DNA of 64,000 nt. Source: Heterodontus francisci (taxonomy: Eukaryota). The stretch covers positions 71,500,903 to 71,564,902 of the forward strand of contig NC_090374.1 in assembly GCF_036365525.1 (NCBI RefSeq), in the 5' to 3' direction. The position numbers were made by a program, and so were the translations under genes. A model generated the notes under the pieces. It worked only from the letters and a program-made list of their open reading frames with translations. It was not told the DNA's origin and did no database searches. Positions within the stretch are counted from its first letter, which is position 1. Every line of letters begins with the position of its first letter. Below are positions 1 through 64,000 of the stretch, one piece after another.

Positions 1-349
1 AATCTGTTTCGATAAAAATAAATAACTACATTTTCCAGGTGAATCTGCAGATGAGTTGTTTAATTATAATCTTTCTCCTATGCAGTTTAAGAGAACTGCT
101 AGGCCTTGAAATTCTCTGAGTTGTACGAGTCACCCTTTCATAACTTAACAGAGGAAGGCAACTGAATCCCCTGAGAAAACAGGTTAGCCCTTACATCCAC
201 TTACATCCAACTCTTACAAGGCAATTAACAGGCAGGGGTTGGGGCAGGGGGGCTGGGGTGCCCTGAGCCATGAGTTCCCACTACTGAGCATCATGTGGGA
301 CCCAGTGTTTCAGTGATGGCGAATACACAAGAAGCTGAGTTGTATTTCA

Positions 350-1804
350 CTCCAACTAGAGATGGGGCCATACTGGACCTGGTATTGGGGAATGAGCCCG
401 GCCAGGTGGTCGAAGTTTCAGTCGGGGAGCATTTTGGGAACAGTGACCATAATTCCATAAGTTTGAAGGTACTTGTGGATAAGGATAAGAGTAGACCTCG
501 GGTGAAGGTGCTAAACTGGGGGAAGGCTAATTATAACAATATTAGGCAGGAACTGAAGAATTTAGATTGGGGGCAGCTGTTTGAGGGTAAATCAACATCT
601 GACATGTGGGAGTCTTTCAAACGTCAGTCGATTAGAATCCAGGACCGGCATGTTCCTGTGAGGAAGAAGGATAAGTTTGGCAAGTTTCGGGAACCTTGGA
701 TAACGCAGGATATTGTGAGCCTAGTCAAAAAGAAAAAGGAAGCATTCGTAAGGGCTGGAAGACTAGGAACAGATGAATCCCTTGAGGAATATAAAGACAG
801 TAGGAAGGAACTTAAGCAAGGGATCAGGAGGGTTAAAAGGGGTCATGAAAAGTCATTGGCAAACAGGATTAAGGAAAATCCCAAGGCTTTTATACGTATA
901 TAAAGAGCAAGAGGGTAACTAGGGAAAGGGTTGGCCCACTCAAGGACAGAGAAGGGAATCTATGTGTGGAGCCAGAGGAAATGGGCGAGGTACTAAATAA
1001 GTACTTTCCATCAGTATTCACCAAAGAGAAGGACTTGGTGGATGATGAGCCTAGGGAAGGGAGTGCAGATAGTCTCAGTCATCTCATCATCAAAAAGGAG
1101 GAGGTGTTGAGTGTCTTGCAAAGCATTAAAGTAGATAAGTCCCCTGGGCCTGATGGGATCTACCCCAGAATACTGAGGGAGGCAAGGGAAGAAATTGTTG
1201 GGGCCTTGCCAGAAATCTTTGTATCCTCATTGGCTACAGGTGAGGTCCCAGAGGACTGGAGAATAGCCAATGTTGTTCCTTTGTTTAAGAAGGGTAGCAA
1301 GGATAATCCAGGAAATTATCGGCCGGTGAGCCTTACGTCAGTGGTAGGGAAACTATTAGAGAGGATTCTTTGGGACAGGATTTACTCCCATTTGGAAACA
1401 AACAAACTTATTAGCGAGAGGCAGCATGGTTTTGTGAAGGGGAGGTAGTGTCTCACTAATTTGATTGATGAAGGAAGGGCAGTGGATGTTATCTATATGG
1501 ACTTCAGTAAAGCCTTTGACAAGGTCCCTCATGGCAGACTGATACAAAAGGTGCACCCAGTGTACAGGTACAGGTATTCTCTGCCCTACAAAAGGTGAAG
1601 TCACACGGGATCAGAGGTGAGCTGGCAAGATGGATACAGAACTGGCTCGGTCATAGAAGACGGAGGGTAGCAGTGGAAGGGTGCTTTTCTGAATGGAGGG
1701 ATGTGACTAGTGGTGTTCCACAGGGATCAGTGCTGGGACCTTTGCTGTTTGTCGTATATATAAATGATTTGGAGGAAAATGTAGCTGGTCTGATTAGTAA
1801 GTTT
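350..1804 (+). mobile_element. CR1 (HER1-like) LINE ORF2 internal fragment, endonuclease C-terminus to RT; frameshifted; carries a 33-bp foreign insert at 1554-1586
   Basis: ORFs 295-903, 966-1448 and 1595-1864 give PTRDGAILDLVL, GNSDHN, KSPGPDG, PGNYRPVSLTS, QHGF and SGVPQGSVLGP; ends abruptly before the FADD motif. Confidence 0.95.
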
Positions 1805-3198
1805 TTTCCACCCTACTTGTACCACCATAAGCCATGTCTATTCTACTGCAGAGTCAAGAAATGATTGCAGCCTTTCCTATCATTATCTTTCACTCTTTGT
1901 TGGCATTGGGCCCAATTTGAATGCAAAATACGAGACAATCTGATTTCCCTTTTCCCATGATGCAAGGCCTTGACATACTTTAATAGCTGGCTCACATGAA
2001 TTTTGAGGAAATGCACTCAACAGATGTGTGAATGTGAGTGGCAAGCAGCTCTGGGAGAACAAGCTTGTAGCATTCAAGAGGAGGGTCAAGTGCACTAATA
2101 CTCAAACAATTGAGATGTCTCTCTTGTCATGCTTTAAAGTATTTATTTGAAAGAAAAACTGCACTGTGTCCTAATAATTCAGGGGACATTTGCTAATGTA
2201 CATTAAATGATTTCCGGAACCAGAGGTTTTTTCTCCAACAGAAACTTTTGTTTATGATCAGACAATGTGATATTGAAGCATTTGTGCATGAACAAAGTTG
2301 ATATGAGTGCTGAGAATCAAACCCAGGCAGGTTTGTCCATGTTGGCCAAGTTAAACAAAAGTGAACTTTGGCCTTAATAGCTTGCTTCATTGTTCCTTTC
2401 AGCAAATTAAGACTTTTTTCAGTTGCTAATGAAAATGTTAAATCCTCTCACTTAATGACCAATTGTACTAGAACATAGCCTGATAATTTTCATTGCCATT
2501 TAGGAGAAAGTTGGTAATCTCATTGGCATCTGTAGGCTGATATCCAGTACCCTATATATGCAGTTTTGCAGTTTTTCCTTTTCCCCATTTAACAATTGTA
2601 TGAGTGTCTCACTGTTCATGTTGATGGTGAAAAATGCAGTTAATACTGCAGCAGTTGATCAGACATCATCTTACAGGATCTCACAACAAGGAGGTGGAAT
2701 TGTAATGTGACAATGCATGGGAGCAGGATAGGGGGTGGGGTCTAGTAACAGCTGGAAACCGGAATTAAATCCAACACGTCTGTCAGTGGCATTTTTAACC
2801 AACCACTGCATTTGCATCTGACTTCAGGGTTTCCCTACCAATTTGCATGAGCGGGCATGATGAAGACCTACTTGAATCAAGTTCAACTCCACTTTTTAAA
2901 GGATCACTGCAAAGATGACAGTTGATAGATTCTGGAGGTGGGGCAGCAAAAGAAATAACTGTTCTAATGGAATCTCAATGTTCCAAATGTGCACTTTGCT
3001 TTACTGATGCTTCCTTAAGTCTGATGCAGCAGGCTATAAAGGGCTGCAGGGAGATACACTTCTCTACGAATGGGAGGAAGAATTCTGCCCCTGAAAGCAC
3101 GAAGGCTTGGCTGAATATTGCTCAGGAGGTGAGTACTGCTGGATTCAATGTGGAAAGTTGTTTAATATTCTAACCAGGGCAGGAAAGGTGAGTTGGAG

Positions 3199-4141
3199 TA
3201 CATACGAACATACGAATTAGGAGCAGGAGTAGGCTACTCGGCCCCTCGGGCCTGCTCCGCCATTCAATAAGATCATGGCTGATCTGATTGTAACCTCAAC
3301 TCCACATTCCCACCTACCACTGATAACCTTTCACCCCCTTGCTTATCAAGAATCTATCTACCTCTGCCTTAAAAATATTTAAAGACTCTACTTCCACCAC
3401 CTTTTGAGGAAGAGAGTTCCAAAGACTCACAACTCTCAGAGAAAACATTTCTCCTCATCTCTGTCTTAGATGGGCAACCCCTTATTTTTAAATAGTGACT
3501 CTTAGTTCTAGATTCTCCCACAAGGGGAAATATCATTTCCACATGCACCCTGTCAAAACCCCTCAGGATCTTATATGTTTCAATCAAGTCGCCTCTCACT
3601 CTCCTAAACTCCAGCAAATACAAGCCTAGCTTGTCCAACCTTCCCTCATCAGACAACCTGCCCATTCCAGGTATTAGTCTAGTAAACTTTCACTGAACTG
3701 CTTTCAATGCATTTACATCCTTCCTTCAATCCTTCCTTCCCACCAATGCCCTGTATAACTGAAGCATATCCTCCCTACTTTTGTATTCAATATCCCTTGC
3801 AATAAACGATAACATTCTATTTGCTTTCCTAATTACTTGTTGAACCTGCATACTAACCTTTTGCGATTCATACACTAGGACACCCAGGTCCCTCTGTATC
3901 TCAGAGCTCTGCGATCTCTTACCACTTAGAACATATGCTTCTTTTTTATTCTTCCTGCCAAAATGTACAATTTCACATTTTCCCACATTATACTCCAGTT
4001 TTGCCAGACCTTTGCCCACTCATTCAACCCATCTATATCCCTTTGTAGCCTCCTTTTGTCCTCTTCACAGATTACTTTCCTACCTATCTTTGTGTCATCA
4101 GAAAATTTAGCAACCATACTTTCGGTCTCTTCATCCAAGTC
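3199..4141 (-). mobile_element. 5'-truncated CR1 LINE inside intron 1 of the Harbinger Myb gene
   Basis: Minus ORFs with KFSDDTKIG, KCEIVHFG, RDLGVLV and RRVRGDLIETYKIL; short repeat tail at about 3199-3215. Confidence 0.92.
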
Positions 4142-4899
4142 ACATTCAGCTACATCCTGATGTCGGTATCATGCCAATCCCCTCCCTCTGCCTTCCCAAG
4201 CTTACTCCATCACATCTCTCCTTACATCAACTTACCTTGCAGGTGCTCCCATCCCTCTTTGTCCATGTACTTCCTCATATTGTCATTTGTCTATCCACTA
4301 CTAACCCTCACCCTCATCTTGGCATGATATCACACCTCTCCCTCAAAGTCACTCTTAAAAAATGTTCCCCATCCAGCTGTTCAACACATTCCATTACTCT
4401 TACTCATAGGTCTCTTTCCTTCCTTGTAGGAGAAGAGAGCACAGAACACCAGGGAGAGTCAGAGGACCGGAGGTGGTCCTCTCGCCATCTCCTTACTAAT
4501 AACTGCAGAGGAGGAGGAGCTATAGATCAGCGATATCTTGGTGTGCCTAGCCACCAACGATGGGAAGATGGGGGCCTCCCAGCTACTCGGTGACAGAATT
4601 AAATCTCGCAGCCACATGGGACACAGCACTCTTTCAGATTGGCTTGATGTGAGCAGCAAGTGAATATGATCATGTGCATAATGATCACTTAAAAGATTCT
4701 TACTGCAAAGCTTTTAATCTCCCACAGGGCCATCAAGCGTCCCGCACAACGATAACGATGACTCCTCAGAGGAGCTCACATACTCTGAGGGAGCACAGTT
4801 TCAGGATTCATATAGACCATGCACCAGCTCTGATATTCCCGCTTCAGTTGAACCAGGAAGGAAGATAATTGATGTTTCACCTAGTGTCTCACACATCAT

Positions 4900-5723
4900 G
4901 GGCTGAATTTTATGAGTGCGCCACAGATCGCGGCAGCGCACTCTGATGTCGACGGCGTGCCCGCATGCATCGGCCCCCGCTGAGGCCCCGTGATATTACA
5001 CACGGTGCTCATTTAAATGGAAGAGGCGGAACAACCGCCCCCAATTACATAGAGGGGGGGGGTGGCCGCTCCATTCCCGGTAATGGCATCCGGTGCCACC
5101 GCGCAACTGCCAGTGCCATTTTTAAAGGGCTTCAAGCCCTTAGCAAAAATTTGAATTTTTAAAGGTATATTATTGTTCATTTTCTTTAAAAAAATTAAAA
5201 GCTGGAGGCTCTTTCCCACCCCCACCCCACTACCCCCCACTCCCTTGAGTGTTTTTTTTTATTGGCCTATATGCAGAAAATTTATTTTAGTCCCAATCTG
5301 AACTTGCCTCCCCAACCTCTTCATATTTGCCCTTCAACCCCTTCCCACCATCCCCATAGCCAATAAGTGTTGTTCCTGTTAAACCACCTCCCCCCCCAAC
5401 CCTGATAATTTCAGTCCTCCCCCCTCCCCACCAGTGTCTCGCCTCGGAACCCCGAATGGAGTTCTGAAGGCGCACGAGTTGTGGCCAGTTGGCCATAAAA
5501 TCAGCGTGGGACAGCCGCCTGGACCAGGTAAGTTCATTTGCATTTTGTTTTAATTAATTTTTATATGTAAATGAAGACCCTGAGTACTGCACATCGGCCT
5601 CGCTGCCGCCAGTAAAATGTGACGGGGCCTTCTCAGCATTATGGGTCGTGGCAGGCCTATCCCGCAAGTATTTTACAGGCCCCCTGCCATGGCCCACGCA
5701 TTGAGGGGCTAGTAAAATTCAGC
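4900..5723. mobile_element. Harbinger-type MITE
   Basis: Termini GGGCTGAATTTTA ... TAAAATTCAGC; body similar to other copies in the window. Confidence 0.8.
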
Positions 5724-6789
5724 TTTGGAGGGTGCAGGATGCTCCAAGTTCTGCTCAGCTGGATTAAAATTCTGAACCTCAGTGGGGGTGCGGTGGGGTG
5801 GGGGGGTCGCCAAAGAGGATACTTATGCAGCAGCAGCAAAGAATGTGGGATGTACTGGCTGTCATTCTGGTTGCACTGTGCACATTTGCAGAGAGATTGG
5901 AGGGAGTCTGTCTCAACCATGAGTAGCATAATGTCGCAGGCCTTTGCAATATTGTCTTTGTCCATGGAAAATAGGCCACCTGTATGGAGCATCAAACACG
6001 GCAATCAAATGACTGTATGCAGGCCTTCACCAATGGCTTGGACACTGTGAGGTGCTTTCACTTCCTCCCTGCTGCCCTTCCCTCTCCCCCACCCCAGTCC
6101 GTACCCCACCCAGCCAGTCTCCCACATGCTGCCTCATGTCCTAACGGCCGAGGCTGCCGCTGCACAGTTGCAGGTGGGGCAGTCTTCGACAAAGCCTTCA
6201 CAACCCCCAATACTTGGATGGCTTTGGCCAAGAGCATCTCAGCATTCACAGCAGGGATCTGAGCAGCCTGCCTCTACCTTTGCTGAAGCCATAGGGGTTG
6301 CACTATGTACAAGTAGTAGGAGGAAGAGTAAAGATTTGTAGTTGCACAAGAGTATGCACATAGCTGTGTTACATATTGTTTGATTGTTAAGTTTCTGTTT
6401 CATTTTTGGGCCACATAAATATTATTTGTTTACATTACTTTCCCATCTTGCCTGTTTTTAGCTGCTGCCAGGCAAGTGGCCTTTTCAGCTATGATGAATG
6501 GCAAGACAAGACATAACATCAAGCAATGGGTGGCTGTGAAAGGGATTCTTCGTTGATTGCAGGACTGCTTTGTGCTGAGTTATGGGGAGGGGAGGGGAGA
6601 GAGGTGGGTTTAGTATGTGACTGCCAAATGGGTGCACTGATGGAACCTAACTGAATTTCGCCATTATGGGGGCATCCCAGGCAGCAATGTGTACCGCTGC
6701 TCAACCATTGATTGTATCATATTCCTACTCCTCCGAAAAGGTTCTGTGCTCTGTGCCTTGCTCCTCCTAAAGGTCTAAACCTTGCTTCT

Positions 6790-7520
6790 GTGCAATGCTG
6801 TGCTAAGTGTAGCATACCACGACCATTCTGGGGATCCTGAGTGGTGTGTATTGAAGAGCACCTCTAGATTTGTCAAGGCAACTGAAGCTCATCTACAGCA
6901 TGCCAATGGCTTTCTCAGTGGCATCTGGTTGTCATATGGCTTTTATCGTAAAGCTTCTGGGGCTCATTATTTGGGTTCCCCACGGGTGTCATTAGTCACT
7001 TTTTAAATGGGTACCCCTTGTCTCCAAGCAGCCAGCTGGTAAGCCTACATCGAGTTGCGAAGAGAAGAGGGAGGGTGGACTGCTGCAGGATGAAAATATT
7101 ATGGCTGCTGCCTGGAAATCTTGCACACACCTGCACTATCGTCTTTTATGGTTGCACACCAGCTTCACATTGATGGAATGGAAGCAATTGCAGGTGATAA
7201 ACGATCCTGGACAATCTGGAGGTGCCTTAATTGCCACATGTGCAATCGATGATGCCCTGCATCTCTTGAAAGGCAGTCAGACCGCAAACCCAAGCACCTG
7301 CTCATTCTGATTGGCCTCATTGGTGGCAAAGAGTACATTATGACTGCCCTGAAAAACATGAGGTCAGTCACCTGTGCGATGCATTTGTAGGTGGCCAACG
7401 ATGAATTCCTGTAAGTGTCACCAGCAGATCCTTGGAAGGAACCTGAAGCACAAAGTTGAAGGCTGTTGTGACTTTGACAGCCACTCGTAAAGCACAGTCA
7501 CCACGTCCACTTAGCAGTAG
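6790..7520 (-). pseudogene. Harbinger (HARBI1-like) DDE transposase remnant
   Basis: Manual minus-strand reading across frameshifts: MQGIIDCT(H)[46 protein letters not shown]. Confidence 0.88.
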
Positions 7521-8094
7521 GTCTTCTTCCAGCACTGTCAATTTCAGCGTTTTTAAACCTCCCCCCCACCTCCGCTACCTGCTCCCAAACCACCTTACTC
7601 CTGGAAGTAAAAATTCCCTCCATGATCTCACCTGAAATGCAACATGGTGTGGGAGTTCTGAGCAGGTAGTTTAGTTGGATGCAGAGTACCTGTCAGGCAG
7701 GTGACTGGAATATTGGTTGGGGTTGGAAGCCAGAAGCCTGGAGCATTTCTTGGGTAGGAATTTACATCATCCATTTAAGAGCAGCTAGGAAACTGGATCA
7801 TCTGTCAGTAACAAGCCTGAAGGCGGTGTTATTTAGCAGCCTTGAGTGTCTAATAGAACATCATCCAAGAGACAGGAGGATGTGCTTGTAGAAAAACAAT
7901 ACAATGAAAAATAAAGTATTTTCTCGGAGGCATAAAGGTGTACCACCTGCTTCATTTTAATTCTTATGGAGACCAATGTTAGCTGACAATTATGAGGAGA
8001 TATTCAGACATATGGTCAGAGGGCAGTGTGGCATGGTGTGCTATGCCACCATTACTATAACAATGATGACTCATCCCAGCTGGATGGCACAGTC

Positions 8095-8530
8095 TCTATG
8101 GGTTCGGATCCCACCAAAGAAGAAGGTGGAATTTGAATTTAATTAATAAATCTGGAATTAAAAGCTAGTCTAATGATGGCCATGAAACCATTGTCGATTG
8201 TTGTAAAAACCCATCTGGTTCACTAATGTCCTCTAGGGAAGGAAATCTGCTGTCCTTACCTGGTCTGGCCTACATGTGACTCCAGACCCACAGCAATGTG
8301 GTTAACTCTTACACACCCTCTGAAATGGCCTAGCAAGCCACTCAGTTGGACCTAACCGCTACGAAGTCAATAAAAAGGAATGAAACCGGAACAGCACTGT
8401 GGCTGTATCTACCTCACATGGACTGCAGCGGTTCAAGAAGGCAGCTCACTACCACCTTCTCAAGGGCAATAAGGGATGGGCAATTAATGCTGGCATAGCC
8501 AGTGATGCCCACTTCCCATGAATGAATTTA
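8095..8530 (+). mobile_element. SINE with conserved central domain (MetaSINE-like, from memory) and LINE-derived 3' tail
   Basis: B-box-like GGTTCGGATCCC at about 8102; core CTGGTTCACTAATGTCC...GTGACTCCAGACCC; 3' part (about 8391-8530) matches the LINE tail at 50215-50350. Confidence 0.7.
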
Positions 8531-10709
8531 AAAAAACAACGTTCATTAGGAAGAAATAAGCATAACAATCAGAATTGGTGCAGTTATTACCTGTATCTTT
8601 ATTAATTTTTTAAAGGAAAATATTGGACAAAAATTCGCATGTCATACTTTCTGAAATCGTTGAAGTATTCAATCAAAACATTTTAGTGATTTATATAAAC
8701 TTGATGATTAAAAAGTACTTCATTTTAAATATATTTACAATCTGCTTTAGAGCAGCACGATTCTGCATAATAATATTACTTGTACTTTCTAAAATCAACA
8801 GCAGTGCTATAAGTAATGGGATTTAAATGCAATAAACTGGATTTCTTTTGTATCTTTGGTTTGATCTTCAAATCTTCAATTTCCTTTATCTGTGTTCTCC
8901 AGCAGTTTTCTTATCCCCAAAACAAGTTTAAACTTGAATTGATGTATGCAAATGAGCTAACACTCATAGATGAAGCTGGCTTGAATATGTGCAGATAAAT
9001 AATTCAAAATTAAAAAGAAATTATGGTTAACCCTTCTATTCCTAGTGGTTTCAAAAATTTTCATTTATTATCTTCCAACCCTTGTGTAGTACGTACTGCA
9101 TGTGCAGCAAGGAAGATTAGAGTTGACAATATGGAGAACTTAAGTGTCTGTGACAAAGATTTCATTCTAAATGATTGACTGTCATGTATAAGAATGTTGC
9201 ATAGCTTCACAACATCATTTGCATACACATCAGCATATGATATTGGCCAGGGGTTTTACATGGGGTTTGCATAGTTAGCAGTTTTGTGTATGGATAAAAT
9301 GGAGACAGGAGGTAATGGAACACAATGTCAGATAAGATTCTAGCCATCAGTCAGAATATTATGCATAAACCAGGGGTTTTTGGCGGACAAGTGGTTTTGG
9401 GGGAAAGTATCACAATGATCGGTTGGCTATGATTAGTTGCTCTGTTTGTTTTCATTGACAAATGCCCAGTTAGTTTTGGTCCTATCTATATATAGTAGGA
9501 TTGAGAGTCACCCATCACAGTTTCCACTGCTAACATTCTGGATGAGAATTTCCAGTGTTATTTTCCTCAGTTTTTTTTCATTGTTCTTGCAAATTGCTCT
9601 TTTTCAATTTCCAGTCACCAACATAATTTAGCTATACCAACTCACACTTAGTTGTAGAAGTGAGCTTAAAGGAATGCCCTCAATAAGAATTCAAATTAAT
9701 TTTCATCCTCAAAGTGTTCCTGATATTTAAAAAAATGTCTGTTTTATAAATCCTTTGAATGCATGCAGCCAAAACTAAGATGTCATGCTCTCTGTGCCAC
9801 CATCATTAATCATAGCCCCGCTACCAATTTATACAGTACCTTTAATGGAAATGACTGTAGTCTATGTCTGACAGAAAAAAAACATGGGAAACTGCACAAT
9901 TGTATTTAAGTAAACAATATAAATGCATTGTCGGTTGGTGGGTGAAATTATCCTGCATTAGAGCTAACACACACAGTGAATTTGTACTAATGTGTAGTAA
10001 TTTGGGGCAAACATTTCCTCTGTGAGCTGTGAAATTATGAAAGCATTTATCAAGAGTTTGTGATTTCTCTACACATAGCACATAGTTAAATCTGCACCCT
10101 AAGTTGTATTAGTACTAATTGAATACTAATGCACTTTTACACACATCTGGAAGATTTTTTTCGACTAAATCACGGGTCTCATAGGAGTGCTTTTACAAAA
10201 CTTTCAACATATGGTGTAAGATGAAATGTAGTAGCTTACCGACTGGAAACAAAACTGTTAGGATAAATGGGTGTTGCTCAGGGCTGTAAGTGGTATAAGC
10301 CAGGGTGAATACTGGGTCCATTTTGGTTTTCTGTGTATATAGGTGATTTGGACTTAGCATCATTACAGCACAGAAGGAGGCCATTCGGCCCATTGACTCC
10401 ATGCCGGAAGCACAATTTCAAAATGTTTTTGGTGACACAAAAATAAGGAGTTTGGCAAATGACAAGAAGGACTACTAAAAATAATTTCAGGAGGGCATGG
10501 ACAGGTTAATGGATAGTGTTAGTGGATATGATTTGATGTGGAGGTGTGTGAAATAATGCATTTTGGAAGTTAAAACAAGATTTGGGAGAATAAACATTAT
10601 GAAAATTAGGGGCAATTTTGCCTTTGTGCAATAGTGTAAAAAGGGTGATAGCAAATTGGCAGCCCATTTTACACCTCTCCCAAATGATTACTTTGATTCT
10701 TTAATTGAG

Positions 10710-10921
10710 AGTTTTCATGGGTAGCACGTTTCTGGATGTGGTCACCCCACAGCTTGAGAGTGCAGGCAGAGAGGGAATGGGCGACTACCAGCCAGTTAAG
10801 GAAGAGCAGGGAGGTAGTGCAGCATTCCCCGGAGTGCATTGTGCTTTCCATACGGTATTCAGTTGTGAATACTGGTGAGAGTGGTGGTTCCTCTGGGGAG
10901 TGCAGGCAGAGCCAAGTCCAG
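10710..10921 (+). mobile_element. Probable CR1 ORF1 fragment, next to older CR1 scraps at about 10360-10600
   Basis: QAEREWATTSQLRKSREVVQHSPECIVLSIRYSVV resembles the region preceding the CR1 ORF1 esterase. Confidence 0.5.
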
Positions 10922-11430
10922 TATGAAAGCTGCCACATAGGTGCCCACCGATTACAAAATTACAGCTGTGAGACAAGTTTCCTTGAGTACCTTAATACTT
11001 AAGCCAAATTGAACCAGTAACCTACTGCAAATGCAGCACAAAGGAAAGTAATGAACATGGTTAAGATTCTAGGATTGCAGAATTCAAACCTAAAATAGTG
11101 TAGGTGAGAAAGACTGAAGAATAAATACAATTATTCATACATTCAGACTGATAATTACAGGGCACTCTGTCAGCTCCAAAATTCTCCAAAATTTCAGTGG
11201 GCAAAATACTTCATATTTGTGTCAACTATAGATAATGTTAAAAACAGCTCTGCTGCTTAAAATACAGAACAGAAAATATTTGTTCATTCAATTCATATTT
11301 ATTTCATTCTTTACAGAAAATAAAAAAAATATTGCCAACAGAAGGTAGAGTACAAATGGTGGAGAGACTCAGCAGGTTAAGCCTCTCACCTCATGAAGAT
11401 ACTTCATGGAGGTCATTGGCTGGGAAACTA

Positions 11431-12140
11431 GGTGAAAGTTTATTAATCTTAAAATCTAATCCGGTCAACAACTACGAATATGCAATGCTACCACACTAGC
11501 ATGCACACATGCAGATAGAGACAGAAAAAGTAGAAGGAATAAAGGGGAAAAGTTTGAGGCAATATCTGGTATGTACAGTCCTTTAAGTTCAATGTGGAGT
11601 CTTTGGTTGCTGGTAAAGTCTTGCAATTTGTTGGGGCCCAGTTCACGCTTCAACTTGTTCCGATGTAGGAGTCTTTACTCTCTTGAGGTTTACGTATCTT
11701 CCATGGGTCCAGTGGCTTGGGAGAAAGCGAGAGAGAGCCAGCCAGGAAAGAGAGGCTTCCTTGCTCCAGTTTCAGTTTCAACTGCCTTCTGCGTCTTTCT
11801 CTGTGGCACAATTCAAAAAACCCAGTTTGTCCAGCAGGTTAGTCATGTGACTAGCTAGTTTGACCACTTCTGTTTGTGGATTCTGCCATCTTAGCAGTCA
11901 TCCTAGAATGTGAGCTTCCTTGCCTTCAATGAATGGTGATCAAAGTCCATTGTGGGTTAAGTGGATCAGGGAGCACTCCTTTTGTCTCTCGGAGCACTGT
12001 CTATTAGTATGCAAATGTTTTTCCAGCCACTGCTGATCTGTTTAACAAGACATTTCTTTGCCCCAGCAACAGTTTAAAATCAATGTTCATATGACAAAAT
12101 TAATATGCCTCATTTTTGGCAGGTGGGGGTCTGCATGACA
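11431..12140 (-). repeat. 3' LTR of the Gmr1-like element, missing about 190 bp at its outer end
   Basis: Aligns to 16721-17443; purine-rich GGGTGTGGAGG precedes TGTCATG on the minus strand. Confidence 0.9.
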
Positions 12141-13765
12141 CCTCCACACCCAGCGGAATGAAATGCAATTATTTTAAAAGAGCATTTCATTAAAAAGAAG
12201 TAGAGAGAAGATAAGGACAGGAACACACACACACACGCATCTCTCTCATTCAGAACCCTAACAATTGTTACAGCCTGTCTTTTCTTGGTAGCAGTGCTGA
12301 TTTAAATGGTCCTTTTGGCATCCAAAGAAACATGTGGTTTTTGGGGAAGTTTTGTCCAGTTTGCACATGTCCATGACTGCTTAAGGGGTCTTTGTTCTTG
12401 TTGAGGTCTGCAGGGGGAGGGTTCGGTTTAATTAGCCTGAGGTTGGAATTCTGTTCAGGGGTGGCGGCAGTGGGCAGTTCCACTCTGAACTCTCTTTCAG
12501 TGCCTTGATGAGTCATGCAAGGGCTTTTCACCCTTAGGGGATGGCTGGTTCCCTTTTTTCCTGACTGGGGGTGGATTCTTTGCTAATCTTCCCTTTGTCC
12601 TCTGGGACACTCCTGCTTGCAGATATTTGTCCAGATTCTACTGTACTCCCCTGTGGCACTTTGAATAGGCGAGGCATCACCCTCACGGTTTCTCTGCCCT
12701 CTTGAGGACTCTCTTTGTCTCTGCAGGTTCCTGTAAATACTGTTAGTCACCCTGGTGGGGTGCTTCTAGTATCTGCATTTACATAGGAGGATGCGGGGTA
12801 TACTTTTTCAAGCATTTTGGGGTTGGCTGACCAGACAGTAGGGGTCTTCATCCGGGATTCTTCCCAGACTTCCTTTAACCTGCCCTTTTGGACCCTTTTT
12901 CCCTTTTCCTGTCTAACCTGTTGCCAGGTTTGTGCCTGCCTGCCCACTTTTGTTCTCGGCAGGGGTCCCTTACAGTTCACCAGCCCTCTGCTGGAGAGTC
13001 CTCCAAACACCGATACAGGGGTGCAGATTTCACTGTAGGTTGGTGTTTTCCCTCAATCTGGCAACTCCTGCAATATTCCACCACATCTTTGTGGTTTTGG
13101 TCAGTCAAACTGCTGTCTTATGCGGGCTTTGGTTTCTCATACACCGTCATGTACAGTCACTGTAATCTCGTGGGCCATTCTTACTAATTCTCTCCAGTAC
13201 CTCTGCGGCACCACTAACTGGTAAACCACAGTCCACTCTTTGTCCTCAGGTCTGTGAGGAGGACTCTATTTCCTCATCAGTACCTCATTCTTTAAGTAGT
13301 AGCAATCAGGGACTCCTTCTGCTTCAATTTCAGATTGGGCAGCCTGTACTAACTCTCTCAATACTGGGTCAGCTCACTGAGTCTCAGTGAGGGAAGATCA
13401 ATTTACTCATTCCCTAAGTCTTCCAGCTTTCCAAAGAAAGTCTCAGATAGACAGACCTCATGGCCATCTGCCTACAGTGCCAATTCAGTCTCCTCTCGGG
13501 GAGCTGGTTTGATCATGGCCTGATCCACTACACATTCAGGGAAACTGCAGGGGACCGTCTCCTGCCACTGCCCTGTCTTTCTGACCTCCGGTGGTCTCTC
13601 TTTCACTACTAGGGAAACTACCACATTCGTCCCCACCAGATCATTACCCAGGAGCAGGTCAACCCCATCCACAGGCAAACTAGGCACAATCCCTACGGTC
13701 ACCAGTCCCGAAACTAGGTCACGCTCCAAGTGCAGCCAGTGTACAGTTACAGGCATTCTCTGCCC

Positions 13766-14913
13766 TACAAAAGGTGAAGTCACATGGGATCAGAGGTGAG
13801 CTGGCAAGATGGATACAAAACTGGCTCGGTAAGAGGAGACAGAGGGTAGCAGTGGAAGGGTGCTTTTCTGAATGGAGGGCTGTGACTAGTGGTGTTCCAC
13901 AGGGATCAGTGCTGGGACCTTTGCTGTTTGTATTATATATAAATGATTTGGAGGAAAATGTAGCTGGCCTGATTAGTAAGTTTGCAGATGACACAAAGGT
14001 TGGAGGAGTTGCGGATAGTGATGAGGATTGTCAGAGGATACAGCAGGATACCGATCGATTGGAGACTTGGGCAGAGAAATGGCAGATGGAGTTTAATCCG
14101 GACAAATGTGAGGTAATGCATTATGGAAGATCTAATACAGGTGGGAAGTATACAGTAAATGGCAGAACCCTTAGGAGTATTGACAGGCAGAGAGATCTGG
14201 GCGTACAGGTCCACAGGTCACTGAAAGTGGCAACGCACGTGGATAAGGTAGTCAAGAAGGCATACGGCATGCTTGCCTTCATCGGTCGGGGCATAGAGTA
14301 TAAAAATTGGCAAGTCATGCTGCAGCTGTACAGAACCTTAGTTAGACCACACTTAGAATATTGCATTCAATTCTGGTCGCCACGCTACCAGAAGGACGTG
14401 GAGGCTTTGGAGAGGGTACAGAAGAGGTTTATCAGGATGTTGCCTGGTCTGGAGGGCATTAGCTCTAAGGAGAGGTTGGATAAACTCGGATTGTTTTCAC
14501 TGGAACGACGGAGGTGGAGGGGCGACATGATAGAGGTTTACAAAGTTATGAGTGGCATGGACAGAGTGGATAGTCAGAAGCTTTTTCCCAGGGTGGAAGA
14601 GTCAGTTACTGGGGGACATAGGTTTAAGGTGCAAGGGGCAACGTTTAGAGGGGATGTGCGAGGCAAGTTCTTTGCACAAAGGGTGGTGAGTGCCTGGAAC
14701 CTGCTGCCGGGGGAGGTGGTGGAAGCAGGTACAATAGCGACGTTTACTAGGCATCTTGGCAAATACATGAATAGGATGGGAATAGAGGGATACGGTCCCC
14801 GGAAGTGCAGAAGGTTTTAGTTTCGACAGGCATCAAAATCGGCGCAGACTTCGAGGGCCGAATGGCCTGTTCCTGTGCTGTACTGTTCTTTGTTCTTTGT
14901 TCTTTGTTCTTTG
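13766..14913 (+). mobile_element. Young 5'-truncated CR1 LINE inserted in the protease region of the Gmr1-like element
   Basis: Open 348-aa RT C-terminus (GVPQGSVLGP, FADD, LVRPHLEYC); (TTCTTTG)n tail; TACAA at both ends (13766-13770, 14914-14918); removing it restores host frame VVNGIVGQRMPV. Confidence 0.96.
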
Positions 14914-16508
14914 TACAATACCATTCACCACCATTCTGGTGTTCAATGCACTCTCTGGGGGTAAGGTCAGACCTTTTCCCAGTAAAAGGAATCAAGTGGC
15001 CACTCTGTCCCTGAGAATTAGTATGGGCTTGCTTGCCTCACTCGAGGGGTATGGCTTTATTCTTCCTTCAGACACATAACCCTATAAAACCCTATTAAAT
15101 TTTCCTGCACTTGCCGCGGTAGACTTCCTGGGTCTCACTCTTACAGCAGTTAAAGCCACAGCTTGTTCTGCTGTGCTTTCCATCAGGGTCCCTTCTTCAC
15201 TGAGCAGGTGTGCCCTGATTAACCCTACAGGTTTTCCCTTTAGTTTCCAGCAGTCAGCTTTTAAATGCCCTGCTTTATTACAACGGAAGCATACAGGTCT
15301 CCAGGTCTCACTCCTACTTATTGCACCTTCCTTTTTGTCTGGAGGAAGGCACCCTGTGTCTACTGCTTTTCTTCCCCTCCCCAAACTGCTTGGGCTTCTA
15401 TCACCTTCCCACCCTCTGTCCTATTTGAATTTGTGGGGGTGAGTAGGAAAGGTTTTCCCCTGGGAAACTGACTTATAAGTGAGAGCAAATTCATCAGCCA
15501 GGACTGCTGCCGGCCAGGCTTTATGAGCCTTTTGCTCCTCCACATGTGTCTATATGGAGAGCGGGAGAGAGTTTTTAAATTCATCTAACAAAATTACTTC
15601 TCTGAGATTTTCATAGCTGAGCTGTATTTTAAGAGCCCTCAGCTACTGGTCAAAAGCCAGCTGCTTATTTCTCTCAAACTCCTGGTAAATTTGAACAGCT
15701 TGCTTCTTGAGGGTTCTAAACTTTTGGCGATAGGCTTCCGGTACTAACTCATATGCCCCGAGGATAACAATTTTTGTCAGTTCATAATTTGATGAACTCA
15801 CATCTGGCAACGTGAAATAAACCTCATGGGCTTGTCCTACTAATTTACTTTGTAACAGCAGAGTCCAAGCCTCAGCTGGCTACTTTAATTGCCTTTCCAA
15901 TTTTTCAAAAGACACAAAAAGCACTTCCTCATTGAATTTTGGGATCAGTTGGAAAAGTTTTAATAATTCTGTACCCAGCCCTGAATTACACTCCTCCATA
16001 TTGGCCATGCTTTCACTGGGATTGCTCTGTTACCCTCTATTTAACTCAAGTCGTCACAGCTCTCTTTCTTCACATTCATTCTGGAAGGTTCTTTCTCTTT
16101 CTGTCTCCTCTCTCTCTCTTTCTCTTTCCCTGTTTTCTAATTCCAGTTTCCTCTGTTCCAGTTATATCTTTGCTAGCAGTCAGAGTCTACTTCCAACCCT
16201 GTTTCTGCTTCTTCAGATTCAAGGAAAAATGGTTGGCCACTAGTCTTAGGAGTTCAGACTTCTTAACCTTGCCACGTACAGTGATCCCACACTGCTCAGC
16301 CATTTTCCTCAACTCCTCCATAGACAGTACTTTTAACTTATCCCAAGTTACTTACACCCTGGCTTGGGGAGCTTCTAGCTTCAGTCACAGACATGTTAGT
16401 ATTCTAGCACACACAACCACAACAAAGCCTGTACTGAAATCTTTTCTCTTTTTTTATTGGGAACAATGTGGTTTCCCACTTCCAATTTCTCATTTGTCAT
16501 GGGTCAAA

Positions 16509-16527
16509 TCTCTGATGCTAGCCCCCA
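16509..16527 (-). promoter_or_regulatory. Degenerate tRNA-Pro-like primer binding site
   Basis: Minus strand reads TGGGGGCTAGCATCAGAGA just inside the 5' LTR; canonical Pro PBS begins TGGGGGCTCGTCC. Confidence 0.55.
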
Positions 16528-16533
16528 AGTTTC

Positions 16534-17443
16534 TGTTATGACCAGGTGAGGAGGGGTCTAGGGGTCCCTCTCAGCCTTTGCCTGGTTTAACCATAACAGG
16601 GTTTAATTTTAAAAACACCGTGTTTTTAGTTTAACCCCTCAGTGAGTCCTTGCTCACTGCTCTCTAATTGTGATTTCATATAAACCAACCAGACAACTTT
16701 CCTCAGGTTTAAACAAGAAAGGTGGAAGTTTATTAATCGTAAACTCTAATCTGGTTAACGACTACGAATATGCAACGCGACCACATTAACATGCATAGGT
16801 GATAAACACACACGCAGATAGAGACAGAAAAAGTAGAAGGAATAAAGGGGAAAAGTTTGAGGCAATATCTGGTAGTTACAGTCCTTTAAATTCAGTGTAG
16901 AGTCTTTGGTTGCCACTAAGTCTTGCAATTCGTTGGGGCCCAGTTCACACTTCAACTTGTTCCGATGGAGGAGTCTTTACTCTCTCGAGGTTTACGTATC
17001 TTCCATGGGTCCGGTGGCTTGGGAGAAAGTGAAAGAGAGCCAGCCAGGAGAGAGAGACTTCTTTGCTCCAATTTCAGTTTCAACTGCCTTCTGCGTCTTT
17101 CTCTGTGGCACAATTCAAAAAAAACCAGTTTGTCCAGCAGGTTAGTCATGTGACTAGCTGGTTCGACCACTTCTGTTTGTGGATTCTGCCATCTTAGCAG
17201 TCATCCTGGAATGTGAGCGTCCTCACCTTCAATGTCTAGTGATCAAAGTCCATTGTGGGTTAGGTGGATCAGGGAGCACTCCTTTTGTCTCTCGGAGCAC
17301 TGTCTGTTAGTATGCAAATATTTTTCCAGCCACTGCTGATCTGTTTAACAAGACATTTCCATGCCCCAGCAACAATTTAAACTCAATGTTCATATGACAA
17401 AATTAATATGCCTCATTCTTGGCATGTGGGAGTCTGCATGACA
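16534..17443 (-). repeat. 5' LTR of the Gmr1-like element (910 bp)
   Basis: TGTTATG...CATGACA inverted termini; direct repeat of 11431-12140. Confidence 0.92.
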
Positions 17444-17457
17444 ATATACATAAGGAC

Positions 17458-17636
17458 AGGGGAAATTTTGACCTAATTCGCCTGGAAGGAAACTAACAGG
17501 ATTTGATGGAATGCTGGATTTACACCCCGACCAAATATTACACTTAACAATGCGCAGTAAAATCAGGCATGGTATAAAACCAGAATTCTATCCGATCTTG
17601 TCAGTTTCCCAAGTATTAGGTTAGGTTAAAATTGTC
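17458..17636. mobile_element. Small imperfect palindromic MITE
   Basis: GGGGAAATTTTGACCTAA ... TTAGGTTAAAATTGTC, with inner GGATTTTACACC / GGTATAAAACC inverted match. Confidence 0.55.
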
Positions 17637-18325
17637 TTATTATAATCAGTGTTTCAGCAGGTGTACAGTATGTTGCACTATAAAATGTGCCATGTACTGA
17701 CTGTGCAGCAGCAACATGCCTAATTATGATTGCTGACTTATCATGTGGCCTTTTCTTATTATTACATTATTCCAGAAGGAGCATGCTGCTCACCAACAAT
17801 TCTTACAATTGCATTCAGCATCATTATCACTATAAACAAGCAACAGCATAGAGACAGACACTCCAGCAGCTTTCCAAAGATTTAGGAAGGGAATTACGTG
17901 ATGATTCATTTTTATGGGTATGCAAGAAGCCGAGTGGAGATGGAGGACGAATCATAGAATCATGGAAATGTTTAGCACGGAAAGAGGCCATTAGCCCCAT
18001 TGTGTCCCCACCGGCCAACAAGTAGCCATCCAGCCTAATCCCACTTTCCGGCTCTTAGTCTGTAGCTTTGTAGGTTATGGCACTTCAAGTGCATAGCCAA
18101 GTACTTTTTAAATGTTATGAGAGCTTCTGCCTCTATCACCCTTTCAGGCAGTGTGTTCCAGATTCCCACCACCATCTGGATGGAAAGATTTCACCTGGAA
18201 TCCCCTTTAAACCTCCTATTTCTCACTCTACATCTATGTCCCTTGGTTATGGACTCCTCAACCAAGGGGAATAAGGCCTTCCTATCCACACTATCTAGAC
18301 CCCTCAAGTATTAGGTCCCCCCTCA

Positions 18326-18458
18326 GCCATGTACTGACTGTGCAGCAGCAACATGCCTAATTATGATTGCTGACTTATCATGTGGCCTTTTCTTATTATC
18401 ACATTATTCTAGAAGGAGCAAGCTGCTCACCAACAATCCTTACAATTGCATTCAGCAT
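18326..18458 (+). repeat. 133-bp direct copy of unique-looking sequence 17689-17821
   Basis: Near-identical GCCATGTACTGACTGTGCAGC...TTGCATTCAGCAT at both positions. Confidence 0.95.
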
Positions 18459-20056
18459 TCCACAGAAAACAACCCAAGCCTATCCAATATTTCCTCATGA
18501 CTAAAATTCTCCAGTCCAGGCAACATCTTCGTAAATCTCCTCTGTATCCTCTCTAGTGCGATAACATCTTTCCTATTGTGCGGTGACCAGAATTGCATGC
18601 AGAACTCCAACTGTGGCCTAACTAATGTTTTATACAGTTCCAGCATAACCTCCCAGCTCTTATATTCCATGCCTCGGCTAATAAAGGCAAGTATCCCATA
18701 TGCCTTCTTGATCACCTTATCTATCTGTCCAGCTACCTTCAGCGATCTGTGGACATGCACTCCAAGATCCCTCTGTTCCTTTATACTTCTCAATATCCTA
18801 CCATTTATTGTCTATTCCCTTGCCTTGTTCGCCTTCCCCAAATGCATTACCTCACACTTCTCCAGACTGAACTCCATTTGCTGCTGTTCTGCCCACCTGA
18901 CTAGTCGATTGATATTTTACTGCAGTGTACAGTTTTCTTCATTATCAACCACACAGCCAATTTTGTATCTTCTGCAAACCTCTTAATCTTCTCCCCTACA
19001 TTCAAGTTTAAATCATTGATGTATACCACAAAAAGCAAGCAACCTAGTACCGAGCCCTGTGGAACCCACTGCAAACAGCCTTCCAATCACAAAAATCTAC
19101 CATTACCCTTTGCTTCCTGCCTTTGTGCCAATTTTGGATCCAACTGGCCACTTTGCCTTAGATCCAATGGGCTTTTACTTTCATGATCAGTCTGTCATGT
19201 GGGACTTTCTCAATAGCCTTGCTAAAATCCATATAGATTCCATCAAATGCACTACCCTCATCACCCCTCCTTGTTACCTCCTCAAAACATTCAATCATGT
19301 GAGTCAGCCACAACCTTCCCTTAAATCCCGGCTGACTGTCTTTGATTAATCAATGTCTTTCAAAGTGAAGACTTATCATGTCATTCGGAATTTTTTCCAA
19401 TAATATTCCCATTGAGATTAGGCTGACTGACCTGTAATTACTCGGTCTACCCTTTTCTCCCTTTTTAAACAATGGCACAATATTAGCTGTCCTCCAATCC
19501 TCTGGCACCTGCAGCCAGAGAGGATTGGAAAATGGTGGTCCATTATTTCTTCTCTTGCTTCCCTAAGCAGCCTAGGATACATATCATCTGGGCCTAGGAA
19601 TTTATCCAAGTTCAGATCTTACCCCCTTAATACTTCCTCTCTCACTAAGTTAATTTCATCCAATATTTCACACTCCTCTTCTCTGATTGCAATATCTTCC
19701 TCTCTGTTGTGAAAACAAATGCAAAGTATTCATTACCCATGTCCTCCTCCTCCACATACATGTTACCCTTATTGTCCCTGGTAGGGCCTACTCTTTCTTT
19801 TGTAATCCTCTTGCTCTTTATGTATATTTTAAAAAATCTTCTGGTTTTCCTTAATTTTTCATGCCCTCGCTTTGCTTTCCTAATTTCCTTCTTAATTTCA
19901 CTCCTATACTTTTTTTGTACTCCCTAGGTTTTCTGCAGTATTGAGCCCTTGGTATCTATCATAAGCTTTCCTTCTTCTATCTTTATCCTCTCCTTTAAGA
20001 CCTTGACATCCAGGGGCCTCTGAATTTGTTAGTCCCACCCCTTTAAGGGAAAATAC

Positions 20057-20240
20057 TGAGTTCCTCAGGGTAGTATCCTAGGCCCAACCATTTTCACCTG
20101 CTTCATCAATGACCTTCCCTCCATCATGAGATCAGAGTGGGGATGTTCGCTAATGATTCCACAATGTTTGGAACCATTCGTGACTCCTCAGATACTGAAG
20201 CAATCCGTGTCCATATGCAGCAGGACCTGGACAATATTTA
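20057..20240 (+). mobile_element. RT fragment of a second LINE family (CR1/L2 group)
   Basis: VPQGSILGPTIFTCFINDL...MFAND...QQDLDNI; diverged from the main CR1 family. Confidence 0.75.
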
Positions 20241-20838
20241 GGCAAGTCATGCTGCAGCTGTACAGAACTTTAGTTAGGCCACACTTAGAATATTGCGTGC
20301 AATTCTGGTCGCCACACTACCAGAAGGACGTGGAGGCTTTGGAGAGGGTACAGAAGAGGTTTACCAGGACGTTGCCTGGTATGGAGGGCATTAGCTATGA
20401 GGAGAGGTTGGAAAAACTCGGATTGTTTTCACTGGAACGACGGAGGTGGAGGGGCGACATGATAGAGGTTTACAAAGTTATGAGTGGCATGGACAGAGTG
20501 GATAGTCAGAAGCTTTTTCCCAGGGTGGAAGAGTTAGTTACTAGGGGACATAGGTTTAAGGTGAGAGGGGCAAAGTTTAGAGGGGATGTGCGAGGCAAGT
20601 TCTTTACACAGAGGGTGGTGAGTGCCTGGAACTTGTTGCCGGGGGAGGTGGTGGAAGCAGGTACCATAGAGACGTTTAAGAGGCATCTTGACAAATACAT
20701 GAATAGGATGTGAATAGAGGGATACGGACCCCGGAAGTGCAGAAGGTGTTAGTTTAGGCAGGCGTCAAGATCGACGCAGGCTTGGAGGGCCGAATGGCCT
20801 GTTCCTGTGCTGTACTGTTCTTTGTTCTTTTGTTCTTT
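20241..20838 (+). mobile_element. Young CR1 3' fragment, same subfamily as 13766-14913
   Basis: Near-identical to about 14310-14910, including the TTCTTTG tail. Confidence 0.95.
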
Positions 20839-22626
20839 GATTCACTTTCAAGTAGCTGTTTCCAGTCCACTTTAGCTCAATCACATCTCAGCTTAGTAAA
20901 ATTAGCTTCATCTCAATTGAGAACTTTTATTCCTATTCTACATTTGTTCTTTTCCATAACTACACCAATTATAACAGAATTATGTTCACTTCCATCAAAG
21001 TGTCCTCAAATGATAGCCCCTCCACATGTGCAGCTTCATTCCCCAAAAATAAGTCCAGAACCGCCTGCTCTCTTGTTGGTACCAGCTAAAAATATTCTCC
21101 TGAATGCACTTTAAGAAATCTGTTCCCTCTCTGCCTTTCATACTAATTCTATCGCAATTAGTATTAGAGTAGTTGAAATCCCTTCCTATCACTGGCCTAT
21201 TGTTTTGACACGTCTCAAAAACTTGCAAGATGTTTGCTCTTCTACCACCTTCTGACTGTTTGCGGATCTACAGTATACTCCCAGTAGCGTGAAGGCCTCT
21301 TTCTGTTCTTCATTTCAACCCATATGTCCTCATTTGATGATCCTTCTACCATATTATCCCACCTCAGAGCTATCATTGTTTCTTTAATCAATATTGCAAC
21401 CCTCCTTTCCTTTTTTTAACCCCCTCTCTATCTTGTCTGAAAATATTGCAACCAGGAATGTTCAGCTGCAATTCCTGCCCTTCTTTCAGCCATGTCTCAG
21501 TAACAGCTATAATATCATACTCCCACATGTCAATCTCTGCTCTCAGCACATCTGCCTTATTCCCTAGGCTTCTTGCATTGAAGTATATACCATTTCGCAC
21601 TGCCAAACTCCCTTGTGGTCTATTTTCTAGCTATTGTTTCCTCTGTCTTCCAAACATACTAATTTTCTGCCTTCCATTTCCAGATTTTCTTTTCTCCCTT
21701 CTGAATCTATTCTCTGGTTCCCATTCCCCTGCCAAGCTAGTGTAAACCCTCCCCAATAGCAGCAGCAAAAACCCTCTGTGAGGAGTTTGGGCCCTGCCCT
21801 GTTGAGGTGCAAGCCATCCGGCTTGTGCAGATCCCACCTCCCCTAGAAGCAGTGCCAATGCCTCAGGAATCTAAAGCCCTCAGCCCTACACCATCTCTCC
21901 AGCCATGTATTCATCAGCTCTATCTTCCTATTTCTGTATTTACTAGCACGTGACACTGAGAGTAATCCAGAGATTATGACTTTGAGGTCCTGTTTTTCAA
22001 TCTTTCTCCTAGCTCCCTAAACTCTGTTTGCAGGAGTTCATCCCTCTTTCTGCCTATGTCATTGGTGCCGAAATGGACAATAACCTCTGGCTGTTCGCCC
22101 TCACCCGCTCAGTGACATCCTTGACCCTGGCACCAGGGCTGCAACATACGTTCCTGGAGTCACATCTGCAGTGTTCCCCTCACTATCACCTCCCCTACCA
22201 CTATTGCTCTTCTACTCTTCCTCTCCTGTCCCCTGTGCAGCTGACATTTATTGTTGCTAAATTTCATTTCTCACTTTAGTACTTTTTCTTCAAGACTGAT
22301 GACTGATGGAAACATATTGAGAAGAAGCAATGAGTATGTGATTCCATGTTAATGTCCTGTGTGATAGTCCCCCATACCTAGTTCAATCTCTGGGGATTGA
22401 AGGATTGCTCCTCGCTCAACAGAAAGTCCTTTGCCTTGTCTTTGTACCATTTACTGTGATCTATAGATCTTATTCTGCAAATCTTGGTAACATATTCTGC
22501 AGTTTTTCATAGAGATTTTGTAGTTCACAGCTGAAATGGTCCACAGTACTGTGGTTATTATGGTTAAGTAAATAATTAAGCAAATCTGGAAGGTACTTTC
22601 CAATTGGGCACTTATTTGCATTGTAT

Positions 22627-22896
22627 GGCGGGCAGCCATAAAGGCGAGACTGAAGTGTGGCAAGTCGAAGAGACTTAGCAGTTGGCAGGAAAAAAGACAG
22701 AAGCGCAAGGGGAGAGCCAACTGCGAAACAGCCCCGACAACCAATTTTATCTGCAGCACCTGTCGAGGAGTCTGTCACTCTAGAATTGGCCTTTATAGCC
22801 ACTCTAGGCGCTGCTTCACAGTCCACTGACCACCTCCAGGAGATTACCCATTGTCTCTCGAGACAAGGAGGCCAAAGAAGAAAGAAAAAAGAAGAC
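22627..22896 (+). mobile_element. RTE-clade LINE 3' end
   Basis: WRAAIK...FICSTCRGVCHSRIGLYSHSRRC C-terminal zinc finger followed by GAA-rich tail. Confidence 0.8.
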
Positions 22897-24769
22897 TCTT
22901 AGGACATTTGCATTTCCAGAATAGCACATAATAAAGTTGCACATTTCTTTGGGTGCATTAAAAAGGGGCAACGTGGCACAATGGGCCAAATAGCCTCCTT
23001 CTGTGCTGTATGATTCTATGATCTTAACTCCAATTTTATGCATTGCCTTGTGCACTGAGAATAATTTCAGTCATGGGTGAGGTGGAGATGAGTTCCATTG
23101 AAGACTCAAATACATATACATAGGTAAATATAAAACAGCAGCTACAGAGGCTTACTCGGGGAAATTTATGTTTGAACCACTGAGTCATCTCTAGTTCTGC
23201 CTCAAGGATTTTTATCTTACATGAATGTATTTATTTTTACATGATTTGTTGACATTTGCCACAGACAGTAGATATGGAGTGAGAAAGATAGAGGGCACCA
23301 GCTGATGTGTTAGCTGTGCTGCAAACATTAACCAGATGATACAAACAATCCCAGCAGGTACACTGTGAAACTTCAACATTCTTCTGTGTAGCAAAGGAGC
23401 CTGGATGCTATTAAAATTTATTACTTATTAATATCGCTACAAAAATTTATATCCTCTGGGTTAGCTGATATCCACATTTAATAAAGCCCATTCGTAGAGC
23501 ACACTGCTTCCTCTTCAGCCTAGTCTTCCAAAAACAAGGAATATTTTAACATTAGTGGAAAACTGGATTTGCATCTCTGTCCATAGTTTTCAGTCTATGA
23601 ACTGATGTTAATCTTGCAACAGTTTGTCGCATTCAGTTGTATCTACATTTTTCGTGGGTGGAGACTACTATTTACCTAGGAAAAAATTGTGTGTCTTCTT
23701 GGGCAGTTTTTTTTCTGGTAGGAGATTGGTTTATTGCTTTGTAGGTGTGTGTCTGTAATGATAATTTGAAGCTGATTTTCCTTGTTTCCTTTCACTGTGC
23801 TTCTTGCCACTCAAAGGAGACACATATGGTGTCTATGTCATTACCTCGTTACAGCCCACGTCTGTCTACGAGTGGGAGCCGAAAGTTGCAAATCTCCAGC
23901 TGTAGACTGTGATACAACTGGAATTGGCTGAGGTCAACAGTGCTGTAATTACTTGAAAATGTCAGAGTACAATAAAATACAACAGTTCATCTGGCAGAAA
24001 GCAAATTAGCTTTGACCATGGTGTAATTACCCTTTTCTGCACTACCATTAGAACAGATCAAATCTCTGCATTCACTGTTTGAGGAAAGGCCATCAAAGTA
24101 CACTCTACCTGACAAGGATGCGCATTTGCCATTTTGTGGTGTAATTAATTGTCCTTAGAATAGAAATTTTTAATATTTGACTCCATAATGGAAAAGTGTA
24201 ATAACTTGACATGTTCATCTAAAGACTGCTTAAATCCTTGCTGAAATGAAAAATTTCCATTTTTCCTCATTGATGTGCCTTCAAAGGTCCCAAACAATTT
24301 GCAATTTGAGGGAGAAATGCTGTTTTTCATTACACAATATACTGATCATATTTTAAATGAAGGATTTATTCCATGAGGGATGGCATGATAATGATTTTGA
24401 AAAGTGTTATTTCTTCATTATCTGTTTTCTTAAAAATATATTTGTTATCCCTCCACTAAAAAGCAGGATTTTAAAAATATTTGGTATTTTTCAAATCTAT
24501 TCTTCTTCGTCATACTACAGTGTCCACATTGCCAACACATATTGGGTGTAGAGCAAGTCAGACAGGCAGTGGGTGGGGCAATCTGAATCTTCAATTGATG
24601 CCAGTAGTGAGAAGCCAGCACGTTAGTAGTATTCATTGGCAGCTTACTGCTTTGGAGGGCAGGATCTCCGCTGCACTCCAACACCTATTTAAAGTGAGCT
24701 TGCAACGCCTACACTGAGGTCTGCATTAACTTTGAAAAAAAAGTTGCAATATTTGGAACTTTCTGTGCT

Positions 24770-25040
24770 AGATATCTCCTGAAAGAGCTTCCAGGTTTGG
24801 TGATGTAGCAGTGGAGGTCCAAGTGGAGCAGGTGAGGTTTTGGGGTGATGTAGCAGTGGAGGTCCAAGTGGAGCAGGTGAGGTTTTGGAGAAAGGTCCTC
24901 TTCCACAAAAAAATAACAAAAGTGTGCCAAGGAAGACACTGCAGTAAAGACTGGAAGGAGACTAAAATAAACATCATCCCCAGGACGTGGATGCAATGCT
25001 GGAAAAAGTTTAATGACTTTCATCGGACAACAAAGGTGAA
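24770..25040 (+). pseudogene. Second Harbinger Myb/SANT exon remnant with an internal 45-bp tandem duplication (24799-24888)
   Basis: RASRFGDVAVEVQVEQV...PRTWMQCWKKFNDF then AAG|GTGAAA donor. Confidence 0.7.
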
Positions 25041-25222
25041 ACTAATGTCTCCCTACCTCTTTTTCTCAGGATGAAACCTTGCCACAGCACATTTCCCCAC
25101 CCCTTCCAACATTCCAAACAGCCTCTCCACTCCACTCCACATGCTTCTCTTCAATCACAACAGGACATTGCACCAATCCTCCTTCTAAATCCAATTGCAA
25201 GCTCACTTGCTGCTGCCCTCAG

Positions 25223-25598
25223 TGTTAGAGAAACTGTCAAGCCTGTTTGTGAAGAAGACACTGAGACTAGGATGCTTTGGTGTAGATTGTTTATTGCTTG
25301 TCACAGAGCTTACTTCTGCTCTCCAAACAACACCACCAGCCAGTGCTGGCTGGCTCTTCTTTATATATACATACTTGAATACAATTGAACCCTAATTAAC
25401 ACCCTACACCTATTCATCCTATTATCTTGAACTTCCAGGTAGTTATCATCCATTAACAGAACTTTAGATCCTAACAGAGTCTTCCTTTTATCTTTATATT
25501 CAATACATATATATAAGAAATAGAAATAAAAAACAAATAATGACACATTTTTCTTTACATTATTTATCAGTAACTTTCAACAGCACCAGCCATTAACA
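25223..25598 (-). repeat. 3' LTR of the copia element (about 376 bp)
   Basis: TGTTA/TAACA ends; 25223-25291 matches 30268-30336; polypurine tract AAGGGGGGAA about 10 nt upstream on minus. Confidence 0.8.
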
Positions 25599-25683
25599 TG
25601 CTGTATATTCCCCCCTTAAAAAAAACTTATTGAAAGAAAAAGTGATCCTATCGTTAAAAAAATTTCCACTTTTTCCTAACTTA

Positions 25684-27130
25684 TCATAACACAAGATGGC
25701 CCTCTTTGAAGACATCCAACAATTTTTTCAAACAAGCACCTCTCTTAGTAAAACAATCTGACAACTGATGACTTGCATCAGCCCATTGTATTTTGGAAAT
25801 TTCTTTTCTTTCCAACATTTCTTTTATACTCACGAGATCAATCCTCAACCTCTTTTCTGTGACACTTTTTGTCGAATTGACATTGTCCCAGAGAAAATGA
25901 TTATCTATGTAGCATTCTATAGGAAAACTCTTCTCCGATTGCCCTTTATACAAGAGCTCCTTTAAAATACTTGATAAATACATACCCATATCTATCACTT
26001 CTATCAGTGCAAATATCTCAGCAGCCAAGATGCTTTTAACTATCCTCTTTATTTTCTTCGATTCCCAGGCTAACGGACAGCATTTATCATTTCTTCCCAC
26101 CAAAAATATAATGAACGCTGCTGCGCTCGAATAACCATCGGGCAGATTAGCGTGTGAGGCGTCACTAAAAATGACCAATTTCATCTCTTCTGGGTCACCC
26201 AATGTTGGAAACATGAGTGTACATTTATCAAAACTCAATCTCTTCAATGTCTTATTTGCTTTCAGCACTTCTCCAACAGTCGCATGTTTCATCATGGTGC
26301 TTAATTCTAATACATCATAGCAAGCATCCGGCCTAGTTTGTGTGCACAACCAGTTCAACTGCCCGATTAAGCTCCTTAACTGGTCTACTTCTTCCTTGGT
26401 TGCAGAGTCTTCCTTTTGTGAGGATCTGGCCCGATTTATTGGGATCCTATTAACATTCTCTAGGTAAGACTTTCGATTTAGGGTTACCCCCAACTTAGTC
26501 TGCCTAATATTCAACCCTATATAGTTAAAAGCTCCGGAAGCCTGACTTCCAATTTTAAATTCCTGCAGAACTCTATCTACCGCAAATTTCTCAAATGCCT
26601 CGGATCCTCCCCACAGAAAATCGTTCACATGCATCAGGAAAATACCTGCTAGTTTTTTTCATAGTACCAATAAAACATTGCCGGATCCACCTTTAGTTGA
26701 ATACAACCAGCTTTTAGTAGGGCGGACCTAACTGAAAAATACCACACCCTGGATGTATCATTTAGCCCATAAATACACTTGTTTCGCTTCCATAATTTCC
26801 CTTCTATATCTCCATCTTCTTTTGGTGGCTTTAAATATACTTCCATTTTAAATTTCTCCCCTTGCAAAAATGCTGCTTTGATGTCAATAGACTTACATTC
26901 CCACGAGTGTGTTGCTAAAAGGGCTAGGAAAATCCTTAAACTTGCTTTTCCAGCTGTTGGGGAGTCTACTCTAACTTCCTGGTCGCCTAGTCATTCCTCA
27001 AATTCCCGAGCTACAAGTCTGGCCTTTGCTTTATGCGTACCATCGGGAAGTACTTTCTCTGTACAGATTCATCTATGGGATAATGCTGGTTGTCCTCTAT
27101 CTGGCACCTCTGTGTATACGCTGAACTCTC
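25684..27130 (-). pseudogene. Copia RT-RNase H region (disrupted)
   Basis: ORFs 25684-26634 and 26649-26867, plus upstream KARLVAREFE; catalytic motif reads HVND. Confidence 0.9.
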
Positions 27131-30100
27131 TCCAACTATCAAACTCTTTTTGCTTGGCATCCTTTATCAATTTACCATCTAACTTGTTCGTAGCTACTAG
27201 ATCTTCTCTATCGTAAGGGCTCCTACTTCTTGTGGCGCCCCTCGCCTGCTCTCTGGTCCTTGCTGTTGTGAAACCACGTCCCCTACTAGAGTTCCTATCC
27301 CTACTCGTCCTGTCCCTCCTACAACCAGACTTCCTTTCACAAGTTTGTGACCTTTTCCTTGGACTATGATCATCTTCAGGCCCACTGTCTGAACTTACAC
27401 TACGTTTTCTAGCCTTCCATGATTTCACTTCCTTCTGCCAATCTATAGGTCTGATATCCTGTCCCTTGTCTTGCACAAGCAGCCAATGTTTGTATTTCCC
27501 TGTAGCCTTTCCTGACCTTCCTATAATGGTGGCTTCTCTCCTCGTCCCTTCTGGCATATATGTCACTCTACTCCCAACTTTCAGTAGTTGACCTTTGGGA
27601 TAAATGGCCTTATCTGGATCGTCACTATCACTTGGTCCACGCTGAGTCAGCCCGCCATCTGCCACAATCTGTTGCTTGTAAAAGTCTGACATATGTGCAT
27701 GCGAAGTATATGGTGCATCATCAGTGTCCATCATTGGTTCAGATTCTGTCAATGTATAATCAGTGCCAATAAGCCTCGAGGAATGTACTCTAACGGTTTG
27801 GTTGCCATATTGCAAAATCACAGTTTTGCCATCAGTGCCTATAACTTTTCCTGGTCCTATCCATTCTTACTGCCCTTCTCTTTTGTAATAGACCATGTCC
27901 TCGGTATTAAAATTCTTTTCTGATGGCCTGATCCGACACCTCAAAACGCTCCTGATATTTTCTGAAACCTCCGCCTTAATAAATGCTCTTCTCCCTGAAT
28001 GCTTGACATTCAAATGTTCTGCAAAAATTGAATGAATTGTAGTCCACTTTAAAGCCGGGGGATGATCCCACATTACCGAAGGTATTTTTGGATTCTTGTC
28101 ATAAACTAATTGATAGGGGCTGTAGCCCCCAACCATTTGAAGCGTGTTTTTCGCATGTACTTCCCATGCCAGAGCAGTCGTCAATTTACAATTTGGCTGC
28201 TCTGCTAAAAAAATTTCGGAGCATTTCATCAATCACGGCATGATTTCTCTCACAAATCCCATTACTAAAAGGACTTTCTGCTGCCGTGTGCATTGCTACA
28301 ATATTCATATTTTCACACATACTCCTGAACTCATCATTGGCAAATTCTCCTCCATTGTCAGTTAGAAATCTAACCGGTGCTCCCAGTCCTGTTCCTATCC
28401 ACCTTTCCATTATCTTGTCTACTATTACTTTTTTTCTTTACTATAAATTACCGTCAACAGACTGAATCTAGTCACCACGTCTATAAAGTGTAGAATAAAA
28501 ATGTTTTTTTCTTTATCCCATAGCTTCAAGTCCATCGCTACGGTTTCATTAAAGTCCCTTGCTCACTATGGCTTTCGATGGCGTCTTCCTGTATTTTTCA
28601 CAGATATTACATTTACCACTGATAGCTTTGATAAGTTTAGTGTAGTCATCATCTATTACCCCTGCATCTTTCAACAGAATCTTCAACCTATGACAAGATG
28701 GATGTGCAAACTGTCGATATAGTTTTGAAATAATTTGCCTTTTCTCCTTTAAATCCCTACCCACGGATGCCATTAATACTTCTTTAACATCCTGCTTAGA
28801 GATGTTAGGTCACACAAAGAATATAATAATGTTCCAACTGTGTAAACCGCAAAGCTACAGATTTCCCAAAGACAATCGCCTTATCATGTTCCATATCCAA
28901 TTTCATCCAAGCCTTTTTCATAGACAGTTTACTTAACAGCAAAGGTATATCATTGGATACTACATCCGTACTAATAAAATGGTTTACCCCTGCTATTTTA
29001 CATGGAATTATCACTCTTTTTAGTGATTTCAATGTGTTGTCATTCCCAAACCTGAAACAGGTAGAACTGTCATATTCTTTGACCTTATTTTGATCTTCCT
29101 TACTTAAACAATCCATGAAACTCCTTAACCAGTCCACTCCACAGACTGCGGACGTACATCCGCTGTCTAGTACTGCGCAATTGAACGAATCTGCGACTAG
29201 GGCACTCATTACCGGACTGAAGCTTCTTGTGACCAGTACAGTTCCTTCTGATTGTTCAGTAGCGTCATCCTCACCTTCCACCTCATGCATCATCTCAAAA
29301 ACCCTGTTATTCCTTTTTGGACAATGTAATGCATAGTGACACTTTGAGTCACATCGGAAACACCTGTTGACCACCCCTTGGTTATTTCTGGGATTCATTT
29401 TTCTGCCATACTTACTCAATTCCTGCCGTCTGTTATAGCTGACAAAAAGGGTATCTATCCTCATTCGTTTTGTGTGTGTTTCTCCTTTTGTACTGATGTC
29501 TGGGCTCCATACTGGAACGGCCTCAAAATGCTCCAAGCATTGTATCTTCCACCTTCGGTGTCACTGCTAAAGTGCCCATCTGTGCTATGAAAGCGGCCGG
29601 AAAGGAATGTTTGCCCCAAAAAATTTTTAGCGCATCAGACATCTGATCAAACAGCAGATCTTTTTTCATTGACTCTAACTCCAGTTAATACCAAGATCCT
29701 ATCCTTGTTCGATACCCTAGCACAATCTAACAATTTGAAGGCTGGTACTGATCTAAGAATTTCCAAGTAGAATCGCTGCAACCTAAACTCCATAATATAT
29801 TCTTCTATGGAAGAACCATCCATTTTCTAAATTTCTCTAAGTCCGACAACACCTCATAGGCACTCAATAGGTCATCTTTCATATAACTTTTATCCATATA
29901 TTTCAAGAGTTTGTCCAAACCTTTTTCATCGTTCAAATGATGAGCCTCTAGCTCCGAGAACACTTTGCCCCTGATCTTGCTTCTGGCGAGAAGTGAAAGT
30001 TCAAGGGCCATTCCTTGCTTCCTTTTAGGTAAAGATGCAACCCGTGTCCATATATCAACTTCATTCTCCCATTGATCGTAAGGTTTGGCTTCACAAAACT

Positions 30101-30248
30101 GTGGTGGAAAATCATATCTCGATATCTTACACTCGGTTTCAGTCATCTTTCTTTAAAAAAAGCTCCAAATACAGCTCTCTCAAAAAAAACTCCAATTCTA
30201 ATCTCCTGTCTGAAAACAAATCTTAATCTTCAATCTTCACTTTCAGGC

Positions 30249-30266
30249 AACCATCCTCTGCTACCA
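30249..30266 (-). promoter_or_regulatory. Primer binding site for initiator tRNA-Met
   Basis: Minus strand TGGTAGCAGAGGATGGTT, 1 nt after the LTR-terminal CA. Confidence 0.92.
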
Positions 30267-30336
30267 ATGTTAGAGAAATCTCCAAGCCTGTTTGTGAAGA
30301 AGACACTGAGACTAGGATGCTTTGGTGTAGATTGTT

Positions 30337-32350
30337 CAGTCCGGTCAGCTGCTTAATCGAGATGCTGTTCCTCGAGCTTGCGTTGATGTTCACTGGAACA
30401 CAAGATGCTGTTCCTTGAGCTTGCGTTGATATTGTTACGACTGACCGCTCCTGTCAAAGCCCCCAATCAAAATATATGAGTCTGATTGTGGTGGGAGAAA
30501 TGCACTGATAATTCAATCCCGTCGCTCCACAGATCACTTAACATATCATTTAAAACGTTCCAAATTAAAGAAAGACCTGGCCAAATTTTACCATCTATTA
30601 ACCCGCCGAATGAGGCTAACCAAACCAGGTGTCTTTAAATCAACAAATTAACTCATTAAATAGAAGAACTAAATTTTTAAATACTATGAAGATATAAACA
30701 ACATTTAAAATAGAAAAAATTAGAGTCCTTGCAAATTTACAGTCCAATGTTGCTTGAGGTCTTCACAGAATGTTGCTTGAAGTCCTCACAGCCGTCTGAT
30801 GGGGAAAAATGTTCTTCCACATAGAACAGTCCATAGTCTAACTTCAGCAGTAGGTGAAGCTTCCTTCCTCAGCGATGAATTTCAACAATTAACAACTTGC
30901 AAGCACTTTTGATAAAATCAATCTGACTTTAGAGTTTTTGAGGGATAAAGGATTGTCACAGTCTAACTTCCCTTCCTTCAGTTTAAATTATCAGAGATCT
31001 CCATTTTGGCTTGACTTTTATGAGAATTTTGAGAGATAATAATTAAACAGACTAAATTCCTATTCCTTCAGTTTAAAAAGCTGAGAGCTCTTTTTCAGGT
31101 GCTAAACAGCACAGCCGTCTGTGTCCTCTGTCTGTATTCTGTTAGAACAAACTGTCTTCAACTAAAAGCCAGTTCAAAATTGAATTGTAACAAATGTATC
31201 GCTTGCTACTCACTCCCAGTGGCTGTATTTATGGTAACGAGAATGCACCCTTTGAATCGCAGTCTCCAAATGGCTGTTTCTAACGGCAATCAAAAATGCA
31301 CCTTTCTATAACTCCTGAGACTTGCGGGTTCTTAAAGCAATACTGATCCTCTGCAAACCTAAAAGGCAAACCGCATATTCCCCAAAAAAACCTACAGGAC
31401 CATGACAATGTTCACTGGAAAACTGCAGCAAGCCCAGGACAGAGATGTGGGCATGAGCGTAGGGGGGTGTGTTGAAATGGAAAGTGACAGGAAGCTCGGG
31501 GTCATGCTTACAGACTGAGCGAAGGTGTTCCGCAAAGCGGTCACCCAATCTGCATTTAATCTCCCCAATGTAGAGGAGACCACATTGAATACAGTATACA
31601 TAATTGAAAGAAGTACAAGTAAATCGCTGCTTCACCTGAAAGGAGTGTTTGGGGCCTTGGATAGTGAGGAGAGAGGAGGTAAAAGGGCAGGTATTACACC
31701 TCCTGTGATTGCATGGGAAGGGGATGAGGTGTCGGGGGTAATGGAGGAGTGGACCAGGGTGTCGCGGAGGGAACGATCCTTTCAGAATGCTGACAGGGAT
31801 GGAAGGGGAGGGGAAGATACGTTTGGTAGTGGCATCACGCGGGACATGGCAGAAATGGTGGAGGATAATCCTTTGGATGTGGAGGCTGGTAGGGTGGAAA
31901 GTGAGGACAAGGAGAACCCTGTCGCGGTTCTGGGAGGGAGGGGAAGGGGTGAGGGTAGAGGTGCGGGAAATGGGACGGACAGGGTTGAGGGCCCTGTCAA
32001 CCACAGTGGTGGGTGAATCCTCGGTTGAGGGAAAAGGAAGACATATCAGAAGCGCTGTTGTGGAAGGTAGCCTTATCATCGGAGACGGAGAAACTGGGAG
32101 AATGGAATGGAGTTCTTACAGGAGGCAGGGTGTGAAGGAGTGTAGTCGAGGTAGCTGTAGGAGTCGGTGGGCTTATAATGAATATTAGTGGACAGCCTAT
32201 CCCCAGAGATGGAGACAGAGAAGTCGAGGAAGGGAAGGGAAGTGTCAGAGATGGACCATGTAAAGGTGAGAGAAAGGTGGAAATTGCAAGCAAAGTTGAT
32301 AAAGTTTTCCAGTTTGGGGCGGGAGCAGGAAACAGCACCGATCAGCCTCA
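30337..32350 (-). mobile_element. Penelope-like element (RT C-terminus plus GIY-YIG endonuclease), split by a solo LTR
   Basis: LPFLDF, HYKPTD, SHPASCKNSIPFSQFLRLR; VYCIQCGLLYIGE..RLGDRFAEH; continues after the LTR as CSSEHQRKLEEQHL at about 30360-30430. Confidence 0.92.
30433..31407 (-). mobile_element. Solo LTR (975 bp)
   Basis: TGTTACG...CATGACA termini; 4-bp flanks ATAT/ATGT; interrupts Penelope coding sequence precisely. Confidence 0.85.
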
Positions 32351-32455
32351 ATAAAAATCAGATAGAGGAGGAAGCCTTGGAGATAATTGGGACAGTCAGA
32401 ATAAGAAGCATCTGAGATGGCAAGGCTGAATGGCAAGCACGTGATTAAACAAAAA

Positions 32456-32882
32456 GAAAAGAAAGACTTGCATTCATATAGCGCCTTTCAGGACCACTGG
32501 ACATCCCAAAGTGCTTTACAACCAATGAAGTACTTTTGAATTGTAGTCACTATTGTAATGTACATGGCAGCTGATTTGCACACAGCAAACTCCCACAAAC
32601 AGCAATGGGATAATGGCCAGATAATCTGTTTTTGTGATGTTGATTGAGGGATAAATATTGGCCAGGACACCAGGGAGAATAGCCTTGCTCTTCTTTGAAA
32701 TGGTAGAGTCATAGACTCATAGAGAGATACGGCACTGAAACAGGCCCTTCGGCCCACCGACCCATAGTGCCACAGGATCTTTTACATCCACCTGAGAGGG
32801 CTGACAGGGCCTCAGTTTAACTTCTCATCTGAAAGTCAGTACATCACTCCCTCAGTACTGCACTGGAGTGTCAGCCTAGATT
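32456..32882 (-). mobile_element. DeuSINE/SacSINE1-like element with a short CR1-type tail inserted at about 32705-32762
   Basis: GACTTGCATT.ATATAGCGCCTTTCA tail and GGATCTTTTACATCCACCTGAGAG central motif recalled from Deu-domain SINEs; related scrap at about 43692-43802. Confidence 0.7.
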
Positions 32883-32924
32883 GGTATCTGGTTATTTCTC
32901 ATTCCTGAAGCAATCATATATATT

Positions 32925-33259
32925 TTTTATTATTTTATTTTATTTAGAGATACAGCACTGAAACAGGCCCTTTTGCCCACCGAGTCTGTGCGACCAACAA
33001 CCACCCATTTATACTAACCCTCCAGTAATCCCATATTCACTACCACCTACACTATTCACTACACTAGGGGCAATTTACAATGGCCAATTTATCTATCACC
33101 TGCAAGTCTTTGGCTGTGGGAGGAAACCGGAGCACCCGGCGAAAACCCAAGCGGTCACAGGGAGAACTTACAAACTCCGCACAGGCAGTACCCAGAATTG
33201 AACCTGGGTCCCTGAAGCTGTGAAGCTGCAATGCTAACCACTGCGCCACTGTGCCGCCC
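32925..33259 (-). mobile_element. HE1-like tRNA-derived SINE
   Basis: Reverse complement of the copies at 38302 and 42897; A box TGGCGCAGTGG, B box GGTTCAATTCT; CR1-like 3' end. Confidence 0.9.
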
Positions 33260-33806
33260 AACTGTGGCAACTTGCATTGCATTACCATTCATTTGCTACT
33301 TGCTGACCCTTGTCCCTCTCCCCTGTTTTCCAGTCATGACTCTGGCATTAGCACACAAAACATGGAGGGGGAACAACCTTCACAAAGCTGCACCTTCACT
33401 CCAATCTTCCCATATACTAGCACAGAAATCGGCACCCGGATAGAGAGGAATTGGAGGGATCTGCACAGGGTCAATCACTCAGCACTAGTGAGTAGGAGAT
33501 GGCTGGCCAGAGGATACGCTTGGGTCAAAGATGACAAAGTTAGAAATTTCAGTGACTTAACATTTAAAAGAAAGATTTACCATGTGTGCCAGCAATTGTT
33601 CGAGGCATTGGACACCCAGCTTAAAGTGCATAAAGATTGCATTGAGGTGCCATTGTTCCCAATTTGATTTCACTTGGTCGCTCTCGCCACCTATATCTAG
33701 GCCCCAATGGAAGTGCTAATGGGTGCATAGGCAATGGGAACAAAGCGGTAAGTTCTGCCTTCTGATTTTCATCGTGCTAGCACATGGTTCAGCCATAAAA
33801 CCTAAT

Positions 33807-34614
33807 GGGTTGAATTTTATTAGCTGCGTTGAGCTTCAAAAGGTGCGCGGCGCACGCACGAGAAGCATGCTGCAGAGCCACTGTGATATTTTGCGCAGAG
33901 ACTCATTAACATGGAGGGGGCGGACCATCCGCCCCTAATGACGTAGAGGGGGCTGGCTCTTCATCCCCAGCAACGGCATCCAGCATCACTGCGCAAGTGC
34001 CGCCACCATTTCTAAAGGGCTTCAAGCCCTTACCAGTATTTTTACTTTTTAAAGTGAAATGGATGTGATAAGGAAATTTATAAATTTATTAAAAGACCGA
34101 AGGTCCCATCCCATTCCCCCCAACGACCATACACTTCATTTATTGTCATTTCCCCAATAAAACAAAATTTGTTCCCATCCCGAACTTCCCACATGATCTT
34201 CATTACCTTTGCCCTTCAACCCCTTCCCACTATTGCCTCAGCCAATAGAAACAGTTTTCCCCGCCCCCACCCCCCCACCCCGGCCCTGAAAATTTCATTC
34301 CTCCCCATCCCCACCCATCTCGTCTCCAAACAGAGATCCGAAGGTACTGGACATCCGTCCACTGGCCGGAATATCTGCGTGGGACAGCCGTTAGGACAAG
34401 GTAGGTCCTTATGCAGTCATTTTAATGTAATTAACATATTAAAATAAAGTGTCCACTGACGTGCAACGGGGAGACCACCACGAGGCCTTGCCACCACTGG
34501 TAAAATGGTGCAGGCCTTCCCGGCGTCGAGGCACGTGGCAGGCCTCTCCTGGAGATACATTCCGGGCCCCCCTGCCACGACCCCTGACATTAGGAGGCTT
34601 ATAAAATTCAGCCC
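33807..34614. mobile_element. Harbinger-type MITE
   Basis: GGGTTGAATTTTA...TAAAATTCAGCCC with AAT on both sides. Confidence 0.88.
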
Positions 34615-34693
34615 AATATGAAGCTGCAGCACGCAAATAATTTGCTAAAATATGTATCAACGTATAGTTACTTTGTGTGTTAACATTAGTACA

Positions 34694-35632
34694 TCTTACG
34701 ACCGGGTGAGGAAGGGGTCTCAGGCTCCCCTCTTGTCCCATTACTGGTTTCATCGTAACAAGGTTTATCTTTTAAAACACAGTGTTTTTAGCTTTACCTC
34801 AGTGAGTCCATGCTCACTGCTCTCTAACTGTAATTGTAAATGAACCAACCAGACAGGTTTTCTCAGGTTTAAACAAGATAGATGTAAGTTTATTAACCTA
34901 ATCACTCTAACTCGGTTAAAATTACTAAACTACATGACGTAACCACGCTAGCATGCAGACGAGAAAGAATTAAAGGGGGAGGTTTAAGTAGGGTTGGCAA
35001 TGAATAGAGTTCAGTTACTGTCTTTCGGTTTGGATGGAAAGTCCCTGATTGGAGTTGAGGTCTTGCAGTTGTCTCTGGGGCCCAGTGCACACTTTCAAAC
35101 TTGCTTTTCTGGTACTAGAAGGCTGAAGGGGTCCTCTGTCTTGAGGCTAAAGCTGCTTCCATGGGTCCCTGGGACTTTGCTTGAGAGAGAGACAGAGCTT
35201 TCCTTTCTTTGGTCTTCAAATTGCAGTCTGCCCCAAACCTTCCTATAAGGCACAATTCAAACAGTTCCCAGTCTGGCCAGCAAGCAAGTCACGTGACCAT
35301 ATCTTTGTTGAAACAACATCGTCTGCGAGGGCTGAGGATTCTCAAAGTTCTCCGGTCACACTCAGTGGTGTGTGGAGCTCTGGCTCCTACACAGACAAAG
35401 AAGGTTGATTATTATGATTTCCCAGACCAATCTTGTTAACTGAATCAGTGAGCACTTCCATGTCTCTCTACTGAACTCTCTCTCAGAATGCAAATGTGCA
35501 TCCATGTTTCGGTTGTCAATTCTGGGGTATTGTTAAAGCAAGTTCTGTGCAATGTCCAGCAAAAGGGTCCAAGTAGTGTTCCATCTGACAAAATTAATAT
35601 GTTTCCATTTGGCAGGTGTGGTTTCTGTTACA
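34694..35632 (-). mobile_element. Solo LTR related to the Gmr1-like element LTRs
   Basis: Both ends align to 16534-17443 (ACC.GGTGAGGA.GGGGTCT; GACAAAATTAATATG); flanks TACA/TATA. Confidence 0.85.
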
Positions 35633-36229
35633 TATAACAATCACTTTTCCTCATATTTCTAAAATAGCTATTGGCAGTGAATCACATTAATGCGTAGAAG
35701 TACACCACCAATTTTTCTGGGGATTCACATGATTGTCCATTCGAACTTCAGAGGAAGATTGGTGAAAACCTCGGGGAAATGGCTGTCTAACTGTTTTTCT
35801 GGTGTTTTCGCCATTGTTCCACTGACGTTATGTTGGGATCTCAGGAGAATTGTACAGAAATTCTACCCCACAATGTTAAGCATTTTTTGCTTGTAAATGA
35901 GCAATTAATAGAAAACATGTAAATTTGCTCAGAATCTAATTCATTCACTCATCATGCTAATTTCTCACAATTGAAGCTGGCATTAATGTATGAAGCACAG
36001 CTCACAGAGTTCAAGGGGTAAGCGGAGCAGTAAAAATTATAATATTTAAAGAGGGGATTGTCAGTGAGCAGTGCTGTGGAGATGTAGAATCAAGTTTGTC
36101 TTCAATGTACACTTTTCAGGAGGAACAAGAACAGATTCCTGTTAGAGCCTAAGGCTGGTAAAGTCTGCTCTCAGGACTCAGTATTGCACAGTGCAGTATT
36201 ACAGATGTGCCAGCTACTCAGAACTCAGT

Positions 36230-37960
36230 GTAGGAGCAGCATGCACAGAAGCTGAGCCGCACCACAAATGCAATCAATGACTTTTGTCTGTTCCTGGAAC
36301 TCAGTTAGGTGCAGCATCCAGACAGCAGCAATGGAAGTGATCATCACGTCACATTACTAAGTGACTGGATCCAGAAACCATTAGGAGACATAAGTCAGGT
36401 AGCATGCAACTTACCACTGCATCAAGAAGTAGCAGACGGCCTCTTTTGACATGTATCTGCATTCATAAAGTTAATGCAGCACCAACTGGAAAGACAGATC
36501 CAATTTTTGGAGATATGTATCATTTTCAGAGTGCAAGGTGCCATAGATTGTACTCATAGCACTAGAAATGTTATTACTGCATTAATAAATGGATGGTATA
36601 TGATTACTGCAACAATTATTTCAAGCATGCTCATTTTTCAGGCGTGCTTTTGTTACGAAAGTACTTCCCTTTTTTTAATATTCTATTTTCTTTTTGAGGA
36701 CTTGTGTTAAAACTGAAAAGATTCCATAGATGTGTTTTTTTACCAAGTTCACCAAAGGGACACTTGAGATGTTGTTTGAAAGCCACCTGTACTGGAAATC
36801 ATGTGCCTTGAGCTCAGTAAACAATAAAACCCTTGGTGACCTGGGGAAAAGTGGTTACTGAGAAGCCACAAGTCAAGGTTCATGGAGATCAGGAGGTCAA
36901 CTTTATGTTTGGGGTTTGGACATTGTTATCAGCAGTTGGGTTTGAACTACCTGAAGACAGTTGGTATTTACCTGCCAGAGAAAAAAAGAAACCACACAGC
37001 TCACCGCCTTCTCTTCCTCTTTGAAGAAATCCTGCAAAGATCCAGTGTGGGAGAGTTAAAATCCCTGGTGCTGCATCGCTCCTGAGAAGTTGAAAAAAAT
37101 CCTGCAATTCAAGTGTGCGCTGGCAGAAAACCCTGATGCCACATTTCTCCTGGAAAGCTTTCTTGAATAATTCTCGACATGTCCAAAACGGACTGCTTCT
37201 GAAACGATCCCAATAGCCCGTCTTCGTATACCCGGACACCAGACCAAAAAAGGGACAACTGACTTCCTTCTATATCTTATCCTTTTTTCATCAAGAATTA
37301 GCAAGTATTTGACCAAAGGAGTCTTTTTTTGTCTTTTGTTTGTAACAGACCTCTGCAGAGAGAATTTTTGTATTTTTCCCAGTGTAAATGCGAGTGTAAT
37401 TGGGGGATTTTAAAAAGTGAACTTTCATATTTCAATCTGGGTGTTAATGCTTTACTTCGTTACTGGTTATGTCTTGTTTTAGAATAAACTGATAATGATG
37501 TTGTTTATTAAAGAAACCAAGTTGGTTATTTCATTCTGGGATAAATAAAATAGAGTATCTGATTGGCTATATCGGTAATCGGGTAAACATTTAAATATAT
37601 GTTGTGACCTATGGAGAAGTGGAACTAGAAAAGAAAGTGCACTCCTTCCACCTCGGTCGTAATACTCTTGATGCACAAGTTTTGATGGATTTAAATGTTG
37701 CCAACCGTTAAATATGTGGAAAAAAATGCAAGATTGACTCCTGGAGACAGGGCTCAACTGTTTCAAATGCAATTGATGGCACTTTGAGAAATAGCTTGCA
37801 ATGTTGCATGTTCGTCAGTCAAATATGTTGGTGTTTTTTCGAGCAACAGTTTGGACTGCTCAGTGAATGCCTTTTGATATAACCTGGAAAAGTTTGCAGA
37901 ATACTTCTAATATGTTGCTGCACAATATTACAAATGAGGGAGGCATTTACATTTTTCCTG
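36230..37960 (+). pseudogene. Heavily decayed Harbinger transposase remnant interrupted by a solo LTR; limits approximate
   Basis: FRVQGAIDCTH at about 36525-36557; faint C-terminal motif traces after 37700. Confidence 0.6.
36651..37664 (+). mobile_element. Solo LTR (1014 bp)
   Basis: TGTTACGA...TCGTAATA termini; flanks CTTT/CTCT; AATAAA near 3' end; 3' end resembles reverse complement of 30433 and 63360 LTR ends. Confidence 0.8.
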
Positions 37961-38301
37961 AAAAGGAGCAGCAGCTTGACGGGTCTTAAAAAGATGAGGA
38001 ATATAAAATCTTTGGCGCGTAGCAGTTCTTGCCTGCTCAAGAGCTTTCAGCCACTAAATGAACAGAAGTCAGCGTTTTCCATTAAATACTCTTTCATTTT
38101 TATTTTTCCTCATCTGAAGCAATTTTTTGGAATTTCTAAAAATGAAATGATTGCAATATTGACAATGTTGTGCATTTACCTACATTTATGTAAGAGTGCA
38201 GTACAGCATTTCAATTGTGCCATTGGAGAATGACTGCTACAATGCCCTGGTTTTGATTGGAGAAAACAATAAACCAAATCACTACAGATCGGCACAGCTT
38301 T

Positions 38302-38645
38302 GGGTGGCACAGTGGCGCAGTGGTTAGCACCGCAGCCTCACAGCTCCAGCGACCCAGGTTCAATTCTGGGTACTGCCTGTGTGGAGTTTGCAGGTTCTCC
38401 CTGTGTCTGCGTGGGTTTCCTCCGGGTGCTCCGGTTTCCTCCCACATGCCAAAGACTTGCAGGTTGGTAGGTAAATTGGCCATTATAAATTGCCCCTAGT
38501 ATAGGTAGGTGGTAGGGAAATATAGGGACAGGTGGGGATGTGGTAGGAATATGGGATTAGTGTAGGATTAGTATAAAATGGGTGGTTGATGGTCGGCACA
38601 GACTCGGTGGGCCGAAGGGCCTGTTTCAGTGCTGTATCTCTAAAC
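38302..38645 (+). mobile_element. HE1-like tRNA-derived SINE
   Basis: Pol III A/B boxes; 3' GGGCCGAAGGGCCTGTTTCAGTGCTGTA CR1-type tail. Confidence 0.92.
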
Positions 38646-38970
38646 AAGATCAGCTAGTCTAACAGTAATGCTGGGAAAACTCTTAAAATTCATAATGCAA
38701 TATCAACCTAGTCGATATTTAGAAATGCATTAGTTAATTAACAACAGCCAACATGGATTTGTTAAAAGCAGGCCAGGTTGACAAGTTTCTTTTGTTTATT
38801 TAGAAGATGATCAATGGTTTCAAAAGAAAATTGGATGGGCACTTGAAGGACATAAACATGTAGGACTATGAGGATCGAGCGGGGGATTGGGATGGACTAG
38901 ATTGCTCAGTGGGGAACTGGCATGGACTCGATGAGCCGAATGGCCTCCCTCTATGCTGTAAATGACTGTA

Positions 38971-40359
38971 GGGTTGGATTTTGTTGTCCCGCTGCCAGGA
39001 GCAGTGGCAGGTGCAGAAAATGGCGGCCGCCCTGCATGGGACCTGCGTCGCAGCGATTGCACAGTGCGCCGCCACTTAACAGGCTGCATTTTAAGACTCT
39101 GCCACTGAAATAGGCAGTGGGCGTAAAAGAAATGTGGCCTGCACGCGTGGGGACCACGTCATGGAGCCGTCATGATTTCAAACGCGGTGACTCATTTGCA
39201 TGGCCGCGGTGCCCACCCCCCACGATAATGTAGAGGGGACAGGTGAGCCATCGCCGGCAACAGCACCCAGTGCCAATGCGCAGTGCTGGCGCCATTTTTA
39301 AAGGTCTCACAGCCCTCAATGTACATATAAAATTTAAAGGGCCAGTTAAAGTAAAGTTCTGCAAAAATTATGAAAATGACCTTTCAATGCATTCTCCTAC
39401 GCACCCTCCCCCACCCCCCACCCCCACCAATGGCATTTCAAAACATTCCTGCCCTTTTACACCCCAGAATACATGCCTTGCAAATTTGACCATCCACCCC
39501 CCCCGACAAAGTTCGGAACCTTTGTCCTTTAGCCCATCCCCTGACCAATCCGCAGTGTTATAACCCCGCTCCCCCCGTCCCACAAAGAGAAAATCACCTC
39601 CTCCCCCCTCCCCACAGGTGACGCCCTACGTTTCCCCGAACAGGGATTCGAAGGCGCAGCATTGTCGGCCGCCAGAATAAAGATTGAAGCGTGGTGGCTA
39701 GATCACTGCGGCCTACATGGTAAGTCGGCATTAACGTATTTTAATGCGGGGCCCGTGGCCAAGCTGCGGGGCAGCTGCCATTAGGCCTCACTGCCGCCGC
39801 CGAGCTTGGTACGGGGCCTGCCGCCTTAACAATCTTCATTGCTCCCCCGCGACCGTTCCCTGCTGCGGAGGGGCTTTAAAATGCAGCCCAACATATTAAC
39901 AGCGGCCGCCCACCCCAATCACATGGTGGGGATGGCACTGGCGACACTGTTCACGCGTCACCTAATGCAGAAGCTGGTGCTGGCGCCATGTTAAAAGGCT
40001 ACGAGTCCTGCAAGCAGTTCAACATAATGCAGAGTTGACCCTTTCCCCATCTCGGTGACACCAGCTTCTCCTGGACGAGAAAGTGAAGGCGCATGAGTGC
40101 CACATGACGAGCTCAAGATTGGGAACTGAAGGTAAGGTCTCAGCGAATTAGATTTAAATTTATGCAGAGAGGTATTTTAAATATTTAAAGTAGGATCCCG
40201 TCACAGACCAGCAGAGGTGCCACCACAGAGCTTCGCTGTCGCCGGGAAGATTGGGCCTGGCAATCCCAGCGTCAGGCTCCATGGCAGCCGCTGCCGCTCC
40301 AACTCTCTGGCATCTCCCACCACGGAACCCAATGTCCAGCTGAGAACAAAATCCAGCCC
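38971..40359. mobile_element. Harbinger-type MITE containing a second nested MITE (39081-39889)
   Basis: Outer GGGTTGGATTTTGTT...AACAAAATCCAGCCC; inner AGGCTGCATTTTAA...TTAAAATGCAGCCC flanked by AAC/AAC; outer sits in a CR1 tail (about 38740-38970). Confidence 0.82.
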
Positions 40360-40444
40360 TATGACTCTGTAAGAGATGACCAATTGGATAGATAAACGAA
40401 ATGCAGTAGATGTATATGGATTTTCAGAAGATGATCAATATAAT

Positions 40445-40685
40445 GGGCTCAATTTTTGTTTTGGGGTCAGGATCACGATCCCAGGAGGATTTCTGGGTCC
40501 CAACCCCTTGTTGCTTCAGTGTCAGATGCCTAAAGCAATCTTTGTAGGGATGGCCAATTAGTGAACAGGGAGCATGCTCGGTGTCCAATTAAGACTTTGG
40601 GCAGAATCCTAACATTGGAGGGCTAATAGGAGGCCCTCTAGTAATGTTGGTAGCCCCACCATCTGAGTTGGGAGCTGCTGATTAA

Positions 40686-40725
<40 letters not shown>

Positions 40726-41084
40726 CACCTCACAATGGAAGTGCCCTCTGAGAGAAGGTAAGAAATTTTCAATTTAAATAGGTCACAGCTGCCAGGCCAT
40801 CATTGTGGAGGGGCAGCCCCTCAACTGGATGTCCAGCAGCCGCAGCTGTAGCCCGCAACGCCCCCACCTCAAGTCTGCTGCCAGGAGGCTGCCTCCATCT
40901 CATGGCCCTGTTTCGGCCATCACCGGGGCCCGACTGCCGACTGGAAAATTCCAGTGAGCATTTCCCTAGTGCCCCGAATAAGGCCTTTAAGGGCCTTGAT
41001 TGGCTACCCGCCACACTTTGAGGCCAGTTTTTCATGTCCTCACACCTCCGGTCCCACCTGCAACACAAATCAGAAATTCTGCCC
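40445..41084. mobile_element. Harbinger-type MITE inserted in an old CR1 RT scrap
   Basis: GGGCTCAATTT...AAATTCTGCCC with AAT/AAT flanks; CR1 RT text either side (about 40375-41260). Confidence 0.8.
40689..40723. repeat. (GA)n microsatellite
   Basis: Perfect GA run of about 17 units. Confidence 0.98.
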
Positions 41085-41441
41085 AATGTCTCTCATGAGG
41101 CTTGTTAGAAAAATTCAGGCCTCTGGTATAAGAACAAATATATTAGCATGGATAGAAAGTTGGCTAACAAACAAGAACAAAGCAATGAAATGGGTGATGC
41201 TCCAACTGGAGAAGAGTTTGAAATCTGTGGTGTCCCAAGGTTCAGTGCAATATTGCCTTATGTTTTCAGTATGGATAGATAATTAGGAGAAAATGTTTGC
41301 GAGACTCCCAGGTGCATTCTGATTGATTCCTCAGTTGGTGAATTAATTGTGCTGTAGTCAGTCTCCAAAAAAGCTTTACAGTTTTGCAAATAAAGGAATC
41401 GAACATGCCAAGGTATGCAAAAGTAACAAAAGTGACACCTT

Positions 41442-42893
41442 GGGATGAATTTTATGAGCCCTCCGGCATCCGGGGTTGTAGCGGGGGTGGGGAGAGGCCC
41501 GGCACGACCTCCGATGCTGAGAAAGCCTTGGCGTATTTTACCAGCGGTGGCGAGGCATTGGTACCAGTGCCTGCCACTTGGTGGCGGGGCCTTAATTTTA
41601 AAATGCAAATTTTATTCATTCATGGGATGTGGGCGTCGTGGAGGTCGTTATTGCCCATCCCTTATTGCCCTTGAGAAGGCTGTGATGAGCCTCCTTCTTG
41701 AACCGCTGCAGTCCATGTGGCTAGATACATCAACAGTGCTGTTAGGAAGGGAGTTTCAGGATTTTGACCCAGCGACAGTGAAGGAATGATGATATAGTTC
41801 CAAGTCAGGATGGTGTGTGGCTTGGAGGGGAACTTGCAGGTTGTGGTGTTCTCATGAATCTGCTGCCCTTATTCTTCGATGTGGTAGAGGTGCTATCTCA
41901 GGAGCCTTGGCGAATTGCTGCAGTGCATCTTGTATAAGGTACACACTGCTGCCACTGTGCGTCGGTGGTGGAGGAAGTGAATGTTTGTGGATGGGGTGCC
42001 AATCAAGCGGGCTGCTTTGTCCTGGATTTTGTCGAGCTTCTTGAGTGTTGTTGGAGCTGCACCCATCCAGGCAGGTAGAGAGTATTCCATCACATTCCTG
42101 ACTTGTGCCTTGTAGATGGTGGACAGGCATTGGGGAGTCAGGAGGTGATTTATTCGCCACAGGATTCCTAGCACCTGACCTGCTCTTCTAGACACAGTAT
42201 TTATATGGCTACTCCAGTTCAGTTTCTGGTCAATGGTAACCCCCAGGATGTTGGTGCAGACCTAGAGATTAACGAGATTAAAATGTGAGAATAATTACCT
42301 ACCTGATAGCCATCGGCCGGAACTCCCACACCTTCAGAACTCCGTTTGGAGTTTCAAGGCATGACACTGGTGGGGAGGTGGGAGGAGTGAAACTTTCTGG
42401 GTGAGTGGCCGGGAGGGGGAGAGGGTAGAACTTTAGTAATTGGTTGTGGGAATGATGGGAAGGGGTTGAAGGGCAAAGGTAACGAGGTTCGAAGAGGAAA
42501 GTTCGGGTTGGGAATTAACTTTATTTTGGATGGGATAGGCCCAAAAATGAAAATGGGGGGTGGGGGTTGAGGTAGGAGAGGGGATTCCAGCTTTTATTGA
42601 GTTTTTCACACGAATTTCCAATTGATGTCCCTTTAAATTTTCAATTATTACTGCAGGGTTTGAAGCCCTTTAAAAATGGAGCCAGTGCCGGAGCCTGCGC
42701 TGTGGTGCCAGACGCCGTTGCCAGGGATGGAGCGGCCGCCCCCTCTCCATTATCGGGGTTGGCCGTTCCCCTCCACTCCCTTTAAATGAGCCTTTAATAT
42801 CGCGGGGGCTGAGCAATGGTGCATCTGCGCCTGAAGAACGCCGACAGCAGAGCTCACCGCCATGATTAGCGGCGCGTTCATAAATTTCAGCCC
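41442..42893. mobile_element. Harbinger-type MITE interrupted by a LINE fragment
   Basis: GGGATGAATTTTATGA...TCATAAATTTCAGCCC; body is the reverse orientation of 4900-5723. Confidence 0.8.
41610..42254 (-). mobile_element. 5'-truncated LINE of the second (CR1/L2 group) family
   Basis: IYKAQVRNVMEYS...LDKIQDKAARLIG; tail ending CATGAATGAATAAAA. Confidence 0.88.
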
Positions 42894-42896
42894 CAA

Positions 42897-43250
42897 GGGC
42901 GGCACAGTGGCGCAGTGGTTAGCACCGCAGCCTCACAGCTCCAGGGACCCGGGTTCGATTCCGGGTACTGCCTGTGCGGAGTTTGCAAGTTCTCCCTGTG
43001 TCTGCGTGGGTTTTCTCCGGGTGCTCCGGTTTCCTCCCACAAGCCAAAAGACTTGCAGGTTGGTAGGTAAATTGGCCATTATAAATTGTCACTAGTATAG
43101 GTAGGTGGTAGGGAAATACAGGGACAGGTGGGGATGTTTGGTAGGTATATGGGATTAGTGTAGGATTAGTATAAATGGGTGGTTGATGGTCGGCACAGAC
43201 TCGGTGGGCCGAAGGGCCTGTTTCAGTGCTGTATCTCTAATCTAATCTAA
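42897..43250 (+). mobile_element. HE1-like tRNA-derived SINE
   Basis: A box TGGCGCAGTGG, B box GGTTCGATTCC, (CTAAT)n tail. Confidence 0.93.
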
Positions 43251-45831
43251 TACTCTGCATAAATAAATGAAAGCACTGAGAAAATTAGCCCTTTTAAGTC
43301 CAAAAATATTCTTGTTTACTTCCCTTTGCATACTACTTGTAACACACTAGTTAATGTGTTCATGATAACTTCTTGTCTCCACAATTTTAACCCATAAATT
43401 TAATACAAGTTCAACAATCAGTGCAGTGATGATAATGGGGCCAAAATTTCCCAGCCCTTCTGATGCCACGACTCCAATTCCCAGCCTATGCTGGGAGTTT
43501 TCACTTGGCTTTGTTAGGGCACAGCCTTCACCTTTCTCTACCAAAACCTGGGAAAAATAGGGGATGGAGCATCTCGGTGAAGATTCCCTATGCTGGGAGC
43601 TCCTTAAACTCAGTGGAACTCAGGATAAGTCTGAGGGCTTGTATTCGCATTGAGTTGAGGTCTGCAGAACAGGGCAACTGGGCTCCACCAGAAAAAGAAA
43701 AAAACTTACATTTCTATAGTGCCTTTCATGACCTCAGAGCACCCCTCAGCACTTTACACTTCAAAAGTACTTTATTGGCTATAATCACTGTTGAAATGTA
43801 GGAGTGGGATTGGTAATAAGGGTAGATTCAGTTCCAGAAAGCAGCCCGGAATCCCAAAGAACAGTATTTTTTCGTATATTGCTCCATTACAAAGGGATCT
43901 GATAAAACCACTTCTCTGGGGAGAGCCAGGCGCATTCATCCCCCCAACCCCCGGATGGAAGTGAGCAAAGGAGTTTCCAACTGCATGGGTCTGGTCAAGA
44001 TTTGCCGTCATAGCCCATACAAATGCAATGCCCTCCCACTGACCCCACATACTCCAGCCATGTCAGCACCAGAGGCCAGTGGTAGATATGATCCCTGCAG
44101 GTATGATTGCAGCCTTTGTAAATCATTTTTGTCCATCTTCTGATTTCACATTTGTAGCTTCCTTACATCTGTTTTGTTTTTCAAATTTGCTTCATTATTT
44201 TAGAAACTAAAATCACCATTTTTTCCCGGTTTCAACAAATTGAGACCCAAAGCTTTTCTTCTTCATTATCCAGTGATGTAAGTGCCAGAACTTCCTGGTA
44301 TTATGTCTTTGAACCCCTTGCAATTCAACAAGTCTTTTTGTAGAAGCCATGACTACAACTGTATATAGTGTGCTAAATATGATCTAATTACGAACGTATG
44401 AAATTGACAGGCAGAGGAAGACCAGCTCATCCATCAAGCCTGCCCGAACTCATGATGTCTGGAGCATCATGACTAAACACCTCCCACCTCCAGACCTTAT
44501 CCACCCACCCACACCTCTCCCCCCCTCCCCCCACCCCTCCATATAATCTCCTAGGGGAGGCAAACAAAGCAGGGCCAATAATGGAAAACAAAACTGGAAA
44601 ATTTCACCAGCAATGCATTTCAGAAGCTCAATACTCTCTGGGAAAAAAGAATTGTCTAACATCTAGCTTATTCCTGCATTTGCATGGTTTAAATACACGT
44701 TCCCCAATCTGTCAAATTAAAATCATATATCAATAGGCACAGAATCCAGCCCTTTAATTATTTTATATATTAATGTAGAGTATCAGTGTCACTTTCTCTC
44801 ACTGTTGCATACCTCAGCATTTTTTGTCAATTATTCTTTCACAATGTGACACATTTTAATATTTGGTCAATTATCACATCTAGGCCTTTCTTCTGTTCCA
44901 TCTTCTTTAATGATATGTCCTTGCTGTGTAATCACATTTTCTATTTTTAGTACTGATAGAAAACACATTGCAATATGTGGTATAATACATGTTTACACAA
45001 ACTTCACCATAGAATACAAAGCTTACAATTATGAAGACAGATAATTCCAAACCTATCGATTCAAACAAGTAAAATGGTTTATGCTTTTAGCTCAATCTGG
45101 TTTAGAATGTGATTTCCTGTAACTGAAACTTTTCATAATGGTAAGACATATTTTAATATTAGTCCTCATAAGCATAATATCTAGTAGAACCTCTCTAGAG
45201 ATTTTACACAAGGGTTTAATAAACTGAAAACAAAACAAAATCAGTTCAGTAAAAATACACTTCCTGGAAAAAAAACTTAAAAGTTTTCACCGAATCACTT
45301 ACTTTTAACAGCAAGCTCATAAGAATCTGCCACACAAATTAAGCTACACTTTCTGATTGACAATTTAAGTGGCAAGATAAAATTATGAATGACAAATTTC
45401 TTTTGCAAACAAAATTATGTAATACTTTGTAAACTCCAAATAAATACTGTATTCTGACCATCTTTTGTAGATGGCAAATTTGGCTTTCTGATAATATTTT
45501 GATCATGAGTATTTTTTCAACATAAATTTTAACTAATATCCTTTAATATTTTATTGGCTGTAAGGAAGAATGTTTCTGATTCAAAAGCAAAGGCGTCTAC
45601 TGGACTGCACCTTTTTTCCAGGTGGGACTGGCTCACATTACAGTAGGAATGGCAAAGGCTTTATCACAAGATGTATTGGTTATCTCAGGCCTCATTTACA
45701 CTAAGGCTGTAAATCTAAATTTATTCCAGATTTACAGCCATTCTGATTTAAAATGCGCCATCTAAAGAGAGAAACTGAACACAATCTAGAATCAGTTCAG
45801 ATTTTTTAAAAACAACTCTGCTGTCTTTCTT

Positions 45832-46362
45832 AATTAAAAGCAAAATACTGCAGATGCTGGAAATCTGAAATAAAAACAAGAAATACTGGAACCACTCAGC
45901 AGGTCTGGCAGCATCTGTGGAAAGAGAAGCAGAGTTAACGTTTCGGGTCAGTGACCCTTCTTCGGAACTAGCAAATATTAGAAATGTCAAAGGTTATAAG
46001 CAAGTGAGGCAGGGGTGAGGCAAGAGATAACAAAGGAGAAGGTGTAGATTGGACAAGGCCACACATCTGACCAAAAGGTCATGGAGCAAAGGCAAACAAT
46101 ATGTGAATGATGTGTTGAAAGACAAAGCATTAGTACAGATAAGGTGTTAACGGACTGAAGATTGAACAGCAGCAAGTACAAACATGAAAAAAACAGTGGG
46201 TAAGCAAACTGAACAAACTAAGATGAAATGAAATAAACAAAAAAAAACATAAAAAAGGAAAAAAATAACTAAAAATAAAAGTAAAATGGGGGGCCCATCA
46301 TGCTCTGAAATTATTGAACTCAATGTTCAGTCTGGCAGGCTGTAGTGTGCCTAATAGTGTGC
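45832..46362 (-). mobile_element. Penelope-like 3' fragment (GIY-YIG C-terminus plus pLTR)
   Basis: LGTLQPARLNIEFNNFRA*; 14-bp direct flanks CTGCTGTCTTTCTT (45818-45831, 46363-46376). Confidence 0.88.
45933..45969 (-). ncRNA. Minimal type I hammerhead ribozyme-like motif in the Penelope pLTR (variant core)
   Basis: AGUU-CCGAAGA-A-GGGUC-ACU-GACCC-GAAA-CGU-U-AACU: stem I, stem II, GAAA and palindromic ACGU stem III. Confidence 0.55.
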
Positions 46363-46531
46363 CTGCTGTCTTTCTTTTTGGACTAAACAGTCTAATCTGA
46401 CTCCTCACTCACTTCTTCCTCCACAGAGCATGGTAGTTTATGTGTCACACTTGTGAATTCATGTGATTGATTCAAGATGAACTGTAGAATAATCATTTGA
46501 GTCTAAATGTTGGATTGGTATACAGAATTAA

Positions 46532-47760
46532 AGGATTCTTACCCGACCCGACGGGACCCAATGACATGTCAGATTCAGGTTGAGTCAGGTCGCTCTTCCA
46601 GGTACGGCTTTTGAGCTAGGGCCGGGTCTGGGTCGGAGACACACAGTATTAATTGGTCTTGAAAGGTTGTTTAAAAAGATGAAGACTGGAGCCACAAAGT
46701 CAGTGACTGTTTGGTCACGAGTTAAACAGATGCAGAGACCAGGAAGGTCCTGAGTGATTCATTTAATAAAATATACAGTATTTATATGAAAAATATAAAA
46801 TGATCACTATCAGGACTCTAGTCTACACACATACAGTACTGTACTGTATGCGTGTAGACTAGAATCCTGATAGTGATCAACTGTATATTTTATAATAATT
46901 AATCACTCAGGACCTTCCTGGTCTCTGCATCTCAGTTGCTCACTGGATAAACTTGCAGCAAGTATTTCAACCTGTAAAGCAAGAGTCTAGGTAATGTATA
47001 ATGATATTTTCTGAGCCTTCGGGCAATTGCTGCGTTTATTTTAAGCAATACTGGTACAATGTGACACAACCTGTCTGGGCACAACTCCATGGGTTTCTGT
47101 TTAACTCGTGACCAAACAATCACTGACTTCGTGGCTCCAATCTTCATCTTTTTAAACAACCTTTCAAGTCCAATTACAGTTTTTGTTGCTTATCTACACA
47201 AACTGAAAAATTGAAAAACAGATTCGGAATTGGAAGGTAGGTAAAGTGAACATTCCGGTGGTCGGGTTGGGCTCGGGTCGGGCTCGGGTCAGGTCGGGCG
47301 CAGGAAAAAATGGAAGGACTCGGGCCTAAAGGCCTCCTCAGGTCACCAAAAAAACCCGACCTGAACCCGACGGAACTCCATCGGACCCGAGCCCGAATCG
47401 GCCGGAGTCCCTCCATTCTTCCCCTGCGCCCGACCCAACCCAAGCCCGACTCGAGCCTGACCAGACTAACGGAATGTTCCTTTTACTTACCTTCTGACTC
47501 CCAATCTTCAGGAAGCTGCAGCATCTTATAGAGATGCTCACTCGCTCACTGCGCATGTCCTGGACTCACAGCTCAGGTTGGTTTTTTACTTACCTGCGAC
47601 ACTTACCTGCAATTCTTGCTGTATGTGTCTGACCCGGACCCGGCCCGACCCAGACCCGGCCCAACCCGAGCCCGAAAGCTGGACCTGGAAGAGCGGCCCG
47701 ACCCAAGCCGAGTCCGACATGTCGTCGGGTCCTGTCGGGTTTGGTTTGGGTAGCAGGCCT
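46532..47760. mobile_element. TTAA-flanked long-TIR foldback element (Kolobok/T2-MITE-like)
   Basis: TTAA|AGG...CCT|TTAA; imperfect TIRs over 110 bp; extra internal inverted repeats. Confidence 0.7.
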
Positions 47761-47886
47761 TTAATCGGGCCGGGTCGGGCTCGGGTTCGATGTGGTTCTG
47801 TCGGGTTTGGGTCGGGTTTTTTTTGCCAGACCCAAGCAGGCCTTTATACAAAATATCAACTGTTTACACAAGACACAAATGATATT

Positions 47887-48706
47887 GGGCTGGATTTTAC
47901 CAAGCCCTTGACGTCGGGCTCCGTGGCGGGGGCAGGGGGGAGGCCGAAAGATGGGGCCAGCAACGGTCCGCCACGGAGGCAGACATGAGAGGGTCTGGCC
48001 CAATCCTCCTGGCGGCGGCGAGGCTCCGTGATGGCCCATTCCCGCCGCTGGGTGACGGGACCTGGATTTCAATATTGAAATTAATGACATACATAAATTT
48101 AAATGAACTTATCTCTATCTTCTGGGTCAGCCGCGATTTTTGGCGCGGTGGCCGGCACTCCCGGGCCTTCAATTCACCGTCCGGGGAAAGCCATCATGAC
48201 ACTGGTGGGGAGGGGGAAGGAGTTAATATTTTCAGCGCGGGAGGGGGGAGAGTGGGTCAAATAAACATAAAGGTGTAAGGGATGGTGCAAAGGGGTGAAC
48301 TTTAAACTTTATGTGGTCTAGGGGTGGGGGGAAGGTCAGGTTTAAAAGGTAAGTTTTTAGGGGGGAAGGGCAAATAGTTAATATAATTGTTATTGGGGGT
48401 GGGGGGGGGAAAGGGGCTTCGAAATTTATTTAATAAATTTTGGGGGTTGTATCTTTAAAAATTCAAATTAACCGGCTGGGTTGGCTGCCCTTTAAAAATG
48501 GTGCCACGCCTGCACACAGGCAGCTGACGCCATTGCCGGGAACGGACAGCCGACCTCCTCCACGAGACTGGGGGGCGGAGGGCCTGGGCCGCCCCTGTTA
48601 TTTAAATGCGTCGCCACGCGTGACATCACGGCGGCTCTTTGGCATGCAGACCACGATTTTTTGAGATCGCCGCCGAGATCGGCAGTAGGTTCTTAAAATC
48701 CAGTCC
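47887..48706. mobile_element. Harbinger-type MITE
   Basis: GGGCTGGATTTTA...TAAAATCCAGTCC with ATT/ATT flanks. Confidence 0.88.
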
Positions 48707-49930
48707 ATTTAGTCTATTCCCCTGACTGACTGGACATTTCAGTATCCTACACTTTCCAATTGTATGAGAGGTTTCTTTTTATTTCTACAATATTGCTTCT
48801 TGGTATTTCTGTTCTGTTTTTCTCACATTGGTCCAAAGGGCATCACCTGACAAATGTTGCAATCAGTGTTACTAACCCTTTGGGACAAGGTGGTTAGGGA
48901 TGATTTATATCTGAAAAAAATCAGGTTACCTTTTCCATTTCATCCCCTGGTAAAACCAATTTAATTGTTACATGCTATAATCTTCAGTAGTTCTATTGTT
49001 ATGATCTGAATTTTACTTCACTTAGACAAAGCTACGAAAAAGAATTAGGAGAAGAAGCCTAGGAGTTCCTTTGTTATTTTCAGAACACTTACAAATCTGC
49101 ACGGTCCCATGGTTTTGAATGTGCTGCCTGAGAATGTCATTTCACTGAAGGAAATGAAAAAAAATGAGCCAATTATGATTCATCTGTGATTAGGACCCTT
49201 TCACAATTCTCAAGCAGCTAACATATAGGGTAGAATTTTACGACACCAGAGAAGGACATTTGGCCCATCACGCCAGTGTCAGCTCTCTGAAATAACAATT
49301 CATTTGGTGTCAAATGCATAAACTTTTCATGCATTCTTTAAACAAAATTCAAATATGTGTCTGCTTTTCTTTTAAAAACTATTATAGATTCTGATATTAT
49401 GGTCTGAATTTTCAGCCCCCGCCCGGGCTGGGATCGGGGCTATAAATAGCCCTGCCAGCTGGTGTTCCAGTTCCCCGGGTCCATACCGCCTCCAAGCCAT
49501 TTTTGTGGAGGCCGGATGGGGGAGTGACTGGACTACCCGCCCACATGCGGCTGGTAGCCGACATGGCTCATTAAGAGCCTAATGAGGCTAATTAAAGGAG
49601 GCCAACTGGGATTTTAAAGTCGGCCTCAAAGTCCCTGCAGACAGCGGGGACCAGTTTAAGTGCCCAGAGGCGACCTCATGGTGGCTGACTAGGAGGCCAG
49701 CACTCCAAGCAGGCCTTGAGGCCCTCCCTGCCTACCTGGGTGCAGGACCAGCTGCAGGCCACCCTTTAGAGGGGTTTCCACCTACCCACGCCTCCCCCAC
49801 ACCCACAGTAGTGACGTGGCAGCAAGATCCATTTTTGACTTTAAGTTTAAAACATTTTGAAGCACCCTCTCCCTTACTTACCCTCTATTGCATCCTGCTG
49901 CTGCTTTCTTTTGTGGGACCGCCTTAAGAA

Positions 49931-50360
49931 CCACTTGATTAGTACCCCATCCACAAACATTCGCTCCCTCCACCACTGATGCACAGTGGCAGCAGTGTGT
50001 ACCTTCTACAAGATGCACTGCAGCAACGCACCAAGGCTCCTTAGACAGCACCTTCCAAACCCACAACCTCTACCAACTAGAAGGACCAGTGCAGCAAAAA
50101 TATGGGAACGCCACCACCTGCAAGTTCCCCTCCAAGTCACACAGCATCCTGACTTGGAACTATATTGCCATTCCTTCACTGTCGCTGGGTAAAAATCCTG
50201 GAAATCCCTTCATAACAGCACTGCGGGTGTACCTACCTCACATGGACTGCAGCAGTTCAAGAAAGCAGTTCACCGCCACCTTCTCAAGGGTATTTAGGGA
50301 TGGGCAATAAATGCTGGCCTAGCCAGCGACACCCACATCCCATGAATGAATAAATAAAAA
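49931..50360 (+). mobile_element. 3' end of the second LINE family, inserted in the 5' LTR
   Basis: VAAVCTFYKMHCSNAPRLLRQHLP; same tail as 41610; AAGAA repeated at both sides. Confidence 0.88.
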
Positions 50361-50362
50361 GA

Positions 50363-50564
50363 AGGTCTGGCAGCATCTGTGGAAAGAGAAGCAGAGTTAA
50401 CGTTTCGGGTCAGTGACCCTTCTTCGGAGTTTCGAAGAAGGGTCACTGACCCGAAACGTTAACTCTGCTTCTCTTTCCACAGATGCTGCCAGACCTGCTG
50501 AGTGAATCCAGCATTTCTTGTTTTTGTTTCAGATTTCCAGCATCCGCAGTATTTTGCTTTTAAT
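50363..50564. mobile_element. Penelope pLTR insertion with inverted 5' segment (perfect hairpin)
   Basis: Arms 50363-50426 and 50433-50496 are exact reverse complements; direct flanks TAAATAAAAAGAA (50351, 50565). Confidence 0.9.
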
Positions 50565-53500
50565 TAAATAAAAAGAAGGGACCACCTTAAGAGGCTATAA
50601 GTGAAGGTCACTGGAGGAAGTGATTTAGTGCACACATGACCAGGGAGTTGTGGGTGTAGTCCGACAGAGTAAGACATGTGTTGGTGTGGCCCATGTGGTA
50701 GCTGTGTCCATATATGTTCGTGTTAAGTTATAATAAAAACTCATATATTCTTTGGGTATTACTTGCAGCCCTGTGAATCTTACAATAATTCACATTCCAA
50801 AGGAACAAGTAGCATTATATGGTGGCAACGTCAGGGACTTATTTTTCTGAAGACCACCAAATAATACATTGTGGCAATGTTTGATTTTTTTCTGAAGAAT
50901 ATACTAAGAGAGAACAAAGAATCGCCAATTCGCTACCTGGAGTAGCTACAGATTCAGGTGGAGAGCAGTTGGCAGTAGGCGCCACAACAACGCAGCAAGA
51001 TAGGACTGCGGACAGGACTATGGGAGGTTTTGATTCTCTGTGAGTATAGTAAGCAATTTGCCAGGAGATCAGAGATTTCAACTAATCTGACAGTGGGTCG
51101 AAAAATTTGAAAAAAAGTAGTGCAGCCATTACTGCTTTAATTTTCCCAGGATTTTTTGCTTCTTGGGCAGAGCCTAAGCCAAAAAGAGTGGAAAGAGCTC
51201 AACAATGCCACTGGCAGTCCTGCACAAAGGGAAAGGCTGGCTGTGGCAGCTGCCAGTACTGCAAGATGAAGCTCTCTGCAGAGAGAGAAGCCTGATAGAG
51301 AAAAAAAACTGCTCTCTCAGTTTTAAAAAAAATGAACAAGCTGTTAAACATGGAAAGCAGCTGTTGTCTCACTTTTAAAAGGGGCAGGCCTACAAAAACA
51401 AATCCTATCAAAAAAAGGAAACAGAAAGCTCTACCTGTGAGACAGAAAACCTGTAAAGCAGGGAGCCTGTAAAAGAAGTGTGCCTGTGAAAAGGAAAACC
51501 TGTAAAAGTTCTATATTTATATTTTAAAAAACAGATCATCCAGAAAATAGCTTTCAAGTATCCAGTTATGGATTGGAAGGCGTCGGGCATAGCATCTGAA
51601 TTTAAACTGTTTCAACAGCAGATGTTTCCTGGATGAGTGTTTCCTGGATCAAGAAGTGAGCTAACCAGAGAAACAAGGTATAAAAATCAAGATCGCACAG
51701 GGCAACGAGGGCCTGCAACAGATCTACACATCAGGATTGTCAGCTAAGGATCAGAAGGACCCTAGCAAGCCATGGACATTCCTGGAGGAGCAACTCAAGG
51801 TAAAGGTCACTTTCTGAATACAGAGGCTTGAGCTTATGAACTACCAGCAAAGGCAGGATGAGTCCATTGACCACCTTGTTGCAAGGTGCCGAGGCAAAGC
51901 TCAAGAATGCGACTTCACAGATACCAAATTGTCAGAACGAGTTGTAGAGCTAATAATCACGCATACCCCACTAGAGGCTTTTCAAAAAGATATGCTAGAA
52001 AAGAAGAAAGGGCACACCATAGATACACTACTCAATGGTGGAAGGAAATTTGAAGCCACCATGGCTGAGTGCCAACAGTTACAAGTGTTGGAGGTGGCTA
52101 CAACAATAGGTATGGTAACCAACTAAGAAGTCTGCTAAGCCTTGTGACAAATGTGGCCTGACACCCAATTCGCAGTTGTCTGGTGTACCAGGACCAGTGC
52201 AAAGCTTGTAGCATGCGAGGACATTGGACAAGTCAGTGCAGAAGTCCGAGCTCAGATACTGCACACAGGAATGGTGGCAGATCACAGGCAGAGAGAACGT
52301 CTGCAAGACAGGATGGCAAATGCAACAAAAGCCCAAGCACGTACATCAGGTCGGCAGAGAGACAGGTTATTAGGAGGACATGGATGAAGAATGCACTCGT
52401 GCAAACAGCGAGCAAGCATTTCACACAGTTAATTTGGATCAACATGCCAATGCGATCATGCAATCTGAGGCATCCACCATGATCAGGCTTATATGTCCAC
52501 AGAAGAGTGGGAGGCATAAGCTCAGAGTAAAAATCAACACCGGAGCAAGTGCAAACATTCTGCCAATCCGTATAATGAAGGACATGTATTTAAAGAAATG
52601 GGAATCTATGTTACGACCCACCATGGCTAGGATGATTGCCTACAATGGTTCTCCAATCAATGTGCATTGGAACGATAGCCTTGCAGTGCAGCTGTGGAAC
52701 TCCAAATGGCTACCAAAAATGTTTTATATTGTAGACACAACTGAACCAGTTGTCGCAGGACTTCCAGTATGCCGAGGTTTACAACTTGTCACAATACATG
52801 AAGTCAGTAATGTACCGAAGGTGCAGGAAAATATACAGGTCAAGTATATTGGGTGGGTCCATGTAAAGGATGACATAAAGGCTGGGAGTCTTGACATGAA
52901 GAGGTGATCTGACCAGGAGTTTCTCCTCAGGCTTCAATTCGTTGCAGCAAGTATCCGGAGGTGAGAGGGATTGCCCATTATTGGTGAGGTTGCCAATCAT
53001 CATTTTGCTTAGCTTTCCAAGCATGGGAAGATAAAGGCATCGCGTGATAGGCAAGCAGGACCAGAATTAGCTTGACTCTGAGTAGGACAGAAGGTCAGAG
53101 TGCTCAGTCATGCATCAAGAACTTGGTATCCTGCAGAGGTTGCTCTGTTATGCAGCCAGCCCAGATCGTACGAGGTCCAGCCACCCAATGGTGCAATTCT
53201 CAGACTGAACCGAAGTCAACTCAGAGAGTTGTATGACAACACTACATGCAACAAGCCCATGGCATCACAGACACGTTCAAAGACAAAGTCTGAAGATGAA
53301 TGTACAGAGGCTATGAGCACAGAGGAAGAACATGCTAACCAGAGTTCCAAGTCACCAGAGTCTCAGAGGAGTCATCAAGACAAGCTCAGGTCTGGGAAGA
53401 GGTTTATGATTGGGACGTATAAGCAAACCTCCTCTACGTTTTAGAGAGTGTTAAACTTATTTACTTGTAAATAACATTTTGCTTTAATCATGTATAGTTA

Positions 53501-54989
53501 GTCTGAACTGCAACATCATTCTATATTGTACATATGTTTTTATCTTTGGAAAAAAGGGGATGTTGTAGGACCACCTTAAGAAGGGACCACCTTAAGAGGC
53601 AGTAAGAGAAGGTCACCGGAGGAAGTGTCATGCACACATGACCAGGGAATTGTGGATGTAGCCCGACAGAGTAAGACGTGTGCTTATGTGACTCCTGTAG
53701 TAGCTGTTTATATATCTATTCTAGTTAGGTTATAATAAAAACCCATGTATTCTTTGGAAATTGCTTGCAGTCCTGTGAATTTTACAATAGTTCACATACC
53801 AAAGGAACAAGTAATATTACACTTTCAAGCTGGAAGGCCTCTGATTGGCCCTCCAGCTTCAAGAGCCCACCTGTCATCATTAATTGGATGGTGACCCTGT
53901 CTCAAGGTCAATTAAGCGGGCGCCCCCATTGAAAACTGGGACTGGTGACTGTTCCCTTCAGAGGGAAAATCCTGCCCAATATCTGAGCACCTTAATGTCA
54001 TAACAACCATCTGAGAAACAGATCTTATAACTTTTCTCTCTGTTCTTTTGGTCCTTAAATTTATGGTTTTCAGTTACCAACTCACCAATCATTGAAAATT
54101 TAACCAGTAGAACTATTGAAAAGTTCATTATGGAGTAGTGTGCAATTTGTCTTCATGAAAACTTAGAAAAATCAAGATTTACTCAGGATGCAACACCTAT
54201 TTCCAACTAACCATTCATTGTTTATTAAAGGAGTCAGGCACAAATGTTCACAGTTCCCTCTCAATGAGCCGTCCTTTTCTTTGCTGTAAACTAATCACTG
54301 CACAAAACATTTTTTTCTATTTCATTTGAATAGTGATATTACCACATAATGTATAATATGACAGCTTCTATACTACATCATATCAGGCATCCAATGAAAC
54401 TAAGGTTGATAAATATGGTTGGAAATAATTCAATGCAAACTGTTATTGGAGATATTGTATGCCATTCTCATTCAAGTTGCTTTTTCATGGAAGATCTTGA
54501 TAAATGGATTAGCTCTTCATGTACTTTGCAGAATGATGTGCAAAGGATTTTATGTGCCAATGAGCATTCAACGTCGAAACTTAAATTAGATTAATACTAA
54601 TATTGGAATTTTAATGTTTCCTGTTTGTATATGTTGGTGTTGTTGGATGAAGATGAGTGAGAAATACAACATTCATTTCAAATTGCAGCTTCATAGATTT
54701 ACATCTACTTCCAAAGGTTTGCAATAGTTACCATTGGAGATACTTCTCCAGCTTTGTGGATAATGTGGGAATTTCATTAATCACCTACCTTAATGAGTCA
54801 GGAAGATGTGTTTTTTAAATAATAAACCAATTACAATTCCCAGAAGTATATTTATCTCAGTCCAAACTGTTTTACCACTCTATGTTTGTAAAATAAACTT
54901 TTGTCCATGTTAGTTATATGCTTCCATCTCTCTTTTCCATTGGATGCAAGTAATGAGCAAATTCTACTGCTAGATGCTTCGATGCAGTA

Positions 54990-55748
54990 AAGTTTGTTGA
55001 TGGAAGCCTATGACATCGGGCTCTGTGGTGGGAGGGGTGGAGGATTGTTCCGGCAGACATGGAGGGCTCAGCCAGATCCTCCCGGCGACGGCGAGGCTCC
55101 GTGGAAGCCGCCACCTCTGCTGGGCGACGAGAATTAAATTCCAATATTTAAAAGAATGAGATGAATAAATTTAAATAAACTTACCTTTAATCCTCCAGGC
55201 CCGCCGCAATCCTCAGTGTGGTGCCCAGCCCTCCCGTGCCTTCAATTCCCCATCTGGGGAAAGCCGGCGTGACACTGGTTGGCGGGGAGGGGAATTAAAA
55301 TTTTCTCTGTGGGGGGGACGAGGTCAAATAAACGTAATGGGTGCAGGGGATGTTGGGAAGGGGTGAACTTTAAACTTTGTGCAGTCTGGTGAGGTAGGTC
55401 AGATTTAAAAGGTAAGTGTTTTGAGGGGGAAGGGCAAATAGTTAATGTAATTGTTATTGGGAGGTAGGAAAGGGGCTCTAGAAATTTATTTGATAAATTT
55501 TAGGAGGCTGTATCTTAAAAATTTAAATATGCCAGCAGGGCTGACTGCTCTTTATAAATGGCACAGACAGTTGATGCCATTGCCAGTGTTGGACAGCCCG
55601 GCCCCTCGACGTGTTTGGGGAGAGACGGGCCACTCTGGCTATTTAAATGAGCTGCCACGTGGGAGATCATAGTGGCTCATTGGTGTGCGGCCCACACGTG
55701 TGGCCTACCATTTTTTGAGCTCACTGCCGATGCCTTAAAATCCAGCCC
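54990..55748. mobile_element. Harbinger-type MITE, left end decayed
   Basis: Collinear with 47887-48706; ends TAAAATCCAGCCC. Confidence 0.8.
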
Positions 55749-56713
55749 TTAAAGTCATTCATAATTATATCGTGAGGATAAATCAGACAGCCTTCTTTTT
55801 CACTTAGTTTTCCTCAGAAATTTTGGAAGTTAGACTGGAGCATTTATATGAAAGACATATTTCATTCTGCTAATTGTTCAAGTTTTCTGTTTCCAGTCTG
55901 ATTTATTCTGTAACCTCTGTAAATGACTAGAAAAGCTGTCACTCATTATTGTTATATTGCTTGCGCCACTTGCAGTAATGCTTATTTGTGTGTCATTGTG
56001 TTTTAACTGCCAATGATAAGATCAGGCTGATTGTCCTGAGCTGGAGTTACAGGCAACCAGCCATATGGTGGAGACCCACAATGTTAGATCATCACTCAAA
56101 TTGCACTGCCCACAAACTTCTTGTGCTGCTCCAAAAAGGGCCCTGAAGGATGCATGACAATGCAATCCAATTTTTTGTGTTGAGTTTGTGACATAAGAAT
56201 GACTTGTAACCTGATTTCCCACCGTGTGCAAGCTATGTACATCAAAAGAGGGGGCTAATAAAATCAAAAGATTTTTTGAGTACTGTGAAGGCGCAGCAAG
56301 TGCTTTTTTTAACACAGAAAACATCATTGCTTTGCTTCTATATTGCACCTTAATTTATTTAAGGATAGTGTGTCCAAAGAGTTTGGGCTACAACATGTTA
56401 CACCTTTATATGGGTCCATCCAGAACAACTTCTTTATTCCATGCCTGAATCTTCACCTTGCTCTGCAATAAAGACATTTCTGTTTTGCATTAATCCATTG
56501 ACCTGCTTATCATCATACAACCTATTATAAAAATATCACCTCCCAGTAACATCAGAAGGATTTTGCACAAAAACATAATATGCAGCCAGTCATTTTATTG
56601 CATATACATCCAATTGTAACTGTCAACCTAATTCCTTCCACCACAGTAGCTTACCTTTCTAATATGGACTGTCTTTTGTGCATGACTGATGAGTCCAGTG
56701 ATTCCTCTAAGTG

Positions 56714-56990
56714 TCTGTGTGGAGTTTGCAAGTTCTCCCTGTGTCTGCGTGGGTTTCCTCCGGGTGCTCCGGTTTCCTCCCACATGCCAAAGACTTGCAG
56801 GTTGATAGGTAAATTGGCCATTAGCAATTGCCCCTAGTATAGGTAGGTGGTAGGGAAATATAGGGACAGGTGGGGATGTGGTAGGAATATGGAATTAGTG
56901 TAGGATTAGTATAAATGGGTGGTTGATGGTCGGCACAGACTCGATGGGCCGAAGGGACTGTTTCAGTGCTGTATCTCTAAACTAAACTAA
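56714..56990 (+). mobile_element. 5'-truncated HE1-like SINE
   Basis: Matches the 3' part of 38302-38645; (CTAAA)n tail; CTAAGTG on both sides. Confidence 0.9.
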
Positions 56991-58998
56991 GTGGTTGTCC
57001 TGAGACAAGAATAGAGCAGGAGGATGGCAGTTGTATGTCACTGTCATGGTCTGGGACCCTAGGTGACTGTCAAGCTCTGTGAACTCACACACCAGATAGG
57101 GCAGCTTCTGCCTGTATCTCAAATACCAATATGGGACAGCGTGGCTGTGCTGGCTTTTAGTTGCAACCAAGTACAGGGAGAAAGATAGCGGTGGAGGTGG
57201 AACCTTCTAGAGAGAAAGAACACGGTGATCCACAATCCGTTTCAACCTTTCCCTTCCCCTGGCCTCTCAGACATACTAGTCGTAGGACTGGATTGGCAGA
57301 GCACATGGTGGGCATTATTTTCATCCTTGTCAGAGCAAGGTCTTAGACAAGCTTGTCCATGTAGGCTGCTGCAGTCTAGCCAAGGGCACCAATCTGTGCC
57401 TTCATGAGAGAACCTTATATTGGCAATAAGGCCGCAGCTGTGAGAGGCTGCAAACAATATGGCCATGGAGATGCCAATCAGGCGGATGTGGACTTCACTG
57501 AAACATCCCCCACCCCCTACCTATGCAACCTCCCCCTGTTAATATCGGGGCTATTATTTCCTTCCTTTTAGAGCAACATCTTTTGCAAGCATGTTCAAGG
57601 GAGTTCCTGGAGGAGGAGGGACCTCCTCATTTTTCTACTCCTGCTCTTCCTGTTCCACTGCTCTGTGATTCCACCTCAGTGCTCCCCTCATACTCTCGAT
57701 CTATATCTCCCAGAGTGGATGTAGTTAGGCTGCCACATGCTAAATCCACATGTTAAATCTTGGAATTGTATTGGGATGCCGAGTAAGCTATTTCTTGCAG
57801 GCCTAGTCTCTGCTTGCTGTACCATTCCTATGAAGAAAGAAATAGGGATAAACAGAATAAATTGATAGTTAGGTGAATATGTACTAATGGGCTTCATCCT
57901 GACTGTCATCTGTGTGGAAAGGTCTTGAAATTTGGCATTTTCAGACACATTAACCAGAAGTAAGAAGGAAGGATAGAAAGGATAGGTTGCTTGCTGGAGC
58001 TCCATTGCCCTTTTCTCAAAGGTAGCAACTTCCTGAACTGCAGTAGACCTTCTTCCAATGACTGTGACCTATCTTTTATTAAATGGTACATTCCTCTGCA
58101 GAGATGTATAACACCTCCATAAATTACTAATGCAGTATCATGACCTTTTCCCTTTTGTATTCAGAAGTACTTGCAGTCACTGTGAAGGTGGTGCTGCTTT
58201 AGTTTCATGCATTAGATTGATGCAGATCTAGTGTGACTGGTGAGTCAATCCTCATTGTGCAGGGGATTGCACCATGATGCTATTTAATTAGCTCTTTACA
58301 TTGACTGACGGGAAATACTAGTCTGTTGCCACAAGTCTTAAACACACTTTTTAAACCTATGTAAAGTATCATACTTTCCTCCTTCTGTCATTATACACTG
58401 CTCCCATATTCATGGCATAATGCTGTTGATGGCCTGGGCCACTTATTGCCATGTCCTGTGTGCTATGGCCTTCATGATGGAGCACTGCTCCTCTGCTCTC
58501 CTTCTTATTACAGCTGTGCAATAGCCTTGTCATCATAGGGTGCCCTACTGCCATGCTGCTGGAGTCATTTTTTTAAGCTCTAAGTGTAAAGTCCTTCTCT
58601 TTCGCACTGTGACTTTAACAATTATTGTCTGGTAGCAATCAATTCTCAGAAGCACTTGCAGATATTAGGCTGCAAGTTGGAGAATTCCAAACTGTCCACC
58701 CAACTTTAATGCTTCTGCTTGGACCACTTTTACTGAATGAGGCACCCATGATAGATGTTCTTCTCAGTAGGACATTAAAATGGCATTTGGTCCTATCCAT
58801 CTACCAGGACTCCAATTTGTAATCACGCAGAAAAACAGCATAAAAAAGCTCACATGTCGAAGACAGAGTAGTAAGCATGCCGCATTCATTTGAACTCCTG
58901 TTCTGTCTGGTTTTTACCAGGCAGGTAAAGTTTATATCCCCCCTCAGAAGTTTAACATCAATGCATAGTCAAATCTATTTCACACCAATGATAAATTG

Positions 58999-59576
58999 GG
59001 GCTGGATTTTGTTCTCCCCCAGGCGTCGGGCTCCATGCCGGGGGTGGTTGGGGGTGGGGTGCCTGAAGATGGCTCCGGATGAGGCCCGCTCGATCCTCCC
59101 GGCAATGGCGAGACTCTGTGGTGGCCCACCCACCGCTGGACAACAGGACCTCAATTAAAATATTCAAATCAATAAAATGAATACATTCAAATGTACTTAA
59201 CTGCAATCTTGAGTACCCGCTGCGATCTTTGGCACGGCAGCCGGCACTCCTGCGCCATCAAATCCCCATCCCAGGGTCAAATAAACTTAATGGGTGTAGG
59301 TGATGGTGGGAAGAGTTGACCTTCAAACTTTGTGCAGTTTGTGGGCGTTACTTCTTTAAAAATTAAAAAATTGCGCCAGCACCTGCGCACAGGCTGCACA
59401 GGCAGCTGACACCATTGTCGACGATGGACAGCCCGCCCCCTCCACATGATTGGTGGGGGAGGGGGGGGGCGGGCCGCCCGGCCATTTAAATGAGCCACCG
59501 CGCGAGAGATTGCGGCGGATCTTTTGCGTCACGCGGGCTGCCATTTTTAGAGCTCGCCGCCAGTAAAATCCAGCCC
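58999..59576. mobile_element. Harbinger-type MITE, internally deleted
   Basis: GGGCTGGATTTT...AAAATCCAGCCC; flanks TTG/CTG. Confidence 0.85.
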
Positions 59577-62068
59577 CTGGAGTGCATATTGAGCACTAAA
59601 GACCTACTAAAGGACTCCAAAATCAAGCAGAGTGAGACTAGTGCAAAGTTGAACTCTTTCGCAATGCTGTCATGTTTGTAATGTGAATGCATCGTAAATC
59701 AAGAAGCACAAGGCCCATGGTGTGATTCAAGGAGTAGTTTCAATAGCCTGTAGATTGTAGGAGGATCACTGACTGAGGAAAACAAGCTGCACTATTTTGA
59801 ACTGCAGGTATGTTGTTGCTAATAGTGTGATGAATTATTTTTTCGCAAGTATTCATAAAAAATCATTTTCTCTGGACTGTTGTAGTCCTTTCAGTGTCTG
59901 TTATATATAAAGAAACCTATACAGGCTTCAATCTTATAATATGAGTACAGATTAGTGCAATGAAGAGTTATATTAAAGGCCTAGAAAGTAAATTTTGTCT
60001 TTTACCAATGCAAAAATATATCTGCAGGTATAACTATGTTAGCCAGTTTTGAATACAGCTGTATCCCTAACATGAAAATATTCTGATAGTCTTTAAAATA
60101 TGCCAAACATATAAAAATTTTATACAGATCAAGGTCTTCAAAAAGACTATCTTAAAGTTTTCATTCCTATCCAGAAACCCTGGTTTCTCTTCTGATGCCA
60201 AGGTGAATCATAATGAAACTGTCCGAATGAAATAAGTTCCAACTTTGGGTGTTAACGGTGGAGAGCCAAAAAAGGAAAATGGAAAAGAAAAGAATAACAA
60301 GATTTTCTGAGGACAACAGATCGATTTATGTACCTGTCATAAGAACTACCAATAAAGTGACTACTTGCTACTCCTTGGTGTTTATTCCGCAAATACTTTC
60401 TTTTTTGTTTTGTAAAGTTTTAATTCCTCGGTGGCTCTTCAGCACTTTTAATAAAAATAAATCTTAGGACAACCTAACATTTAGTTGACCTCATTGGCTG
60501 TTTAATCTCCGACTCAGATAAGGCCACCCACAATGAAAAGCTTATTTCCAATCTAACGGGCTGAGCCAAAATAGGTAGCCTGCTTCTGCTCGCAAAGTAT
60601 TTCTACGGAATGAGTTCCCACAAAAGCTGTTGAAATTAAACATTTCAAATCAGATAAGATACAATGTTTTTTCCCCAGCACATTCCAGACCAGGTTAAGG
60701 CACTTTTATCATTCTAGTTTCTATCATAGTTTTAGGCCTTAGGCCCAGATGTTGCCTTGGTTTTTTTTCCTGTTTCCTTTCACTTAGTCCTACACAGCTA
60801 TGTGACTGGGAATACAAGAGATTTCAACAGTGGCTCATAGTTTAAGGAATTGAAAAAGCTGTGCAAGCCTTTCTCCTCAGTTTTGCTTAACCTACTTTAT
60901 CCAAGCACCTGATCGAGATATTCTACTGATTGGCCTCAACTCGATAGCACCTCACATGTTTTTAGTTTGCTAAATGGATGCCTAAACCTCCAATAAGGCA
61001 GCCAGGAAATACATGCTGATTACGAGCCGGAATGCACCACCCACCATATTGGCATAGACAAAAGAAGTGACCAGGGACCATGCCTGAAAAATGCATTAGG
61101 GCCTTTGCTTCTGTTACTCACACCCCCAACAGAGCTTCTAGCGTACGTCAGAGGAAACGTACCTTCACCAGGGAGACTTTTTTCTGAATCAGGGTTGTGT
61201 CCTCAATCTACGAAGTGGGAAAATGGTCTTAAGATGCTGGAAGTTAAAGGAGGAAACTCAGCGACAGACAGGATGAGTTGGGTGTGAATAAGTGGCTATG
61301 CATCATGCATCTAGGTTATGTTACAATGACTTGGAAGATGTATGTGTGGCAAAGCTTTCAGTTGTACATTGTATCGATAAAGTGTACCCTAGTGAGATGT
61401 GGGTGTACAGGAAATGCAATGAAACTGCTGTCGGCTTGTGTGAAGGTTTGATGATAAAATTTACATGCAAACTTTAATGGCATGCAGTCTTGTATAGCTA
61501 CCATAAATCCTCAATTTTGACCCAGTCTGCCCGGTGGGAATGGTGGGGTTAAAAAGGCTCACCAAGCAGAAACCTCTACATTGCTGCAGCATTCACGACC
61601 TCCATCATTTTAATTCCTGGGTTTTCGGAGTGTAGAGGCCAATCACTACATGCAGGTAAGGGATTCAAAAATATTGAAACGTCGGTGTCCGAAGATATCT
61701 TTCTGAAACTGATGTAATTTTAACTTGGAGATGTGTGAACTATCCACATTCTCCAAGCCACCAGCAAAAGGTGACCACAAGCAACATGGGGTCAGAAGAG
61801 AACCCAAATGAGTAATGAATTTTAAAAGTTTTGACAGGTTCTTTGTGAGATAAGGAGTGCTCCTCCTGGCCTAACCAGGAATCCTTAGGTCTCCTCTGCC
61901 CCAGTTTCACCTTCCCCTTCCTCTCTGGCTATGATCAGCCTAGATGCCCCTCCTGCCTGATTTACCATATCAGGGACTGTTTGCTTCAGTCCCTGGCAGT
62001 GGCCTGCAGCTGCACAATTTCACAGTGCTGCTTCCTGACCTACATGTCACTGGGGCCTGCGAGTTGAG

Positions 62069-62390
62069 CACATAGGAACAGGAGTGGGTCATTCAGCCCC
62101 TCGAGCCACTTCTGCCATTCAAATAGATCATGGCTGATCTGTATCTCAATTCCACCTACCCACCTTAGTTCTGGAACCCTAATGCCCCTATTCAACAAAA
62201 ATCTATCAATCTCAGTTTTGAAATTTTCCATTGACCTAACCTCAACAACTTTTGTGGGGGAGAGTGTTATAGATTTCCCCAAATCTTTGTGTGAAGAAGT
62301 GATTTCTGACAACCCCGCTGAATTTCCTAGCTCTAATTTTAAGTTTATTCCCCCTGTTCTGGACTTCCCCACCAGAGAAAATAGTTTCTC
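62069..62390 (-). mobile_element. Old CR1 3' end
   Basis: FKTEIDRFLL; tail similar to 3199-3400. Confidence 0.8.
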
Positions 62391-62392
62391 GC

Positions 62393-62727
62393 TATTATTA
62401 TTATTGGCTATCCCTCATAGGCGAGGATGATAGTGTTCCGTGAGTCCGAAGATGGCTGATGAGGCCGATTCAGGATCTACAGACTTTATGCATGTAGAGC
62501 ATTTGTTGTCATGTGGGATGTCTGGTCGTGTGTTATTAATTTGGGTCATGGCTTATTCTTTCCGCTGCTCTTGTTTTTCCTCTCCAGGAGTTGGTGTCAA
62601 TGTTGCATTTCATCAGGTTGGCTTTCAGCACACCCTGAAGTGCTTCTTTTGTCCTCCTCTGGTGTGTCTGCCCTGCCTGAGCTGGGAGACGAAGATCTGC
62701 TTTGGGAACCTGGTATCTGGTATCTGA
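62393..62727 (-). mobile_element. RTE LINE 3' end with (TAA)n tail
   Basis: IPDTRFPKQIFVSQLRQGRHTRGGQKKHF...KANLMKCNI; TAATAATAA tail on minus. Confidence 0.8.
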
Positions 62728-62729
62728 CA

Positions 62730-63359
62730 TCTGAACTATATGAATCACAAAGATATTCGCACCACCAGAGCAATGACAGGAGCTGATGACTGCTGCAACA
62801 ATCACCGACTTATTTGTTCAATCATGTCCATCAAACTGGCTCCCAAACGAAGGATGTAACAGTAGAGATGTCCACGAAAGATCAACATCGAAGCTCTGAA
62901 GGATCCAATCAAAAGAGACTGATTCCAACAATGCCTTAGGGAAAAACTGTCAAACTTCAATCAAGAACAGAAGAAGTGTCCACAGCACTTGGGATGTCCT
63001 TAAATCCAATATCATCAATGCCTCCAAGGATATTCTTGGATTTTCTGTCAGGAAACATCAGGACTGGTTTGATGAAAATTATCAGGTTATCAATGAACTG
63101 AGTGATCGCAAGCGCAAGACTTTCTGTAATAAAAACAAGAAATGCTGGAAATACTCAGCAGGTCTGGCAGCATCTGTGGAGAGAAAAGCAGAGTTAATGT
63201 TTCGGGTCAGTTACCCTTCTTCGGAACTCTTTGTAAGGGGATAAAACTGAGACCTTTGCTGAGTACAGAACGTTCAGCATCAGAGAGGGGGAGGTCAAGA
63301 CTTTCTGTGCCTGGCAGAATGACCCAAACTCAAAGCAAAAGGAACTGGCTTACCAACAA
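62730..63359 (+). mobile_element. RTE LINE endonuclease-to-RT linker fragment, opposite orientation to 62393-62727
   Basis: TRAMTGADDC..HRLICS and RKHQDWFDEN. Confidence 0.82.
63130..63228 (-). mobile_element. Short Penelope pLTR copy inside the RTE fragment
   Basis: Matches about 45870-45969. Confidence 0.88.
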
Positions 63360-64000
63360 TGTTATGACCACGGCGGGAGCAACACACTGTTAATTCAGTC
63401 CCATCACTCCACAGGTCGCAGCATATTATTAAGCTTTCACACCCAATCGAAAAACAGCCAAATTAAACATTCTAGTAACCCCAGAATGAAACAGACCAAA
63501 CCAGATATCCTTAGACAACAACAAATTAATTATTTATTGTAAAAAACCTAAATCTTAAACACTATTAAGATAAACCTATGTATGAAGACCTTATAACTTC
63601 TTATTTTAATCTAACTCCCGCATTCACACACATACACTCAATAACTAACAGTTAACCGGTTTTAAAAGTGGAGTTTTTAAAAATTAGCTGTCTTTGAAGT
63701 ATAAATAAAATAAGTAAGTTTTTTGTAGGTTACGTTCCTGATGGATGAGGTCTTCTAATGTGAAAAATAATCAAAGGTCACTCGAAGTCTTCATGTGGAT
63801 TTGATCAAAATAGTCCTTCAGTAGATACGTATTCAACTCTTCGGCCGCAGCAAGCATTAAACAGTTCTTTGAATGATGAGCACCGCAATATAAACGCTGT
63901 CTTGAAAAAGAATGCATTTCTTCTTTATTTAAGGAATTAATCTGGCTTGGAGCACCTTGTAGAATTTTAGCTGAGAGGAAATAGACAGCTTTCTTCTCTT
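63360..64000 (-). mobile_element. LTR running off the window end, related to 30433-31407
   Basis: Starts TGTTATGAC; shares CACTG.TAATTCA.TCCC.TC.CTCCACAG block with about 30503-30532. Confidence 0.75.

Follow-up and report, generated by a model that had tools for sequence, protein, structure and literature searches.

How a 33-bp piece of an LTR element came to lie inside a CR1 LINE, joined to it at the same base as in a second CR1 copy 12 kb away, is the question raised by this locus of Heterodontus francisci. Both CR1 copies, which we call copy A and copy B, are present in the window, that is, the whole stretch of 64,000 nucleotides that was analysed. The original prediction offered three explanations, namely a template switch that copied the junction from the neighbouring locus, an amplified LTR::CR1 chimera that underwent recombination with a longer CR1, and a CR1 subfamily with a captured LTR-element tag that guides insertion by homology. 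Our analysis indicates that the event was most likely a known kind of DNA-repair copying accident, which happened as a one-off, rather than the mark of a targeting tag.

Copy A and its insert

Copy A consists of the following features.

351-1553, plus strand: left part of copy A, a 5'-truncated internal fragment of CR1 ORF2, with an RVT_1 match at 897-1445
1543-1553, plus strand: first copy of a duplicated CR1 11-mer, of which the last 3 bp, GTG, are microhomology with 13730-13732
1554-1586, plus strand: insert of 33 bp from the LTR-element DNA that adjoins the 5' end of copy B, matching 13733-13765 at 30 of 33 positions
1587-1804, plus strand: right part of copy A, 218 bp of CR1 reverse transcriptase (RT) sequence with no tail (RVT_1, E 1.9e-7)

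The predicted CR1 extent of 350-1804 held at its end, and its start was moved to 351, where the CR1 match begins. Alignment confirmed the predicted arrangement, in which the insert lies between two copies of an 11-mer (TACAAAAGGTG at 1543-1553 and again at 1587-1597), differs from 13733-13765 by 3 mismatches (at 1556, 1568 and 1575), and is followed by CR1 sequence that resumes at the identical base in both places (1587 = 13766). The match between the two loci extends leftward by 3 bp through the common GTG (1551-1553 = 13730-13732) and continues without gaps to 1804 = 13983, giving 254 bp in all, of which 13 differ. A match of 36 bp with no more than 3 mismatches has a probability of about 5e-12 in a window of 64 kb, and a chance origin of the insert match is therefore excluded. 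Compared with CR1 family copies, copy A has a net gain of 44 bp, which comprises the 33 bp of foreign DNA and the 11-bp duplication.

The Pfam match of the left part to RVT_1 (E 4.9e-6) fell short of the curated cut-off, and the private divergence of this part was 2.05% (23 of 1122 sites). It also has a 30-bp internal deletion near 1467, which we considered as a special signature and rejected, 49 of 112 CR1 copies having a deletion of at least 8 bp. The deletion is flanked by short repeats, and the deletions of two other copies (L026 and L116) begin nearby too.

Copy A is 3'-truncated and has neither a tail nor a target-site duplication (TSD), which are features of non-classical LINE insertion. 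Its right end shows possible microhomology to the flank of up to 3 T, and both flanks are single-copy in the genome. A search of the window and of the 80 kb upstream did not recover the lost 3' part. The 3' end was reached within the fetched stretch by 74 of 87 sampled CR1 copies, and at most 5 of the remaining 13 appear, as judged by eye, to be truly truncated. The missing tail of copy A, where few of the sampled copies look truly cut, speaks against two independent insertions. An automated TSD scan of 38 copies gave mostly 0-6 bp and was too crude for use.

The donor locus

The sequence matched by the insert is located at the edge of copy B, in the following setting.

11430-17443, minus strand: decayed, internally shortened LTR element that hosts copy B, with LTRs at 11430-12140 and 16720-17443
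13730-13765, plus strand: donor stretch, LTR-element DNA from a protease-like region with its coding sense on the minus strand, adjoining the 5' end of copy B
13766-13770, plus strand: TACAA, the left copy of the 5-bp target duplication of copy B and also its 5' microhomology with CR1
13766-14913, plus strand: copy B, a 5'-truncated CR1 with a (GTTCTTT)n tail, antisense in the LTR element (RVT_1, E 2.4e-17)
14914-14918, plus strand: right copy of the 5-bp target duplication of copy B

The private divergence of copy B was 2.5% (27 of 1072 sites). For its insertion site, 30 of the best 40 matches to the LTR flank, copy B included, were fetched. Among the 29 others, 28 aligned gap-free on both sides at offset 0 with TACAA counted once, and 1 gave no alignment on the right side; a CR1 at this site was absent from all 29 of these best-matching LTR-element copies. 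In addition, 13 other places that match the right flank of copy B carry the identical 5-mer there. Judged by these alignments, copy B is an ordinary 5'-truncated LINE insertion, in which the 5-bp duplication doubles as microhomology with CR1. The tail and this duplication identify copy B as the place where the junction arose. The RVT_1 matches and the short tandem-repeat tail of copy B are features of CR1-group LINEs, and both copies are presumed to belong to the CR1 clade.

The two LTRs of the host element differ at 50 of 710 sites. Its interior (12141-16719), which yielded no RT, amounts to only about 3.4 kb without copy B, and the element is therefore probably an internally deleted copy. 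The Pfam domains found were SCAN, zf-CCHC and, immediately behind the protease-like stretch, Integrase_H2C2; the integrase domain has this position in another copy of the element (L039) as well. The donor had been described as Gmr1-like protease DNA. The protease-like pieces gave no Pfam match, and protease is thus a putative label; the Gmr1-like part of the description is supported only by the layout, which may fit Gmr1-like elements, in which the integrase is reportedly placed before the RT in a Ty1/copia-like order (work cited in PMC4131045).

The CR1 family is represented in the window a third time, by a short copy in the same orientation at 20241-20839; it is placed inside an older antisense LINE and looks younger (6 of 546 private sites).

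Copy number of the junction in the genome

We searched the 6.0-Gb assembly for each junction. A 25-mer across the LTR-element/CR1 junction, with up to 2 mismatches allowed, gave 2 matches, which were copies A and B, both oriented alike and separated by 12,179 bp, in agreement with the predicted pair at 12 kb; the 25-mer across the CR1-to-insert junction gave 1 match, copy A. The adjoining CR1 31-mer had 10,785 exact matches, of which 90, all in the first 17 Mb of one contig, were fetched and 3 dropped as tandem duplicates. The panel was enlarged with 30 of the 321 copies that carry a 35-mer of copy B, of which 24 were kept after 6 were dropped as tandem or already included. The insert tag was found in 0 of the 111 other CR1 copies thus sampled, including the 24 chosen for the copy B haplotype.

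A CR1 subfamily carrying the tag as a guide for homology-directed insertion is barely credible in view of the unique CR1-to-tag junction and its absence from the sampled copies; moreover, the tag ends exactly at the 5-bp duplication of copy B, and it therefore derives from the site of copy B. An amplified LTR::CR1 chimera that recombined with a longer CR1 is very improbable as well. It is opposed by the occurrence of only two junction matches, by the single-copy flanks of copy A and by the lack of a CR1 at this site in the 29 LTR-element copies, to which can be added those marked by rare flank letters: a 23-mer over these letters had 12 genome matches, comprising copies A and B and 10 copies of the LTR element, none of which (0 of 10) has a CR1 at the site of copy B. 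No evidence in favour of either explanation was found. The two junction matches are what a template switch from the neighbouring locus would leave, and this explanation was supported.

As judged by eye, 0 of 20 other insertions in CR1 copies appeared to have an architecture like that of copy A, and these insertions looked like tandem duplications or retroelement pieces. Some CR1 matches in the genome were regularly spaced, at about 2.55 kb (L157-L160, G000:C1:25.82-25.84 Mb) and about 18.8 kb (L003-L006, G000:C1:68-128 kb), and are probably tandem arrays. At one further place (L090, G000:C1:4000815 and 4001256) the same CR1 31-mer is found on opposite strands 441 bp apart, possibly by inversion or fold-back.

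Identity of the donor and age of the copy

Copies A and B share two flank letters that are rare in the LTR element, one occurring in 2 and the other in 1 of the 29 further copies. One of the 10 LTR-element copies with the 23-mer (L077) is nearer to the insert than copy B, with 1 mismatch, and copy B is hence pinned as the donor by the resume point and the proximity, not by the 36 bp alone. The insert has one identifiable donor on the same chromosome, the junction of copy B.

At the three sites in the 36 bp where A and B differ, the letter common among LTR-element copies is found in A twice and in B once; at the two sites, the letter of copy A is common in 24 of 29 and 28 of 29 copies. Both loci have therefore mutated since the copying, which argues against a mis-join in the assembly. 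The 3 differences in 36 bp indicate that the age of the copying event is more than about 0.35-0.39 of the age of copy B (5% quantile), with a median of about 0.77, and the copying would thus date from a large fraction of the age of copy B, early in its life.

These differences also bear on the explanation that the insert is an assembly or read artefact and absent from the animal, to which we give only a slight chance. No contig spanning the insert was among those listed for three runs of one sample. Contigs of the best-matching sample were identical to the window at 1-380 and 1777-2935, agreeing with the outer junctions of copy A, and they reach 30 and 28 letters into copy A, just short of the 31 letters required for bridging. 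Another individual had about 13 raw reads over the insert; no more than 3 of these could be from A or B, and the majority showed the letters seen in other copies of the LTR element. However, the junction of copy B was likewise missing among the contigs listed, such contigs drop rare variants, and a mis-join from the copy B of today cannot give an insert that differs from it at 3 of 36 sites and keeps the common letter at 2 of them. In the runs of three other organisms, the near flanks of copy A were without coverage. A contig end that resembled an empty allele of copy B was explained by the occurrence of this 5-mer ahead of the flank at 13 other places.

Extent of the copied tract

In the 218-bp CR1 part that follows the insert, 5 private changes were found in B and 2 in A, and none was common to both; copy A was closer to 60 of 82 other CR1 copies than to B. 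The match between A and B in this part is, on this comparison, apparently family similarity only. One minority letter is common to A and B at 1720/13899, which is a CpG-type site, and is also present in 5 of 66 copies that have the 13880 letter of A. The subfamily marker at 1701/13880 is C in B and the common A in copy A. Since there are no common private changes and this marker differs, either the tract included less than about 114 bp of CR1 or it was copied when B was new. The alignment itself shows 33-36 bp copied, and a tract of up to 254 bp is possible.

The absence of the 5 private changes of B from A also weighs on a route through RNA, in which a read-through transcript over the 5' junction of B would be reverse transcribed from the tail of B, switch to a longer CR1 RNA and insert at A, with a later 3' loss. 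The intact tail of copy B would permit this route, but copy A has no tail, the 25-mer search of the genome revealed no other retrocopies of the B junction, and a retrocopy, which can insert anywhere in the 6.0 Gb, would by arithmetic come to lie as close as 12 kb to its donor with a chance of only about 4 in a million unless insertion is tethered; we thus regard it as quite improbable.

Source elements of the two copies

The lack of a tail and of an end duplication in copy A leaves room for a rival in which copy A is a by-product of the insertion of B itself, so that a single CR1 retrotransposition would account for both footprints, 12 kb from each other. In this rival, the RT would jump from the RNA to the upstream target DNA at the 5-bp microhomology, copy 36 nt and return 11 nt behind; the looped-in target copy would fix the 5' end of B, and the 1.45-kb cDNA piece would patch a second break 12 kb off. 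One step would then explain why the left part of A ends 11 bp past the first base of B, why no tail or end duplication is present and why the age of A is like that of B, with private divergences of 2.05% and 2.5% and a copy older than about 0.35-0.39 of the age of B. Insertions of L1 by the endonuclease-independent route also occur without a tail or a TSD and often with extra DNA, as described in PMC1920257.

On the other hand, three uncommon steps are required together, and the similarity of the ages is weak evidence, as the family has a median private divergence of 1.85%, with 28 of 83 copies reaching at least 2.0%. The rival further needs one RNA for A and B, yet the marker at 13880/1701 differs. 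A-type left markers were present in 3 of the 20 copies with the two-site haplotype of B, compared with 39 of 45 with the letter of A, and by a copying-model score the combination of A-left and A-right was at the 46th percentile of true pairs, while that of A-left and B was at the 6th-9th. Downstream markers weakly place B in the C-haplotype group, which made up 9 of the 15 nearest copies in the enriched panel and 2 of 10 in the unselected panel. The CR1 subfamily haplotypes are linked but strongly mosaic along the element (L003-L032, L083-L142, L153-L182), which suggests that source RNAs have often recombined or that gene conversion has acted among the copies, and marker linkage is loose because of this mosaicism. 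Overall, the subfamily markers lean moderately toward different source elements for A and B. The idea that the left part of A is simply the lost 5' part of B became less likely with these marker tests, and we consider an origin of both copies in one retrotransposition unlikely, though with an appreciable chance.

Proposed mechanism

The explanation that we prefer, and hold to be probable, is that the junction of B was copied once, at the DNA level, into the separate neighbouring CR1 copy A by a template switch during break repair or at a stalled fork. In the first step, target-primed reverse transcription would have placed B in the older LTR element, the 5' end of B being joined at the 5-bp microhomology. 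A leftward-growing strand would then have taken B as a template through CR1-CR1 homology and overrun the 5' edge of B by 36 nt. Finally, the strand would have switched back to A at the GTG microhomology (3 bp), 11 nt within the border of the homology, leaving the 11-bp duplication. What is observed is that the junction is unique and old, that it was copied from B to A, and that it has a microhomology of 3 bp and a duplication of 11 bp; from this we infer the template-switch route. The junctions of copy A, with the GTG microhomology, the 11-bp duplication and no poly(A) tail, have the characteristics of a locally templated repair insertion.

The template switch may have two variants. In the short-tract variant, the junction alone would be copied and the 3' end of A lost separately, so that a second event is needed for the missing tail; in the long-tract variant, all 254 bp would be copied and the 3' end of A lost in that event. 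The case for a template switch is weakened by the 5 private changes of B, whose absence from A leaves the copying of the CR1 part with no direct sign. By a rough hand estimate, the likelihoods of the two variants and of the origin in a single retrotransposition lie within about fivefold, and prior plausibility thus decides between them. The possible repair pathways would be indistinguishable by sequence.

The window also contains other local duplicates. A 133-bp direct duplicate (17689-17821 and 18326-18458), 97% identical and 637 bp apart, lies 4 kb from copy B; it has two full-length genome matches only, and its second copy adjoins an older antisense LINE fragment. It looks like a textbook proximal repair-mediated duplication, and its location 4 kb from copy B indicates that local copying occurs in the region. 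A further direct duplicate of 72 bp (25220-25291 and 30265-30336, 93%) and an inverted one of 81 bp (46650-46730 and 47096-47176, 95%) were also found.

Comparison with known systems

The locus has its value as a readable example of a LINE copy serving as a repair template for its neighbour and dragging flanking DNA along. As best explained, the scar would be neutral, lying in dead repeats. LINE-to-LINE repair copying may also contribute to the mosaic CR1 subfamily haplotypes. If the two footprints did come from one retrotransposition, copy A would be a fossil of an intermediate that makes LINE 5' truncations, and if that were true or if such pairs were common, they could provide a record of LINE 5' joining and of the fate of lost 5' cDNA. 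Literature searches, mostly at title level, gave no report of the exact A/B layout. One-sided invasion is said to have been treated by Belmaaza and Chartrand in 1994, and the use of other LINE copies to mend breaks in a LINE was reportedly dealt with by Tremblay, Jasin and Chartrand in 2000.

Copy B, with which alone this first comparison is concerned, resembles ZfL2-1, a different LINE for which annealing-type 5' joining and a 5-bp duplication length were reported (Yamaguchi et al, 2014, PMC4245944), in that its 5' end is joined at microhomology and its duplication is 5 bp. Copy A resembles the non-classical L1 insertions noted above (Sen et al, 2007, PMC1920257) in that both of its ends are truncated and it has neither a tail nor an end duplication, and differs from them in that its extra DNA is internal, not terminal, and comes from the junction of a neighbour.

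A closer likeness in layout is to the repair-mediated duplications of Pace, Sen, Batzer and Feschotte (2009, PMC2671141), in which, as in copy A, a transposable element copy is split by a short duplicate of sequence that the chromosome has at a single other site. The reported ranges are a microhomology of 2-9 nt, a duplication of 4-21 nt and no poly(A), and copy A lies within them, with 3 nt, 11 nt and no poly(A); its halves resume 11 bp back, where the proximal set of that study allows up to 30 bp. On the other hand, the confident set in that study has a donor within 5 kb, and copy A, with its donor at 12.2 kb, is not a member. The foreign part of copy A is 33-36 bp, as against a cut-off there of 50 bp inserted, although up to 254 bp is possible. 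Also unlike those cases, the donor for copy A is the edge of a homologous element, and long homology probably chose the template.

This last feature is shared with one-sided invasion and with FoSTeS/MMBIR, in which an end copies a homologous template, overruns the homology and rejoins at microhomology (reviewed in PMC4888836). The A/B case is inferred from a fossil of the vertebrate germ line rather than observed in an assay; the scheme of invasion, overrun and rejoining that would account for it is the same.
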